From Vulcanimicrobiota bacterium (GTDB taxonomy: Bacteria; Vulcanimicrobiota; Vulcanimicrobiia; Vulcanimicrobiales; Vulcanimicrobiaceae), in contig CAVRQT010000002.1 of the NCBI GenBank assembly GCA_963723515.1, positions 1-64,000 on the forward strand: a stretch of DNA of 64,000 bases, written 5' to 3'. A program made the translations under genes and the position numbers. The notes beneath the pieces were generated by a model that saw only the letters and a list, made by a program, of their open reading frames with translations, made no database searches and was not told the origin of the DNA. Position 1 is the first letter of the stretch. Each line of letters starts with the position of its first letter. Shown piece after piece: positions 1-64,000 of this stretch.

Positions 1-2
1 CC

Positions 3-599
3 GATGGAACGGTGCTTGCGCTCGCCTCACAGCGTGCAGAAGCGACGCTGATGCAAACCGTCGCGATCGAGGACGCGCGACCAAACCGCATCGCATTGCG
101 TGCGCCATCGAAGCCGCGGGGGCACAAGCGCGTCCTGCACATCGCGATCACCGCGCACGAAGTCGACGGCGATCGGATGCGAGAGATTGTCGGCGCGGAC
201 TACCTCGTTGGATCGGGCAGCTGCGTCGACGATGCTCTCCTTGAAGCTGCCGCGGCCGCCGAAGTGACCGACGACGTGGTCGCCGATCCTGCGGGACTCG
301 TCGCTTATCGCTTGGCGGGATACCAGTTGCTTATTTGGCACAGCGATCTCAGCGATCAAGAATGGATGAAGAGGCTTGCACGCGCTCGCGCACTCGAACT
401 GCGGCTCTTCATAATCGTCATTAAGCGACGCTGCATTGCCTTTGCGGTCGATCCGGACGGTGCGATCGTTTGCGGCACGTTCGGGCGACTGCGCGTCGCA
501 AACTTCTTCTTCTCGCCGCTTCGGACGACACAGACTGCCGTTGCCCCCGCGACTGACATCATTGAAGGACTCGAACGCGCCTCACTAACGCCCGCATAA
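3..599 (+). CDS. C-terminal part of a carbon-nitrogen hydrolase (nitrilase)-like protein, 5' truncated by the window edge
   Basis: 'RARALELRLFII...AFAVDPDGAIV' resembles the nitrilase C-terminal motif; a second 'PDGTVLA' at the window start suggests a duplicated domain. Confidence 0.45.
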   Translation, partial: DGTVLALASQRAEATLMQTVAIEDARPNRIALRAPSKPRGHKRVLHIAITAHEVDGDRMREIVGADYLVGSGSCVDDALLEAAAAAEVTDDVVADPAGLVAYRLAGYQLLIWHSDLSDQEWMKRLARARALELRLFIIVIKRRCIAFAVDPDGAIVCGTFGRLRVANFFFSPLRTTQTAVAPATDIIEGLERASLTPA

Positions 600-602
600 A
601 CG

Positions 603-1856
603 GTGCAGACTGCAAGCCGGTTGAAACATCCGCGCGCTCTGATCGTTCTGGCCGCAACCTTCCTCGCGGCAATATCACTGGCACCGGCGCCACGTATCGC
701 ACAGTACGGCGCGGGAAGCTTTACGATCGAAGTCGACCGCGGCCCGTACATCGGCGGCACGACAATTCCAATCAAAACACGCGGAACCAGCCAAACGCCG
801 ACCTTTTCCGTGCTGGGGCCGGGCGCGATCGAGCAATCCTCATACATCGTTCCGATCACGCAAACGCATTTGACCGCAACGCTGATCGGAGCAACGCGCG
901 GTGCCGTCGCGCTGCAAGAGCTCGACTTGGTTCCGCCGCCCGCCCCGCATTTGCCTTTGATTGCCGTCGCAACATACTACAGCGGGATCGTGCTGCATTC
1001 ACCACGAGATTTTCATATTGTCGGTATCGTGCCGATCGACGGAGCCGCCGGAGATGTCGCTCGCGCGCCGAGCGGGAAGCTCTACGTGCCGGCAACCGAT
1101 TCGAGCACGTTGTTCACTATTTCGCGCGTTCCATGGACCGTTCGACGCATCGATGGCGTTGCGTTCGGCAATGAAGCGGTCGTCGATCCAAGTGACGACG
1201 CGGTCTTCGTCAGCAATCGCGACGTCGGCGGCAAAGGGGCGTTGACGCGCATCCGCGACAGCGGCGTCGATCGCGTCGTGACCGGCACCACCGCCGAGGG
1301 GCTGGCGCTGGATCAATCCCGCCATCTCATCTATGTCGGCAATATCAATGACGGCACCGTCGCGGAAATCGACACGCGTACGCTACAGCTCTTACGCGAA
1401 GTGCGCTCCGTGCCGCGTACGTTCGGCATGGCTCTCGATGCAGTGCACCGGCTGCTCTTCGTCGTCTCGAACCAAAATGTCGGCATGGCGGGCGGCGGCT
1501 ACGTCGCTGCAATCGACTTGCGGCGCTCCTCAGGACAGATCATCGCGCGTTCCGCAAAGTTCCCGTTCCCGATCGGCATCGCATTCGAGCCGCGTCATAA
1601 CACGCTCTTCGTCACGGACGAAGATGCGGCGCAAGTCTACGTGCTCGATGCACACACGCTGCGCGCGCGTCATCCGCCATTGCGCGCCTGCGCGGTTCCA
1701 TGGCGTCCGCATCTCGACGCGGCAAGCCGCCGTTTGTTCGTTCCCTGCGCGCGAGCGAATCGCATCGCGGTCTTCGATGTCGATCGTTTGCGCGCGGTGA
1801 ACGGATCACCGTTCGCCACAGGAAGGTATCCGTTGAGCGTTGCAACGTCCGGGTGA
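603..1856 (+). CDS. Secreted YncE/YVTN-type beta-propeller protein
   Basis: Signal-peptide-like N-terminus; repeated 'P.G.A.D....LFV' blades. Confidence 0.75.
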   Translation: MQTASRLKHPRALIVLAATFLAAISLAPAPRIAQYGAGSFTIEVDRGPYIGGTTIPIKTRGTSQTPTFSVLGPGAIEQSSYIVPITQTHLTATLIGATRGAVALQELDLVPPPAPHLPLIAVATYYSGIVLHSPRDFHIVGIVPIDGAAGDVARAPSGKLYVPATDSSTLFTISRVPWTVRRIDGVAFGNEAVVDPSDDAVFVSNRDVGGKGALTRIRDSGVDRVVTGTTAEGLALDQSRHLIYVGNINDGTVAEIDTRTLQLLREVRSVPRTFGMALDAVHRLLFVVSNQNVGMAGGGYVAAIDLRRSSGQIIARSAKFPFPIGIAFEPRHNTLFVTDEDAAQVYVLDAHTLRARHPPLRACAVPWRPHLDAASRRLFVPCARANRIAVFDVDRLRAVNGSPFATGRYPLSVATSG

Positions 1857-1862
1857 ATTCCC

Positions 1863-4017
1863 GTGAAACGTTTGCTATCGGCGGCGCTTATCGTCGCGAG
1901 TTTGGTTTGGCGCGCGGAAGCGGCGACACCGCTGCCTACGACCTTGCATCCGCCGCCACCGTTTCCGGCGATCGTCGGCACCGACGCAACTTCTGAATTC
2001 GTCGCCCCGGGCGTCGCGTACGGCGAGTATCAACTTCTAACTGCAGGCGGCCCCCTAAGCATCCACGTTCTCTTCGCCGATCCGAAGGAACCGACGCTGC
2101 GCATCGATAGCGTGCTTGCTTCGGATCACATCATCTCGCGCGGGGAGCGCCTCTCTGAGATGGCCGCACGAACCGGTGCGATCGGCGGAATCAATGCCGA
2201 CTACTTCGATATTGACAACACGAATCAACCGCTTGGCGCGGTCGTGCGCTCCGGTCAACTGGTCAAGACGCCGAACGCCCAAGCGGCGCTCGCCATTACG
2301 CACGATCACCGCGCAATCATCGACCGCCTGCGCTTCAGCGCGACGGTTGCAGCCGCCGCTTCCGATCCTGCAGCGCAATCCGATCAACAGACAGGAACCG
2401 CCCCGCTAACCGGCATCAACACTTGGCCGCCCGAAGGCGGTGCGTCGTTGATGACGCCGGCGTTCGGCAATCTGCCGGCGGCCTCGGGCGTCGTCGTTGT
2501 GGCAGCTTCAGCCGCTCGACGAACCGCCCAAAACGTTCGGCCGCTATCGCGTTTCGCGCGTCTCAAACGCCGACCAGACGCTCGCGCCCGAATATGCGCT
2601 GGCCTTGGGTCCCGCCGCATTGGCAACGATGCATGCACCGCAGCCGGGCGACATTATGACGCTAACCGACAATTCGGCGCTGGATCGCTTTTGGGCAGTC
2701 ATCGGCGGCGGGCCGCTTCTCGTGCACGACGGGCGTCCTTTTTCGGATCCGAATCCTCCGGCTGCGAGTGAAACGAACGTCCGTTTCCCTGTCTCCGGCG
2801 CCCTGATCCGGTTCGACGGAACGTTGTTGCTCGTCGAAGTCGACGGGCGCTCGCTGGATTCCGTCGGTCTGACGCGCCCGCAACTCGCTGCGCTCATGAT
2901 GGCGTTCGGCGCGCGCGACGGGCTGGCGTTCGACAGCGGCGGCTCGGCGACGATCGTCGTACGGCGCCTCGGCGATCGGGCGGCGACGCTGCAGAACGTG
3001 CCCTCCGACGGGATGGAGCGGCCGATCGCTGATGGTCTCTTCCTTTATAGTGACGCTGCGCAGGGGCCCCCGGCCAGGCTGGTGTAAGGCCTGAGGCCAT
3101 CCGCGCATTACCTGGCGCCCGCATTGCACTGCGGGTTGCCGCCACGGACTTTGCCGGCCATCCGGTACCGCTGCCCGCAGCCCTTGCGAAGCTCGGTTTC
3201 GTCCGCCGCACTCGGCACCGTGCCATCACCGGATCAGTTTGTCGCGGGCACTCGTGCGGTTGTGGGCGATTTGCGGGTAAAGAGCGGCAAGTTGTTGGCG
3301 AATGTTCCAGTTGAAATCTTCACTCGCGTGCAGCGAGTCATGATCCAACCGCAGCAAACGCACCTTATGCCGGGGCAGTCAACGCAGCTCTCGCTTCTGG
3401 CGTACGACCGCCACGGTGCAGCAATTACTACGGCTTCCGCGGTTCGCTGGAGCACAAGCGCGGGCCGCATCACTTCCGACGGCCGCTTCGTTGCCGGAAG
3501 CAGCGATGCGCTCGTGCGCGCGATAGCCGGCGATCAGAGCGCGGAACAGACGATTCGTGTCGGCGAGCATTTGATCGACTTTCCGTTCGGCTCGCAATGG
3601 CACTTCAACAGCGCACCAGCCGGCGGTCCCGGAGCGATTGCATTCGGCGCGACATGCGCAACGTGCGTTTCACTGCGCTACAACTTCACCGGAACCGAGC
3701 GCGCCGCATATTTGGCGACCAACCGGAACCTGCCTGATTTCCCGATCGGCTTGCGCCTCGACGTCAACGGAGATGGCCAAGGTGAGGTTCTCCGCGTCGC
3801 GATCAGCAACGCGCTCGATGAACGCTTTCTGCTAACTGTTGCGCGCGTCACGTGGCATGGTTGGCAGATGCGCGAAGTACGTTTTCCATCAACGCTGCTG
3901 CCGCCGCTTTCGCTGCAAGCCATTTACGTCGTCAACGCGCTGCGTTCGACTCCGCTGCACACCGCCGGAGAAATCGGGTTTCGTAACGTTAAGGTCATTT
4001 CGGCAGGGAGTCGCTGA
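1863..4017 (+). pseudogene. Secreted phosphodiester glycosidase (NAGPA family) with Ig-like and carbohydrate-binding-like C-terminal domains; split by about 3 frameshifts (possibly assembly errors)
   Basis: GINADYFD, IGGGPLLV, VEVDGR and DSGGSAT motifs lie in successive frames; frame changes near 2500, 3085 and 3180. Confidence 0.7.
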
Positions 4018-4018
4018 C

Positions 4019-5479
4019 ATCGACTTCGATCCATGCGGCGCGCGCGCGCTCGATACGGCGACCAAACGCGGCGCGCAGTATGCCGACATTCGATTCGAAG
4101 TCGCTCGCAGTGAGGAGCTCGAGGTTCGCAACGGGGTCGTTTCGAGTCTTGCGGACGCAACGACGCGGGGTTACGGTATCCGAGCATATGTCGACGGCGC
4201 GTGGGGATTTGCGGCCGGCTCCGACTTCGAAGGCGGCGGCATCGACCGGACCGCCGCGCGCGCCGTCGGAATTGCGAAGGCAGCCGCCGACGATTCAAAC
4301 CGCCGCATCGCGTCGTTGCCTTCAGCCGCCTATACCGATCGATTCGTCAGCGCATTCACACAAGATCCGGCCGGCGTGCCGCTGGAGAGACGCGTCGAAC
4401 TACTGCTCGAAGCGGAGAAGCGGCTTCACGTCGACACACGGATTAGAGCAGGTCGTGCGTGGATCGAACTTTGGCGCACGGAGAAGACCTTTTACAGCAC
4501 GATCGGTTCGCGCATCGAGCAGACGACTTATCAAAGCGGCAGCGGTATTCAAGCGATCGCCGCCGATGAAGGGGACATGCAGGTGCGCAGCTTTCCAGGC
4601 GACATCGGACTTTACGCTACAGGCGGTTGGGAGGTCATCGAGCGCGCGCAATTGCGTGAGAATGCCGCACGCATCGGAGAAGAGGCGGTTGCGCTGCTCA
4701 GCGCGCCGCAGTGCCCCGCAGGCGAGATGGATCTGATCTTGGGCGGCTCGCAAATGTCGCTCCAAATCCATGAGTCGTGCGGCCATCCCGCCGAGCTCGA
4801 CCGCGTCATGGGGTGGGAAGCGAATTTTTCCGGCGTCAGTTTTCTTGAAATCACCCAGCTCGGAAAGTTGAAATACGGCTCGGACATCGTGACGATCGTC
4901 GTCGACAACACCTTGCCGGAGGGCCTAGCGACCGTCGGTTACGATGATGAAGGCACGAAGTCCGTACAATCGGATATCATTCGTAACGGCATGCTCGTCG
5001 GCTACGAGATGTCCAATGAGACAGCGCACACCATTGGGCGCCGCAGCAACGCGTGCGTTCGCGCGCAAAGTTGGGAATTCGTGCCGATGATCCGGATGTG
5101 CAATCTCAACCTGCTGCCCGGCACCACCCCGTTCGAGGCGCTTTTCGATGACGTCAAAGACGGCGTCTATATGGAGTCAAACCGTTCGTGGTCGATCGAC
5201 GACCATCGGCTCAACTTCCAGTTCGGATGTCAGATCGGATGGGAAATCCGCAACGGAAAACGCGGCCGCATGCTGCGTAATCCAACATACGGCGGCATCA
5301 CGCCGCAATTTTGGAATTCTTGCGACGCGATCGCCGATCGAACATCGTGGGTTGCTTGGGGGACGCCGCATTGCGGCAAAGGTGAACCGATTCAAATCGG
5401 CCGCACCGCCCAATGCGCGAGCCCGGCGCGCTTTCGAAAAGTGAAAGTCGGCGTCGGTTATGCGCGACAAACGGCATGA
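4019..5479 (+). CDS. tldD: TldD/PmbA family metalloprotease, TldD subunit; start uncertain (SD followed by ATC at 4019)
   Basis: HESCGHPAELD motif, YDDEG, IRMCN, CGKGEP. Confidence 0.9.
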   Translation: MDFDPCGARALDTATKRGAQYADIRFEVARSEELEVRNGVVSSLADATTRGYGIRAYVDGAWGFAAGSDFEGGGIDRTAARAVGIAKAAADDSNRRIASLPSAAYTDRFVSAFTQDPAGVPLERRVELLLEAEKRLHVDTRIRAGRAWIELWRTEKTFYSTIGSRIEQTTYQSGSGIQAIAADEGDMQVRSFPGDIGLYATGGWEVIERAQLRENAARIGEEAVALLSAPQCPAGEMDLILGGSQMSLQIHESCGHPAELDRVMGWEANFSGVSFLEITQLGKLKYGSDIVTIVVDNTLPEGLATVGYDDEGTKSVQSDIIRNGMLVGYEMSNETAHTIGRRSNACVRAQSWEFVPMIRMCNLNLLPGTTPFEALFDDVKDGVYMESNRSWSIDDHRLNFQFGCQIGWEIRNGKRGRMLRNPTYGGITPQFWNSCDAIADRTSWVAWGTPHCGKGEPIQIGRTAQCASPARFRKVKVGVGYARQTA

Positions 5480-6807
5480 ATAAGCACGAGCGCGAGGAGC
5501 TGGCCGAGCACATTCTCTCGTATTCCGAGGCCGATCAAACCGAAGTCGTCGTAACCGCTGAAGATGCCTCTTGGAGCCGCTTCACACGAAACGCCATCCA
5601 TCAAAATCTTGCCTATGCGGACACCAACGTTTCGGTTCGAACGATCGTCGACAATCGAACCGGCGTTGCGCGCACGAACCTTCTCACGGCAGACGCACTG
5701 CACGAGACCGTGCGCCGAGCGATCGCAATGGCGCGGCTTGCGCCGCGCGATCCGGCGCAGCCCCCGCTGCCGGAGCAGGATCGCTACAGCTTCGCGGAAG
5801 GCGCTTTCGCGCCCAGCACGGCGCAAGCGACGCCGCAGTTGCGCGCAAGCTTATGTGAAGCGCTTTTTCACAGCGCTCGGTCCCGCGACTTTTGGTGCGC
5901 CGGTTATGCGCGCACGGCGCAAGCCGGCATCTCCATTCTGAATTCGCACGGCGCACGGGCCTCCTTTGACGGAACCGATGCGGGAATCAACGTGAAAATG
6001 AATGCCGCCGATTCGAGCGGCTACGCCGAGGCGTACTCGACCGACGTCTCGGCGCTCGATGCGGCTCAGCTCGGCGAACTCTCCGCGCAAAAGGCGACGG
6101 CAGCGAAAGCGCCGCGCGCCGTTACGCCCGGGCATTGGACGGTGATCCTTGAACCGGCGGCCTTCGGCGAGTTCTTTCATTGCATCGCACATCATTTTTC
6201 GGCGCAGGCAGTGGACGAAGGATCGTCGTTCCTGTGCGACACGCTCGACCGCAAGTGCGCCGGCTCCAACGTGACGATTTGGGACGATTATGCGCATCCG
6301 CTCGCGCCGGGAATGCCGTTCGATTTCGAAGGCGCGCCCACGCAACGCATCGCGCTGGTGAAAAACGGCGTAGCGGCCGCGTACGTTACGGACAGCTATT
6401 GGGCCGCCAAATTACAAAAAGCAAACACCGGTCATGCGCTGCCCGCGCCGAATACGATGGGGCCGATGCCGCGCCACACGGTCGTGGAAGCCGGTACCAA
6501 ACCACTGGAGCAGCTGATTGCCGAAACGGAGCGCGGCCTATTAGTGACGCGTTTTTGGTATTTGCGGCCCGTTGACGAACGGCGAACGATCATCACCGGC
6601 ATGACCCGCGACGGAACCTTCTTGATTGACGGGGGCAAAGTAACGCACGGAGTGCACAACCTGCGATTCAATCAGAGCGTTCTCGAAGCGCTCGGGGAAT
6701 GTGAATTCTCCGATGCGCAACGTCGAACGGCGTCGTATCACTACTCGACAGTCGTTCCCGCGGTAAAAATCGAGCGTTTCGACTTCACGAGCGAAACCGA
6801 TTTCTAA
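5476..6807 (+). CDS. pmbA: TldD/PmbA family protein (TldE/PmbA subunit)
   Basis: RFTRNAIHQN, PFDFEG, TGMTRDG; ATGA overlap with the tldD stop. Confidence 0.85.
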   Translation: MNKHEREELAEHILSYSEADQTEVVVTAEDASWSRFTRNAIHQNLAYADTNVSVRTIVDNRTGVARTNLLTADALHETVRRAIAMARLAPRDPAQPPLPEQDRYSFAEGAFAPSTAQATPQLRASLCEALFHSARSRDFWCAGYARTAQAGISILNSHGARASFDGTDAGINVKMNAADSSGYAEAYSTDVSALDAAQLGELSAQKATAAKAPRAVTPGHWTVILEPAAFGEFFHCIAHHFSAQAVDEGSSFLCDTLDRKCAGSNVTIWDDYAHPLAPGMPFDFEGAPTQRIALVKNGVAAAYVTDSYWAAKLQKANTGHALPAPNTMGPMPRHTVVEAGTKPLEQLIAETERGLLVTRFWYLRPVDERRTIITGMTRDGTFLIDGGKVTHGVHNLRFNQSVLEALGECEFSDAQRRTASYHYSTVVPAVKIERFDFTSETDF

Positions 6808-7703
6808 GCCCCGCATACCAGCCTAAACCGCCGAAGAATCCGGCAACGCCGACCAGGAGAACCGGCAATGCCGGAGCTGACGCTATGACGACCTGCGGAT
6901 AGTCCTCGATCGCCGCGCCGATCACAACGCCGTCAATATGCACCCGCGTATCGCTCGCAAGCAATCGCATCGCGCCCGGAAGAACTCTTCCATGTTGATC
7001 TTCGACCGCCACGAGAAGCGCTGGACGCAGCGGCAGAACGATTTTGAATCTGGCTGAGCGTGGCCGGGGGAAAGAAGACAACCTTCACAACACGCTGCAC
7101 GGCCGGCAGCGAAAATGAATCGACCGGCAAGTTTCGTCCGCCGATCTTGGCAGTTTGCGAAAAGAGCAGCACCGGCGAGAGAAAGGATGCGTTTGCCGGT
7201 TGCGTGATCGTCAAGCGCCGGCCGGAAGTATCTGCCGCCGACAGCACGGCGACGGAATGAGGCTCGCTCCACATCACGTACGCGCCGGAGTATCGCCGGC
7301 GGCCCTCAACGATCTCGAAACTTCGTCCCCCTCCAGCCGCAAACCGCACCGCTTGTGCATTGCTCCTCGGACCGGTAAGAAAAGGAAAGGCTAAACTTCC
7401 GGACGGTTCATTTACCGGAATCGTAGCGCCCGGCGCGGCGGCGTACGTCTGCGTGTCGGGCCCGAGCAAGCCCGCAGCCAATCCCAATAGCGTCACAAGC
7501 GTCGCCGATGCGGTTACGCAAAACAGCGGCTTCAGCGACGCATCTGGCAGGCGAGAACGCTTCTTCAGTCGCCACAGCAGCAGCGCCGCGAGCGCTGCAA
7601 GGACCAGCGCATAGGAGCCGCTGTGAAACCACCACTTCCCAGGAGCAACGTCTTGAAGCACAACCGCGGCGATGCACGCCGCGGCTAAGACAACGATCAC
7701 CAA
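6785..7703 (-). CDS. ResB/CcsB-like membrane protein (cytochrome c biogenesis-like), one frameshift near 7065
   Basis: Three N-terminal TM segments with 'WFHS', a soluble domain, and a C-terminal TM in the next frame after a G5 run; downstream of a TlpA/ResA gene. Confidence 0.5.
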
Positions 7704-7727
7704 AGCACGATTCTCCCTACGCCACGA

Positions 7728-8258
7728 TCAGAGCAGCGGCGCGACGGCCGCCTTCATTTGATCGAAGGTCAGCGCGCCGTCGAAGCCCTGTACGACCGTG
7801 CCGCTCGAGTTGATGATGATCGTCGTCGGCAAACCCAGCGCCGCGTACACGCGCCCGTACGATTGATTCTGATCGAGAAGGACCGGCAATTGAATGTGCA
7901 GTGCGCGTGCGAATGCGCGCGCTCGATCGGCTGATTCGCCTTCGTTGACCGCGATGACCGCAAGCTTTCGGGCGCGATAGGTATCGTAGAGCCGTTGAAG
8001 ATCGGGCAATTCCGCGCGGCACGGCGGACACCACGACGCCCAAAGATTGAGCACCACGATGCGGCCGCGGAAATCGTTCAGCGAACGCACCGGTCCGTCG
8101 AGCTCTTGAACGGCAAAGCTTTGCGCGCGTGATCCGCTCAGCGACGCGGGACCGATGCTTCTCTGCGTTGTTCCGGATTGCCAATAGACCGCGATCACGC
8201 CAATCACAACAAGCGCGACAATACCGCTCGCAATCAATGTCACTGCGCGATTACGCAT
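7728..8258 (-). CDS. TlpA/ResA family thiol-disulfide reductase
   Basis: N-terminal TM anchor; LNLWASWCPPC; LPTT. Confidence 0.9.
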   Translation of the reverse strand: MRNRAVTLIASGIVALVVIGVIAVYWQSGTTQRSIGPASLSGSRAQSFAVQELDGPVRSLNDFRGRIVVLNLWASWCPPCRAELPDLQRLYDTYRARKLAVIAVNEGESADRARAFARALHIQLPVLLDQNQSYGRVYAALGLPTTIIINSSGTVVQGFDGALTFDQMKAAVAPLL

Positions 8259-8311
8259 CGCAAGCCGTTCGCATTCGAGGGTTCCTCACTTGCTCTCCGA
8301 AAGCGCGTGCC

Positions 8312-9166
8312 GTGCCCGCGAAGATTATCGACGGACGTGCGGTTGCGGCGGAGATACGGAGCGAGCTCATCGGCCGCACTACTGCGCTGCGCCAAGCCGG
8401 TATTCATCCTCGACTGTTGATCGTCGCTGTTGACGGAGATGCGGCAATTGCATCATATATTTCGGCTCTGCAACGAACCGGTCAAAAGGTCGGCATCGAC
8501 GTTCAGCTCGAGCAGCTTTCGGAAGATGCAACCGCGCACGAAGTGCGCGAACGGCTCACGCGAGCCGGGACCGACGATGCGATTCATGGCGTCTTACTGC
8601 AGCAGCCGCTGCCGCAGCATCTCCCGATCCGGGCGATTGCAGATTCGATGCCGGTCCACAAAGACGTTGACGGAACGCACCCGACAAATCAGGGTCACCT
8701 GGCATTCGGCCGTCAACCTGAATTCGTGCCGGCAACGCCGGCTGCGGTGATGGCTCTTCTCGAGCGCAGTCCGAGTTGGCCCCTGGCGGGACGGCGCGCA
8801 GTGATGATCGGACGCTCGGCAGTCGTGGGACTGCCCGTCGCGACGCTCCTGATCGCGCATAATGCGACGGTCACCGTCTTGCATCGCAGCTCGCAAAGTT
8901 TACAGCCGTACACCAAACTTGCCGACGTTGTCATCGTGGCGGTCGGCGTGCCCGGATTGATCACCGGGTCGATGATCGCCGAAGGCGCGACAGTGATCGA
9001 CGTCGGCACAACGCCGTTTAATGGCGAGATGAGAGGAGATGTCGATTTCGAATCCGCAATCGAAACAGCGGGAGCGATCACGCCTGTACCCGGCGGCGTC
9101 GGCCCCGTGACGAACATGGCGCTTCTGCGCAACGTGATTAAAGCCGCGGAGGGAAAACTACGATGA
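8312..9166 (+). CDS. folD: Bifunctional methylenetetrahydrofolate dehydrogenase/cyclohydrolase
   Basis: IIDGR start, QQPLP, KDVDG, GRSAVVG, ITPVPGGVGPVT. Confidence 0.95.
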   Translation: MPAKIIDGRAVAAEIRSELIGRTTALRQAGIHPRLLIVAVDGDAAIASYISALQRTGQKVGIDVQLEQLSEDATAHEVRERLTRAGTDDAIHGVLLQQPLPQHLPIRAIADSMPVHKDVDGTHPTNQGHLAFGRQPEFVPATPAAVMALLERSPSWPLAGRRAVMIGRSAVVGLPVATLLIAHNATVTVLHRSSQSLQPYTKLADVVIVAVGVPGLITGSMIAEGATVIDVGTTPFNGEMRGDVDFESAIETAGAITPVPGGVGPVTNMALLRNVIKAAEGKLR

Positions 9167-9279
9167 AGAATCCGTTGGACTCACTCTGGGGGACCGTCAT
9201 CTGCGGAGTGATCCTCACGATCGTCCTTTTCTTTATCGCGCGTGCGATCTATCCGCACGTGTCGGCGATCGGAGGGTAG
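9163..9279 (+). CDS. 38-aa single-TM small protein (MKNPLDSLWGTVICGVILTIVLFFIARAIYPHVSAIGG), below the ORF-track cutoff
   Basis: ATGA overlap with the folD stop, upstream GGAGGG, hydrophobic helix, fills the gap to the next gene. Confidence 0.65.
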   Translation: MKNPLDSLWGTVICGVILTIVLFFIARAIYPHVSAIGG

Positions 9280-9283
9280 CGCA

Positions 9284-9806
9284 GTGGATTGGTTATCAGC
9301 GATTCTCCGGTGGTTTCACTTCTTAGCCGGAGTCATGTGGATCGGCTTGCTGTACTACTTCAACTTCGTCAGCGCGCCGGCCACCGCGCAAGCCACCGCT
9401 GCCGGTGAAGCGGCACCGATCGGCAAGTACATCACTCCCTTAGCGCTCGTGTATTTTCGCTGGGCAGCCGTCGTCACGTGGGTCGTGGGCGCCGCCCTCT
9501 TAGGCAACAATCCTTACGGGCCCGGGCCCAACGGTCTGAACGGCTTCTTAGCCGCCTTTCAGTTTTCAGGGCCAGTATGCGCTGATCGGGTTCGGAGCGT
9601 GGCTCGGGACCATCATGCTCTTCAACGTCTGGGCGTTGATTTGGCCGAATCAAAAGAAGATTCTCGGCTTCGTTCCCGCGACGGATCCGGAGAAGGCAAA
9701 GGCGCGCCGCATTGCATTCCTGGCTTCGCGCACGAATACGATGCTCTCGATTCCGATGCTCTTCTTCATGGGCAGTTTTCACTTCAGCCAACTCTTCGCG
9801 CGCTAA
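9284..9806 (+). CDS. Urate_ox_N/PuuD-like membrane protein lacking a cytochrome c domain; frameshift near 9570
   Basis: RWFHFLAGVMWIGLLYYFNF, then GTIMLFNVWALIWPNQKK and ASRTNTMLSIPMLFFM in the next frame. Confidence 0.75.
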
Positions 9807-9824
9807 ACGCCGCCAACGGAACAG

Positions 9825-10391
9825 TTGCAGCGCCCGGTTCCGCCGCTCGTGGCGGAACTTGAAGATCGCGCGCGGCGCGACGGCATCACGACGATCGACC
9901 GTTCCTTAGGCCGCTTGCTCTCGACGCTCGTTCACTGCATGCAAGCGAATCGGATCGTCGAACTCGGGACCGGCTACGGCCATGCAACGTTGTGGATGTC
10001 CCTTGCGCTTCCGCCGGCCGGGAAGATTTGGACGATCGAGCCGTCGATCGAACGCACTCGCGTCGCGCAAGAGTACCTTGGACGCGCGGGAACGGCGAAG
10101 CAAGTCGAGATGATCAACTCGCCGGCACTCGATATTCTGCCGCGGTTCCCGCTGCGGAATTTGGATATCGTTTTCGTCGACGCGCCGCGCGAAGAATACG
10201 TCGCCTACCTCGAGGACGCGGTACCGCTGCTCAAGCGTTCAGGGCTGCTCCTCTTTCACGGGCTCGGCGATGCGGAGCATCCGTCAGCGGAGAGCGAGCC
10301 GTTCCTGCGCGTATTTCTCAATCGCAGCGACATCGACGCGACGATCGTTCCGGTCGGTGATGGCACCGGGATCGGTGCGCGCGTACGCTGA
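9825..10391 (+). CDS. O-methyltransferase (class I SAM-dependent)
   Basis: VELGTGYG, DIVFVDA, LLKRSG. Confidence 0.85.
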   Translation: MQRPVPPLVAELEDRARRDGITTIDRSLGRLLSTLVHCMQANRIVELGTGYGHATLWMSLALPPAGKIWTIEPSIERTRVAQEYLGRAGTAKQVEMINSPALDILPRFPLRNLDIVFVDAPREEYVAYLEDAVPLLKRSGLLLFHGLGDAEHPSAESEPFLRVFLNRSDIDATIVPVGDGTGIGARVR

Positions 10392-10879
10392 TGGCTCCGA
10401 TCGCCGGCGATGCATTTAAGGAAGCAATGCGACGCTTTCCGACCGGCGTCACGGTCGTCACCAGCGTCAAGAACGGTGAGCCGCGCGGCGTCACCGTAAG
10501 CGCCTTCGCGAGCGTTACACTCGAGCCGCCGACGATATTGATTTGCGTCAACCGTGAGGCGCGCAGCTACTTGTTTATCTCGAGCTCGAAAATCTTCTGC
10601 GTCAATGTCTTGAGCGCCGATCAGCAGCCGCTCGCGGAGCGCTTCGCGGCACGCATTCGCGAACGGCAGTTTGAAGGCGTGCCGTATTCGATCGATCGAA
10701 CGGGTGCTGCAGTATTGGAAGGCGTGCTCGCGCATTTGGATTGCGAGGTCGTCGAAGAACACCACGCCGGCTCGCACAGCATCTTCATCGGGCGCGTCAT
10801 ATCCCTAGCGGTGCGCAACGGATCGCCGCTTGGATATTTCGACGGCCGCTACCACGATTTTGCGCTCCGCACGTCCTAA
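10391..10879 (+). CDS. Flavin reductase family protein
   Basis: FPTGVTVVT, SVTLEPP, GSHSIFIGRV. Confidence 0.9.
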   Translation: MAPIAGDAFKEAMRRFPTGVTVVTSVKNGEPRGVTVSAFASVTLEPPTILICVNREARSYLFISSSKIFCVNVLSADQQPLAERFAARIRERQFEGVPYSIDRTGAAVLEGVLAHLDCEVVEEHHAGSHSIFIGRVISLAVRNGSPLGYFDGRYHDFALRTS

Positions 10880-10882
10880 GGG

Positions 10883-11518
10883 ATGATCGTCGAGCATTTG
10901 GTGCTTGGCGCGCTCGCCTGCAACTGCACGATCCTGGGCGATGAGGTTTCGAATGAGGCGGTCGTGATCGACGGCGGCGACGGTGTCGAAGAGGTCGTCG
11001 CCCGACTCAGCGCACTTGGGCTGCGAGCGAAATATTTGATCCACACGCATGCGCATATCGATCACATCGGTGATGCCGCCGCGCTGCGCGCCGCAACCGG
11101 CGGCGAAGTGCTCTTGCATCCTGCCGATTTGCCGCTCTATCAAACGCTGCCGTTGCAAGCACAGTGGGTCGGACTTTCTCAAGCACCAGCGATCGCGCGG
11201 TTGGACGGCGAGCTAAGCGACGAACAAGTCTTGCGTTGCGGAGCGCTCGCCGTGCAGGTGCTTCATACGCCCGGACATACACCGGGCAGCGTCTGCTTTG
11301 TCGGCGAGTTCGACGAGAAGCCGGTGATCTTCAGCGGCGATACGCTGTTCGCCGGCTCGATTGGCCGTTGGGATTTAGGCGGAACATCGCAAGAAGACAT
11401 CGTCGCGAGCATCAAGCGAAAGCTGCTGCCCTTTGCGGATCGAACGCCGGTAGTGCCGGGACACGGCCCTTCGACAACGATCGGAATCGAGCGCGGCAAT
11501 AATCCATTCTTGGTGTAA
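10883..11518 (+). CDS. MBL-fold metallo-hydrolase (glyoxalase II/YcbL-like)
   Basis: THAHIDHIG, HTPGHTPG, SGDTLF, PGHG. Confidence 0.9.
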   Translation: MIVEHLVLGALACNCTILGDEVSNEAVVIDGGDGVEEVVARLSALGLRAKYLIHTHAHIDHIGDAAALRAATGGEVLLHPADLPLYQTLPLQAQWVGLSQAPAIARLDGELSDEQVLRCGALAVQVLHTPGHTPGSVCFVGEFDEKPVIFSGDTLFAGSIGRWDLGGTSQEDIVASIKRKLLPFADRTPVVPGHGPSTTIGIERGNNPFLV

Positions 11519-11519
11519 T

Positions 11520-11597
11520 GGGTCCCGCCCGCGCAGTTTGGGCGGGGGCGTAAAGTCCGCTTTCGGCGCATCGTGCCGAAAGCGGAACGGAACGCCA
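11520..11597. repeat. Intergenic GC-rich tandem hairpins (REP-like)
   Basis: CCCGCCC-N9-GGGCGGG followed by TCCGCTTTCGGCGC-ATC-GTGCCGAAAGCGGA. Confidence 0.5.
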
Positions 11598-11601
11598 AGC
11601 G

Positions 11602-12171
11602 TTGAGCGAAGTTCAACGCTCAAAAAAAATCAAACTCTTCGCCGGCATTGCCCTCGAAGAGCCGGTGCAACGAAAATTATCGGAGATCTCAGAACGACTG
11701 CGCGCTCGCGGACTGGACGCGCGTTTTGAAGGCAGCGACAAATACCATCTGACGCTCGCGTTCTTGGGATGGGTTGAGCCGGGACAATTGCCGCCCCTAC
11801 TCGGGGCGCTGCAATCCGTCGCCGCGCAGTATCGTCCGTTTGCATTGCGGTTGGATCGAATCGGCGCATTCCCGCACGAACGCCGCCCGCGCGTTGTCTG
11901 GATCGGTTCTCAAAAGCAGCCGCCCACGTACCGCGACCTCACGCGGTCGCTCCAGAGCGCATATGCCGGTTTCGGCTTTGAATTCAAAGATGATCCCGTC
12001 GCACACGTTACGATCGCGCGCATCAAAATGGCGCGCAAGCCGCTTCCGACGATTTCGGCATTTGCACCGATCAGCATACCTGTGAGCACCTTAACGCTCT
12101 TCGAATCGCTGCCTGAAGCCGGTACGACGCGCTACGAAGTGCGCGCTTGTGCGCCGCTTAGCGCAACTTGA
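11602..12171 (+). CDS. thpR: RNA 2',3'-cyclic phosphodiesterase (2H family)
   Basis: Two HxT motifs (HLTL, HVTI); RPRVVW. Confidence 0.85.
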   Translation: MSEVQRSKKIKLFAGIALEEPVQRKLSEISERLRARGLDARFEGSDKYHLTLAFLGWVEPGQLPPLLGALQSVAAQYRPFALRLDRIGAFPHERRPRVVWIGSQKQPPTYRDLTRSLQSAYAGFGFEFKDDPVAHVTIARIKMARKPLPTISAFAPISIPVSTLTLFESLPEAGTTRYEVRACAPLSAT

Positions 12172-12646
12172 TCAGCAGTTTTCCGTCGTCGCTGACCGGC
12201 ACAGTAGCCGGTTCTGGATTTGGCGCAGGTGCGCGTTCTGGCGCCGGCATCGCGGCGAAGTCGGGCACGGCGCCCGCACCGACCTTCTGACGATAGTCAT
12301 CGAGCGCGACTTGAAGCGCCTCGAGTGCGCGCTGCGGGTAATCGCGCTTCTTTTCAGGATAGCCGTCGAGCGCATCGATCACTTGCTGTTCTGTGATCTG
12401 CGTCGCCTCATCGATTGTCTTACCTTTCGCGAGGTCAACGACGAGACTGCAGGTGGCCGTTCCGAAGCCGCATCCCGTCGTGAAGTACGAGATGTCCTCG
12501 ATGATTGCGCCTGGGCCGACCTTCAAGAAAAAATTGTACATGTCGCCGCAGGAGTCGCTCAAATACTCACCGCTTGCGGTCGGGTTCTCCATCGTGCGAA
12601 ATCCTGTGCGCTCCTCGACGAGCCGCTGAAACTTTTCAAAATTCAT
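12158..12646 (-). CDS. IscU/NifU-N-like Fe-S scaffold protein with an atypical Cys set
   Basis: SCGDM and GCG motifs; GKTIDEA; usual third Cys absent. Confidence 0.75.
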   Translation of the reverse strand: MNFEKFQRLVEERTGFRTMENPTASGEYLSDSCGDMYNFFLKVGPGAIIEDISYFTTGCGFGTATCSLVVDLAKGKTIDEATQITEQQVIDALDGYPEKKRDYPQRALEALQVALDDYRQKVGAGAVPDFAAMPAPERAPAPNPEPATVPVSDDGKLLIKLR

Positions 12647-12669
12647 TTAGAAGGCGCTCCGCTCCAAGC

Positions 12670-12756
12670 TCCGCGCCCCCCAGCCGAGCTGGGGCCCCCA
12701 CGCACGCCATCGCTCCCTCTCGATTACGATGGGGCGAAATTCCCCGTGGGGTCGCG
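12670..12756. repeat. Intergenic multi-stem palindromic element (REP-like)
   Basis: CCCCAGC-CGA-GCTGGGG plus nested CCCCACG...CCATCG...CGATGG...CGTGGGG stems. Confidence 0.45.
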
Positions 12757-12758
12757 TA

Positions 12759-13421
12759 TTAAGCATTTACTTTTACCTCGAAGCGGCATTCATTGCCGCC
12801 GGTCGCGAGCGATTCGGTTTGGGCATGCGTCCCGCCGACGGTCTCGTCCAGCACCCGATGAATCACCGAGCAGACTTCCGGGTGTTCCTTAACGACGTTC
12901 GCATACGGACAGTTGTGTTCGTGCAGTTCAAACCCGCCGTCGATGAGATTGTATTCGGCCTTCACGCCTTTTCTGCGCAAGAGCGCCGTTATGCCGGCCA
13001 TCTTGCCTTCGGGCGTCGGATCGGTGATGCGTTCCCGCGCGCTATGCGCCGTTCGCTTGGCAATGGCCTCAAAAATCCGCGCCACACCCTGGGCGCCGTC
13101 TCGTTTTCGAACCTCACTGAGGACCGCGCTGAGCATGCGATCGTAGGGTTGAGAAAAGAGCTGCTCCCCACGAGCCGTCAGCGAGAACTCGAGCGTCGGT
13201 TTTGTTGGCCCGCGGCGCACAGATTTTTCCGAGACGAGCCCGTCGCGTTCAAGGATCAGAAGCTGCTGCCGGATAGCGTTGGGCGTCAGGCGGAGGTCGC
13301 GCGCCAAATCAACCGCCGAGGCGGATTCCCTCCGGTGCAATTCTTCAACGATCTTCCCGCGCGTCGTGCGGAAAAACGTCGTGTGCAGCGGCAGCGTGGC
13401 GCTCAACTGTTCGGCGTGCAT
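12759..13421 (-). CDS. sufR: SufR-like ArsR/DeoR-type HTH regulator with Fe-S-binding cysteines
   Basis: N-terminal wHTH (TPNAIRQQL..LERDGLV); C-terminal HNCPY..C..C; divergent from sufC. Confidence 0.75.
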   Translation of the reverse strand: MHAEQLSATLPLHTTFFRTTRGKIVEELHRRESASAVDLARDLRLTPNAIRQQLLILERDGLVSEKSVRRGPTKPTLEFSLTARGEQLFSQPYDRMLSAVLSEVRKRDGAQGVARIFEAIAKRTAHSARERITDPTPEGKMAGITALLRRKGVKAEYNLIDGGFELHEHNCPYANVVKEHPEVCSVIHRVLDETVGGTHAQTESLATGGNECRFEVKVNA

Positions 13422-13430
13422 CTCGCGGCC

Positions 13431-13459
13431 AGAATAGCAAAAAAAGGGAAGATAGTCCA
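13431..13459 (-). promoter_or_regulatory. Sigma70-like promoter for sufR (TGGACT-N17-TATTCT), short or leaderless transcript
   Basis: 17-bp spacer counted directly; -10 element ends about 10 nt before the ATG at 13421. Confidence 0.5.
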
Positions 13460-13467
13460 GAGTTTCC

Positions 13468-13496
13468 TTGACTTTCCCCATCACCGCCCGTAGCAT
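13468..13496 (+). promoter_or_regulatory. Sigma70-like promoter for sufCDSU (TTGACT-N17-TAGCAT)
   Basis: Near-consensus -35/-10 with a 17-bp spacer; AAGGAG SD follows before sufC. Confidence 0.65.
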
Positions 13497-13553
13497 AAGA
13501 GGCGGCTTCGCGGCGAGCTATTCACCGCGCCACGGATAAGGAGAAACAACCGA

Positions 13554-14315
13554 GTGCCGGATCGAGGCCTTCGCATTTCAGGACTGCGCGTCAACGTGGC
13601 GGGCAATGAGATCCTCAAAGGGATCGACCTCGACGTCGAGTCCGGTCACGTCCACGCGTTGATGGGCCCCAACGGGAGCGGTAAATCAACACTCGCGCTA
13701 GCGCTGGCCGGCCACCCCGGTTACGAGATCTCCGGTTCAGCGACGCTGGACGGCCTCGATTTGCTCGCGATATCGCCTGACAAACGGGCGCGTGCAGGCC
13801 TCTTTCTCTCCTTTCAATATCCGGCCGCCATCCCGGGCGTCAAAGTCTCCAGTTTCTTGCAAGCGACACGCCAAGCGGTCAAACCCGGCGACTTGCCCCC
13901 CGCCAAATTCCGACAATTAGTCATGGAAAAGATGGATCTGCTCGACATGGATCCGTCATTCTTAGGCCGCTACTTGAACGACGGCTTCTCGGGCGGAGAA
14001 AAGAAGCGCTTGGAGATGCTGCAACTGGCCGTGCTAGCGCCGAAATACGCGATCCTCGACGAGACGGACTCCGGCTTAGACATCGACGCGCTGCGCGCCG
14101 TCGGTGAATCGATCGACGCGATGCGCAAAGACGCGACGACCAAAGATATTGGACTGCTGATCATCACGCACTATCCTCGGATGCTGCAGCACATTTCAGC
14201 CGACGTCGTTCATATAATGGTTGACGGGCGGATCGTTAAGGAAGGCGGTCCCGAGCTGGCGCACGAGATCGAGCGCGAAGGCTACGACGCCCTGCGCGAA
14301 ACCGCCGGTGTCTGA
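13554..14315 (+). CDS. sufC: Fe-S cluster assembly ATPase SufC
   Basis: MGPNGSGKST, FQYP, GFSGGEKKR, LDETDSGLD. Confidence 0.95.
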   Translation: MPDRGLRISGLRVNVAGNEILKGIDLDVESGHVHALMGPNGSGKSTLALALAGHPGYEISGSATLDGLDLLAISPDKRARAGLFLSFQYPAAIPGVKVSSFLQATRQAVKPGDLPPAKFRQLVMEKMDLLDMDPSFLGRYLNDGFSGGEKKRLEMLQLAVLAPKYAILDETDSGLDIDALRAVGESIDAMRKDATTKDIGLLIITHYPRMLQHISADVVHIMVDGRIVKEGGPELAHEIEREGYDALRETAGV

Positions 14316-15528
14316 AGCGCTCGTTGAAACCCAACCACGTGCCTGGGAAGCAGCGCTTGATGCGATCCGCTCGGATAGCGCCGCTCTTTCGTTTTCCGGA
14401 ATTGACGGGCGCACTTCCGCGCTCGAGCGCTACCGCATCACAACGGCCAATCGTGAAAAGCCAGGTCGCTATTGGAAACTCGATCTCGATCGACTCGAGC
14501 CCACCGTCGAGCCGACATCTCAGCCCGCGGTCGTACAGTTTTCCGGCGGCACGGCGCCCGGTGTGGTCTTCCACGATCTCGCAGGTGCGGTAAAGCAAGA
14601 TCCATCTGCGTTTCACGGCACATTCGGTCGAGCGCTCGCGCATGCGCCGGGCAAATACGCCGCCTTAACGCAGGCGCTGCATCGCGGCGGTGCCTTCATC
14701 CACATTCCGGCGGATGTCTGCGTTGACGAACCAATCGTCATCACCTATCGCGCCGAAGAAGGAACCGCAAGCTTTCCATACACGCTCGTTGTCGCCGATC
14801 AAGGTTCCAGCGCCACGATCGTCGAGCGCCACGAATCGCCGGGTGCAAATCTCTTTGTTGCCGGCGTCAGCGAGATCTTCGCGCATGATTCCGCATCGGT
14901 CACGCACGCTGTGGTGCAGCGGTTGCCTGAAGATGCAATAACCTTCTTCACGCGAGCCGCCGTGCTCGAGCGTAATGCCGCAATCAGTTGGTGTGCGGCG
15001 GATCTCGGCGCGCACATCTCCGGCTCGACGATTTTTTCGGCGGTCGAAGGACTCGGCGCCGACTCGCACATCGCCGCGCTCTTCTTTCCATGCGGCGAGC
15101 AGCATGTTGACTTTATTACGACGACCGACCATCTCGCCGGCCAATCGCAATCCCGTACGGTGATCAAATCCGCCGCAACGGGCAGCGGACAGGCGCGCTA
15201 TCTCGGCAACATCCGCATCGCAGCCACGATGCACGGCTGCGACGCAAGCCTCAAAGACGATGCGCTGCTGCTCTCTGCGCAAGCGCACATCGATTCCGTT
15301 CCGGCGCTCGAGATTGCCGCGAACGATGTGAAGGCGTTCCACGGCGCGACGGTCGGAGCGCTTGACGATCTGGTCATCTTCTACATGATGAGCCGTGGAC
15401 TCGATCGCTCGACCGCGCAGCGGATGATCACGCTTGGATTTTTCGAACCGGCGCTCGACCACTTTCCGACGAACGCCTTGCGCGAAGAACTCCGGAACGA
15501 GCTCGCGCAAAAGATTGCCGCAACGTGA
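14308..15528 (+). CDS. sufD: Fe-S cluster assembly protein SufD
   Basis: SufBD beta-helix; DSVPALEIAANDVKAFHGATVG; YMMSRG; lacks the conserved SufB N-terminus. Confidence 0.85.
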   Translation: MSEALVETQPRAWEAALDAIRSDSAALSFSGIDGRTSALERYRITTANREKPGRYWKLDLDRLEPTVEPTSQPAVVQFSGGTAPGVVFHDLAGAVKQDPSAFHGTFGRALAHAPGKYAALTQALHRGGAFIHIPADVCVDEPIVITYRAEEGTASFPYTLVVADQGSSATIVERHESPGANLFVAGVSEIFAHDSASVTHAVVQRLPEDAITFFTRAAVLERNAAISWCAADLGAHISGSTIFSAVEGLGADSHIAALFFPCGEQHVDFITTTDHLAGQSQSRTVIKSAATGSGQARYLGNIRIAATMHGCDASLKDDALLLSAQAHIDSVPALEIAANDVKAFHGATVGALDDLVIFYMMSRGLDRSTAQRMITLGFFEPALDHFPTNALREELRNELAQKIAAT

Positions 15529-16775
15529 TTGCGCAGCAGCTCGATCCGAAAGTAGAGCGCGTCCTTGAGGACTTCCCTATCCTGCGCACGACAACGTCGC
15601 ACGGCAAGCGCCTCGTTTATCTCGACTCGGCAGCGACATCGCAGAAACCGCAATCCGTCATCGATGCGCTGACCGATTACTACAGCGCGTACAACGCAAA
15701 CATTCATCGCGGCGTGTACGAAATCGCCGCGCGGGCGACGGACGCATTTGAAAGTGCGCGTGCAAAAGTCGCACGCTTCATCAATGCCGCCGAGCCGGCG
15801 GAGATCATCTGGACGCGTAACACGACGGAGGCGATTAACCTCATAAGCTACAGCTGGGGGCTGCACAATCTCAAGGCGGGTGATGCGATCCTCATTACAC
15901 AGCTCGAGCACCATTCGAACCTCGTCCCGTGGCAGCTGCTGGCCGAGCGCACCGGTGCGAAACTGCGTTTCATTCCGGTCAATGCCCACGGGTTGCACGA
16001 CTTGAGCGATCTCGATCGTTTGTTGGAGGGCACGAAACTCGTCGCGCTTTCGCATGTCAGCAATACCCTCGGAACGATCGCACCGCTCGAGAAAATCATA
16101 CCGAAGGCGCACGATGCCGGCGCAATCGTCGTCATTGACGGCGCGCAATCTGCCCCGAACATGCCGGTCGACGTGCAAGCACTCGACTGCGATTTTTTCG
16201 CCGCGAGCGGCCACAAGATGTGCGCGCCGACCGGCATCGGATTCTTATACGGAAAGCGCATGTTGCTCGATGCGATGCCGCCGTTCTTAGCGGGCGGCGA
16301 TATGATCCGCCGCGTCTCGTATGAGAAGACGACGTTCAACGTGCTGCCATGGAAATTTGAAGCCGGCACGAGCAACATCGGCGATGCAATCGCCTTCGGC
16401 ACAGCGATCGACTACCTGAGCGCGCTCGACATGGGATGGGTCCGCGAGCACGAGCATGCGGTAATGACGTATGCGTTCGCGCGGCTGAGCGAGCTGAAAG
16501 ATCGCGGCTTGATGGTCTACGGGCCGCAGGATCCAAACCTCGTCGCGGATGTCGTCTCATTTAATCTCGGCGACATCCACCCGCACGATTTAGCATCTAT
16601 CCTCGACACGGATGGCATTTGCATCCGGGCGGGCCACCACTGCACGATGCCGCTGATGGAGAAAATGGGGTGGCCGGCGACGGCCCGCGCGTCATTTTAT
16701 ATCTATAACACTGAAGCCGACGTTGACGCGCTGATTGCGGGGTTATTGAAAGCCGCGCACGTCTTCAAATTGTAG
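15525..16775 (+). CDS. sufS: Cysteine desulfurase SufS
   Basis: YLDSAATSQKP, EHHSN, SGHKM, RAGHHC. Confidence 0.95.
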   Translation: MIAQQLDPKVERVLEDFPILRTTTSHGKRLVYLDSAATSQKPQSVIDALTDYYSAYNANIHRGVYEIAARATDAFESARAKVARFINAAEPAEIIWTRNTTEAINLISYSWGLHNLKAGDAILITQLEHHSNLVPWQLLAERTGAKLRFIPVNAHGLHDLSDLDRLLEGTKLVALSHVSNTLGTIAPLEKIIPKAHDAGAIVVIDGAQSAPNMPVDVQALDCDFFAASGHKMCAPTGIGFLYGKRMLLDAMPPFLAGGDMIRRVSYEKTTFNVLPWKFEAGTSNIGDAIAFGTAIDYLSALDMGWVREHEHAVMTYAFARLSELKDRGLMVYGPQDPNLVADVVSFNLGDIHPHDLASILDTDGICIRAGHHCTMPLMEKMGWPATARASFYIYNTEADVDALIAGLLKAAHVFKL

Positions 16776-16797
16776 GCAGTGGGACGCTTACACTTAG

Positions 16798-17187
16798 ATG
16801 GATGACTTTTATAAAGAGTACATCCTCGACCACTACCGCAATCCGCGCAACTTCGGCCGGCTAGACCCGCCGGATATCACCGCGGAAGACAATAATCCGC
16901 TCTGCGGCGATGAGATTCGCATGGATCTCGCCGTAAAAGAGGGCGTTGTCACCGACGTCCGCTTCTCCGGCAAAGGGTGCGCGATCAGTCAGGCATCGGC
17001 GTCGATGCTCACGGACAGCATCAAGGGGCAGAAATTGGAAGACGTCGCCCGGCTGCCGGCACAAACGGTTTTGGATAACGTCGGCATCGGGATCAGTCCC
17101 ACACGCATGCGCTGCGCGATGCTGGGTCTCAAGGTGCTCAAGAGTGCGGCTCTTGGCGAAATTGCGGGGTGGCCGGACGAAGAGTGA
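16798..17187 (+). CDS. sufU: SufU/IscU-type Fe-S assembly protein
   Basis: DHYRNPRN, NPLCGD, GCAISQASAS, RMRC. Confidence 0.9.
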   Translation: MDDFYKEYILDHYRNPRNFGRLDPPDITAEDNNPLCGDEIRMDLAVKEGVVTDVRFSGKGCAISQASASMLTDSIKGQKLEDVARLPAQTVLDNVGIGISPTRMRCAMLGLKVLKSAALGEIAGWPDEE

Positions 17188-17534
17188 GCCCGGTTCTCGA
17201 TATCTTCACGCGCTTGATCGGCGCGATCGTCTGCGCTTCAATGGCATTGATCGTCTGGGATATCGGGACGCGTTCTGTATCGCGCCTGATCTTCGACATC
17301 GCCAAGGCATCTCATGAGCCGAACGAATTGGTGAAGGGAAGCGTGCGCTTCTTTACCGGGCTCGTTTTTGTTGCACTCTCCGTTGCGCTGATGTTCTTTG
17401 CTGTTCCCGACAACGAATTCTCCCGCTACACGCTCTATGAGATAGGCGCATTCCTTACGGCTCTGACGGTCGAGTTGCTCGTCGGAGAGGACATCCGGCG
17501 CTTTTTCTCGCGCTGGACGGCTCCCTCACGCTGA
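17184..17534 (+). CDS. Hypothetical 3-TM membrane protein
   Basis: GTGA overlap with the sufU stop; three hydrophobic segments. Confidence 0.6.
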   Translation: MSPVLDIFTRLIGAIVCASMALIVWDIGTRSVSRLIFDIAKASHEPNELVKGSVRFFTGLVFVALSVALMFFAVPDNEFSRYTLYEIGAFLTALTVELLVGEDIRRFFSRWTAPSR

Positions 17535-17562
17535 CTCATCTGTTACCGCGAAACCGGCGCTG

Positions 17563-18351
17563 CTACTGCACTTTGATCGGATAGTGATCCGTGATCACGT
17601 TTCCAGAGATGTGGAACGTGACGAAAAACGTGCCGTGCGGTGAAGCGACTTCCGCTTCCACCTTGTACGTGCCGTCGCCATTCGGTGTCGCGTGCAAATC
17701 TGTAATGTGTGATGACGGCGTCAAGAACGATTGTTCGGGGAACTCGGGCAAGCTGCTCGGCGATTTGCCGAGAAGGCTGTTTGCGGTTCGATTATCGCCG
17801 CGCATCAGTGCGGAAAGATAGTCGCGCGCCACAGCCGCGGCGGCGTCCGCGCCGTTTTGCGACGGCGGAGGCGCAGCGGCACGAGCAATGTGAATCGGTG
17901 TCGAGCGAATGATCGGCGAGCGCGTTGCCGCCGGCACGGCCACCGGCTTCGGGGCGGCCGGCTTGGGCGTCCTCAACGCAACGCGAGCCACCGGACGGGG
18001 CGTCGACCCGATGGGCGTTCTCGACGGCGATGCTGACTGCGACGGCAAGCTCGAAATGGATGGTGTCGGTAGGGGCTTGCGGCTCGGTGCGACGGCCCTC
18101 GTCTTGACTTTGTTCAACGAGAGAGACGCGCGACGCAACGGCGTCGGCGTTATTAACGGCCCCGATGTGGGCGTGTGCGTTGCAAATTGCGGCGGAGAGG
18201 ACGATCTCGCACTGAAGCGTTGCGAAAGAAACGCACCGAGCGCAAGCCCGGCCAGCACGACGACGATAAATAGCGGGAAAAGCGGCAGACGTCTTTCGGA
18301 CGCCGGCTGCATTGAAGAGCGTCGTCTGCGACGTGGTCCGTCGCCGTTCAC
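17563..18351 (-). CDS. Hypothetical membrane-anchored protein with a Pro/Ser/Thr-rich linker and a small C-terminal domain
   Basis: N-terminal TM, low-complexity middle, globular C-terminus. Confidence 0.65.
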   Translation of the reverse strand: MNGDGPRRRRRSSMQPASERRLPLFPLFIVVVLAGLALGAFLSQRFSARSSSPPQFATHTPTSGPLITPTPLRRASLSLNKVKTRAVAPSRKPLPTPSISSLPSQSASPSRTPIGSTPRPVARVALRTPKPAAPKPVAVPAATRSPIIRSTPIHIARAAAPPPSQNGADAAAAVARDYLSALMRGDNRTANSLLGKSPSSLPEFPEQSFLTPSSHITDLHATPNGDGTYKVEAEVASPHGTFFVTFHISGNVITDHYPIKVQ

Positions 18352-18410
18352 GGTTTTTTCACTTATCCTTGGCGGCAGGCGGCTCCTCGGGTCGTGAGAA
18401 AACTGCCAGC

Positions 18411-18746
18411 GTGATTCGCGTCAGCGTGCCGCTTGATCTCTCCATCGTGCGCAGCACAGCATGTGCTGCGTTTGCGCTCGCGACACCGCTGCGGATCGAA
18501 GAGATCATCACGCTCGCCGTTCGCGAAGCGCAAGGCGCGAGGGCGCCCGGCGATAAGATCAAGCGCTGCATTCGTGCGACACTTGCCGGTTTTCGCGCCG
18601 GGAATTTCTTTGTCGACGTTGACGGGCGCTCGTTTCACGATCCTCGCGCCGTCATTTTGTGCGAGCGTTGGGCGAACGTCCGCTTCTTCTTGCGCGCCGG
18701 GGCAGCCAGGCGTAAGCGCGCGGCGGTTCCGGCCTTACAGATCTAA
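18411..18746 (+). CDS. Hypothetical protein
   Basis: Best-fitting ORF for the gap; 'AGNFFVDVDGR' looks protein-like. Confidence 0.45.
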   Translation: MIRVSVPLDLSIVRSTACAAFALATPLRIEEIITLAVREAQGARAPGDKIKRCIRATLAGFRAGNFFVDVDGRSFHDPRAVILCERWANVRFFLRAGAARRKRAAVPALQI

Positions 18747-18765
18747 GCTCGCGCCTTTATCGTCG

Positions 18766-20082
18766 TTATTTCGCGACGCGGCCCGGGATGAGGCCGCGGT
18801 GGTTGAGCACAAGCTCCGCGAAGAGCGCATTCGGCCACGCGAAATCATCGCGCGTGTACGCCTCGGGCCAATCCGCGTTGAACGATTCGTGCAGAACGTG
18901 GTCGCCTATGTCGGACGCCGCTATGAATCCCAACACCCGCTTGACCTCATCTTGGTCTGTCGAAGTCAGCGCTTCCATGACGAGCGACAGCGGCCAGATA
19001 TAGCCGTGCGGCGTGTGTTGGCTGCCGATGCCTTCCGCGTACTTGCCCCGATAGAAATACGGATTGCGGGGAGAGAGGACGAAGCTGCGCGTGTTCTTGT
19101 ACACCGCGTCACGCGCTCCGACATACCCGTAGTATGGGATGGAAAGCAGCGAGGGAATGTTCGCGTCGTCGATCAGCAGCGAATGGCCGTGGCCGTCGAT
19201 TTCGTACGAGTACATCTTTCCGAAGCCGGCTAAGTTGACGGTGCCATATTGCTCGATGGCGCGCTGAATTTGCACGCCTAAGCCCCATGCGTTCTGCCCG
19301 AGTTTCTGGTTATGGTAGACGTTGCGCTCGATTTCGGTCAGATCGCGTAAGACGACGACCGCAAACATATTGTCCGGGATATTGTAATGGTAGTACGCGG
19401 GATCGTCCGACGGCCGAAATGCCGTCCACACCAAACCGGTATAACCCACGGGTCTGCCCTGACCGTCGTTTGCGAGCTCGGGATGCCGGTAATGCGACCG
19501 GCTTGCATGATGCTGTTCGGTGCGCAGCACGCCCATGACGCGGTCGAATGCGCGCTCGACTTCCGGCGTAAAGACCGACCGGTCGCCGCTCGCTTTCCAA
19601 TAGAGGTAAGAGAACCAAATCGGATAGAGCAGCGAATCCATCTCGAATTTGCGCTCGGCGACCCGATAGTCGAGCGTGAATGCATTCGCGTAGGGATCGA
19701 GGAGAATGTACTTCGCCTGTCGCGAGATCACGCCGCGCAGCGTCTCGCGCACATCGGAATCGCTCAGCGAAAGCCCGATGTATGGTTTCACCACGGCGCT
19801 GGCGTCACGCAGCCATTCCGCATCGATGTCGCCGGTCGAAACAAAGGTCGTTCCATCTCGCTCGATGATTGCGTGGCGGCTATACGCTTCGTCGTACGCA
19901 TTTTGGTAAAGACTCCATAGCGTCGAAGCGACCGCGCTGGACATTTGGTTGGTATGCGTGCTCGTTGTGGCGTTCGAAGCGCCTACGGCCGGGAGGCCGG
20001 ACAATAGCAAACCAAGCGCGAGGACAAGCGCGGCGCTTCGGGCGCTATACATTACGCGGTTCTTTTTCGCAAATTGAACCAT
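18766..20082 (-). CDS. Secreted glycoside hydrolase family 125 (exo-alpha-1,6-mannosidase-like)
   Basis: TGDIDAEWLRD, ERKFEMDS, FRPSDD, DDANIPSLL, GIGSQHTP, FAWPN. Confidence 0.9.
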   Translation of the reverse strand: MVQFAKKNRVMYSARSAALVLALGLLLSGLPAVGASNATTSTHTNQMSSAVASTLWSLYQNAYDEAYSRHAIIERDGTTFVSTGDIDAEWLRDASAVVKPYIGLSLSDSDVRETLRGVISRQAKYILLDPYANAFTLDYRVAERKFEMDSLLYPIWFSYLYWKASGDRSVFTPEVERAFDRVMGVLRTEQHHASRSHYRHPELANDGQGRPVGYTGLVWTAFRPSDDPAYYHYNIPDNMFAVVVLRDLTEIERNVYHNQKLGQNAWGLGVQIQRAIEQYGTVNLAGFGKMYSYEIDGHGHSLLIDDANIPSLLSIPYYGYVGARDAVYKNTRSFVLSPRNPYFYRGKYAEGIGSQHTPHGYIWPLSLVMEALTSTDQDEVKRVLGFIAASDIGDHVLHESFNADWPEAYTRDDFAWPNALFAELVLNHRGLIPGRVAK

Positions 20083-20163
20083 TGCCTGCCCGTAGAGAGT
20101 TTATAGAATCGCCCGCTTTGGGCATAATTCGGAAACCAGCGCACTGTAAAACGGAGCACGCAC

Positions 20164-20919
20164 ATCACTCGACTGCTGGTATCGTTCCTTACGCCGATCG
20201 CACTACTGGCGATCGTTGCTCCTGCCATTGGCGATCAGCGGTACGTTCTCTCAGGCTTCGATCGCTATCGCGTTGGCTCAGGTGATCTCAACACCAACAT
20301 CACCTATGCCGGTAAGGAGACGCTCAGCGTCAACAGCCGAGGGCGCACAAAGCGCTACGCCGCTCGCGCAACGTACACTCGAAGCGCTGAAGGCGGCCGC
20401 ACGCACAGTAGCGCTTCATTTTCCGCAACGCTGCTGCCGAGCGGAGAGCAACGTGACGAATCCAACGGTGATCCGAACTATCTAACCGTTCTCAACCAGC
20501 CGTTCTCGATTCAACTCGATTCGCAGACGCTTGCGGATCTGGCGCATCTGCAGGGCGGCGTGCCGTTTGATTTTCCGTCGCCTGTGACGGGCGGCACGCT
20601 GCGTGGGTTTCTGCGCCGCGGCCCATCGGGACGCGTTGCGGGCCGGCAGGCGCTCGGCGTTTCTTTCGATGCACGAGGCGCGATGCGCGGACCGTTGCCG
20701 GACCATCCAGACATGATTCTCAGCGGAACGATCACGATGCGCGGGATCGCCTACTACGAGTTGAAGACGTCGTTGCTGCTGGCGCTCGATGCGACGCTGA
20801 CGATCCAAGGAAAGCTCGATAATGCGCGGCAGATGACGCCGGTAACGATCGTTTACAAACGCTCGATCACCGCCGAACGTAATGCTTCGGCGATGAACGA
20901 AGCCGCTACACCGCGGTAG
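20164..20919 (+). CDS. Secreted hypothetical beta-rich protein; true start well upstream of the track's 20560 (SD followed by ATC)
   Basis: Frame open from 20128 to 20919; signal-peptide-like ITRLLVSFLTPIALLAIVAPAIG after GGAG-N7-ATC. Confidence 0.6.
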   Translation: MTRLLVSFLTPIALLAIVAPAIGDQRYVLSGFDRYRVGSGDLNTNITYAGKETLSVNSRGRTKRYAARATYTRSAEGGRTHSSASFSATLLPSGEQRDESNGDPNYLTVLNQPFSIQLDSQTLADLAHLQGGVPFDFPSPVTGGTLRGFLRRGPSGRVAGRQALGVSFDARGAMRGPLPDHPDMILSGTITMRGIAYYELKTSLLLALDATLTIQGKLDNARQMTPVTIVYKRSITAERNASAMNEAATPR

Positions 20920-21313
20920 CTTGTCCGACGAGCTCCACTTCGATCGGATGTTTGAAGGGAACCTCGTCCATGTGAATGAGCTCGGTGAACGCCAAATGAT
21001 TCTGATGGCAGTCGATCAATTCTTGAATTCCCCGTTTGACGCTGCCCGTCGCCTCGATGTATTTGTTGAGCTTCTTCGTAAAGTACGAACGCGGATCGCG
21101 TAGCACTTTCGCATAGTACGGGTCGTCGGTCAAACCGGCAGCACTGATTCCGTCTCTAGGAACGAGCCAAACAAACGAAGGATCTTCTCCGCTGCGACAA
21201 CCGATCAGCACTAAGGGTATCGCGCGCGACGATCCAAGCGTCGGCACGAAGCTGCACATCGTGTAAGCATCGAAGATAATCTCGTTCGGTTCGATCGCTG
21301 TTCCCACGTTCAA
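20906..21313 (-). CDS. Hypothetical protein
   Basis: 135-aa ORF with a strong AGGAGG SD before TTG. Confidence 0.65.
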   Translation of the reverse strand: MNVGTAIEPNEIIFDAYTMCSFVPTLGSSRAIPLVLIGCRSGEDPSFVWLVPRDGISAAGLTDDPYYAKVLRDPRSYFTKKLNKYIEATGSVKRGIQELIDCHQNHLAFTELIHMDEVPFKHPIEVELVGQATAV

Positions 21314-21330
21314 GCATCCTCCTAGAAGAC

Positions 21331-21364
21331 AAAAAACCGCTCGGCTTTATGTTGCCGAACGGTT
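21331..21364 (-). terminator. Intrinsic terminator-like hairpin in the 5' leader of the 21313 gene
   Basis: Minus strand AACCGTTCGGC-N8-GCCGAGCGGTT-TTTT just upstream of the SD. Confidence 0.55.
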
Positions 21365-21528
21365 CAAATTCATTTTTCTTTCGCGCCGCTTCCAGGCGTT
21401 GGCGTCATGGCCGCTAATTCGCGGAGCGCTCGATGCGGGACCTGCGGGGCATGTGTGAAACCCTAGGCTCGCACGGCGGTGTTGGGACGCTTATGACCGC
21501 GCTCGCGCCCCTGCAAAGGGAGTATATC

Positions 21529-22152
21529 GTGCCTTCTTCGGTGCATCGGCCGGCGCGTAAGCGAGCGCCAAAGCCGGTGCCGAGCACACAGAACTTCGAG
21601 TCGATCGTTGCGGAGTACCAGCGGCGCCTCTACGGCTTTGCCCTGCGCATGACCGGCAATCGCGAAGATGCCGAGGAGATCGTCCAGGATGCGTTCGTGC
21701 GCGCGTACCGCGCGCTCGGCAAGATGTCGCCTCAACAACGCGCTGAGCTTCGGCTGCAGCCGTGGCTCTACACGATCACGCTGAATGTAACGCGTAATCG
21801 GTTGCGCTCGAAGAAACCCGCAAGCGTCGCGCTCGATGCGCTGGCTGATCCCGACGCGATCTTGCGTGGATCGCACGAAGGGCCGGCACGCCCTGAATCG
21901 ATCGTTGAGCGAAGCGCTGACATGGCGTTGGTGGAACGTGCGTTGCTCGGCTTGCCCGTGCATCTGCGCGCCGCGGCGACGTTGCGGTTCATCGAAGGCC
22001 GCAGCCATCCCGAAATCGCGGAGATCCTCAACCAGCCGATCGGCACGGTCAAGTCGCACGTCCACCGCGCGGTCAGGATTTTGCGTCGCGTTCTCGGGCC
22101 GCAAATCGGCCGAACCCTCACACAAGGAGCCGCCGTCCATGCGATGTCGTGA
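21529..22152 (+). CDS. ECF sigma-70 factor (alternative start 21493)
   Basis: DAEEIVQDAF, WLYTITLN, EIAEIL..PIGTVKSHVHRA; GGGAG SD before GTG 21529. Confidence 0.92.
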   Translation: MPSSVHRPARKRAPKPVPSTQNFESIVAEYQRRLYGFALRMTGNREDAEEIVQDAFVRAYRALGKMSPQQRAELRLQPWLYTITLNVTRNRLRSKKPASVALDALADPDAILRGSHEGPARPESIVERSADMALVERALLGLPVHLRAAATLRFIEGRSHPEIAEILNQPIGTVKSHVHRAVRILRRVLGPQIGRTLTQGAAVHAMS

Positions 22153-22900
22153 AGTAGAAGCGCTGTGGGATGAGGTCCGCAGCGCGGAAATGCCCTCGTT
22201 GCGCGAAGCCGTCAAGCTGCATCTGCGCAACTGCCCACCTTGCCAAGATCTCTACGAAGAATATGAAGGCGTCGCGTACTGCCTCTCTTGCCTCGAAGTC
22301 CCCGAACCGTCGTGCGATCTGGCGAAGAAAATCGTGGAGCACATCGCCCAAATCCGGCAACGCATGCGCAGCGAACCGCTCTTTCTGACGAGTTTGGGCT
22401 CGCCGCTGGGCCGGCTGCACATCGGCTACAACGGCGTCCGGATCGCTTTCGTCGGACTGGACCGCGGCGAAGCGCTCAAGGCGCTACGGGCTCGCATCCA
22501 AGGCCGTCTCAAACGGGATGTGCTTCTTCAGGAGTATCCTCCGACGTGGGTGCGCCGCATGTTCGCGCGATTCTTCAAGACCTGGCACGTCGATGACGAA
22601 CACGTCGATCTGAGCGACCTCACGCCGTTCGAGCAAGCGGCACTCAAGAAAGCCGCGCAGATTCCGCCCGGCCAAGTTCGCTCGTACACATGGGTGGCTC
22701 GCGAGATCGGCCGTCCGAAGGCCGCGCGCGCCGTCGGTCAGGTCATGGCACGCAATCCGCTGCCGCTCCTCTTCCCCTGCCACCGCGTCGTCGACTCGGC
22801 AGGCCACTTGCATAACTACGGATACGGGCTGGAAATGAAAGCGCGCATTCTCGAGATGGAAGGGTACCGCGGCAGCAGCGGGAACAACGAACGCTTGTAA
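22139..22900 (+). CDS. Zinc-finger anti-sigma (ZAS) domain fused to methylated-DNA-protein-cysteine methyltransferase (Ogt/MGMT)
   Basis: C3-x24-H28xxxC32xxC35 at the N-terminus; IPPGQVRSY, AARAVG, NPLP and PCHRVV at the C-terminus; AAGGAG SD; overlaps the sigma stop. Confidence 0.88.
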   Translation: MRCREVEALWDEVRSAEMPSLREAVKLHLRNCPPCQDLYEEYEGVAYCLSCLEVPEPSCDLAKKIVEHIAQIRQRMRSEPLFLTSLGSPLGRLHIGYNGVRIAFVGLDRGEALKALRARIQGRLKRDVLLQEYPPTWVRRMFARFFKTWHVDDEHVDLSDLTPFEQAALKKAAQIPPGQVRSYTWVAREIGRPKAARAVGQVMARNPLPLLFPCHRVVDSAGHLHNYGYGLEMKARILEMEGYRGSSGNNERL

Positions 22901-23065
22901 TACGTCCGCGGTCCCTCCAGAGTTAGAGACGAGCGGAGGATAACAGCCGGACAAGGGAGGTGATCATCGTAACGAGTGACAGTTGTAAACTATCAAAGAC
23001 TACGATGATTGGGGGTGCGAGCACCTAAAGCTCGCAAAGTCTACCTGAAAAACTCTCTCGTGCCG

Positions 23066-23089
23066 CCCTTCGACAAGCTCAGGGTGACA
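23066..23089. repeat. REP-like short palindromic unit CCCTTCGACAAGCTCAGGGTGACA
   Basis: Resembles a widespread intergenic repeat motif (recognised from memory); single copy here. Confidence 0.45.
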
Positions 23090-23090
23090 C

Positions 23091-23116
23091 AAGCCGGCTG
23101 GTGTCGGCTTTTTTTT
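23091..23116 (+). terminator. Rho-independent terminator
   Basis: AAGCCGGC-TGGT-GTCGGCTT followed by a T run. Confidence 0.85.
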
Positions 23117-23183
23117 GTTATTGCGGCATTCTTTTATTTGCTGTCAAGGGACCAACGCTAAGGCCACCTAAAGTGAGTCGTCC

Positions 23184-24596
23184 TTGAGCGACCCACGAAT
23201 AGCGGCGATCCCGGACGTTCACGGCCACGCTAAGGGCGAGCACAAACCATATGCTGAAGAACGGCCGATCGCGTACTCCGCGCGCATGCTTTTTCTTTGG
23301 TTCTACCATGCTTGCCGGCGCACGGCGCCGCGCTTCTTGATGGTCAGCGACCACAGCAACTATCTGACGTTCGAAGACCCTGCCGCGGTCAACTTGGTCC
23401 GCCGTGCGCTCAAACTGGCTGAAGCCGGCGATCTATACGGTGCCGCTGAAACCGCCGGTGTCGACGTCGCTCACGCCGCCGTCGTCTCTGACGGCCTGCG
23501 CAAAGGCATGCGGTTCTCAATCGGCGCCGAGGTCGACAACGATCCGCGCGCCCGGCCGGACGCGCAGAATATCGTTGATGCGATGCGGCCGGACGCGATC
23601 GTTCGTTCCGTTCACTTCATCACGATCGAGCATCCCGAAAAAGGCCCGGACTTTCAGTGGCCGTTCGACCGGCCGGAATTTGTCTCGCTCTTCGACCACG
23701 TCGGCACGGATCGCACTTGGCAGCTGTATGTCGAGACGCTCTTTGATGCGCTCGACAAACTGCCGACGCATATTGTCGGACACTTTTACGTTCCCGGAAC
23801 CTTCGGCAAGTGGCCGGCCGTCGCGACGCTCGAGAAGTATGAGAACCAACTGCTCGACCTCTGTGCGCGGCGCGGGCTCGCCGTCGAGATCAACTCACGA
23901 TTCCTGTATCGCGATCATCCTGAAGATCTTAAGAAGAAGTATCTTGATGCCAATCGCCGTTTGATTCGCAAGGCGAAAGCGAAAGGCGTCGGCATCGCGA
24001 TCGGTTCCGATGCGCACAGCCCAAAAGACCTGGGTGCGGGCTTCGGGCAAATTTTGAAGCTTCTGGACGAAGCACGCGTCAACGAGCTGATCTTCCCGCT
24101 TGCAGGGCGTCTGGCGCGCGTTGCTTTGCGCGCCACGAAGGAGCATCTCGAACGGCGCGCCGCGGTGTCGGTTGCGCCGCAGGTCGGCAGCAGCATCACA
24201 GGATTCGGGCGTGCGGAGCTGGCCGAACTGCAAATCAAAACTCCGCGCCGCGGCGGCCCGCGTCGAGCAACCGCTCCGGCACGCCGTGCGAAAGCTACCT
24301 CCAAACGCGGCGCTAAGAAGCCGGTACGCAAGGCGAAGGCAGCAGCACGAAAGCCTGCCGGTCGTAAAGCCGCCACAAAGCGGCCGCGTCGCGGCGCGCC
24401 GGTCCGGCGCACACTGAAGAAAGCTAGCCGCAAGAGCACTTCCGCACGCATGAAAAAGTCGAGCCGAAGGCCGGCCGCAAAAAAGAAAGCCGCGCCGAAG
24501 AAGGCGCCGCGCCGCTCGGCGAAAGTCTCTAAAGCGCCCAAACGTTCCACGACCGCTAAGAAAGCGACCAAGAAAAAGAAAGCCCGGCGTCGCTAA
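23184..24596 (+). CDS. PHP-domain phosphoesterase (HisJ/HisPPase-like) with a C-terminal histone H1-like Lys/Arg/Ala/Pro-rich tail
   Basis: DVHGH, SDH, GAEVD, SVH, GH, EINS, GSDAH; last ~120 aa are KKAAPKK-type low complexity. Confidence 0.8.
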   Translation: MSDPRIAAIPDVHGHAKGEHKPYAEERPIAYSARMLFLWFYHACRRTAPRFLMVSDHSNYLTFEDPAAVNLVRRALKLAEAGDLYGAAETAGVDVAHAAVVSDGLRKGMRFSIGAEVDNDPRARPDAQNIVDAMRPDAIVRSVHFITIEHPEKGPDFQWPFDRPEFVSLFDHVGTDRTWQLYVETLFDALDKLPTHIVGHFYVPGTFGKWPAVATLEKYENQLLDLCARRGLAVEINSRFLYRDHPEDLKKKYLDANRRLIRKAKAKGVGIAIGSDAHSPKDLGAGFGQILKLLDEARVNELIFPLAGRLARVALRATKEHLERRAAVSVAPQVGSSITGFGRAELAELQIKTPRRGGPRRATAPARRAKATSKRGAKKPVRKAKAAARKPAGRKAATKRPRRGAPVRRTLKKASRKSTSARMKKSSRRPAAKKKAAPKKAPRRSAKVSKAPKRSTTAKKATKKKKARRR

Positions 24597-24621
24597 GACC
24601 GACCGCCCTTAGGAGAGTTCA

Positions 24622-26661
24622 ATGTCTGATATCTCGCGCGTGAGAAACATCGCTTTTGCCGGCTCCCATCACGGCGGGAAGACGACGCTGATCGAGTCCA
24701 TCCTCGCGCACTGCGGCGCCGTCGGCCGCAAAGGTTCGGTCATCGAAGGGACGACCGTGACGGACCACGAGCCGGAATGCATCGCGCATGCGCAATCGAC
24801 GGCGGTCAGCCTCGCGCATGCGGATTGCGGTGATGTGGACATCACGATGGTCGATTGCCCCGGGTTCATCGATTTCTTCGAGGAAGCAAAGATGGCGATC
24901 GCCGGTGTTGATGCGGTCGTCATCGTCGTCGAAGCGGATCCATCACGTATCGCGCAAACGCAGGCGCTCGTCGAATTCATCGAATCACGCAAGTTACCGC
25001 ATCTTTTCCTAATCAACAAACTGGACCGGCCGGGTTCGGATTTCACGGGGACGCTGGCCACATTGCAGTCCGCTTACGGCCGCCATGTCGTCGCCGAGCA
25101 ACTTCCAATTGGGACGGCGGAGAATTTCACCGGCTACATCGATCTCGCAAAACGCGCGGCCTACGCCTACGACGGCTCATCGCAAAAGGAGATACCTGTC
25201 CCCGAATCGCTCCTTGACGAAGCCACGAACGCGCGCAATCAATTGCTCGAGGCCCTAAGTGACTTCGACGACCATCTGATGGAAGAGTTGCTCGAAGGCG
25301 TTGAGCCGCCGCTCGACGAGATCGAAAAAGATCTGTGCGCGGAGTGCGCGCACGATCAGATCGTTCCGGTGCTCGTCGCCGCGAGTCTTCCGGGATTCGG
25401 AACCGCGGCGCTCATCTCCGCGATTGAGAAATGGTTTCCATCCCCGCAAGAAGCGGCACAAGTCGATGCCGAGGGCCGGCCGATCGAAGCAAAGAGCGAT
25501 GGACCGGTCATCGCGCATGTCATCAAAACCGTGATCCATCCACAGTCAGGCAAACTCTCCATCGTCCGCGTTTTGACCGGCACATTGCGCGCCGACGCAA
25601 CGCTCACGAACATATCGAAGAGTAGCGAAAAAGTGCGCTCCGGCGGCCTCTACCGATTGCAAGGCAAGAAACAGGAAGCGATCACGCAAGCGGGACCTGG
25701 CAGTATCGTCGCGATCGCACGATTGGACACGGTTGCGACGGGCGATACATTAACGACCGACAACTTCAAGATTCTTCTTCCCCGCGTCGCCCCGAGCGAA
25801 CCGACGTTCGCCGTTGCGATCAAACCGAAAGAGCGCCTCGACGAAGCGAAAATCTCACAGATGCTCGCGCGGATTCTCGACGAAGATCCGTCGCTTCGCT
25901 TAGCCCGCGCGGAGTTTACGAACGAGTTACAGTTGCTCGGCAACGGCGAACAGCATGTGAGCACAGCGGTCGAGCGGCTCGCACGCAAATACAACGTCGC
26001 AGTCGAGATGCATCCGCCGGCGATTCCCTATCAGGAAACGATCACCGGCGATACCGAAGTGCACGCGCGCTATAAACATCAAACGGGCGGTCACGGGCAG
26101 TTCGGGGACGTGTGGCTTCGGATCACGGCGCGAGATCGAGGCCACGGCGTCACGTTCGAAGAGAAGATTGTCGGTGGCGTCGTGCCCCGTCAATTCTTTC
26201 CGGCGGTCGAAAAAGGCGTTAGAGAGGCGCTGCAGCATGGCCCCACAAGCGGCTACCCCGTCACCGATTTGCACGTCGTCCTCTTCGATGGTTCTTACCA
26301 TAGCGTCGATTCGAGCGAACAATCATTTAAGACGGCAGCGTCAATGGCAATGCGTGAAGGGCTTCCCAAATGCAATCCGGTCGTGCTGGAACCGATCGTC
26401 CGCGTGCAGACGACCGTGCCGTCAAACTATACATCCGCAGTCATTGGGCTGCTCACCGGAAAGCGCGGTCAGATTCTGGGCATGAATCCGGCGGAGAAAT
26501 CCGGTTTTGACGTCGTTGAAGCCGATGTGCCGCAAGTCGAACTGTCCCGCTACATCACCGAATTGCGCACCGCGACGCAGGGGCTTGGAAGCTTTGCGTG
26601 GCGGCACGAACGTTTCGATGCCGTGCCTTCGAAGTGGGTCGCACCCAAGGCAGCGGTATAG
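24622..26661 (+). CDS. Elongation factor G-like protein (EF-G2 paralog)
   Basis: GSHHGGKTT, DCPGFIDF, NKLD, HQTGGHGQFG, DGSYHSVDSS; divergent G1/switch I relative to canonical FusA. Confidence 0.9.
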   Translation: MSDISRVRNIAFAGSHHGGKTTLIESILAHCGAVGRKGSVIEGTTVTDHEPECIAHAQSTAVSLAHADCGDVDITMVDCPGFIDFFEEAKMAIAGVDAVVIVVEADPSRIAQTQALVEFIESRKLPHLFLINKLDRPGSDFTGTLATLQSAYGRHVVAEQLPIGTAENFTGYIDLAKRAAYAYDGSSQKEIPVPESLLDEATNARNQLLEALSDFDDHLMEELLEGVEPPLDEIEKDLCAECAHDQIVPVLVAASLPGFGTAALISAIEKWFPSPQEAAQVDAEGRPIEAKSDGPVIAHVIKTVIHPQSGKLSIVRVLTGTLRADATLTNISKSSEKVRSGGLYRLQGKKQEAITQAGPGSIVAIARLDTVATGDTLTTDNFKILLPRVAPSEPTFAVAIKPKERLDEAKISQMLARILDEDPSLRLARAEFTNELQLLGNGEQHVSTAVERLARKYNVAVEMHPPAIPYQETITGDTEVHARYKHQTGGHGQFGDVWLRITARDRGHGVTFEEKIVGGVVPRQFFPAVEKGVREALQHGPTSGYPVTDLHVVLFDGSYHSVDSSEQSFKTAASMAMREGLPKCNPVVLEPIVRVQTTVPSNYTSAVIGLLTGKRGQILGMNPAEKSGFDVVEADVPQVELSRYITELRTATQGLGSFAWRHERFDAVPSKWVAPKAAV

Positions 26662-26663
26662 CG

Positions 26664-28289
26664 ATGAAGCACGTTCTGGCGACGGTCATCCTCATGCTAT
26701 CGATTGCCGGTTGCACAAAAGTCGGCACGCAGCAAGCCGGCGTCCACAATCCGGGCACGATTCCGGGCGAGGTTCGAATTGCAATTCAAAGCGAGCCCAT
26801 CAACCTCAATCCAATTCTTGCCTCGAACACGACGGACGGGATGGTGGACGCGCTGATCTTCGACTTTCTCGTCACTGCGGATCCCCATGGCAACCCGCTG
26901 CCCGATCTTGCTAACCCAGTGCCGACGCTCGAGAACGGCGGCATCAGCAAAGACGGCCTGACGATCACGTACCACCTGCGCAAAAACGTCAAATGGAGCG
27001 ACGGCATTCCATTCACGAGCAAGGACGTCAAATTTTCGTGGCAAGCGGTCGTGAATCCGCAAAATAACACGACGTCCCGACGCGGCTACGATCTCGTGCG
27101 AAGCGTCGACACGCCCGACCCCTACACCGTTGTCTTTCACATGAAGCAACGGTTTGCGCCGATCGTCAACACGCTCTTTGCGGAAAGCGACAACCCGATT
27201 TGGGTCGTTCCCGCACATATCCTCGGCCAGTATCCGAACATCAACCGGGTCCCGTTCAATAATCAGCCGATCGGAACCGGGCCGTTCAAGCTCGCTGAGT
27301 GGGTTAAGGGCGACCACATCACCGTTGTGCGCAACGATAACTACTTCATGGGCCGGCCGAAGCTCGACAAGATCGTCATCCACGTCATTCCGGACGAAAA
27401 CACGACGATTAACGAGCTCAAGACGCACGACATCGACTGGATGTTCCAAGCGTCTCCCGACACGTGCAAAGAAACGAAGAACCTGCCGGGCGTGAACGTC
27501 TTCTACAACGATGTTGACGGCTACGAGAGCGTTCTGCTCAACTTAAAGCATCCGCCGCTCGACGATCCGCTCGTTCGTAAAGCGATTGCGTACGCGATCA
27601 ATAAGAAAGAGCTCGTCGATACGCTAACGTGCGGCACGCAAAAGATCGCAACCGAAGATCATCCCGACTTCATGTGGGCGCACAACCCAAAGGTTACGGT
27701 GTACGACTACGATCCGCAAAAGGCGAAGCAACTGCTGCAGCAAGCGGGGTATGCACCGGGTCCAAACGGCATGATGCAAAAGAACGGGCACGGCATCTCG
27801 CTGCTCGGCGTAACGAATACAACGAACGTGACTCGACGGCAGCTCTCCGTTTTGGTTCAGTCGCAGCTGCGCAGCGTCGGTATCGACATGGCGATCAAGA
27901 ACTACCCCGGCGCGCAGCTCTTCGCACCCGCCGGTGAAGGCGGCATCCTGCAGCTCGGCAGGTTCGATTTGAGTTTCTCCGGCTGGTATGCCGGAGTTGA
28001 CCCGGACGATTCATCGCAGTTCATCTGCGCGATGATGCCACCCGGCGGCTACAACTACACGCGGTACTGCAAACCGGCAATGGAAGTGGCGCAGCAAGAT
28101 GCGCTGACGCACTTCGACCGTCCGGCGCGTCAAGCGGCGTACTACAAAATCGAGGGGCTGCTCGCCGATGACGTTCCGCAGATTTTCTTCTGGTGGGTGC
28201 ACGCCGCGCAACCGATCAATACCGATCTCAAAGGATTCGATCCGAACCCTGCAACGGAAAGCTGGAACGCGTATCAGTGGAGTATCTAG
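26664..28289 (+). CDS. Peptide/nickel ABC transporter substrate-binding lipoprotein (family 5)
   Basis: Lipobox IAGC; LRKNVKWSDG, GTGPF, VRKAIAYAIN. Confidence 0.9.
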   Translation: MKHVLATVILMLSIAGCTKVGTQQAGVHNPGTIPGEVRIAIQSEPINLNPILASNTTDGMVDALIFDFLVTADPHGNPLPDLANPVPTLENGGISKDGLTITYHLRKNVKWSDGIPFTSKDVKFSWQAVVNPQNNTTSRRGYDLVRSVDTPDPYTVVFHMKQRFAPIVNTLFAESDNPIWVVPAHILGQYPNINRVPFNNQPIGTGPFKLAEWVKGDHITVVRNDNYFMGRPKLDKIVIHVIPDENTTINELKTHDIDWMFQASPDTCKETKNLPGVNVFYNDVDGYESVLLNLKHPPLDDPLVRKAIAYAINKKELVDTLTCGTQKIATEDHPDFMWAHNPKVTVYDYDPQKAKQLLQQAGYAPGPNGMMQKNGHGISLLGVTNTTNVTRRQLSVLVQSQLRSVGIDMAIKNYPGAQLFAPAGEGGILQLGRFDLSFSGWYAGVDPDDSSQFICAMMPPGGYNYTRYCKPAMEVAQQDALTHFDRPARQAAYYKIEGLLADDVPQIFFWWVHAAQPINTDLKGFDPNPATESWNAYQWSI

Positions 28290-28822
28290 ACTCCAACTCC
28301 TTACGCCCCGCTGAATTGAACTGGCTTCGCAAGACGATCGTCGAACGCGCGGTAACGCGCGGCGATTACGTCCTCTCCGGGGGCGCGCGCAGCGATTACT
28401 ACATCGACAAGTTTCGGCTGTTCTCGGATCCTCGAATTTTGCGGCGCATCGCGCGGATGTTTACGCCGATCGTGGCGCAGTCGGCTCCCGACCTCATCGG
28501 AGGCACGGAGCTAGGGGGCGTCATCATTGCAACCGCCGTCTCTCAACTAGCGGACTTGCCGATGCTGGTCGTACGAAAGGTGCCCAAGTCCTACGGCGCG
28601 TTTCCGGATGAGTACGTTGAAGGCGCCTACGAGCCGGGCCAGCGCGTTCTGCTCTTGGAAGATGTCGTCACGAGCGGCCGTGAAGTGCTGGCGGCGAAGG
28701 CCCGTTTGGAAGAACTGAACCTGCGAGTGACCGTGTGCGCCGTTGTGAGCCGCGGATTAGCGCCCGTGCGATCGCTGATCCAATTCTCTTTGCCGCGTGG
28801 CGAGGCGAAAACCGAAAACTAA
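28277..28822 (+). CDS. pyrE: Orotate phosphoribosyltransferase-like protein
   Basis: GDYVLSGGARSDYYIDK, RK..KSYG, LLEDVVTSG; shortened C-terminus. Confidence 0.7.
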   Translation: MEYLDSNSLRPAELNWLRKTIVERAVTRGDYVLSGGARSDYYIDKFRLFSDPRILRRIARMFTPIVAQSAPDLIGGTELGGVIIATAVSQLADLPMLVVRKVPKSYGAFPDEYVEGAYEPGQRVLLLEDVVTSGREVLAAKARLEELNLRVTVCAVVSRGLAPVRSLIQFSLPRGEAKTEN

Positions 28823-28841
28823 ATCCACTACCGAGGCGGTT

Positions 28842-29192
28842 ATGACGGTCGAGGCGATTATGACGGTGCCCTTTCTCGTTTGCGCAATAATAACCGCGAT
28901 CAGCGCGCTGATAAGCCTCGGCTTCTCGATCGCCGCCTGCCGTTCAGCGTCAGGTCAGGCGCGAACCGTGGCGCTCTATGCCTCGGCACGGAGCCTGGCG
29001 CTGGCCGTTGCGAGCATCGCCGCGTTCCCAATCGGCGCGCGGGCGTGGCTGGAAGCTGTGGCCTGCTGCATGATCATCGTCCAGGCGTGCGACGCCGGAA
29101 TCGGTGTAACGCTCAAGAATCGCGTTGAGACTTTCGGGCCTGCGGCAACGGCGCTTCTCAATCTCGCAGCACTCGGCTGGCTACTCTCTTGA
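28842..29192 (+). CDS. Small 4-TM membrane protein (DUF4267-like)
   Basis: Hydrophobic helices; YASARS, QACDAGIG. Confidence 0.6.
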   Translation: MTVEAIMTVPFLVCAIITAISALISLGFSIAACRSASGQARTVALYASARSLALAVASIAAFPIGARAWLEAVACCMIIVQACDAGIGVTLKNRVETFGPAATALLNLAALGWLLS

Positions 29193-29228
29193 TCCAAGCC
29201 GTTGCTATGATCGGCTGCTAAAAAGAGG

Positions 29229-29687
29229 CTAGGTGGAGAAGCTGCCCACAGCCACTGCGGAACATGTCCCGTCAGTCCGCGTCAAGAGTGCGGTGTAATT
29301 GTGACCTGCATTTAAGGTCGGAATGTTCGACCCGTAATAGAAGTCCGACGGGTATGGATGCGGCCCTTGCGGGAATGCTACCGCGTTCATGGTGGATCCG
29401 TTGATGAGGGCGCCGGCAGAGGTGTCGTTTAGGATGATCGCCCACACGGACGGGTTATCGTGTAGCGTGTTCGTGCTGCCGTTTGCCACGATGATGATTT
29501 GTCCGATCGTCGTCGAGACGCCGGTCGCGCCGCTGGGGTAAGGTTGCGCGATTGTAACGCTGGTTCCGGGGTTGCAGGGCTGTGTGCCGTTCCCAAGGAC
29601 GCCGCCATTGTAACCGTTCCCCGAACAAGCGGCCAAGACGGCGAACGCGGCTACGGATAAAGGCCGCGCGAACATGCGAATCGCCAT
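29229..29687 (-). CDS. Hypothetical lipoprotein (Ig-like)
   Basis: Lipobox LAAC; GGAGG SD. Confidence 0.7.
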   Translation of the reverse strand: MAIRMFARPLSVAAFAVLAACSGNGYNGGVLGNGTQPCNPGTSVTIAQPYPSGATGVSTTIGQIIIVANGSTNTLHDNPSVWAIILNDTSAGALINGSTMNAVAFPQGPHPYPSDFYYGSNIPTLNAGHNYTALLTRTDGTCSAVAVGSFST

Positions 29688-29792
29688 TACGATATGCCTC
29701 CGTGGTGCGAAGTATTTACGGGGATAACGTATTGCAGGCTGCTGAGCGTTTCCTTAGGATGCACTTTGGTGCGGGCGACCCCGAGAGGCAAG

Positions 29793-30587
29793 CTAGCCCA
29801 CGATGATTTGCAAGAAGTCATCCGCGACGCCGCATTCGCCCTTGAAGTGACGCCGCGCTTCCTCCGCGAGCGACTCGGGAGGGATGCCGCTCCCGTAATG
29901 CGTGAGCATTAGGGAGGCGGCGCCGCTTTTTGCAGCCATCCCCGCCGCTTCGCGCGCCGAGCAGTGCCCGCGGGGTTCGCCTTCGGATTCGCTCGCACCG
30001 AGCGTCGACTCGCACAGGAAGAGATTCGTGTCTTTCGCAAGGGCCACGAGCTGCTCGTTCGGCGCCGTGTCGGCCGAGTAAGTGAGCGACGTTCGGTTGA
30101 TCTGGGCGCGAATCGCAAACGCCTCGATGAAATGCACCCCTTTGGCGAACTTCAATTGAACGTCTTGGATCTCAAGCGGTCGCCGATCGTCATAGGCGTG
30201 AAGCGTAAAAACTTCATCCAAGAAGTCAACGCCGGCATCTTCGGATTCGAAAGCGCTGACCAGCCGGCGCAGCATTTTTTCTCCGGCCGGCGGCAAGTAG
30301 ACGTCGAGCTTTCCGTGGCGGCGCGATGAACCGTACTTCAACGCGTAACGCAGCGGAATCAAATCGAGAAAGTGGTCGGCATGCATGTGCGTGATCACGA
30401 CGGCGTCGAGCCGATTGTAATCCACGAGCTGCCGAAGATGCGCGAAAGCACCTGAGCCTAAATCGAGCACGATCGACGCACTCCGGCTCTGCACCAAATA
30501 GCAGCTGCAGGCACGGTTCGGTCGCGGGATCGAGCTGCTCGATCCCATGACGCTGAGCCGTAAGAGATGCTCGCTTAAGGTATCGAT
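29793..30587 (-). CDS. MBL-fold hydrolase, RNase Z/YhfI-like; start uncertain
   Basis: THMHADH, YSADT, CESTL, GHCS, LTHY. Confidence 0.85.
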   Translation of the reverse strand: MDTLSEHLLRLSVMGSSSSIPRPNRACSCYLVQSRSASIVLDLGSGAFAHLRQLVDYNRLDAVVITHMHADHFLDLIPLRYALKYGSSRRHGKLDVYLPPAGEKMLRRLVSAFESEDAGVDFLDEVFTLHAYDDRRPLEIQDVQLKFAKGVHFIEAFAIRAQINRTSLTYSADTAPNEQLVALAKDTNLFLCESTLGASESEGEPRGHCSAREAAGMAAKSGAASLMLTHYGSGIPPESLAEEARRHFKGECGVADDFLQIIVG

Positions 30588-31030
30588 GCGTACACCTCTT
30601 GCGCATGGCCGTTCACGGAGACTTTGGGCCACGTCTTGAGGATCTTGCCCTGGGAATCGAACAGAAATGTCGAGCGCTGAATGCCGCGGCTAAGCGAGCC
30701 CAAGTTGTTCTTCTCAACGATAACGCCGAAGGCGTCGCAGAGCTTGGAGTCAACGTCCGCGATCAGAGCAAACGGGATCTCGTAGCGGGCTTTGAACCGC
30801 TGATGCGATTGCACGGAGTCACGGCTCACGCCGACGAGTTGCACGCCTTTGCTCATGAACTGCCCGTAGGCGTCACGGAACTGTGACGCTTCATTCGTTC
30901 AACCCGGGGTGTCGTCTTTGGGATAGAACCACAACACGAGCGGTTTGCCGAGCCAATCGGATGTCGAGAGTTGGTGTCCTTGATCGTCGGTGACTTCGAG
31001 TTTCGGCAGTTTGTCGCCGGTGGCTAACAC
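30575..31030 (-). CDS. bcp: BCP/PrxQ peroxiredoxin, predicted selenoprotein (UGA at the peroxidatic position, 30901-30899)
   Basis: AAGGAG SD plus GTG; VLWFYPKDDTPG-UGA-TNEA continues in frame into GVSRDS..SH..F and RSTFLFD. Confidence 0.85.
30870..30889 (-). promoter_or_regulatory. Candidate bacterial SECIS hairpin
   Basis: GCGTCAC-AGTTCC-GTGACGC perfect 7-bp stem starting 9 nt after UGA; loop begins with AGU. Confidence 0.65.
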
Positions 31031-31049
31031 AATTGCGGTCTCCTTTCTC

Positions 31050-32771
31050 TTAAGTCGCGGCTAATTCTGAAGAGCGCTCACCGGCGGGCGCCGCTGGTTC
31101 GCTGCCTCTGAACTGTGAGAGCGGAACGATGAAGAGGAGCCGGTCATACGGCTTCATTTCAGAGAAGTCATGCAGCGGAATCAGTGAATCTTCGCGCCAG
31201 ACGTAGAGGGGGATGCAGAAATCCGCGGGCGGCGGAGCCGGGATCGCCCCCTGCAAACGCTCCCCGACATTGTACTCTTCATTATGAAATGCGATCCGCC
31301 CACGCGTTCCCGGAAAGCGTGATAAACCGGCGATCGCCGGCGCGGTAAGGTCAATCGCCGAAAACGACTTCGTAATGTGAAATTGCCGGCTCACGGAATG
31401 CGCGAACGCGGAGTCGCTGATTCGCAGCACGACGCTCAGCGGCGCCGAACCGGCGCGGGCGCCGAGACCGATCTCCAAATTCGCCGTATCGCTGCCTGTG
31501 AGCGCCACGAGACTGCTCGCATGCCGCAGATTGCAGAACCGCAACGTGCCGTCGCTGGCGGCGTCGCCGGTCAAGAGATCGAGCCGCCGGTCCCGTGCGC
31601 GTTCGATCAGCAGGTTGTCCGGGTTCTGCTCCACGACGACGACCTTGCGCTTCATCTTCAGCAAGAAGTCGATGACGCGCGTTCCGATGTTGCCGGCTCC
31701 GCAAACAACCACGTGATCGCGTGTCGAGAGATGGCGCAAGCCACGCAATGCGGTTACTTGCGCACGGTTGAGCGCCGCGGTAATTGCTGCGATGAATACT
31801 CCCGTGATCGCAATGCCCGTCAGCATGATGAACATCGCGACAAAGAAGCTGTGGGTCGGTCCGCGGTTGACCAGCGGCGTAATGTCGCCGTAACCGACCG
31901 TCGCCATCGTCGTCGTCACATAGTACAGCGCCTTGACGGGATCGAGGTGGAGCGACCACATGAAGTAGAGTACGGCGAGGACAAAGATCGCCAGTCCCGC
32001 CGCAAAAATACGCAAGAGGAGCGGTTCCATGCGACGTGCCGCGCGCACAGCAGTGCTCGTGAGAGAGCTAATGCGAACGCCGATTGCCTCCTCGATCGGT
32101 GGCGCGGCTTCGCGGGGCCGGCTTTCGCTCAGTTCGCTCATCGGTCCAAAGGCGACAACGCGTTCTTGCGGTTGAAGCATCTGGCTCATCTGAAAATTTG
32201 TCTGGCCGCCGACGGAAATGATGCGTGATTTCAAGCGTCTCTCGGCATCTTCAATCGTGAGATCCACAATGCGAAAATCCGCCGCGGCGCGTTCCGAGAA
32301 GCCGAGCAACGGTCCGTCAAAATCCGGAAACTGCAGCGCAAAGAAACACGCCGGATCGATCGATGCGCCGGCGTACGTCGCCGCTGCGTGGGCCGAAAGC
32401 GAAACGGCCGAACAGTCCGGGAGGTTCTGTTCGAGTTTTCGCGCCAGCGTACGGTTGAACTGACGCAGCACGACGCGGATCTTTGGATTGAGGTCGCGCG
32501 CTTTGAGTGCGACTTGCAGGTTCAAACGATCTTCTTCGGCCACCGGCATGATCGACGTCGCGTGCATGACGCCGACGGTCCGCAGCGATTCGTAATCATT
32601 CGGAGGCAAGCCGACGAAGGCGGCGCCGACGCTCTTTGCCCGCGCGGCTAACTCCTCGTCTGCGTTCCACAAAAGAACGACGTCATGCCCGCGTGTCGAA
32701 GTCAACTCTTCGCAAACCCGCAGGGCGAGTTCATCACCACCAACGACGATGATGAGAGGCAACTGCGCCAT
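31050..32771 (-). CDS. Potassium channel protein with TrkA-N (RCK) domains
   Basis: Selectivity filter TVGYGD; two NAD-binding RCK domains (VVGGDEL, CGAGNIG). Confidence 0.88.
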   Translation of the reverse strand: MAQLPLIIVVGGDELALRVCEELTSTRGHDVVLLWNADEELAARAKSVGAAFVGLPPNDYESLRTVGVMHATSIMPVAEEDRLNLQVALKARDLNPKIRVVLRQFNRTLARKLEQNLPDCSAVSLSAHAAATYAGASIDPACFFALQFPDFDGPLLGFSERAAADFRIVDLTIEDAERRLKSRIISVGGQTNFQMSQMLQPQERVVAFGPMSELSESRPREAAPPIEEAIGVRISSLTSTAVRAARRMEPLLLRIFAAGLAIFVLAVLYFMWSLHLDPVKALYYVTTTMATVGYGDITPLVNRGPTHSFFVAMFIMLTGIAITGVFIAAITAALNRAQVTALRGLRHLSTRDHVVVCGAGNIGTRVIDFLLKMKRKVVVVEQNPDNLLIERARDRRLDLLTGDAASDGTLRFCNLRHASSLVALTGSDTANLEIGLGARAGSAPLSVVLRISDSAFAHSVSRQFHITKSFSAIDLTAPAIAGLSRFPGTRGRIAFHNEEYNVGERLQGAIPAPPPADFCIPLYVWREDSLIPLHDFSEMKPYDRLLFIVPLSQFRGSEPAAPAGERSSELAAT

Positions 32772-32773
32772 AC

Positions 32774-33412
32774 ATGAAATCTTCGTCAGCAAAGCAAGCG
32801 ATCTTTCGTGAGCCGCATCCGCTCGCGCGCGAGCTGCTGGAACGCATCCAACGTGGATCGCGCGTGCTCGAAATCGGTCCCGGCAGCGGGCGAAACTTTG
32901 CCGCCTTGATCGCAAGAACCGACCTTACCGCAATCGAGTCCGATCAACGCCGAGCCATTGCGCTACGCGCGCAATTTCCGGATCATGCAGAACGCATTTT
33001 GAGCGGATCCTATGCGCAGATGCCGTGCTCGGATCGACGTTTTGACGCGGTATTAAGCAGCCATGCGTTTCTGCATGGAACGCCGGCGCGAATCGCTCGC
33101 AGTTTGGCTGAAGTCGCTCGCGTCACAAAAGAGCGCGGGTTATTCTATGCAACTTTCGGGTCACGGCGGGATCGGCGTTTCGGAGAAGGTCAGCAGATCG
33201 GGACAAACACGTTTGCTCCTACCGAGGGCGATGAAATCGGCGTCCCGCATTCATACTTCGCGACAGCCGAGCTGCGCTCGTTGTTACGGCATTTCACGGT
33301 CGAACGTCTAGAGGAAGTCGAAGTGGACACGATCGCCGGCACCTGGGCGCACACGCAAATGCCGCTGCAGGGTGCCGTGCACTGGTTTGTCGTCGCTCGA
33401 AACGAGCGTTAA
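32774..33412 (+). CDS. Class I SAM-dependent methyltransferase
   Basis: VLEIGPGSGRN, FDAVLS. Confidence 0.8.
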   Translation: MKSSSAKQAIFREPHPLARELLERIQRGSRVLEIGPGSGRNFAALIARTDLTAIESDQRRAIALRAQFPDHAERILSGSYAQMPCSDRRFDAVLSSHAFLHGTPARIARSLAEVARVTKERGLFYATFGSRRDRRFGEGQQIGTNTFAPTEGDEIGVPHSYFATAELRSLLRHFTVERLEEVEVDTIAGTWAHTQMPLQGAVHWFVVARNER

Positions 33413-33414
33413 CT

Positions 33415-34212
33415 TCAGTCGGATCTAGCCGGGTTCGTCGAAATCAGGTCTTGCATCGGGCTCGACGCGTTCGCGTAGAGCCGCTTCTCCATGCGACCAG
33501 CCAAGTACGCCGCACGACCCGCCAGAACCGCATGGCGCATCGCTTGCGCCATCAATACCGGATCCTTTGCCGCCGCAATGCCGGTGTTCATCAGCAGCGC
33601 ATCGACGCCTAGTTCCATTGCGATTGCCGCATCGGACGCTGTCCCGACGCCGGCATCAACGATGACGGGGACCTGCGTTTGCTCGCGGATGATTCGGATC
33701 GAATACGGATTGCAAATCCCAAGCCCACTTCCGATCGGCGCAGCCAGCGGCATGACGGCGGCGCACCCGATCGCTTCCAGCCGCTTGCAGAGCACCGGAT
33801 CGTCGCCCACGTAAGGCAGCACGGTAAAGCCGTCTTTGACTAAGGCGTCCGCTGCAGCGATCGTCTCCTGACCGTCCGGATGCAGCGTCTGCCGATCGCC
33901 GATCACCTCTACCTTGATCAAGTCGCTTTGCAGCGCTTCACGGGCAAGCTGCGCGGTTAAGATTGCATCCTTCGCCGTAAAGCAGCCAGCCGTATTGGGC
34001 AGGATCGTATAACGCGACCGATCGATGTGATCGAGCAGCGTCTTTCCGGATGGATCATCTAAATGAATGCGGCGAATCGCGACCGTCACCATCTCCGCGC
34101 CGCTGGCCGCGTGTGCCGCACGCATGACGTCCAACGACGAATACTTTCCGGTGCCGACGATCAGCCGCGATGTGAAATGATGAGCGCCGACGCTCCAGCC
34201 TCGGTCTTCCAT
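33415..34212 (-). CDS. thiG: Thiazole synthase
   Basis: [32 protein letters not shown]. Confidence 0.97.
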
Positions 34213-34412
34213 TATCCCCCTGCCACCGCGCGAATGATTTCGATGCGATCGCCCTCTTCAACGCGCGTGGCGTTATGGTCATCTCGGGTAACGACGCGCT
34301 CGTTGCGAGCAACTGCAGTACCCTTCTCCGGCACTTGCATCACTTCAAGCAGCCGTGCCACCGTCAGACCTTCGGCGACCTCGCGTTCTTCGCCATTGAC
34401 GATCAATCTCAC
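34212..34412 (-). CDS. thiS: Sulfur carrier protein ThiS
   Basis: VNGE start, C-terminal AVAGG. Confidence 0.92.
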
Positions 34413-34428
34413 AACGAATAAAGTTCGG

Positions 34429-35565
34429 TTAAAGCGACGCGTGTTCCGGCTGCGCGCGTTGCAAAGCAAACAAGCGAAGTGCGTCGTTGCTCGTTCCGCT
34501 TACGGCATCTGCGATTAAGGTCGCAGTTGCCGGAGCGAGCAAGATGCCGTTGCGAAAATGCCCCGTCGCCAAGTAGTAGCGTTCTAACGGCGTCGGTCCG
34601 ATGAACGGCTTGCGATCCGCGCTTGCAGGTCGTAAGCCGGCCCACGTTTCCGTCAATGCGAAATCGTTTAGCGCCGGCACCGCGCTCAGCGCTGCATCGA
34701 GCAGCGCGCGAATCCCCGCCGCAGTCACGCGCACGTCGAAGCCGCACTCTTCAACAGTCGCACCGATCAAAAGACGGCCGTCATCCCGCGGAACGAGGTA
34801 TGCTCCTGGAACCCATACGGCGCGCCGAATCAACGCAGCCGGAACCGCAAGCGCGAGCATCTGACCTTTTATCGGAAAGACGGGCGGTACGCATTCTTTG
34901 GGCAAGCCCGCAACGCGCGCCGCCCAAGCGCCGGCCGCATTGATCACCGCGCCTGCGGCAAAGAATCCGTCGTCGGTGGCAACACCCAGCGCTTTGCGTT
35001 CATCGTGCCGAACTTCTACGTGCCGAACGGGCGCATGAATCGCGACGCCGAGCGCAAGACAGGCTGTCGAAAGCGCACGCCCCAGACGCCGATTGTCGAC
35101 GTGTCCTTCGTTTTCCATGAGAATCGCCCCGACGACGCGTTTGCCGAAAACGGGCTCGGATTCGATCGTTTCACGATGATCGAGCACGCGAACCGCATAT
35201 CCGCGCTGTTGCAACATCCGGCCACGCGTTCGAAGCGCTTCAAATTCCACATTCGAGAATGCGGCGTAGAGCAAACCGTTGAGTCGAAGGTGCGGATCGA
35301 TGCCGGACTTCGCTGCGACCTCCCGTGCGAACGTTGGATAGGCGCGCAGCGATGCTTCGCAAAGGTCGCGCACATCTTCATCGGTGATCGTCTCCGTTAG
35401 CGGGGCGAGCATGCCGGCGCCCGCCCACGAGGCGCCGTGCGCGGGTTCGGCGGTGTCGTAGACGCGCACCGTCGCGCCGCGGGACGCTAGTTCGAACGCG
35501 ATGGAAAGGCCGATAAGTCCGGCGCCGACAATTGCAACGTCAGGAGGTTCGGATAAGCGCTTCAT
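34429..35565 (-). CDS. thiO: Glycine oxidase ThiO
   Basis: GAGLIG, ASWAGAGML, WAGLRP, GHFRNGILLAP. Confidence 0.93.
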   Translation of the reverse strand: MKRLSEPPDVAIVGAGLIGLSIAFELASRGATVRVYDTAEPAHGASWAGAGMLAPLTETITDEDVRDLCEASLRAYPTFAREVAAKSGIDPHLRLNGLLYAAFSNVEFEALRTRGRMLQQRGYAVRVLDHRETIESEPVFGKRVVGAILMENEGHVDNRRLGRALSTACLALGVAIHAPVRHVEVRHDERKALGVATDDGFFAAGAVINAAGAWAARVAGLPKECVPPVFPIKGQMLALAVPAALIRRAVWVPGAYLVPRDDGRLLIGATVEECGFDVRVTAAGIRALLDAALSAVPALNDFALTETWAGLRPASADRKPFIGPTPLERYYLATGHFRNGILLAPATATLIADAVSGTSNDALRLFALQRAQPEHASL

Positions 35566-36088
35566 GGAGTCCGTGATTTCGATCGTTTCCGTTTTCATCG
35601 CGCTCGTAACGGTCACCTTATCGAGCATCTTGCTCAGCCGTCAGATCAAGCACATGGAGCGCGAACGGAATGCGCTGGCAATCCTCGCCGCGATCGACCG
35701 GCTCGCCGACGAAAAGATGGTGCGCGTGTTCACGCAGCTGCAAGGAGTAGAAAAGCGCTATCCAACCGACGACGATCTCGCGCGAAAATATTCAAACTCC
35801 GAAGATGAAGCCGACTTAACGGCGGTTGGACAATATGTCGAGACCGTGGCGACCCTTGCCCGGCGCGAAGTGATCGACGCCTCGCTCATCGTCGATGCCG
35901 TCGGCCTGATGATTCGCACGCGCTGGAAGATTATTCGTGACTTCGTGCGTCATCTGCGGCGCTTCTACGACAATGGCTACATGTTCGAGAATTTTGAGTG
36001 GCTCGCGAGATACAGCGAATGGTGGAAAGAAATTCCTCGCGAGCAGAATCCGAACTACGACCCGTCGCGCTGGCCTGACGTCGCATAA
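35564..36088 (+). CDS. DUF4760-like protein with an N-terminal TM helix
   Basis: TM segment then YVETVA...FENFEWLA. Confidence 0.6.
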   Translation: MESVISIVSVFIALVTVTLSSILLSRQIKHMERERNALAILAAIDRLADEKMVRVFTQLQGVEKRYPTDDDLARKYSNSEDEADLTAVGQYVETVATLARREVIDASLIVDAVGLMIRTRWKIIRDFVRHLRRFYDNGYMFENFEWLARYSEWWKEIPREQNPNYDPSRWPDVA

Positions 36089-36100
36089 GCGGTTAAGTTC

Positions 36101-37757
36101 CTAAAGACCCGTGTAAACCGGTCCTTCGCCGCCCTGCGGCGGCACCCACGTGATGATCTGATACGGGATCCATGATGTCGCACGTCTTACAGTGCACGCA
36201 GTTCGTGAAGTTGATCTGCAAGCGGCCCTCGATCGAACCGTCCGTCCGCTCGAAGAGCGGTTCATAGACTTTGGCCGGACAGAAATATTGGCACGGATTG
36301 CCATACTCAACCGTGCAGCGATCGCGACAGATGTTCGTGTCGCTGACATGCAGATGGCATGGCTGATCCTCTTCATGCATCGTGCCGCTGTTGTAGACGT
36401 CCGTCAACTTATCGAAGGTTAAGATGCCGTCGATCGGCGCGCGCGGCGCTTCCGGCGGCTTGTACCCGGCTTTCTTCATCCGTTGATATCCGGCTTCGCC
36501 ATGTAAACGATCGCGAACGCCGAAGCCACGGCCGCCGCTGACCATCCCGAGCGCGACGTTGAGCATGCCGGCAATCATGCCGCGTTCAAAACCTTGATGG
36601 AAATTGCGAGCGGCGCGCAATTCGTCGTAAGCCCAGGACCCGCGAAAATCATCTTCATACTGACGAAGCACCTCAGCGTCGCTGCGATCGTTTGCAATCG
36701 CATTGTACGCCGTTTGCGCGGCCAGCATGCCGCTCTTCATCGCCAGGTGAATCCCTTTGAGGCGCATGCCGTTCAGGAAGCCGGCGCTGTCGCCGATCAG
36801 CATCAAGCCGTCGGCGTAAAGACGCGGCATCGCATACAGCCCGCCTTCGGGAATCGCCTTCGCACCGTAACGCAGTAGCTTCGCACCTTCGAGCATTTCA
36901 CGAACCGCGGGATGCATCTTAAACCGCTGAAATTCGTTGTGCGGATCGGTCGTGGGATCGCGGTAGTCGAGCCCGGTGACGAAGCCGACGTCGAGCACGT
37001 CGTCCGCCATGCCGTAAATGAAGCCGCCGCCGAAGGTATCGGAGCGCAATGGAAAGCCAAGCGTATGGATGACGCTTCCGGCTTTGACCGTGCCGGGCGG
37101 ACACTGCCAGATCTCTTTCACGCCGGCCGCATACACTTGCGGCTCTTTCCCGGCGTCGAGATTCAGTTTCGCAGTCGCCTGCTTGGCGAGCGTTCCTCGC
37201 GGACCCTCACCTAAAACCGTAATCTTGGCGAAGAGATCAGCGCCTGGTTCGTAGTTCGATTTCGGCTGCCCATGGCGGTCGACTCCCTTGTCACCGGTTC
37301 GCACGCCGATGACGCGATCGCCATCCCACAACAACTCTTGACCGGGAAAGGCGGGAAAGACGTCGGCGCCCGAACTTTCCGCAACGTCGCCCATCCACTT
37401 CGCGACTCGCTGCAACGAGCAAACGTATTTGCCTGCATTGTTCATCATCGGTGGGACAATCGGGGCTGCGATCTTGCCGCGCGTCGTCAGAAACCACAAG
37501 GCGTCGCTCGTCACTTGCGATTCGATCGGCGCTTCGCGCGAACGCCAATCAGGCAGCAATTCATCGAGCGCACGCGGATCCAAAACGGCGCCCGAAATCC
37601 CATGGCTGCCGATGTCGGCACCTTTTTCGATCACCATCACGGAGATCTCGCGACCGTTTTCTTGTGCGAGCTGACGCAGGCGAATTGCGCCGGCCAGACT
37701 TGCTGGACCACCGCCGACGAAGAGAACGTCGACTTCAAGCCTATCCCGTTCCGGCAT
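36101..37757 (-). CDS. Electron transfer flavoprotein-ubiquinone oxidoreductase; frameshift near 36166
   Basis: GGGPA, SGA, YGAKAIPEGG, KGIHLAMKSG, FCPA, NCVHCKTCDI; the C-terminal YQIITWVPPQGGEGP is in another frame. Confidence 0.92.
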
Positions 37758-37762
37758 GCTGC

Positions 37763-38563
37763 CTAGTTCGTTGAGTTCGAGGACGCCACCTTAGCAAGCA
37801 CGCTCAGCGCACATTGCACCGCCGTTCGATGCATGCCGATGCGGTCGTCCCTGGGACGTGCGCCGGCACTTTCAAGCGTTAGAGCGAAGCGGGCTGCACG
37901 CCGGGCCATGTACGCAGTGAACGGCAGTCCGCGTTCCCTGAAATAATTGATCTCCGATTCAATGTCGACAGTGATGCGGCCGCGCTCTAATCGCGCATCC
38001 GGAACCAATCCATCTTCGTATCCAAGGTCGAATTGCGGCGTCAATGCTTGCAGCGGAAAGCCGGCTTGAGCGATTGCGTTAATGACTGAATCGCTCAAGG
38101 CGTGTTGATCTGGCTTCGTCGGTTCAAAACAGTAAAAGCCGCTCGCATCGAGATCTTCATGCACATCGACTGATGCAAGAAACCGGCGGTCGCGATTGGC
38201 CGTGATGATCGCCTTCGACTCCGGCGTCGAACCGGCGCCGGTGAAGCTGCGGTTGATGTCATCGCCGTCCGCATTGGCGCGTGTGTTGCTCCGATATCCC
38301 GTCGGATTGATGCACGGCCAGATCCGATACGACAGCAAGGGGTGCAATAATCCGCTCTCGACGATGTTCAGCAATGCCAATGGCGCAGCCGGTTCGTTGC
38401 CGTGCGTCCCTGCCGCAAGCATCACGCATGGGAGGCGGACGTCGCCAACTTCTGCCGCTAAGAGCGTGCGCGCGGAGCCGACGCAGGCGACTTCGCGCAC
38501 CGTGACATCGTGCGTGCGCCGAAGGCGCTTCCACGCCTGCTCGAGTTCTTCGTAATCCGACAG
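37763..38563 (-). CDS. M14-family metallocarboxypeptidase / succinylglutamate desuccinylase-like protein; start uncertain
   Basis: AGTHGNE, NPTG, DINRSF, DVHED, LES. Confidence 0.8.
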   Translation of the reverse strand: MSDYEELEQAWKRLRRTHDVTVREVACVGSARTLLAAEVGDVRLPCVMLAAGTHGNEPAAPLALLNIVESGLLHPLLSYRIWPCINPTGYRSNTRANADGDDINRSFTGAGSTPESKAIITANRDRRFLASVDVHEDLDASGFYCFEPTKPDQHALSDSVINAIAQAGFPLQALTPQFDLGYEDGLVPDARLERGRITVDIESEINYFRERGLPFTAYMARRAARFALTLESAGARPRDDRIGMHRTAVQCALSVLAKVASSNSTN

Positions 38564-38567
38564 GGTG

Positions 38568-39815
38568 TTATGCGCGCCAGTCGAGCATCGCCGGCCACTC
38601 ATCGGGCGCAAAGATGGCTTTGGATTTGATCGCTTCGACGTACTTGCGTTTGCCGGCCATGTTGCCTTTGCCCAGCAGCAACCCCCCGGCAAGTCGACCC
38701 TTCAAGAAATACAACGCGCGATAGCGTTTCGTTTCCGGTTCTAACTTGCGAACCGTCTCCAAGTCGTCGCGGTACTCCGGCGAAAGACCGAATTGCAAGA
38801 TCGTCTGTTCGCTGAACAATTTACTCGAATACTCCGGAACGTCATGGTATCTGCTGTCACCGCCGGCCATATTGATCGCGACGACTTTGCCGTGGGCGCC
38901 GGCATTATTCCACGTTCCCATCCGATAGCGCATCTCCAGAATCGGGTCGTAAAAATCCGCGACATCGCCGGCGGCGAAGATGCCCTTGACGTTCGTTTCC
39001 AAACGGTCGTCGCAGACGATGCCGTTGCTGCTGAGCTCGACGGACGTTCCTTGCAGCACTTCATTATTGAGCGCCAGCCCCAAGCCGAAGCCGAAGCAAT
39101 CGCCTTCGATCTGCTTGCCGGAAGAGGTGATGACTTTGGTGACGACGCCGTTGCTGCGCGCCAAGTCCACAATCTGCTCGCCGTAGTGCATGTGGACGCC
39201 ATCTGCGCGCGCCGCTTGATCCACAAGATCGCCGGCATCTTCATCGAGCATGCGGCGCAAAAAGCGAGGACCGCGCATGATCCAGTGCGTCTCCATGCCG
39301 CGTGAGGCGAACGCCTCTGCGAGTTCATATGCGATGAACGATCCGCCGACTGCGATGGCGGCCTTGGAGCGCTCCAGTTGCTCCGAAATCGCCAACGTAT
39401 CGTCCATGTATTGAAAGTTATAGACGTTCGCGGCGCCGCTTGCGCTCTCGTAGGGCGGCAGATGGGGACGGCCGCCGGTTGCGACCAGCAGCGCATCATA
39501 CGGATAGGACTTACCGGCGGCGCTGACATAGCGCTCCTGCGCATTGACGCTTTCGACGCGCGTGCGCAAGAACAGCGCGATGTTGTGCTTCTCGTGCCAT
39601 GCCTCATCCCGAATGATCACCTTCTGTTGGGTGACTTGTTTGCGAAGCAGCGGCGGCAACGCGATGCGATTGTAGAGCGTGTATGGCTCGTCCGTGAACA
39701 GCGTTATGGAGCAGGCAGGGTCGGCTTTGCGCAATTGTTCCGCTGCGGTCGTGCCGGCAAAGCCGTTTCCGACGATCACATACCGCCGGAAGCCGTTCGA
39801 TTGCACGCCGTTCAA
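38568..39815 (-). CDS. NAD(P)/FAD-dependent oxidoreductase (ferredoxin/rubredoxin reductase-like)
   Basis: GNGFAG, LLVATGG, GGSFIAYE, FAAGDVA. Confidence 0.88.
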   Translation of the reverse strand: MNGVQSNGFRRYVIVGNGFAGTTAAEQLRKADPACSITLFTDEPYTLYNRIALPPLLRKQVTQQKVIIRDEAWHEKHNIALFLRTRVESVNAQERYVSAAGKSYPYDALLVATGGRPHLPPYESASGAANVYNFQYMDDTLAISEQLERSKAAIAVGGSFIAYELAEAFASRGMETHWIMRGPRFLRRMLDEDAGDLVDQAARADGVHMHYGEQIVDLARSNGVVTKVITSSGKQIEGDCFGFGLGLALNNEVLQGTSVELSSNGIVCDDRLETNVKGIFAAGDVADFYDPILEMRYRMGTWNNAGAHGKVVAINMAGGDSRYHDVPEYSSKLFSEQTILQFGLSPEYRDDLETVRKLEPETKRYRALYFLKGRLAGGLLLGKGNMAGKRKYVEAIKSKAIFAPDEWPAMLDWRA

Positions 39816-39884
39816 CCTGCTTCTCGCCCTTCGCCACCTCGAAATGCGCTCCCGCCACGCAAGTCGAACAGCATCGCGTTGGAA

Positions 39885-40226
39885 ATGGAAACGCGACTGG
39901 TTCAGTTGCTTGGTTCGTTCATCGGCGTCACCGCCGATTACGCGCTTGCGCGGCTCGAGCTGGCATATCGCTATCCGTCACGGCTCGTCCCGCCGATCAT
40001 CGATCGACTGAGCGATGCATCAGCGGATACCTTACGCGACCACTGGGGCAGCGTCGAAGCGCAATTGGAGGCGGCAATACGCTACGTGAAACAGATCGAG
40101 GCGCTTTCCAGTACACCAATTCGTTCCGATGCCGCCTTCGGGTGGCTGGAGCGCAGCGTCCGCGAGCTCGACCAATATGCTCGCGCGGTGCGCTGGGTTC
40201 TGACCGTCACCGAACGCGGCCCTTAG
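39885..40226 (+). CDS. Hypothetical alpha-helical protein
   Basis: Non-overlapping part of a long + frame; helical composition. Confidence 0.55.
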   Translation: METRLVQLLGSFIGVTADYALARLELAYRYPSRLVPPIIDRLSDASADTLRDHWGSVEAQLEAAIRYVKQIEALSSTPIRSDAAFGWLERSVRELDQYARAVRWVLTVTERGP

Positions 40227-40280
40227 ACAGGCTGTAGGGTGACAGGAGCCAACCCAATGGCCACGAGGAGAATATGAAAA

Positions 40281-40643
40281 ATGAATAACGAGTTGATCGA
40301 CAAGGCGCTCAAACACGCGCGCGAGATGCAAAAGAACATCGGCGATGCAGTCAACAAGCAGCGTGAAGCGATGACGCCGCTGATCACTGAGTCGCTAAAG
40401 AACGCGCAAGAGCTGCAAAACACGCTTGCCAAGCACGCCCAAGAGAGCGCTGGCATCACGAACGAGCAGACGCAACGGGCCATGGGCCACGTGCAAAAAT
40501 TCATGCGCATCGGCGCGGACGCAATGCGTTCATCGGCCGATCAAATGCGAACGCAAGTGCAGCAGATGATGGATCAGTCAAAAGAAGCGGCTAACTCAAC
40601 TGCTGAGGCGGTCGGCAAAGAGCCGGAGGATGTTAAACCTTAG
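40281..40643 (+). CDS. Hypothetical amphipathic helical protein (phasin/LEA-like composition)
   Basis: AGGAG SD; rich in Q/A/M/K/E with almost no aromatic residues. Confidence 0.65.
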   Translation: MNNELIDKALKHAREMQKNIGDAVNKQREAMTPLITESLKNAQELQNTLAKHAQESAGITNEQTQRAMGHVQKFMRIGADAMRSSADQMRTQVQQMMDQSKEAANSTAEAVGKEPEDVKP

Positions 40644-40808
40644 GGGTTCGTCAAATTTGGGCCCTTTTCAGAATTGGTGCGAATTTTGATCGAAGACGAG
40701 GCGCGACGAGGGAGCGAAGCCGGAGCTTCGTGACCGATGGCGCAACGAAGTATTCGGACAAAAGGCACCCCAAAGGCGATGAGGAGCCCAAGTTTGACGG
40801 ACTCCTAA
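40640..40808. mobile_element. MITE-like non-autonomous element or long hairpin (~169 bp) with terminal inverted repeats
   Basis: Left TTAGGGGTTCGTCAAATTTGGGCCC vs reverse complement of right TTAGGAGTCCGTCAAACTTGGGCTC (21/25 identical); TA at both ends; no ORF. Confidence 0.6.
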
Positions 40809-41980
40809 CCGTGCAGCCCTAAACCGACCATCATTCGAAAGCCGACGTCGAGCGCGCGTTCATCGATGTCGAAGCGCGCATTGTGGTGCGCGAACGATGT
40901 TGCATCGTTTCCCTTTGAGCCGACGATGAAGTAGGCGCCGGGGCGCTGCTCTTGCATAAACGCCATGTCTTCGGCCCACATGACGATGTCGTGCTCGACG
41001 ACCTTGTCGTCTCCAAGCATCTGGCGGCCAACGTCGCGCACGATATCATTGACGGCTGCATCGTTGACGGTCGGCGGATAGCCGCGGCGATAATCCAGCC
41101 GGTATTCGACGCGCATTGCACGCGAGAGTCCATCGAGAATTCGTTCCATGCGCGCCGGCATCGCATCGCGCACCTGCGCATCGAAGGCACGCACGGTCCC
41201 TTCCAACTCGGCTTCGTCGGGGATCACGTTGAACGTCGTTCCGGCCTGAAATTTTCCGACCGTAAACACGGCCGGATCTTTCGGCGCCACCTCGCGGCTA
41301 ACGACGGTTTGCAGCATCGTGACGAAGTAGGAAGCCGCGGCGATGGGATCGATCGCCCGATCCGGCATCGCGCCATGTCCGCCTCTGCCGTAAAACATCA
41401 GCTTCCACTCGTCGGCCGACGCGAAGAATGCCCCGTCGCGAACGCCGATCTTGCCGACCTCCAAAACGCTTGCCATGTGCAGCGCGAAGGTGCGATCGAC
41501 GTGCGGGCTCTCAAGCGCACCGGCTTCGATCATCTGCCGGTTGCCGGCATAGCCTTCTTCTCCGGGCTGAAAACAGAACACGAGCGTGCCTGGAACTTCA
41601 TCGCGGCGACGCATGAGCTCACGCGCTGCCGACAGCAGGATCGCGACGTGAGCATCGTGCCCACACGCGTGCATGACGCCGTCGTGCGAAGACCTGTAAG
41701 GAACCTCGTTCAGTTCAGTGATGGGCAAGGCGTCCATATCGGCACGTAGCAGCGTGACCGGTCCGGCCCTGCCGCCTTTGAGCGTTGCGAGGACGCCCGT
41801 CTTGGCGACGCCGGTTCGCAGATCGTCGAGTTGCAGCTTGCGCAACTCACGTTCGACGTAGGCCGCTGTTTCATGCTCGACCATCGAGCGCTCGGGATAT
41901 TGATGAAAGTGCCGCCGCTCCTGAACGAGCGCGTCATGCGGCACATCAAAGTTGCGCCGCAAGTGATGCAAAACCGTCAT
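40805..41980 (-). CDS. M20D amidohydrolase
   Basis: LRADMDALP, MHACGHD, FQPGEEG, GRGGHG, AED. Confidence 0.92.
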   Translation of the reverse strand: MTVLHHLRRNFDVPHDALVQERRHFHQYPERSMVEHETAAYVERELRKLQLDDLRTGVAKTGVLATLKGGRAGPVTLLRADMDALPITELNEVPYRSSHDGVMHACGHDAHVAILLSAARELMRRRDEVPGTLVFCFQPGEEGYAGNRQMIEAGALESPHVDRTFALHMASVLEVGKIGVRDGAFFASADEWKLMFYGRGGHGAMPDRAIDPIAAASYFVTMLQTVVSREVAPKDPAVFTVGKFQAGTTFNVIPDEAELEGTVRAFDAQVRDAMPARMERILDGLSRAMRVEYRLDYRRGYPPTVNDAAVNDIVRDVGRQMLGDDKVVEHDIVMWAEDMAFMQEQRPGAYFIVGSKGNDATSFAHHNARFDIDERALDVGFRMMVGLGLHG

Positions 41981-42786
41981 GTTCCGAAGAGCGCCTTGAA
42001 AAGGTACGTTCCTGTGCTCGGCATGCAGTCGATTGTCGCCGGATTGTACGTCGAAGCCTTCGCGCTCTCGAGCACCGCGCCGTTCAAACGCGGAAACGGA
42101 CTGCTTTGAACGAGCTCGACGCCGAGCGGCTCGCCGCTCGGACTGACGTGGACGAGTGCGACGACGGGCGTCGGGCCTTTCAGCGTCGTCAAATCACCCG
42201 CGTCGGGCTTAACTTCATCTTTGATCGTCGGCGTTTGATCGGGCGCGGCGCAATCACGATGAATTTGCGCGACGACCTCCGGCCGGCTCATCTGTGCATC
42301 CCTCGATGCGGCCAAAATGCGCTCGTTTGCCGCTTGGCGCGCGGCCAGATCGGCGTGCGTCAGACGGCGATCGTTGAAATACTCGTGGGACGCCTTAAAC
42401 GGATCGAGCGGACACGTGATGTCTTGTTGCGCTTCCTCCACGCGCGAGACCCAGACGTAATCGACCCCTCTGGCGCGCTCGAACGAAAAAAAAGTGACCG
42501 TTCCACGGCCGCCGCTAAAGTTGAGATCGTTGAACCTCGTGCGATAGACCGCTCCGTTGGCCGCGATCGACAGCTCGACCGTTGCCGTCCGGGGCGCTTC
42601 CGAGAGCAGCTCGACCCCGAAACGGCGATCGACGGCGCGACGGTAAGCGTCTAAGGCGGAGAATTGCAATGCCTGAATCGCACCGACCGAAACCGGACAA
42701 TACTGAAACGCGACAACGGGTTCGCGCAACGCAAAGACGGCAGCCGCAAGGCCAATCAGCACGACGCCGACGCGTGCGACAAACAT
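41977..42786 (-). CDS. Secreted protein with a C-terminal TonB-C-like domain
   Basis: Signal peptide; VHVSPSG...QSS...LNGAVLESAK...YNPA. Confidence 0.6.
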   Translation of the reverse strand: MFVARVGVVLIGLAAAVFALREPVVAFQYCPVSVGAIQALQFSALDAYRRAVDRRFGVELLSEAPRTATVELSIAANGAVYRTRFNDLNFSGGRGTVTFFSFERARGVDYVWVSRVEEAQQDITCPLDPFKASHEYFNDRRLTHADLAARQAANERILAASRDAQMSRPEVVAQIHRDCAAPDQTPTIKDEVKPDAGDLTTLKGPTPVVALVHVSPSGEPLGVELVQSSPFPRLNGAVLESAKASTYNPATIDCMPSTGTYLFKALFGT

Positions 42787-42880
42787 GTGACCGTATTTTA
42801 ACGTACGTCGCCGTCGGTTCCGCCTGCGCTCGCTTGCAAATCGAGCGGAACGGCACCGGAAAACCCGAAATGCCACGGCG

Positions 42881-43915
42881 ATGGCCAAGGCTGCCGCATC
42901 GAGCACAGCAGCGACGCAATTCGACCGACAAGGTCTGAGCAACGACCAGCTTCAGAGCATGCTTCGAACGATGCTCATGCAACGCGGGCTCGAGAATCGC
43001 GGCTTTCAATTGAACCGCCAAGGCAAGATTCCGTTTGCGAGTGCGAGCGAAGGGCACGAAGCGGTTCAGGCCGGCGCTGCAATGGCGTTCCGGCGCGGCA
43101 AGGACATTCTCGTTCCATACTACCGCGATCTCGGTCTGGACCTAGGCATCGGACTGACCCCCTACGAGGTACTGCTTTCGCTTTTTGCGCGCGCGGCGGA
43201 GCACTCAGGCGGACGGCAATTCTTGCATCACTACGCGAGCCGCCGCCTCGGCATCCATACGATCTCATCGGTTATTGCGGCGCAACTGCCGCATGCCGTC
43301 GGCGCTGCATTCGCGCTGAAAGCGCGCCGCGAAAGTGGCCGCGCGGTCCTGACAACGTTTGGAGATGGCGCGACGAGTGAAGGCGAGTGGCACGAATCGA
43401 TGAACTTCGCGGCGGTTCATCGGCTTCCGATCGTCTTTCTGTGTGAGAACAACGAATGGGCAATCTCGACGCCGCAGCGCATGCAGATGGCGATACAAGA
43501 CATCTATCGCAAAGCCGAGGGGTACGGAATTCCAGGCGCCGGCGTGAATGGTTTCGATCCGATCGCCTGTTATGGCGTGGTGCGTGACGCCTTAGAGCGA
43601 GCGCGCAGCGGCGGCGGTCCGACGCTCGTTGAAGCGAAGTGCTATCGTTTTCTCGCGCACTCGACCGACGACGACGACACGGCCTATCGCTCGCGCGAAG
43701 AAGTCGCCGAGCGGCGCAAAGAGGATCCGCTTCCCCGTTTCGAGCGCTTTCTCGTTGAGGTCGGGGTCCTGACCGCCGCGCAAGCCGAGGAACTGCGCGC
43801 CGCGGTGCTGGCGCAGATCAACGACGCGACCGACCGCGCCGAGCAGATGCCGTACCCGTTAGCCGAGGACCTTTATACACAGGTCTATAGCGAGCGTCAC
43901 GAGCCGTGGCGGTGA
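42881..43915 (+). CDS. 2-oxoacid (branched-chain-type) dehydrogenase E1 alpha, copy 1
   Basis: GHEA, PYYRD, TPP motif FGDGATSEG...ENN, HSTDDD. Confidence 0.92.
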   Translation: MAKAAASSTAATQFDRQGLSNDQLQSMLRTMLMQRGLENRGFQLNRQGKIPFASASEGHEAVQAGAAMAFRRGKDILVPYYRDLGLDLGIGLTPYEVLLSLFARAAEHSGGRQFLHHYASRRLGIHTISSVIAAQLPHAVGAAFALKARRESGRAVLTTFGDGATSEGEWHESMNFAAVHRLPIVFLCENNEWAISTPQRMQMAIQDIYRKAEGYGIPGAGVNGFDPIACYGVVRDALERARSGGGPTLVEAKCYRFLAHSTDDDDTAYRSREEVAERRKEDPLPRFERFLVEVGVLTAAQAEELRAAVLAQINDATDRAEQMPYPLAEDLYTQVYSERHEPWR

Positions 43916-43968
43916 ATAATGCAGCGGCGCGCAGGGCGAATCTCAGCCCTTTGTAAAGGATGGGTGCG

Positions 43969-45000
43969 ATGACGACGGCCTCGGCAGCGGCGGCAGCCGG
44001 CAAACTCGAGCGTTACGGCCTGAGCGACGACCAGCTCCGCGCGATACTGCGCACGATGCTGATGCAGCGCCAGCTCGACAATCGCGGTTTCCAGCTCAAC
44101 CGTCAGGGCAAGATTCCCTTCGCCCTCGGAAGCGAAGGCCATGAAGCGATTCAAGCCGGCGCCGCGATCGCGTTCATTCGCGGCAAGGACGTTCTTGCGC
44201 CGTACTACCGCGATCTCGGCCTCGCCGTGGGCATTGGCTTCACGCCGCTTGAGGTTCTTCTTTCGCTCTTCGCGCGCGCAGCCGATCACAACGGCGGACG
44301 CCAATTTCCGAACCACTATTCTTCCCGCCGCATCGGAATGATGTCATTCTCGTCGATCCTTGCGGCGCAAATTCCGCATGCCGTGGGGGCGGCGTATGCC
44401 CTGCAATACCGTAAAGAAGGCGGGCGCGCGGTGCTGGCCACCTTCGGCGATGGAACGACGAGCGAAGGCGAGTGGCATGAATCGATGAATTTCGCCGCGG
44501 TTCACCGGCTGCCGATCGTTTTTCTGTGCGAGAACAATCAGTGGGCGATCTCGACGCCGCTGAGCAAGCAGATGGGCCAACCGAACATCTGCAAACGCGC
44601 TGAAGGATACGGGATGCCTGGCGAGCAGTTCGACGGCTTCGATCCGATCAAAACATACGACGTCGTCAACCGCGCCATGCAACGCGCGCGTTCGGGCGGC
44701 GGCCCATCGCTGATCGAAGGGATGTGCTACCGATTCCTCGCGCACAGCACCGACGATGACGATCGCACCTATCGCACGCGCGAAGAGGTCGAAGAGCAAC
44801 GCATCAACGATCCGGTGCCGCGATTCGAACGCGCGCTGATCGACAACAAGATTATGACGCGTGAAGAGATCGACGCGATGCGCAAAGATGTGCTGCGCGA
44901 AGCAAATGAAGCGACGGACGAAGCAGAGGCGATGCCGTATCCGCAGGCATCCGATCTGTACACGAACGTTCATGAGGGAGCGTGGCAGCCATGGCAATAG
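43969..45000 (+). CDS. 2-oxoacid dehydrogenase E1 alpha, copy 2
   Basis: Same motifs (FGDGTTSEG...ENN, HSTDDD). Confidence 0.92.
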   Translation: MTTASAAAAAGKLERYGLSDDQLRAILRTMLMQRQLDNRGFQLNRQGKIPFALGSEGHEAIQAGAAIAFIRGKDVLAPYYRDLGLAVGIGFTPLEVLLSLFARAADHNGGRQFPNHYSSRRIGMMSFSSILAAQIPHAVGAAYALQYRKEGGRAVLATFGDGTTSEGEWHESMNFAAVHRLPIVFLCENNQWAISTPLSKQMGQPNICKRAEGYGMPGEQFDGFDPIKTYDVVNRAMQRARSGGGPSLIEGMCYRFLAHSTDDDDRTYRTREEVEEQRINDPVPRFERALIDNKIMTREEIDAMRKDVLREANEATDEAEAMPYPQASDLYTNVHEGAWQPWQ

Positions 45001-45992
45001 CGGCGCCTTCCAAAGTGATGACCAACGTCGAGGCCGTGCGCGCGACGCTCTACGATGCGCTTAAGCGCGACGAGCGCGTCTTGATATTGGGCGAGGACGT
45101 CGGCAACCGCGGCAACGTCTTCTTAATCACCAAGGGCTTCATCGAGGAGTTCGGCGCGCAGCGCGTCGTCGACACGCCGATCGCCGAGGCTTCGATCGTC
45201 GGCGTTGCCGTCGGCATGGCGATGGAAGGCTTGCGGCCGATTGCCGAAATTCAGTTTGCGGATTTCATCTATCCCGCGTTCAACCAAATCGTCGGCGAAG
45301 CGGCGAAGATCCGTTATCGCAGCAACGGAGAGTACACGTGCCCGATGGTCATCCGGGCACCGTACGGCGGCGGCGTGCGCGGCGCGCTCTCGCACTCAGT
45401 ATCCGTTGAGGCACTCTTTTACCATGTTCCCGGCTTGAAGATCGTCGCGCCGTCAACGCCCCGCGATATCAAGGGCTTGCTGAACGCGGCGATCGAGGAT
45501 CCGGATCCCGTGATGTTCTTTGAACACAAGCGAACGTACCGTTTGATTAAAGATGAGGTCCCGGCAGAGTACTTCACGATTCCCATCGGCAAGGCAAACG
45601 TGACGAAAGAGGGTTCCCAGTTGACGGTCGTTTCATACGGCCTCAACGCGCACCAGGCGCTCGACGCGGCAAAACGACTCGAGGGCGAGGGATTATCGGT
45701 TGAAGTGATCGACTTGCGTTCGATTCGGCCAATGGATCGCGGCGCGATCCTCAACTCCGTTCGCAAAACGCATAAGCTGCTGATCATCCATGAAGACAAC
45801 AAGTTCGGCGGAATCGGCGCCGAGATCAGCGCGATGGTCGCCGAAGACGCGCTCTTCGAGCTCGATGCACCGATCCGGCGGCTCTGCGGCCCGGATGTTC
45901 CCGCGATGGGTTACGCTTTGCCGCTGGAAGAGGAGTTCATGATCTCGACGGATCGGATGGCCGATGTGATGCGCGAAATGGTGACATTCTGA
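44991..45992 (+). CDS. 2-oxoacid dehydrogenase E1 beta
   Basis: GEDVG, DTPIAE, EIQFADF, FEHK, IDLRSI. Confidence 0.93.
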   Translation: MAIAAPSKVMTNVEAVRATLYDALKRDERVLILGEDVGNRGNVFLITKGFIEEFGAQRVVDTPIAEASIVGVAVGMAMEGLRPIAEIQFADFIYPAFNQIVGEAAKIRYRSNGEYTCPMVIRAPYGGGVRGALSHSVSVEALFYHVPGLKIVAPSTPRDIKGLLNAAIEDPDPVMFFEHKRTYRLIKDEVPAEYFTIPIGKANVTKEGSQLTVVSYGLNAHQALDAAKRLEGEGLSVEVIDLRSIRPMDRGAILNSVRKTHKLLIIHEDNKFGGIGAEISAMVAEDALFELDAPIRRLCGPDVPAMGYALPLEEEFMISTDRMADVMREMVTF

Positions 45993-47347
45993 TGCCGACA
46001 ACGATTACGATGCCGCAACTCGGCGAAACGGTCACCGAAGGCACCGTTGCGCAATGGCTCAAGAAGCCGGGTGACGATGTCGAGAAGTACGAGGCGTTTG
46101 TTGAGGTTTCGACCGACAAAGTCAACGCGGAAGTTCCCTCTCCGGTAACCGGCCGCCTGAGCCAACTGCTCGTCAAAGAAGGCGAAACGGTTGCCACCGG
46201 CACTCCGATCGCGATCATCGACGAAGGCGAGGCGCTGACCGAAGGCAGCGCTCCGCAACAAACGCAACCGCAGCCGCAGGCAGCACCGGAGCGCCCGCAA
46301 GTTGCCGCAAGCGCAGGCAATGGCGCGGCACGCGACGGCGCGGCCGCACTGCGCGGCGCATCGCCGGCGGTTCGCCGCCTTGCGCGCGAACATCACATCG
46401 ACATTACGAGCCTTCGGGGCACGGGCCAAAATGGGCGCGTCACGGTTGACGACGTCATGGCAGCGGCACGAATGGGACCGGCCGCCGCAGTGGGGCAAGC
46501 GGTCGCTGCATCCGCCGCACCGCCACAACCGCCGCCGGCACAAGCACCCGCCGCGGCCCGAGCGCCAAGTGCACCGCAGATCCCAACGCCGGCACACCCG
46601 CCGCCGGCGCATGCGCCGACGAGCGAAACCAGCACCTACGCAGCCCCGATTCCGGGCACGATGATTCCGCTCAATCAAGCGCGCAAGATCATCGCGCAGC
46701 GCATGGTCGAGAGCAAGCACAATGCGCCGCACGCGTGGTCGATGGTCGAAGTTGACGTCACCAGCCTTTGGAAGTGGCGCCAGCGCGAGAAGGAAGCCTT
46801 TGCGCGCGATCACGGTTACTCGCTGACGCTTCTTCCTTTCTTCATCCGCGCAGTCGTCGAATCGATCGGCGCATTCCCGTTGATGAATGCACGCTTCACC
46901 GATGAAGGTATTTACGTTCATCCGGACGTCAACATCGGTATTGCGATCGGCCTGGCGACGAATTTGGTCGTGCCCGTCATCAAGCATGCCGATAAGCTCT
47001 CGATTCGCGGCTTGGCGATCGTCGCGGGTCAACTGATCGAGAAGGCGCGCAATAACAAATTGAACGTTGATGATTTAGCCGGCGGCACATTTACGGTCAA
47101 CAATAACGGCGCCAACGGATCGTATGCTTCGGCGCCGATCATCAACGCGGGACAAGCCGGCATCGTCACGATGGAGGCGGTCGTGCGCAAGCCCATCGTC
47201 TTGCGCGACGACTCGATCGCGATCCGCTCGATGATGAACTGCTGTCTCTCGCTGGACCACCGCGTCGTCGACGGCTACGTCGCGAGCGGTTTCTTAGCGG
47301 ACTTGAAAAAACGGTTGGAGGCCATGGGCCCGGATGGCTCGCTCTAA
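45992..47347 (+). CDS. Dihydrolipoamide acyltransferase E2
   Basis: Lipoyl domain STDKV, E3-binding SPAVRRLARE, DHRVVDG. Confidence 0.93.
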   Translation: MPTTITMPQLGETVTEGTVAQWLKKPGDDVEKYEAFVEVSTDKVNAEVPSPVTGRLSQLLVKEGETVATGTPIAIIDEGEALTEGSAPQQTQPQPQAAPERPQVAASAGNGAARDGAAALRGASPAVRRLAREHHIDITSLRGTGQNGRVTVDDVMAAARMGPAAAVGQAVAASAAPPQPPPAQAPAAARAPSAPQIPTPAHPPPAHAPTSETSTYAAPIPGTMIPLNQARKIIAQRMVESKHNAPHAWSMVEVDVTSLWKWRQREKEAFARDHGYSLTLLPFFIRAVVESIGAFPLMNARFTDEGIYVHPDVNIGIAIGLATNLVVPVIKHADKLSIRGLAIVAGQLIEKARNNKLNVDDLAGGTFTVNNNGANGSYASAPIINAGQAGIVTMEAVVRKPIVLRDDSIAIRSMMNCCLSLDHRVVDGYVASGFLADLKKRLEAMGPDGSL

Positions 47348-48515
47348 CGCACAGCGGCTCGCGCAGTTCGCTGCGCTGGCTACCGCCCTAGCGTTCGGTT
47401 CAGGAATCGCCCGCGCCGCCGATGACGCGGGCAAACTTTTTGCAAGCGGCAACTTCGATGCGGCGGCCAACGCGTACACCGTCATTTTGCAACGCGACCC
47501 CCAAGACGCATCCGCAAATCTTGGCTTAGGAACGATCGAACTTTACCGCAACCGCCTGACAAACGCCGAATCGCTCTTGCGTAAAGCGCTCGCAGATACG
47601 AGCACGGCATCTCTCGCCCAACGCGAATTGAGCGTTTTGGTACAGCGGCGCGGCGTGGCGGGACAGTACCGGATTACTTATGCAAGCTCCGCGGGCACCG
47701 CCGTGCCGTTTGTTCAAGTCGATCCGCTTCCGACGGTGCGCGTTCGCGTCGGTAACCGCGATAGTTACTTTTTGATCGACACCGGTGCACCCGATATTGT
47801 CATCGATCGGATTTTCGCTCGGGAGCGGAAGCTCAAAACGCAGGCGGCTGGCGTTGGCGTTTTTGCGGGTGGTCAACGCGCCACTGTTTACTCGACCATT
47901 CTTCCGTCGTTGACCGTAGGCGACAGTCGAATTGAAAACGTACCGGCGCGAGTCATGCCTGTCCGTGGGCTCGGTGGACGCTTCCGCATCGATGGGATCA
48001 TCGGCACAGGCTTGCTCGCGCACTTTCTCAGCACACTGGACTACGTGCACCAAAAACTCTATCTACGACCCGGGGCATTCCCGCGTGCGCAGTTGGGCGC
48101 GGCGCCGGAAAAAACGACGGCCGTGCCCATGTGGCTCGTCGGCGACCACTTTATCTTTGCGCGCGGCCGGATCAACGATGCGCCCGAAGCGCTTTTCAAT
48201 ATCGACACCGGGCTCGCCGGTGGTGGCGTTCAGGCAACCAAAGCGGAAATCGATGCGGCGCATATCGTTCTCGACCAAGCACATGCATCCAGCGGAATGG
48301 GCGGCGGCGGCATGGTGAAGTTCATTCCGTTCCAAGCGGTCGTGAGCGTCGGTGAGGCCAGCGTAACGGACGTTCCCGGCATCTACACTCCTGAAGGCGA
48401 TCAGTTCGGAATCTTTCCCTTTGCGGTTGCGGGGACAATATCGCACGAATACTTTCGTCGCTTCGCGGTAACGTTCGACTTTACGAATATGCAACTGATC
48501 CTTCAGCGCCCATAG
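47334..48515 (+). CDS. Secreted TPR-containing retropepsin-like aspartyl protease with two protease domains
   Basis: Signal peptide, TPR-like helices, two IDTG motifs, DGIIG. Confidence 0.8.
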   Translation: MARSNAQRLAQFAALATALAFGSGIARAADDAGKLFASGNFDAAANAYTVILQRDPQDASANLGLGTIELYRNRLTNAESLLRKALADTSTASLAQRELSVLVQRRGVAGQYRITYASSAGTAVPFVQVDPLPTVRVRVGNRDSYFLIDTGAPDIVIDRIFARERKLKTQAAGVGVFAGGQRATVYSTILPSLTVGDSRIENVPARVMPVRGLGGRFRIDGIIGTGLLAHFLSTLDYVHQKLYLRPGAFPRAQLGAAPEKTTAVPMWLVGDHFIFARGRINDAPEALFNIDTGLAGGGVQATKAEIDAAHIVLDQAHASSGMGGGGMVKFIPFQAVVSVGEASVTDVPGIYTPEGDQFGIFPFAVAGTISHEYFRRFAVTFDFTNMQLILQRP

Positions 48516-48522
48516 CCCAACA

Positions 48523-48888
48523 ATGCAGATACGCAAGCAATTCAAGTTTGAAGCGGCTCATCAATTGCCGCATCATCCTGGAAAATGCGCGCGGCCGCAC
48601 GGCCATTCGTATCGTTTGGACGTTGCCGTCCGCGGTCCGATTCAACACGCCGGAGCAGCGGCGGGCATGGTCGACGATTTTGAAGCGCTCGAACACGTCG
48701 TGCAGCAAAAGGTCATCGACTCCGTCGACCATCGCTCTCTCAACGACATCCTCGAAAATCCGACCTGCGAGATGATTTTGCAGTGGATGTGGAAGCAGCT
48801 TCATCCATCGCTGCCGCGACTGGACGAGCTCGTGCTTTGGGAAACTGCAACCTCGTGTGCGGTGATGCAAGCCAATGATCAACAGTGA
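48523..48888 (+). CDS. queD: 6-carboxytetrahydropterin synthase
   Basis: FEAAH, C..PHGHSY, NPTCE, WET. Confidence 0.92.
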   Translation: MQIRKQFKFEAAHQLPHHPGKCARPHGHSYRLDVAVRGPIQHAGAAAGMVDDFEALEHVVQQKVIDSVDHRSLNDILENPTCEMILQWMWKQLHPSLPRLDELVLWETATSCAVMQANDQQ

Positions 48889-49460
48889 TTCAGCTCAACG
48901 AGATCTTCTATAGCATTCAAGGTGAAGGGGCATTCACGGGAACGCCGGCTGTCTTCGTGCGCCTGGCCGGCTGCAATCTTTCATGCCGTTTTTGCGATAC
49001 GGACTACTCCCTCAAGCAGTTGGCCACGATTGCTGATATTGTCGATCGCGTGCGAAAGATTGGCAATGGTTGCGCCGTGGTGATTTTGACCGGCGGCGAG
49101 CCGCTCGCGCAAAGCGAATGCCTTGAACTGATCGAGGCGCTGCGCGTGTCGGGGTACCGCGTGCACATCGAATCAAACGGGACGATCGCGACACCGCTTG
49201 AGGATGATGTGTGGTTGACCATCTCCCCCAAGGAACGGCTTTCGGACGCCATGGCGCGACGCGCGAACGAAGCGAAACTCATCGTCGATAAGCGCGTGCC
49301 GCTCGAGTGGGTGCGGCACTTTCCCGCGAAGACGATGATCTTCTTGCAACCTGAAGGGAACAAACCGCAGAACGTCGCGCTCGCGTTGGAAGCGCTCAAA
49401 GAGGATCCGACGCGGCTACGACTCTCTCTGCAAACGCACAAGTTCATCGGCGTGAAATGA
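48885..49460 (+). CDS. queE: 7-carboxy-7-deazaguanine synthase (radical SAM)
   Basis: EIFYSIQGEG, CNLSCRFCDT, TGGEP, SPK, QTHK. Confidence 0.95.
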   Translation: MIQLNEIFYSIQGEGAFTGTPAVFVRLAGCNLSCRFCDTDYSLKQLATIADIVDRVRKIGNGCAVVILTGGEPLAQSECLELIEALRVSGYRVHIESNGTIATPLEDDVWLTISPKERLSDAMARRANEAKLIVDKRVPLEWVRHFPAKTMIFLQPEGNKPQNVALALEALKEDPTRLRLSLQTHKFIGVK

Positions 49461-50062
49461 TCTTGCTGACGTGCGCGGTTGGACGTGAACTTGCGTTCTT
49501 CACGCCGGTGCCGCACGTCGAGATGCTGGTGACGGGCGTCGGTCCGATCGAAGCTGGGATTTCGGTCGCACGTGCGCTGGCACAGAGTCCGTACTCGCTC
49601 GTCATCAATGCCGGACTGGGGGGCGCACTCGAGGGCTGTGCAGAGATTGGCGACGGTGTCGTCGTCTTCGAGGATCGCATGGAGATCGGGCTTGAGGATG
49701 GCAAACCGTTCGCTTTGCCGGACGGCGCCCGCGTGATTGATGCCGCTTCATCGGATCTTTCGCTCGTCGAGCGGCTCGTCGAACTCGGCTACGCGACCAA
49801 GCGCGGCATCACCGTCTCGCGCGTTACAACGACCGAGCAAACAGCGAAGCGTTTGGCGGCATCCCACGCTGAAGTCGAATCCATGGAGGGCTTCGCGGTG
49901 TTGCGCGCCGCGGAAATGGCCGGCGTAGCGGCAATCGAACTGCGCGGCATCTCGAACATCGTGAGAGATCGTGCGCGCAGCGGGTGGAACTTTGAGAAGG
50001 GGCGCGACGGTCTCGAAAAGATTCTCAACGAACTTCTCGCAATCGTTCCGGCGGAGCCGTAA
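49457..50062 (+). CDS. mqnB: Futalosine hydrolase
   Basis: PNP/MTAN fold: TGVGP, NAGLGG, ESMEG, RGISN...R..W; adjacent to mqnD. Confidence 0.82.
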   Translation: MILLTCAVGRELAFFTPVPHVEMLVTGVGPIEAGISVARALAQSPYSLVINAGLGGALEGCAEIGDGVVVFEDRMEIGLEDGKPFALPDGARVIDAASSDLSLVERLVELGYATKRGITVSRVTTTEQTAKRLAASHAEVESMEGFAVLRAAEMAGVAAIELRGISNIVRDRARSGWNFEKGRDGLEKILNELLAIVPAEP

Positions 50063-50893
50063 ATGGAGCGACCGCTCTCTTTAGCCTATTCCCCGTGCCC
50101 AAACGATACGTATATCTTTGCGGCCCTCGCTAATGGTTGGCTTCCAGATGCCCCGCACGTGGACGTGACCTTAGACGATGTTGAAACGCTCAATCAGGCG
50201 GCGCTCGATGGCGTCTACGACATCACCAAAGTCAGCTATGCCGTCCTTCCCGAGATCGGCCCGAGTTACAAATTGCTTCGCAGCGGCGGCGCATTGGGCT
50301 ACAACTGCGGGCCGCTTTTCGTCGCCAGAGCGGAACACCGCCATAGACTGGAGGATTTCCGCGAGGCAACAATTGCGATTCCAGGAAAGAGAACAACGGC
50401 GTTCTTGCTCTTGAGAATGGCGCTTCAGCCGGCAGGCCCGATGAAGGAGCTGCGGTTCGATCGCGTTGCGGCCGCCGTGCGCGGCGGTCAGGCGGATGCC
50501 GGTCTGATCATTCATGAAGCGCGGTTCACCTTTGGAGATGCTGGATTGGTTGAGATAGCGGACCTCGGCGAGTGGTGGTTTGCGCAGACGGCGCTCCCTT
50601 TGCCGCTCGGAGCGATTGTTGCGCGCCGCGGTTTGCCGAACGATGCGCTCGGCCGCATTGAGAGGGCAATCCGCGCCAGCCTCACATTCGCGCGCCGACA
50701 TGAAGATCAAGTGCTCGACTACGTACGGCGCAGCACGAGTGAAAGCGACGTCGTTATTCGCAAGCACATCGCGCTGTACGTCAACACGTTCAGCGAGGAT
50801 CTGGGAGCCGAGGGCGAAGCCGCCGTGCGTGAACTGCTTTCGCGCGCCGCCGGCATTCAACCGATCGAATCAAAAGCCGCACCTTTTGCCTAA
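50063..50893 (+). CDS. mqnD: 1,4-dihydroxy-6-naphthoate synthase
   Basis: SPCPNDT, DVETLN, GGALG..CGP, IIHEARF, PLPLG, HIALYVN. Confidence 0.92.
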   Translation: MERPLSLAYSPCPNDTYIFAALANGWLPDAPHVDVTLDDVETLNQAALDGVYDITKVSYAVLPEIGPSYKLLRSGGALGYNCGPLFVARAEHRHRLEDFREATIAIPGKRTTAFLLLRMALQPAGPMKELRFDRVAAAVRGGQADAGLIIHEARFTFGDAGLVEIADLGEWWFAQTALPLPLGAIVARRGLPNDALGRIERAIRASLTFARRHEDQVLDYVRRSTSESDVVIRKHIALYVNTFSEDLGAEGEAAVRELLSRAAGIQPIESKAAPFA

Positions 50894-52106
50894 ACTCGTC
50901 GCGTCGGCGGCGCTGGCGGTCCTGATGATGCTTCCGTCGGCGCTGCAATCAACTTCGCTACCGCCGGCACGCGTGACCTTAGGCGATGAGGTCTTTTTGC
51001 AAGATGCGTGGCGCGAGCTCAACGGACGGTGCGTCGGCGTGATCACGAATCAAACAGGCGTAACATCGCATCTTGAGTCGATCGTCGATGCGATCAAACG
51101 CAACGCGCATATTTGCATCAAAGCGGTCTATGCGCCGGAGCACGGCTTACGCGGCGATCGTACGGCCGGAGCGTACGTCCCATCGTACACCGACGGCCAC
51201 ACCGGCTTACCGGTCTACAGTTTGTACGGGGCGACGCGGCGCCCGAGCGCCGCCATGCTAACGGGCATCGATGTGTTGCTCTTCGACATTCAAGATGTTG
51301 GCAGCCGCACGTACACGTACATTTCGACGATGGCGTACGCGATGCAAGCGGCGCGCGAGTTTCACAAAGAGATATGGATCCTCGATCGGCCGAACCCGAT
51401 CGGCGGCATGGTTGAAGGGCCGGTCCTCGACCCGCATTTCGCGTCGTTCATCGGGCTGTACTCCATTGCCATGCGGCATGGAATGACGGTTGGTGAACTG
51501 GCGCGGCTCTTCAACGAGCACTTCGGCATCGGCGCAAAGCTCCGCGTCGTTGCGATGCGCGGCTACCGGCATTCGATGCTGTGGCCCGCAACGGGGCTGC
51601 AGTGGGTGCAAACTTCACCGAACATTCCGGAGTGGGATACCGCCGTCGTCTATCCGGCGACAGGTCTGATCGACAGTGCCGGCTTGAACAACGGCACGGG
51701 ATACACTAAGCCGTTCAAATACGCCGGCGCATTAGGCGTTGATGCCGAGCGCCTCGCGCAAGGTCTCAACGCGCGCAATATTCCCGGCGTTTACTTTCGG
51801 CCGGCATACTGGACGCCGTCATCCGGATTTTGGAAAGATAAGGAGCTTTCGGGGGTCGAGCTGGTCGTTTTCGATCCGCATGTCTTCCCGGCGGTGCGAA
51901 CGGCGGTCGAGATTCTTGCTGCCGCGCGCAACCTCGCGCCCCAGCTACTGAAGATGGATAGCGCGGCTCTCGATCGCGATTGGGGGACGGATCAACTTCG
52001 GCTGCGCCTGCAATCGGGTGCTCCGCCGAGCGCGATCGTCAACGGTTGGGCCGCAAGCAGGCAGTCCTTCGAGACGCTGCGCAAACACTATCTGCTCTAT
52101 CCATGA
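50886..52106 (+). CDS. namZ: Exo-beta-N-acetylmuramidase NamZ/YbbC (DUF1343)
   Basis: NQTG, PEHG, FDIQDVG.R.YTY, LDRPNP, RHGMTVGE, SPNIP. Confidence 0.88.
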   Translation: MPKLVASAALAVLMMLPSALQSTSLPPARVTLGDEVFLQDAWRELNGRCVGVITNQTGVTSHLESIVDAIKRNAHICIKAVYAPEHGLRGDRTAGAYVPSYTDGHTGLPVYSLYGATRRPSAAMLTGIDVLLFDIQDVGSRTYTYISTMAYAMQAAREFHKEIWILDRPNPIGGMVEGPVLDPHFASFIGLYSIAMRHGMTVGELARLFNEHFGIGAKLRVVAMRGYRHSMLWPATGLQWVQTSPNIPEWDTAVVYPATGLIDSAGLNNGTGYTKPFKYAGALGVDAERLAQGLNARNIPGVYFRPAYWTPSSGFWKDKELSGVELVVFDPHVFPAVRTAVEILAAARNLAPQLLKMDSAALDRDWGTDQLRLRLQSGAPPSAIVNGWAASRQSFETLRKHYLLYP

Positions 52107-53518
52107 AGTTACAAGAACAGTTGATCGAGGCGCTCGGAGGCGAGGCCGTCAAAACGCAGCCGGAAGACCTCGCGGTTTATGCCTTCGATGCCTACTCCCA
52201 GGCACGACCGCCGAACGCGGTTGTCCTGCCCTCGAGCACGCAAGACGTTGTGGCCGCGGTAAAGATCGCAAACGCCTGCGGCGAGCCGATCGTCCCGCGC
52301 GGAGCCGGCACCGGACTCTGCGGCGGCGCCGTTCCGGCTAAGGGCGGTGTCGTCATTTCGTTTGCGCGCATGAATCGTTTGCTGAACCTAGACATTCGAA
52401 ACAAGCGTGCGCGCGTGCAGCCGGGTCTGGTCAATCTCGAGCTCTCGCAACAGGTTCGGGCAAGCGGCCTCTTCTACGCACCGGATCCATCATCGCAGAA
52501 GGTCTCAACGATCGGCGGCAATTGCGCGACGAATGCGGGTGGTCCGCACTGTCTATCCTACGGGACGACCGTCAACCACGTTCTCGGTTTGGAGATCGTC
52601 GATGAGCAAGGCGAACTCTTCACGACGTCCGTGGACGATGTCGGCTATGACCTAACGGGAACGCTTGTCGGCAGCGAAGGAACCCTTGGCATCATTTGTT
52701 CGATCGACGTTCGCTTGATGAGGCTGCCGGAATCGGTGCGCGTTTGGCTCGCCGCGTTTAGCGATGTTGAAGCGGCCTCGGAGACCGTCTCGGCGATTAT
52801 CGCGGCTGGAATCGTGCCGACGGCACTCGAGATCATGGACGATGTGATCGTCGCCGCCGTTGAGGCCGCGTACAACGCCGGGTATCCGACCGATGCGGGC
52901 GCCGTCTTGTTGATCGAGCACGCCGGATTTTCGGATGACATGGACGAGCGCCAAGAGGCGATTCGGCGGATCGCGCACGATCACGGCGCGCTGTCATGGC
53001 GCGCCGCGAAGACACAGCGCGAATGCGATGCGCTCTGGGCCGGCAGAAAGGGCGCCGCCGGTGCAACGGGACGCTATGCGCCCAACTATTACATTCAAGA
53101 CGTCTGCGTGCCGCGCTCAAAACTTCCAACCGCGTTGCATTCGGTCGCGCAATCGGCGCAGCGGCATCGCATCAAAGTCGGCAACGTCTTTCATGCGGGC
53201 GACGGCAACCTTCATCCGCTCTTGATGTACGACAAGCGCGATCCCGACCAGGTCGCGGCGGTCATCGGCGCCGGCAACGAAATCTTGCAAGCATGCATCG
53301 ATCTCGGGGGAACGATCAGCGGCGAACACGGCATCGGCTACGAGAAGCGTGACACGCTTCCGCTCGTCTTCTCAGCCGACGATCTGGCGACCATGGCGAA
53401 AGTGCGCGAGGTTTTCGATCCACGACGCGTCCTAAATCCGGAAAAGATCTTTCCGGCCGGAGTTGGATGCGCCGAAGTTAGGCCTCCCGATACGGCGTAT
53501 GTTATCGCAAGTCGCTAA
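52103..53518 (+). CDS. glcD: Glycolate oxidase subunit GlcD-like FAD-linked oxidase
   Basis: PRGAGTG, PDPSS, GSEGTLG, HAGDGNLHP, GEHGIG. Confidence 0.88.
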   Translation: MKLQEQLIEALGGEAVKTQPEDLAVYAFDAYSQARPPNAVVLPSSTQDVVAAVKIANACGEPIVPRGAGTGLCGGAVPAKGGVVISFARMNRLLNLDIRNKRARVQPGLVNLELSQQVRASGLFYAPDPSSQKVSTIGGNCATNAGGPHCLSYGTTVNHVLGLEIVDEQGELFTTSVDDVGYDLTGTLVGSEGTLGIICSIDVRLMRLPESVRVWLAAFSDVEAASETVSAIIAAGIVPTALEIMDDVIVAAVEAAYNAGYPTDAGAVLLIEHAGFSDDMDERQEAIRRIAHDHGALSWRAAKTQRECDALWAGRKGAAGATGRYAPNYYIQDVCVPRSKLPTALHSVAQSAQRHRIKVGNVFHAGDGNLHPLLMYDKRDPDQVAAVIGAGNEILQACIDLGGTISGEHGIGYEKRDTLPLVFSADDLATMAKVREVFDPRRVLNPEKIFPAGVGCAEVRPPDTAYVIASR

Positions 53519-54740
53519 CGCGGCCACGGCGGATCGGAAAGCTCCGAAAACCGTTGAAAAATTGCAAGAAGCGATCCGAGAAGCGCATTCGCGCCACGAA
53601 GCTCTGGCGATCGAAGGCGGCAACACGCTGAGCGGCATGGGAATGCAGCCGTCGCAGTCATGTGCCGTGCTTTGCACGACTGGGCTGCGCAAGATTCACG
53701 CCTATTCGTTTGGAGATCTCACGATCAGCGTCGGCGCTGGCCTGACGTTGCGGGCTCTGCGCGCTGCACTCGCCGAACACGCGCAATTCGTTCCCCTTGA
53801 TGCCCCATGCCCGCAACGGGCAACGGTGGGCGGTACGCTCGCCGCCGGCTGGTTAGGGCCTCGCCGTCACCTGTACGGGCGGCCGCGCGACTATGTGATC
53901 GGAACGCAGATCATCCTTGCCGATGGAACGCTCGCCAATGCGGGCGGTATGGTGGTCAAAAACGTCACCGGCTACGACATGAGCAAACTGTACATCGGCT
54001 CCTTCGGGACGCTCGGCGTCTTAACGAGCGTGAACTTTAAAACGCTGCCGGCGCCACAATGCGCCCGCGTCTTCATTGCGCGGCTTCCCGAAGAGTCTCG
54101 CTTGCGCGCGATCGAAGCCATCGTGCAACTCGATGTCACGCCCGCCGCCGCCTTTTGGGTCCATGGTTTCCGTAAAGCGATCGACGGCGAAGATGGGGCG
54201 GATGGCCGCATCTTTTTGCTGCATGAAGGCTCAGCCTCGCTGATCGAACGCGCTAGCCGCGACGTCCGCACGGCGCTCGGACGAGCGGGTGTGCCGGAGA
54301 CGCAGATCATCGACACGGGCTCCTCTGGAGCATTCGATCGCGTCCTCGACGCATGCATTGCGAGTGTCGGTCAGCGTTCTGTCACGTACCGCATCAACGG
54401 CAATCTCGACGATGCGGAATCGCGCTTGCGCGAGACGTACGTTGCCGCGCACAAGAGCGGCCTGGCCGCGGAATCGCTGCTGGATTTGATGAACGGTGAT
54501 CTTTTTACCCGCATCAGCGGAAAAGACGCGCACGCATTTTCGGAGCGGATCGAGGCGCTCGACGACGCGTTGCACGCGCGGCTTTCCAAGGTGATCGTCG
54601 TCGCAAGCGATTCTCCGATTCGCAGCGTTTTGAACGTCTGGGGTCAGACGCCGACCTCACTCGATCGGATGCGCGCCGTCAAGGCCGCTTTCGATCCGAA
54701 CGGCACGCTCAACCCCGGGCGTTTTATGGCCGGCCTTTAA
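53499..54740 (+). CDS. glcE: Glycolate oxidase FAD-binding subunit GlcE-like
   Basis: GGMVVKNVTGYDMSKL, GSFGTLG, FDPNGTLNPGR. Confidence 0.85.
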   Translation: MLSQVANAATADRKAPKTVEKLQEAIREAHSRHEALAIEGGNTLSGMGMQPSQSCAVLCTTGLRKIHAYSFGDLTISVGAGLTLRALRAALAEHAQFVPLDAPCPQRATVGGTLAAGWLGPRRHLYGRPRDYVIGTQIILADGTLANAGGMVVKNVTGYDMSKLYIGSFGTLGVLTSVNFKTLPAPQCARVFIARLPEESRLRAIEAIVQLDVTPAAAFWVHGFRKAIDGEDGADGRIFLLHEGSASLIERASRDVRTALGRAGVPETQIIDTGSSGAFDRVLDACIASVGQRSVTYRINGNLDDAESRLRETYVAAHKSGLAAESLLDLMNGDLFTRISGKDAHAFSERIEALDDALHARLSKVIVVASDSPIRSVLNVWGQTPTSLDRMRAVKAAFDPNGTLNPGRFMAGL

Positions 54741-54820
54741 CGCTTCGAGCAGCGACCGCGAGGGGTGCCGAATCGCTTTGGCGCCTGTACGAAGGCTCCA
54801 AAACAAGCCTCCCGGAAGAC

Positions 54821-56143
54821 GTGAACATGCAGCCTTATTCTGGACGCCGCAGTTGCTTCGCAGAGGCGACTCCCGATGCAATCGCCGTCATTCCGAGCGC
54901 TTCGATACGCCTTCGCAATAACGATACGGAGTTTGAGTTCCGCCAGAATTCAGATTTTCATTATTTAACCGGCTTTCCGGAACCCGATTCCGTTTTAGTT
55001 ATTCGGCCGAAAGGCGTCGAGGAGCGCTTCGTCCTCTTCGTGCGCCCCCGCGATCGCACCAAAGAAATTTGGAATGGGAAGCGTTTCGGACCCGAAGGCG
55101 CGCGCGCAGACTTCGGAATTGACGCGGCCTACGATATCTCGGAACTTGATACCAAACTGCCGGAGTTCATGGTTGGCGCGCGCACGCTTTACTACCGGTT
55201 CGGTGAAGACGAACGGATGGACCGTCGCGTGCAAGAGGCGCTCACAGCTGCGCGCGAGCGCGTCAGGCGCGGCGGCAACGCACCGCGCACGATTGAGGAG
55301 CCCGGGACGATCGTGCACGAGATGCGCCTGCTGAAGACGTCAGCGGAAATCGATAAAATGCGCCGCGCATGCGAGATTACGCGCGAAGGACACGTTGCGG
55401 GAATGCGCGCGACGCGCCCCGGGATGTACGAATACGAAATCGAGGCGACCATCGAGCATGCCTATCGTGCTCGTGGCGCGCAGTATGCGTATCCCTCAAT
55501 AGTTGCCGGCGGCGACAACGCGACGATCCTGCATTACCACGAGAACGCCGAGAAATTACAAGCCGGCGATTTGCTTCTGGTCGACAGCGGCTGCGAATTC
55601 GATCTCTACGCATCCGATGTTACGCGCACGTGGCCGGTCAGCGGCCGATTCAGCGCCGAGCAGCGCGCCATTTACGAGATCGTCTTAGAGGCGCAAAAAG
55701 CCGCCATCGATCAAGTCCGTCCCGGTAAACAATTCGTTGCCTACCATGAAGCGGCGGTCAACGTGATCGTCGATGGATTGATCGAGCTCGGGCTGTTGAA
55801 AGGGACGCGCGACGAAAATTTGGAGCAGCAACGCTACCAAGACTACTACATGCACCGCACCGGCCATTGGCTCGGACTCGATGTGCACGATGTCGGCCGC
55901 TATCTCGAGATCGATGGTTCAACCTCGCGGAAGCTTGAGGCGGGCATGGTCCTCACGGTCGAGCCGGGCATCTACGTGCATCGTGATCTCAATTGCGACG
56001 AGCGCTTCAAAGGCATCGGCGTGCGAATCGAAGACGACGTCCTTTGCACGCCGAGCGGGCCGGACATCTTGAGCGCCGACATTCCGAAGGAAGTCGACGA
56101 ACTCGAATCGATCGTCGGAGCCGACGCCTTAGCGCACGTGTAG
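54821..56143 (+). CDS. pepP: Xaa-Pro aminopeptidase
   Basis: FRQNSDFHYLTG, ILHY, DVTRT, GHWLGLDVHD, TVEPG, GVRIEDD. Confidence 0.95.
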   Translation: MNMQPYSGRRSCFAEATPDAIAVIPSASIRLRNNDTEFEFRQNSDFHYLTGFPEPDSVLVIRPKGVEERFVLFVRPRDRTKEIWNGKRFGPEGARADFGIDAAYDISELDTKLPEFMVGARTLYYRFGEDERMDRRVQEALTAARERVRRGGNAPRTIEEPGTIVHEMRLLKTSAEIDKMRRACEITREGHVAGMRATRPGMYEYEIEATIEHAYRARGAQYAYPSIVAGGDNATILHYHENAEKLQAGDLLLVDSGCEFDLYASDVTRTWPVSGRFSAEQRAIYEIVLEAQKAAIDQVRPGKQFVAYHEAAVNVIVDGLIELGLLKGTRDENLEQQRYQDYYMHRTGHWLGLDVHDVGRYLEIDGSTSRKLEAGMVLTVEPGIYVHRDLNCDERFKGIGVRIEDDVLCTPSGPDILSADIPKEVDELESIVGADALAHV

Positions 56144-56147
56144 CAAG

Positions 56148-56993
56148 ACGCGCGTCGGAATACTGGGCGGCAGCGGCTTCATCGGCAAGCATCTGACCGC
56201 CGCTCTCGCTGCACGGAACGATGAACCGCGCACGCACAGCCTTCGTGATCCCGCCGCAGCTGCGCAAGCGCTAGCAGACTGCGAGGTCATCATCAATTTA
56301 GCCGGCGAACCGGTCGCGCAACGTTGGACCGGCGACGTGAAGCGCAAGATTGCGGAAAGCCGCACGCTCACACCCCGTTCGTTCCTCGATGCGCTGCGCG
56401 CGTTGGGATCAACGCGTCCGCAGCGCTACATTTCGGCATCCGCAATCGGCTACTACGGAACGAGCGAAACTGCAACGTTTACCGAGCAGAGCCTTCCGGG
56501 CGATGATTTCTTGGCCCGCGTCTGCGTCGATTGGGAACGCGAAGCGCAGGGCGCCGAGCAACTCGGAATGCGCGTCGCCTGCATTCGGACCGGCTTCGCG
56601 CTCGGCAGCGACGGCGGAGCGCTGGCGAAAATTCTGCCGGTATTTAAAGCCGGGGCAGGCGGTCGGGTCGCAAGCGGCCGGCAGTGGTGCTCCTGGGTTC
56701 ATATCGATGACGTTGTGGGTCTCTACCTTTTGGCGATCGATGGCGGCGACGGCGTTTGGAATGCCGTCGCCCCAAATCCGGTGCGCAACTCGGAATTAAC
56801 GAGTGTCCTTGGTAAGGTGCTGCACCGGCCGACGATTTTTCCCGTGCCGAACATCGCGCTCAAAGCGGTGCTCGGGGAAGGCGCATACATTGCAACGCAA
56901 GGCCAGCGCGTTGAGCCGAAACGTGCGCTGGCCTGCGGCTACGAGTTCAAGTTTACGGCCTTAGCGTCCGCACTTCGTGACCTCGCTCTCTAG
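56148..56993 (+). CDS. TIGR01777 family epimerase/oxidoreductase (YfcH-like); apparent ACG start
   Basis: ACG-RVGILGGSGFIG, INLAGEP, SASAIGYYG, WERE; in-frame stop at 56130 precludes an upstream start. Confidence 0.85.
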   Translation, partial: TRVGILGGSGFIGKHLTAALAARNDEPRTHSLRDPAAAAQALADCEVIINLAGEPVAQRWTGDVKRKIAESRTLTPRSFLDALRALGSTRPQRYISASAIGYYGTSETATFTEQSLPGDDFLARVCVDWEREAQGAEQLGMRVACIRTGFALGSDGGALAKILPVFKAGAGGRVASGRQWCSWVHIDDVVGLYLLAIDGGDGVWNAVAPNPVRNSELTSVLGKVLHRPTIFPVPNIALKAVLGEGAYIATQGQRVEPKRALACGYEFKFTALASALRDLAL

Positions 56994-56997
56994 GAGT

Positions 56998-57609
56998 TCA
57001 CGGACCTGGCGTGGCGGGTTGCGGGTTGTTCAGGGCCGGTGCCGCCGGCGAGGGCAGCGTCATCGGACGTCCGGCGAGATAATCTTGCGCCATCTGCAGG
57101 TGTGCTTGCAGAAGCGGAAGCGTGCTGCCGACGAACACTTTGATGTCCTTGTCGACCCCGTCCTTGGCCTCGTTTTGAAACAACGCGATTGCGTTTTGGT
57201 GGTCCGTGACTTCTTTTTGCATGTAGGCCCTAGCATCGAGGACCGGCGTGTTCGTGCTCCCCGGTTGATCGGGCGAAGTGTTCATGTCCGTATTGCCCTG
57301 CGAAGTGACGTTCAGATTGCTCTTGGGATACGGGATGCCTTTTTGCTCGGCCAGCTGTCCGAGGTGCGTATTCGCAGCCACATGATCGGTGATCATCTGA
57401 CGCGCGAAAAGGACGATCTGCGGATCGCGACTCGATAGCTCCGCCCGCGCTTGCGCGATCTCTTGATCGCCCGCGGTGATGGCGTTGCTCACGAAATCAC
57501 GATCGTACTGATTGTGTTCGGCGGCGTTCGGTTGGGCTCGCAGTGCACCGGCAGTTGCGACTGCGGCGACCACGATGCCCAGCGCGAACGCTCTCATCTT
57601 CTTGTGCAT
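56998..57609 (-). CDS. DUF4142 domain secreted protein
   Basis: DRDFV, FARQMITDH, YMQKEVTDH, LPLLQAHL. Confidence 0.85.
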   Translation of the reverse strand: MHKKMRAFALGIVVAAVATAGALRAQPNAAEHNQYDRDFVSNAITAGDQEIAQARAELSSRDPQIVLFARQMITDHVAANTHLGQLAEQKGIPYPKSNLNVTSQGNTDMNTSPDQPGSTNTPVLDARAYMQKEVTDHQNAIALFQNEAKDGVDKDIKVFVGSTLPLLQAHLQMAQDYLAGRPMTLPSPAAPALNNPQPATPGP

Positions 57610-57633
57610 CGGGCTTCCTTCCATACAATTGCG

Positions 57634-58254
57634 TTAGAGCGGCCTCGGCGACGGCGTCGCGCCTTGCGGATTATTTTCGGATGGGGCTGCCAGTGGCGGC
57701 ATCACGATCCTGCGGCCGGCCAGATAATCCTGCGCCATCTTTAGATGGCCTTGCAACAGCGGAATCGTGTTGCCGACGAAGACCTCGATATCACGATCCG
57801 TGCCGTTTCTCGCCTCGGTCTTGAAGAGGGCAATGGCGGCTTGGTGGTCGCTCACTTCTTTTTGCATATAAGCGCGAGGGCTTAACGCTCGCGCCATCGG
57901 CTGCGTCGTGCGCGTCGCGGTGTTCGGTTTAACGTTTCCCGGCTCGGATGTCACATTGACGTTGACGTGGGGATACGGGATGCCTTTTTGCTCGGCGAGT
58001 TGAGCGAGATGCGTGTTCGCCGCGACATGGTCCAAAATCATCCGGCGCGCAAAGGCGCGGATGGTTGCGTCATGACTCGATAATTGTGCGCGCGCCTGCG
58101 CGATTTCGGCGTCCCCTGCGACCATGGCTTTCATCACAAAATCACGATCAGCTGATGTATGTTCGGCGGCACCCGTCGCGGCATAGCCGACGCGGGCCAA
58201 TGCCGTCAGAAGTATCGCGATGCCGATCGCACGGAGAGCGGTCTTAATTTGCAT
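57634..58254 (-). CDS. DUF4142 domain secreted protein (tandem paralog)
   Basis: DRDFV, FARRMILDH, YMQKEVSDH, IPLLQGHL. Confidence 0.85.
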   Translation of the reverse strand: MQIKTALRAIGIAILLTALARVGYAATGAAEHTSADRDFVMKAMVAGDAEIAQARAQLSSHDATIRAFARRMILDHVAANTHLAQLAEQKGIPYPHVNVNVTSEPGNVKPNTATRTTQPMARALSPRAYMQKEVSDHQAAIALFKTEARNGTDRDIEVFVGNTIPLLQGHLKMAQDYLAGRRIVMPPLAAPSENNPQGATPSPRPL

Positions 58255-58317
58255 TTCCATTCCTCCGAAGCGTTTACTGCTCGTCCTATGCCCACCCAAG
58301 GGGACGCTTTAACCGCG

Positions 58318-59253
58318 CTACGGAGAAACGGGAACGGAAAACTCGAGCGCCTCAAGATAGCGCTCAGCGTCCATTGCTGCACGACATCCCAAACCAGCGG
58401 CCGTCACGGCTTGCTTGTAGCGGATGTCGTACACGTCGCCCGCCACAAAGACGCCTTCGATATTCGTGGAGGTCCCATCGGGCGAATCGATGTAGCCGCC
58501 ACGGTCGAGCTCGAGCTGGCCCTTGAACAGCTGCGTATTCGGATCGTGCCCTATCGCGATGAAGAGTGCATCGGCGGCAAACGTGCGATGTGTCTCTTCC
58601 TTGAGATCGTACAGCTTCAGCCCCGTAACGTGCGTCGTTCCGAGCACTTCTTCAACGACGCTGTTCCAAATGAAGTCGATCGTATCGTGCGAGAGCGCGC
58701 GATCCGCCATGATCTTGCTGGCGCGCAGCGTATCGCGACGGTGAACGATAGTGACGCGTTTTCCAAACCGGGTTAGGAAGAGCGCTTCTTCCATCGCCGA
58801 GTCGCCGCCGCCCACGACGACAATGTGCTTGCCTTTGAAGAACGCGCCGTCGCACGTTGCGCATGTTGAGACGCCGTGGCCTCGAAGCAGCTCTTCGCCG
58901 GGTATGTTAAGCCATCGAGCGCTGGCGCCGCTGGCGACAATGACGCTCTTCGCGAAATATTCCTGATCTGGCGTTCGAACGCTGAAGGGACGGCGGGAAA
59001 AATCAACGCTCGTTGCATCGACGTTTTCGATGCGCGCGCCGAAACGTTCAGCCTGTTCCCGAAACGCGATCATCAGGTCCGGGCCGAGGATTCCCTGCGG
59101 GAAACCAGGGTAGTTCTCGACCTCGGTCGTGAGCATCAGCTGCCCACCGTACATCCCACCGGCAACGACGAGCGGATTCAGATTTGCTCGGGCAGCGTAA
59201 ATTGCCGCGGTCAAACCCGCGGGGCCCGAGCCGATGATGATCACGCTCTCCAT
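58318..59253 (-). CDS. trxB: Thioredoxin-disulfide reductase
   Basis: GSGPAG, GGQL, ENYPGF, CATCDG, GGGDSAMEEA, AGDV. Confidence 0.97.
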   Translation of the reverse strand: MESVIIIGSGPAGLTAAIYAARANLNPLVVAGGMYGGQLMLTTEVENYPGFPQGILGPDLMIAFREQAERFGARIENVDATSVDFSRRPFSVRTPDQEYFAKSVIVASGASARWLNIPGEELLRGHGVSTCATCDGAFFKGKHIVVVGGGDSAMEEALFLTRFGKRVTIVHRRDTLRASKIMADRALSHDTIDFIWNSVVEEVLGTTHVTGLKLYDLKEETHRTFAADALFIAIGHDPNTQLFKGQLELDRGGYIDSPDGTSTNIEGVFVAGDVYDIRYKQAVTAAGLGCRAAMDAERYLEALEFSVPVSP

Positions 59254-59346
59254 TGCGCGTCCTTCGACCGTGGAATTGACCGCTCCGGTTGCGTTGCGAG
59301 GCCATCGCAATGTCTCGTCCTGAGCCTTCTCGAAGGACGAGGCCGC

Positions 59347-60168
59347 ATGCTCGAAGATGAATTTGTCGACGTCTTTGGTAAGGCGATGCGCGGAACGCGC
59401 CTTTCGGTCGAACAGCTGGCGCAAACCACGGGGCTGCCGCGCGCCGACATTGCGTCTTGGGCGAAAGGCTCAGCCGTGCCGAACGACGAGGAGGCTCGCG
59501 CGCTCGCACGCCCGCTGCACCTCGATGCTGCAAAGTTCGCCGATGCGGCAGCGGTGCGCTGGCATCCGCAACCGATCGATGTGCCGGATGTTCGCCATCA
59601 TCCTCAAAACCCGCACCCGAGCAACGGCTATGTTTTCTTTCTCGAGGGAAGCCGGCGTGCGGCGCTCGTCGATCCTGCGGGCATTCCGCAAAACTTGATC
59701 CGGATTCTGCGCGATGGCGCCTACAAGCTGCAGTATATTTTAATCACGCACAAGCATCCGGATCACTGCGATGCGACGGACGATGTCGCAGCCGCTTTTC
59801 CGCAGGCTGACATCGTCATGCACAAAGCAGACATCTTTGCGATTGGGAAACTTGCCAGCCGCGCGACGCTGATTCGCGACGGCGAAGAGCTCGCGTTCGG
59901 CGAGGAAGCACGCATTCGAATGCTGCACACTCCCGGCCACACCGACGGCTCTTCTTCGTTCGTCTTTCGTTCGACCGTTTTCACCGGCGACACGCTCTTT
60001 GCCGGCAGCGTCGGCGGTGCATTCGGTGACGTCTCGACCTACACCGATATACTCAACAGCGTGCGCTCACGTCTGTTCACGCTGCCGGACGATACGGTCG
60101 TGATGCCCGGACATGGGCCGCCGTCAAAGATCGGCTGGGAAAAACAACACAACCCGTTCTTCGGGTAG
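59347..60168 (+). CDS. MBL-fold hydrolase with an N-terminal XRE-like HTH
   Basis: LEDEFVDVFGKA...LA..TGL helical N-domain; THKHPDH, HTPGHT, TGDTLF, PGHG. Confidence 0.8.
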   Translation: MLEDEFVDVFGKAMRGTRLSVEQLAQTTGLPRADIASWAKGSAVPNDEEARALARPLHLDAAKFADAAAVRWHPQPIDVPDVRHHPQNPHPSNGYVFFLEGSRRAALVDPAGIPQNLIRILRDGAYKLQYILITHKHPDHCDATDDVAAAFPQADIVMHKADIFAIGKLASRATLIRDGEELAFGEEARIRMLHTPGHTDGSSSFVFRSTVFTGDTLFAGSVGGAFGDVSTYTDILNSVRSRLFTLPDDTVVMPGHGPPSKIGWEKQHNPFFG

Positions 60169-60177
60169 CGAAATTTT

Positions 60178-61809
60178 TTAGTGCGCGGAAGCCACCATGA
60201 CGGCGCTTGCCGCCGATCCACCGACGCCGTTCGCCTCCACGCGGAACGTCGTATGTCTGGGCGCACGCTTTTGATTTTGGATCAATTGGAGCTCGACGAT
60301 TTTGACGCCGGATTGCGGCAAATGCAGCGCAAGCTGCATCGGCGAGCAGAGCCGGTCCGAACAGAACGACGCGATCCAGCCCTTCTTGATGTTCGTTGCA
60401 CGCAGCTGCACCGTGGAATCGGCTTTGCCCGAGACGACGAGCCGATATTTGATCGTGCTGGCGATACTGCCCGGCAGATCGGCTCCGGTCCAAGGCGCCA
60501 ATGAGATCGCGGGGTGGTCGCTGCTGCCGATATTGAGCGCGACATCGGCCTCTTGCGATTCTTCCGTGTACTTCTCGTAGTCCGTAGAGCCCGTTGGAAG
60601 CAACGACCCGTAGTGCATCGTCTTGATGAAGGCGAGGTGCGCGTTTGGTTTGTCGTTCGCGATGGCGTAGGCGCGTCCCAAATAGAGCCACGTATAGGCG
60701 GTCTCGACGATCGTGTCACGCGATTTCTTCTTAGCGAGCGCAGCTTCGGCTAACTCAACCGCTTTCCGATCCGACGCAACGGCATTCTTATAGTCTTTGA
60801 GCTGCAGGTACGCTTTGCCGATATCGATGTAGGTGTCGGCGTCAGGCGTGAGTGCGACGAGCTGTTGGTACGCGTTGATCTCGCCGCCCCAGTCCTTCTG
60901 CTCGTAGTACGCGAAGCCCAGGCCCGAAAGGGCGTCGGTGTTTTTAGAGTCCAGTTGCAGCACTCTTAGGTATGCGGGTATCGCCTGATCCCACTGCTCG
61001 CGATCGGTTGCCAGATCGCCTTGCATGCGGTAGAGGAGTTTACGATCGTCCGGCGTGGTCGCGACTTTCGCGAGCGCCGTGGTCGCGGGGTCCAGCAGCG
61101 CGGCTTGCGCTGCGCGCGTCTTCAGATAGTCGGCAACTTGACCTTTGGCGGGATCTTCGTCGCCCAGCAACTTATTCGACTGATCGATCGCATCGGTCGC
61201 CGCTTTGACATTCTTGAGCACCGTATCATGGTCGCCCGAAAACGCGAACTGCTTCAAATCAAGCGCCGCATCGATCTGGGTCTGGAGCGGCGAGACGATC
61301 GTCCCATTTTGTTGCGTTTTGGCCGCTTGGACGAACCCCGCGAGCTGATTCTGCGAAATGATGTCGACGAAGCGCGCGCGCACAATTCCCTTTTCGTCGA
61401 TCACGTAGGTCGTCGGAATCCCGCGGACGTCGTAAGCGCTGACAGCACTCTTGTTCGGATCGAGCGCGACAGGATACGGAAGGCCCTTTGCCGCCACGAA
61501 CGCGCGGACAATCGGCGCCGACTCCGTTGAATCAACTCCCAAAAATGCAACTGAAGGGCTGCGCAGAGCGTGGTAGGCGCGGACCATATCCGGCGTCTCG
61601 GTCCGGCACGGCGGACACCATGTGGCCCAGAAATTCAAGACGAGGACCCGACCTCGGTAGGATGCAAGCGTGATCGGCTTCCCGTTGAGGCCGTTGACCG
61701 TAAAACCGGGCGCCGGCGCTCCCAAAGCGGGGCCTGGGATGGCCTGTGCATCGGCAAGGGCCGGAAAGAGAGCCGCGCCAGTGAGAAGAGCCGCGAATAG
61801 ATACTTCAC
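60178..61809 (-). CDS. Secreted TlpA-like redoxin + TPR repeats + C-terminal Ig-like domain
   Basis: Signal peptide; NFWATWCPPC, IPTT; TPR helices; C-terminal WIASFCSDRLC. Confidence 0.8.
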   Translation of the reverse strand: MKYLFAALLTGAALFPALADAQAIPGPALGAPAPGFTVNGLNGKPITLASYRGRVLVLNFWATWCPPCRTETPDMVRAYHALRSPSVAFLGVDSTESAPIVRAFVAAKGLPYPVALDPNKSAVSAYDVRGIPTTYVIDEKGIVRARFVDIISQNQLAGFVQAAKTQQNGTIVSPLQTQIDAALDLKQFAFSGDHDTVLKNVKAATDAIDQSNKLLGDEDPAKGQVADYLKTRAAQAALLDPATTALAKVATTPDDRKLLYRMQGDLATDREQWDQAIPAYLRVLQLDSKNTDALSGLGFAYYEQKDWGGEINAYQQLVALTPDADTYIDIGKAYLQLKDYKNAVASDRKAVELAEAALAKKKSRDTIVETAYTWLYLGRAYAIANDKPNAHLAFIKTMHYGSLLPTGSTDYEKYTEESQEADVALNIGSSDHPAISLAPWTGADLPGSIASTIKYRLVVSGKADSTVQLRATNIKKGWIASFCSDRLCSPMQLALHLPQSGVKIVELQLIQNQKRAPRHTTFRVEANGVGGSAASAVMVASAH

Positions 61810-61861
61810 GTTAAGAGTCCCCCTGTGCAAGAAGTATAACGCCTAAGGGCCTCTAAAGGTG

Positions 61862-62623
61862 TCAGGCACGCAACTTATACCCCACCGCCGTCATCCGCAA
61901 TGCGGTTCCGAGCGCAAGAGCGGTTAGGATGCCAATGACGCCCAGCGAGAACCAGAGCGGCAGATAACTCTGCGAGGTATAGCTGTAGCGGAAGGCGTCG
62001 ATCGTATAAAACATCGGATTGAAAAGAGAGAGATTTCGCACCAGCGGCGGCAAAAATTGGGTCGAAGTAAACACCCCTCCGACAAAGACGAGCGGCGTAA
62101 TCGCAAACGTCGTCAGCACCGCTAAGTGATCGAAGCGCTCCGCCATCAACCCAAAGATGATCCCCAGCGCTGAAAACAGCACCGAGACCAGAATCATCGC
62201 CAAGAAATAGAGCGTGAAGTGGTGCGGCAGCGTCCGAACAAAGGCCCAACCCAAGAGCATGATGATGTTGGCGATGATCACCGCGCGGGCGACGCTGCCG
62301 AGGATGTACCCGGCGACGATTTCCGCGGCGGACATCGGCGCAATCAGCATTTCCTGAATCGAATTCATGAAGCGCCCTTGGAAGACGGAGCTGCTGCACT
62401 CTGCATAGGATGAGTCGATCACCTGCAGCATGATCAAGCCCGGAATCAAGAACGCGGCGTAGGAAACGCCTTGCACGTTCTGTATCCGGCTGCCTAATGC
62501 AAGTCCGAAGATGAAAACGTAGAGCAGCGTTGTGATGATCGGCGGCCAGATCACTTGATTGATGATCTTGAGCGTGCGCTTCATCTCACGCTTCATCAAC
62601 GTCCACGTTGCGTAGTAGTTCAC
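61862..62623 (-). CDS. ABC-2 type transporter permease (YadH-like)
   Basis: FLIPGLIM, PLVFVGGVF, NPMFY..DAFRY. Confidence 0.9.
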   Translation of the reverse strand: MNYYATWTLMKREMKRTLKIINQVIWPPIITTLLYVFIFGLALGSRIQNVQGVSYAAFLIPGLIMLQVIDSSYAECSSSVFQGRFMNSIQEMLIAPMSAAEIVAGYILGSVARAVIIANIIMLLGWAFVRTLPHHFTLYFLAMILVSVLFSALGIIFGLMAERFDHLAVLTTFAITPLVFVGGVFTSTQFLPPLVRNLSLFNPMFYTIDAFRYSYTSQSYLPLWFSLGVIGILTALALGTALRMTAVGYKLRA

Positions 62624-63576
62624 CGGCGCGTCAGTTCCAGGAAGACGTCTTGCAGCGTCGCACGTTTGTAGTCGACGCCTTCGATCGCAAAGCCCGCACC
62701 TTCAAGTTCCCGCAGCGTCCCTGAGAGTTCATCGGCGGCGACGCCCGCGAAGACAACTCGATCGCTGCCGGGCTCAAAGTGCGCTCCGCGCGCGGTGAGC
62801 TGATCGGGCAGCTGTTGGATCGGCCGATCGAGCGTGATCGTCAGCACCGTGTCTGGCCGGCGTGCGAGCAACGACTGCGTCGACTCAAGCGCGGCGAGGC
62901 GACCGCGTTCGATGATGCCGATGCGCTTGCACAGCAACTCCGCTTCCTCGAGATAATGCGTCGTGAGGAAAATCGTCGTTCCTTGAGCATTGAGACGCCG
63001 CAACAGGTCCCACAGCTCCAGGCGCAACTCGACGTCGACTCCCGCGGTGGGCTCGTCGAGAATCAACAATTGCGGCGAGTGAATCAACGCTCGCGCGAGC
63101 GTCAAGCGGCGCTTCATGCCGCCGGAGAGTTTCATGTAATCCTGCTTGGCGTTGCTCGCCAGCCCAAAGAGTTCGAGCAGTTCGTCTGCGCGGGCCGAGA
63201 CATCGCGCGGCCGCAGTCCGAAATAACCCGCCGCGAAGATCAGCACGTCGCGAATCGAGAGATACCGGTCAAAGTTGTACTCTTGGGGCGCAAGACCGAT
63301 GAGCCGGCGTGCTTGCCGCCATTGCAGCGCGTTGTCAAAACCAAAGACGCGGATCGCGCCGGACGTCGGCTTGACGAGACCAACGACGGCATTGATCGTC
63401 GTGGTCTTGCCGGCGCCGTTTGGTCCTAAGAAACCGAAAAATTCGCCCGCTCCGACCGTCAGCGTAACGTCGTTTACCGCGGTCAGCGAACCGTAGCGCT
63501 TCACGAGGTTATGGACCTCGAGCGCCGCAGGGTTCGGCGGTAGGAACGAATTGGAATTTAGTTGCGCTTGATCGAT
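62620..63576 (-). CDS. ABC transporter ATP-binding protein (YadG-like); start uncertain, upstream of 63504
   Basis: ALEVHNLVKRYG, GPNGAGKTT, LSGGMKRR, LDEPT, TTHY. Confidence 0.88.
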   Translation of the reverse strand: MDQAQLNSNSFLPPNPAALEVHNLVKRYGSLTAVNDVTLTVGAGEFFGFLGPNGAGKTTTINAVVGLVKPTSGAIRVFGFDNALQWRQARRLIGLAPQEYNFDRYLSIRDVLIFAAGYFGLRPRDVSARADELLELFGLASNAKQDYMKLSGGMKRRLTLARALIHSPQLLILDEPTAGVDVELRLELWDLLRRLNAQGTTIFLTTHYLEEAELLCKRIGIIERGRLAALESTQSLLARRPDTVLTITLDRPIQQLPDQLTARGAHFEPGSDRVVFAGVAADELSGTLRELEGAGFAIEGVDYKRATLQDVFLELTRR

Positions 63577-64000
63577 AGGATCAAACTCGACGGCACGAGG
63601 CCGACTTTGCCAAAATCGTAGAGATCGATCGCTTCAACGGCGATGTGGTTGCCGTGCAGCATCGGGAAACTCGGCCGGTACCGCAAGTCGCCGATGACGC
63701 GCCGTTCACCCAACGCAAAGACGCCCGCAGCGAGCTCTTGCCCGAGCTCAACGCTCAGGAGGTTGAACCCCGAGAATGCCGCGCGATCCACGCGATTCGG
63801 CGCAATCACAAGCGTGTCGGAAGCAACCGCGTTGACGACGCTGCGCAAGGAGCGCACGGAATCGTCTACGGAGACCTCAATAGGCTCGTAGCCATTGGCG
63901 CGCGCGACTTCGGCGAAGCCGGCGCGTCCGATCGCGTTGGAACGCTTCGTGCGGCCGATGAAGGCTGTATTACCGGCGAGCAAGACATCCGTTCCGTCGA
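63558..64000 (-). CDS. Amidinotransferase/dimethylargininase-like protein, 5' truncated
   Basis: DVLLAG..AFIG.T.RSN..G; pentein-like, although the canonical catalytic His/Cys are not evident. Confidence 0.55.
   Translation of the reverse strand, partial: DGTDVLLAGNTAFIGRTKRSNAIGRAGFAEVARANGYEPIEVSVDDSVRSLRSVVNAVASDTLVIAPNRVDRAAFSGFNLLSVELGQELAAGVFALGERRVIGDLRYRPSFPMLHGNHIAVEAIDLYDFGKVGLVPSSLILSIKRN

Follow-up and report, generated by a model that had tools for sequence, protein, structure and literature searches.

In the 64,000-nt stretch of DNA analysed here (the window; contig CAVRQT010000002.1 of the Vulcanimicrobiota bacterium assembly GCA_963723515.1), the gene for an ECF sigma factor overlaps another that encodes a fusion of an N-terminal zinc anti-sigma (ZAS) domain with an O6-alkylguanine alkyltransferase (AGT, or MGMT). 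This pair had been noticed in a preliminary description, and we confirm the observation: the coordinates of the two overlapping genes agree with it, and the signature C3, H28, C32 and C35 as well as the extra cysteines C48, C51 and C59 are found at the positions given there. The only other cysteine of the fusion protein is C214, in the AGT part. The interpretation of the locus as an alkylation-sensing switch is partly supported. The architecture appears to be beyond chance, because the ZAS ligands and the PCHR motif of the AGT are present in 100% of 33 orthologues and are invariant in 38 sequences. The features of the locus are summarized in Table 1.

Table 1. Features of the sigma/ZAS-AGT locus, in positions of the window.
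Feature	Position	Strand	Basis
Predicted ECF-type promoter: -35 GTGAAACC (TGAAAC 21456-21461), 19-nt spacer after GAAAC, -10 GGTGTT 21478-21483 (GTT 21481-21483)	21454..21483	+	footprint and PWM
Possible N-terminal extension of the sigma ORF from an alternative ATG start, MTALAPLQREYI	21493..21528	+	conserved in-frame block
ECF sigma factor gene, 207 aa from GTG start	21529..22152	+	GGGAG at 21518-21522
ZAS-AGT fusion gene (partner of sigma), 253 aa	22139..22900	+	
Overlap of sigma stop and partner start, 14 nt, ATGCGATGTCGTGA	22139..22152	+	translational coupling
N-terminal zinc anti-sigma domain, residues 1-75, C3 and H28-x3-C32-x2-C35, four helices	22139..22363	+	invariant ligands, profile matches, model
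AGT N-terminal (ribonuclease-like) domain, about residues 80-162	22376..22624	+	model strands and helices; SNAP-tag/hAGT alignment
AGT C-terminal catalytic and DNA-binding domain, PCHRV, C214 codon 22778-22780	22625..22864	+	PF01035
Terminator-like hairpin (8-bp stem, 5 GC pairs) and T-run closing the two-gene operon	23091..23120	+	consensus scan only

The sigma factor and its fused partner

The sigma protein had Pfam matches to Sigma70_r2 (1.6e-16) and Sigma70_r4_2 (1.5e-14), and no match to region 3 was found in it. With regions 2 and 4 only and a length of about 200 aa, it is an ECF (group 4) sigma-70 factor. In NCBIfam it matched the sigma70-ECF superfamily at 2.3e-27, and TIGR02937 scored 95.7 bits against a cut-off of 42.9; the best equivalog models were SigW and RpoE, both under their cut-offs. 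In a profile search of the PDB, SigW (5wuq_A) was matched at 9.6e-37, and by profile similarity SigW is the closest relative. The block ATGAGCG.GCTCGC, which precedes the GTG start, is conserved and keeps the sigma reading frame in almost every locus, with length differences that are multiples of 3; the exception is locus L028, where the block is out of frame. Since the ATG at 21493 sits 9 nt past the -10 element, the sigma mRNA could lack a leader or carry only a very short one if translation starts there. An Rfam scan of 20000-24000 returned a single match, at chance level only.

The N-terminal domain of the partner carries the ligand pattern of class I ZAS domains, H-x3-C-x2-C with an upstream Cys or His. 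These ligands, which stay invariant down to about 30% identity, suggest that it binds zinc. The preliminary description proposed an HMM scan for zf-HC2 and DNA_binding_1. DNA_binding_1 (PF01035) was found, at 1.7e-28 over residues 163-242, whereas zf-HC2 remained below the Pfam cut-off in this protein (E 0.003, 18.1 bits, cut-off 22.2) but matched 23 of the 38 aligned relatives at E <= 0.01 (best 5.5e-8). When a profile of the N-domain was searched against the PDB, it matched RsiW at 6.3e-7 (residues 1-70), RslA at 2.3e-6, ChrR at 0.002 and DdvA at 0.0037, while RsrA reached only E 0.44. On these matches, the N-domain is homologous to class I zinc anti-sigma domains. The structure model predicts helices at residues 3-14, 19-31, 33-50 and 61-74 (pLDDT 88). 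A Foldseek search of the isolated N-domain model against pdb gave nothing at E <= 0.001; the top match was again RsiW (E 1.2, TM 0.41-0.47).

Both AGT domains are present, because the SNAP-tag/hAGT sequence aligns to fusion residues 84-244. MtOGT (4bhc) was matched at 1.7e-17, and the model of the whole fusion (pLDDT 87.8) has strands at 81-107 plus helices in the AGT N-terminal domain; Pfam Methyltransf_1N was found in only 2 of 38 relatives. The residues Y183, R197, N206, P213, C214, H215, R216, Y227 and E241 show no variation among the 38 sequences. The AGT two-domain fold is predicted together with the PCHR acceptor Cys, the His/Glu relay, the Asn hinge, the Arg finger and the HTH Tyr, and by these residues the active site is intact. 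The complete Ogt/MGMT domain described earlier is thus borne out by the Pfam match and the SNAP-tag/hAGT alignment; the codon for C214 is TGC. The fusion protein is also without a TM helix, as had been stated, because its highest 19-residue Kyte-Doolittle mean is only 0.73.

Binding of the ZAS domain to its co-transcribed sigma factor, which had been assumed from other systems, is a prediction of a complex model. The model of sigma with the N-domain scored 0.80 (runs 0.81, 0.80 and 0.80) and the best of three controls 0.00, although the score may partly reflect memory of the solved look-alike SigW-RsiW. The score mark in this modelling is attained by 116 of 157 solved complexes and by 2 of 215 mismatched pairs, a calibration from which the present model departs in its use of our own alignments and of a riding zinc. 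At least 83% of the contacts are common to the runs, and the partner pLDDT is at least 82. The N-domain is modelled between sigma regions 2 and 4, in contact with sigma residues 20-61 and 131-194.

Conservation of the pair and its promoter

Conservation across genomes, on which the earlier interpretation depended, was found in the neighbourhood survey. A sigma orthologue lies directly upstream of the fusion in 34 of 34 Eremiobacterota loci (matches including the N-terminus), and the pair was found in 23 of the 23 sampled genomes of its own family. The same 14-nt overlap is kept in 29 of the 34 related loci, and one has an overlap of 11 nt. These relatives carry the names Eremiobacterota, Baltobacteraceae and Vulcanimicrobiaceae. 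Ada_Zn_binding was found by Pfam in 11 of 38 relatives of the fusion. The flanking genes (encoding a 135-aa, a 470-aa and an EF-G-like protein) were considered as a clue to function and set aside: their synteny extends over 26-31 loci but only among close relatives, and the 135-aa and 470-aa proteins had no match in Pfam.

Sigma genes followed by an AGT partner also occur in 28 of the 29 best Chloroflexota loci. In these, PCHR is kept and HxxxCxxC is found in only one of the sigma-linked partners; an Ada-type zinc tail is added in 25 partners. A sigma gene followed by an AGT partner was likewise found in Nitrospinota, in Dehalococcoidia and in two Actinomycetota records. A plain second AGT comes next in loci L044, L050, L066 and L080, which fits an output of more AGT. 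The partners in Chloroflexota and Actinomycetota have short N-extensions, which could be remnants of an anti-sigma domain.

The promoter proposed earlier, TGAAAC with GGTGTT, lies exactly where it had been placed and is conserved across 30-31 of 31 upstream regions: the -35 element was found in 31 of 31 aligned regions and is followed by GT(T/C) at N18-20 in 30 of them. Its -35 contains AAC and its short -10 contains GT, and it is predicted to be an autoregulatory promoter of the ECF style. A PWM trained on 30 promoters, all autoregulated, scored 29.2 bits at the operon's own site; the next best site in the genome scored 19.2 bits, and 14 sites, the own site included, reached 14 bits or more. 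The others are inside ORFs, wrongly oriented, or before a 430-aa ORF reckoned unrelated (C4:30829). The motif was not found upstream of the genome's Ada or its GNAT/ATL-like operon, and within 268 kb of related loci no second site was found (one per locus). Because the only strong match in the genome is the operon itself, the main output of the sigma factor is probably its own operon, as judged from a negative search with a PWM built from autoregulated promoters only.

Release of the sigma factor

We tentatively favor, at somewhat short of an even chance, a self-activated two-gene operon in which self-alkylation of the anti-sigma by its AGT domain frees the SigW-like sigma factor and so replenishes the repair enzyme. 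At rest, the N-domain would clamp sigma between regions 2 and 4. Repair of O6-alkylguanine by the AGT domain would irreversibly alkylate its own C214; the alkylated fusion would loosen as other AGTs do and probably be degraded, or would at least let go, so that one sigma is freed per repaired lesion. The free sigma would transcribe its own promoter, GTGAAACC-N19-GTT, and new sigma and anti-sigma/AGT, made in a coupled ratio, would replace the consumed enzyme and shut the response off. Still more guardedly, the anti-sigma could be a consumable damage counter, with one sigma freed for each molecule alkylated and an output equal to the number of repair events.

Release of sigma through alkylation of C214 is plausible by analogy with other AGTs. 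The available text of the 2023 AGT family review describes alkylation as destabilising AGTs and leading to their degradation in humans, mice, yeast and an archaeon, and states that degradation of bacterial AGTs after alkylation is unestablished (PMC10779285). A canonical Ada is already there for an adaptive response, which counts against the favored reading, as does the stability of methylated E. coli Ada.

It is unlikely, though worth weighing, that the sensor is instead an RsrA-type thiol switch, in which the zinc-thiolate site of C3, C32 and C35 (perhaps with C48, C51 and C59) is oxidised or S-alkylated, zinc is lost and sigma is freed, with the AGT as cargo. The ZAS ligands are invariant, and the extra cysteines are partly conserved among the 33 orthologues (C48 in 82%, C51 in 73%, C59 in 97%). 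Zinc motifs are also enriched in soluble class I anti-sigmas (about 72%), an enrichment connected by the authors with redox sensing in the available text of PMC7406223. However, the nearest solved relatives are RsiW and RslA rather than RsrA, and the AGT catalytic residues are all strictly conserved in the fusions. The Chloroflexota partners keep PCHR but hardly ever HxxxCxxC, which suggests that what these modules have in common is the AGT and not a zinc thiolate.

We think it rather improbable that the operon is governed by pure negative feedback in which no damage is sensed, where the fusion titrates sigma, AGT is held at a set level, and induction comes from general proteolysis, growth phase or the like. 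The translational coupling and the self-activated operon with no other strong target would suit this arrangement, as would the availability of canonical Ada for an inducible response. However, a sigma factor that activates its own gene and is matched 1:1 by its inhibitor would remain off unless a signal released it, and the second alkyl-acceptor module elsewhere (Ada_Zn_binding in the 11 relatives, the zinc tail in 25 of 29 Chloroflexota loci) would be left unexplained.

Distinctly improbable, in our judgement, is that lesion binding and not alkyl transfer is the signal, such that engagement of damaged DNA (base flipping, cooperative binding) changes or sequesters the fusion and frees sigma reversibly. 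The DNA-binding residues are intact (the R197 finger and Y183), and the linker at 71-80 is of low confidence (mean pLDDT 67), leaving room for domain movement. The catalytic Cys, His and Glu are nevertheless invariant, which would then be needless, and the Cys-less ATL-like protein of the genome carries no anti-sigma domain. Very improbable is a reading in which the N-terminal zinc module only serves an Ogt in structure or DNA binding and is no anti-sigma, with the overlap as operon packing: the zf-HC2 score under the cut-off, the Foldseek result and a structural zinc site in the N-domain of human AGT itself (available text of PMC10779285) would allow it, but the profile matches to RsiW, RslA and ChrR, zf-HC2 in the relatives, the complex model against its controls, and a sigma gene upstream in all 34 of the Eremiobacterota loci, in an order shared with three other phyla, speak against it.

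Comparison with known systems

The closest solved relative of both partners is SigW-RsiW of Bacillus subtilis (PDB 5WUQ; ECF245 in the 2021 classification). The zinc HxxxCxxC anti-sigma domain and autoregulation, predicted for the present operon, are common to both systems, as is the -35 hexamer TGAAAC, according to the available part of the supplement of PMC7826278. The -10 here is GTT, 19 nt after GAAAC, whereas that of SigW is CGTAT. RsiW sits in the membrane with a part of it outside the cytoplasm, and regulated proteolysis removes it; the anti-sigma domain described here is soluble and carries an AGT. Soluble ZAS domains co-transcribed with an ECF sigma factor are also found in SigR-RsrA (Streptomyces) and SigE-ChrR (Rhodobacter), although the profile similarity of the N-domain is weaker to ChrR and RsrA than to RsiW. 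ChrR carries a C-terminal sensor domain (available part of the supplement of PMC7826278). The sensor is a thiol-zinc site in RsrA and a cupin domain in ChrR, and would here be the AGT domain.

Among alternative sigma factors, the ECF family is the largest, and to our knowledge several ECF groups still have no known regulator. The pairing of a sigma factor with an MGMT is already catalogued, as actinobacterial ECF122 and ECF203: in both groups a 6-O-methylguanine DNA methyltransferase is conserved at +1, and ECF203 additionally has Ada_Zn_binding (Casas-Pastor et al. 2021, NAR; PMC8999054). The two groups are described as 100% Actinobacteria, with no anti-sigma factor and with the mechanism listed as unknown (PMC8999054). 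The present sigma factor likewise has an MGMT gene at +1; unlike in the descriptions of those groups, the host is a member of the Eremiobacterota and the partner contains a full ZAS domain. The partner is also without the Ada zinc tail of ECF203, and the promoter is GTGAAACC/GTT as compared to CTCAC/CGTCTAC in ECF122. The term "Eremiobacter" was not found in the part of the classification supplement examined. In the available text of the 2023 AGT family review, fusions to EndoV and histone-like domains are given and sigma factors are never mentioned (PMC10779285), and no functional characterisation of the sigma-MGMT pairing was found in the literature searched. That an MGMT partner can itself carry a full ZAS domain predicted to hold sigma offers a concrete, testable mechanism for ECF122 and ECF203. 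If the anti-sigma is indeed a damage counter, this would explain those two groups and also the related AGT-Ada-zinc partners in Chloroflexota, Nitrospinota and Actinomycetota, and turnover of a suicide enzyme would be a new ECF input mode, distinct from proteolysis, redox or partner switching. Such a mechanism would offer a simple means of renewing a single-use enzyme at the pace at which it is consumed.

The locus would then be a sigma-based analogue of Ada and a second route, besides Ada, from irreversible self-alkylation to gene expression. In E. coli Ada, irreversible self-alkylation of the repair protein leads to transcription of repair genes including its own, the same logic as that proposed here, and an AGT domain with PCHR is common to both proteins. 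Ada has an N-terminal Zn(Cys)4 methyl-phosphotriester acceptor and an AraC-type HTH and activates sigma-70 promoters; in the fusion, Pfam found neither Ada_Zn_binding nor an AraC-type HTH, and it would act through release of an ECF sigma factor. The preliminary description called the switch Ada-independent. This may describe the pathway but not the organism, whose genome encodes a separate canonical 372-aa Ada with Ada_Zn_binding, AraC HTH and AGT. The Cys-less ATL-like protein of the same genome (IPAHRV) stands alone.

The sigma factor and partner genes

All coordinates and motifs that the preliminary description gave for the sigma and partner genes were correct on re-check; the features of the locus are collected in the table. 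The sigma protein matched Sigma70_r2 (1.6e-16) and Sigma70_r4_2 (1.5e-14) in Pfam, and its profile matched SigW at 9.6e-37. The two genes overlap by 14 nt, ATGCGATGTCGTGA. The 253-aa partner has Cys residues at positions 3, 32, 35, 48, 51, 59, and 214 and a His at position 28; no membrane helix was found in it, the Kyte-Doolittle mean being at most 0.73 in every 19-residue window.

Features of the sigma-partner locus (window positions)
Feature	Position	Strand	Remarks
135-aa gene	20906-21313	divergent	no Pfam match
GC-rich hairpin and T-run	21334-21365	-	immediately 5' of the 135-aa gene RBS
-35 TGAAAC	21456-21461		conserved block
-10 GGTGTT	21478-21483		conserved block
Region with conserved ATG and block ATGAGCG.GCTCGC	21493-21528		kept at the nucleotide level
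ECF sigma gene	21529-22152	+	GTG start; GGGAG at 21518-21522 ahead of start
Partner gene, 253 aa	22139-22900	+	overlaps sigma gene
Codon of C214 of partner	22778-22780		
Terminator-like hairpin and T-run	23091-23120		3' of partner gene
470-aa protein	23184-24596		downstream of partner gene; conserved in 31 related loci

Forty loci were taken from species-representative genomes, and 34 of these contained the partner N-terminus. Of the other six, L034 and L038 begin inside the alkyltransferase gene, and L039 and L041-L043 are distant. In each of the 34 loci, a sigma orthologue (69-97% identity) ends at the partner start. The overlap is 14 nt in 29 of them and 11 nt in one; L009, L016, L033, and L040 were left out of this count. 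The sigma factor is more conserved than the partner, with identities mostly of 79-84% versus 61-71%. In a survey of 81 genomes sampled from the phylum, 25 matched at E ≤ 1e-40, including 23/23 from the same family and 1/1 from the sister family, whereas 0/56 genomes from other families matched the query used at this threshold. The carriers are Eremiobacterota (Baltobacteraceae / Vulcanimicrobiaceae) by their source names. The pairing reported in the preliminary description is conserved across genomes.

At the Eremiobacterota locus L040 (4001-4731), the pair looks decayed: the partner frame is only 83 aa long before its stop, and what matches the sigma factor is limited to residues 34-161 (69% identity). 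The L034 contig (2306 nt) is titled Verrucomicrobiia; its alkyltransferase part (69%) and 470-aa gene (74%) are both typical of Eremiobacterota, and the contig is probably mis-binned. The 470-aa protein has a long basic tail rich in Lys, Ala, and Pro, and no Pfam family was found for it at E ≤ 0.001. Many relatives have a 235-aa ORF between the alkyltransferase gene and the 470-aa gene (e.g., L019 4765-5472), which by eye resembles a pyroglutamyl peptidase. Ten of the 31 aligned upstream regions carry a hairpin like that at the 135-aa gene (AAAAACCGC.CGGC...GCCGAACGG); the rest end at 260 nt or differ.

The two domains of the partner

Scanned alone, the partner matched zf-HC2 at E 0.003, with 18.1 bits falling below the Pfam cut-off of 22.2. 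Relatives were gathered from 1.84 billion representative sequences; many of the matches, 236-319 aa long, align to partner residues 1 to ~243 but share only 30-37% identity with it. C3, H28, C32, and C35 are invariant across 38 aligned relatives of this kind. Scanned singly, 23 of the 38 matched zf-HC2 (best 5.5e-8) and all 38 matched DNA_binding_1. In this family context, the N-terminus is very probably an anti-sigma domain.

We built a profile of the first 70-80 residues from 20 sequences and compared it with solved proteins. It matched RsiW over the whole RsiW domain (6.3e-7), RslA (2.3e-6), ChrR (0.002), DdvA (0.0037), and RsrA (0.44). The same N-terminal part of the profile also matched seven further ORFs from two unrelated genomes (E 2.8e-9 to 1.4e-5), which may likewise encode anti-sigma factors. 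The predicted structure of the partner has a pLDDT of 87.8 over its full length and 88.2 in the N-domain, where helices 3-14, 19-31, 33-50, and 61-74 are followed by a less confident linker. A Foldseek search with the isolated N-domain model gave no significant match; RsiW was at the top with E 1.2 and TM 0.41-0.47.

The complex was modeled from the sigma factor (33-row alignment) and partner residues 1-82 (38-row alignment), with one zinc ion added. The model scored 0.80 (runs 0.81, 0.80, and 0.80), and the best of three controls scored 0.00; the 0.80 mark is reached by 116/157 solved complexes and 2/215 mismatched pairs, a calibration set from which our model differs in its custom alignments and added zinc. 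The runs have at least 83% of contacts in common, with a partner pLDDT of at least 82. Partner residues 7-15 and 40-73 contact regions 2 (residues 20-61) and 4 (residues 131-194) of the sigma factor, a clamp typical for anti-sigma domains of class I. Binding of the N-domain to the sigma factor is supported by this model; since a similar complex, SigW-RsiW, has been solved, the high score may in part reflect memorization.

The C-terminal part matched PF01035 (1.7e-28, residues 163-242) and TIGR00589 (4.3e-25). Sequences of solved O6-alkylguanine-DNA alkyltransferases (AGTs) align to residues 84 to 244, and because this alignment starts at residue 84, the AGT N-domain is also present. Y183, R197, N206, P213-C214-H215-R216, Y227, and E241 are invariant in 38/38 sequences, which suggests that selection has kept the alkyl-transfer chemistry in these fusions. 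By alignment to MtOGT and hAGT, their counterparts in human numbering are, in order, Tyr114, the Arg128 finger, Asn137, the PCHR acceptor, Tyr158, and Glu172.

Promoter and genomic context

The 31 aligned upstream regions have GTGAAACC in common; in 30 of them GT[TC] follows 18-20 nt past GAAAC, and a conserved ATG lies 9-11 nt beyond GT[TC]. The candidate ECF motif of the preliminary description (TGAAAC / GGTGTT) matches the conserved blocks exactly, and its -35 hexamer equals that of the SigW group in the ECF classification supplement.

We searched the 2.1-Mb genome with a two-block weight matrix trained on autoregulated promoters. The window promoter scored 29.2 bits and the next best sites 19.2, 18.8, and 18.7; none of these others is convincingly placed, and no site was found ahead of the Ada and ATL-like genes of this genome. 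Related loci have one site each. These sequences are best read as a two-gene operon that activates itself and would mainly produce the AGT; as the negative search used a matrix trained on autoregulated promoters, there may be a wider regulon.

The conserved ATG is in frame, 36 nt upstream of the sigma GTG start and 9 nt past the -10 GTT. In most relatives the ATGAGCG.GCTCGC block includes the palindrome GAGCGCGCTC. Possible readings are that the sigma mRNA has no leader, or that the block serves as an operator or folds into an RNA hairpin.

The genome has three PF01035 matches: the partner gene, a canonical Ada, and an ATL-like protein. The 372-aa Ada (in locus L001, C3:638613-641852) matched Ada_Zn_binding (8.8e-28), HTH_18/AraC, and an AGT domain (3.4e-33). 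The switch had been called Ada-independent; the term can apply to the pathway but not to the organism, and the switch would therefore work beside Ada and not replace it. The ATL-like protein (172 aa, in locus L003, C3:197455-200673) is Cys-less, with IPAHRV; its gene overlaps the 3' end of an upstream same-strand 180-aa ORF that looks like an acetyltransferase.

Alkyl transfer as a candidate signal

From sequence or model, the locus appears to encode a SigW-like ECF sigma factor and, translationally coupled to it, an intact AGT that carries a soluble zinc anti-sigma domain; the ECF promoter is conserved, and the model supports binding. We regard the pair as real and well conserved, and the partner probably has an anti-sigma role, which would make the anti-sigma factor a suicide DNA-repair enzyme. 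Alkyl transfer to C214 would destabilize the fusion, leading to its removal, or change its shape; its alteration or loss would free the sigma factor, and more of both proteins would be made. We draw this from the AGT literature, according to which alkylation destabilizes the protein and breaks contacts between its N- and C-domains. The alkylated protein is then degraded in humans, mice, yeast, and an archaeon, while for other organisms the same review regards the extent of this as not established (PMC10779285). By this analogy, alkylation is a tentative trigger of sigma release, with somewhat less than an even chance of being correct; an inhibitor consumed by its own repair reaction is an attractive candidate signal. 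Rival explanations are that the zinc site itself acts as a thiol switch, that the pair provides feedback but senses nothing, and that lesion binding is the signal. That the partner has no anti-sigma role at all is improbable given the profile matches and the predicted complex.

ECF122 was reportedly first defined by Huang et al. 2015. It is listed "without cognate anti-sigma factors", with mechanism unknown and MGMT as a conserved neighbor (PMC8999054), and ECF122 and ECF203 are 100% Actinobacteria, with MGMT at +1 and no putative anti-sigma factor (Casas-Pastor et al. 2021 supplement); the main text of the latter mentions neither group. Methyltransferases do not come up in the survey of class I anti-sigma factors (PMC7406223), nor does the word "sigma" in the AGT family review (PMC10779285). 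The sigma-MGMT pairing is catalogued but uncharacterized: no characterization of it, or of an anti-sigma-AGT pairing, was found in the open-access literature, and as far as that could be searched, the anti-sigma nature of the MGMT partner has not been described in print.

Sigma-linked AGTs also occur in other phyla. A Nitrospinota and a Dehalococcoidia locus each have an ECF sigma gene directly ahead of a ~300-aa AGT with a Cys-free N-extension and a C-terminal Ada-type zinc domain. Among sampled Chloroflexota, 238/301 genomes matched at E ≤ 1e-30, a threshold that also lets in ordinary AGTs. In 28 of the best 29 Chloroflexota loci, a same-strand ECF sigma gene abuts the upstream end of the AGT gene; the exception, L062, is a plain AGT. 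The AGT frames of these 29 have PCHR in 29, a CxxC[RKT]P tail in 25, and HxxxCxxC in one (L050). Eleven of the 38 aligned relatives matched Ada_Zn_binding, the best at 2.3e-13.

Two Actinomycetota records have the same gene order. In Nonomuraea, the gene after the sigma gene encodes an AGT-Ada_Zn protein. On a plasmid of Streptomyces sp. NBC_01022 (L080, 1617-3633), a gene annotated "RNA polymerase sigma factor" overlaps by 4 nt the gene of a 280-aa "Ada metal-binding domain-containing protein", which keeps PCHR and the Ada zinc tail; its AGT part is otherwise degenerate-looking and without the RAVG arginine-finger motif. The third gene encodes a separate, intact 185-aa MGMT, and by sequence the 280-aa protein looks like a derivative that only senses, with repair left to a separate enzyme. 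In L044, L050, L066, and L080, the sensor-like AGT is followed by a second, plain one. The alkyl-acceptor protein is the element common to all these sigma-linked partners, and the extra operon gene, where present, is more AGT.
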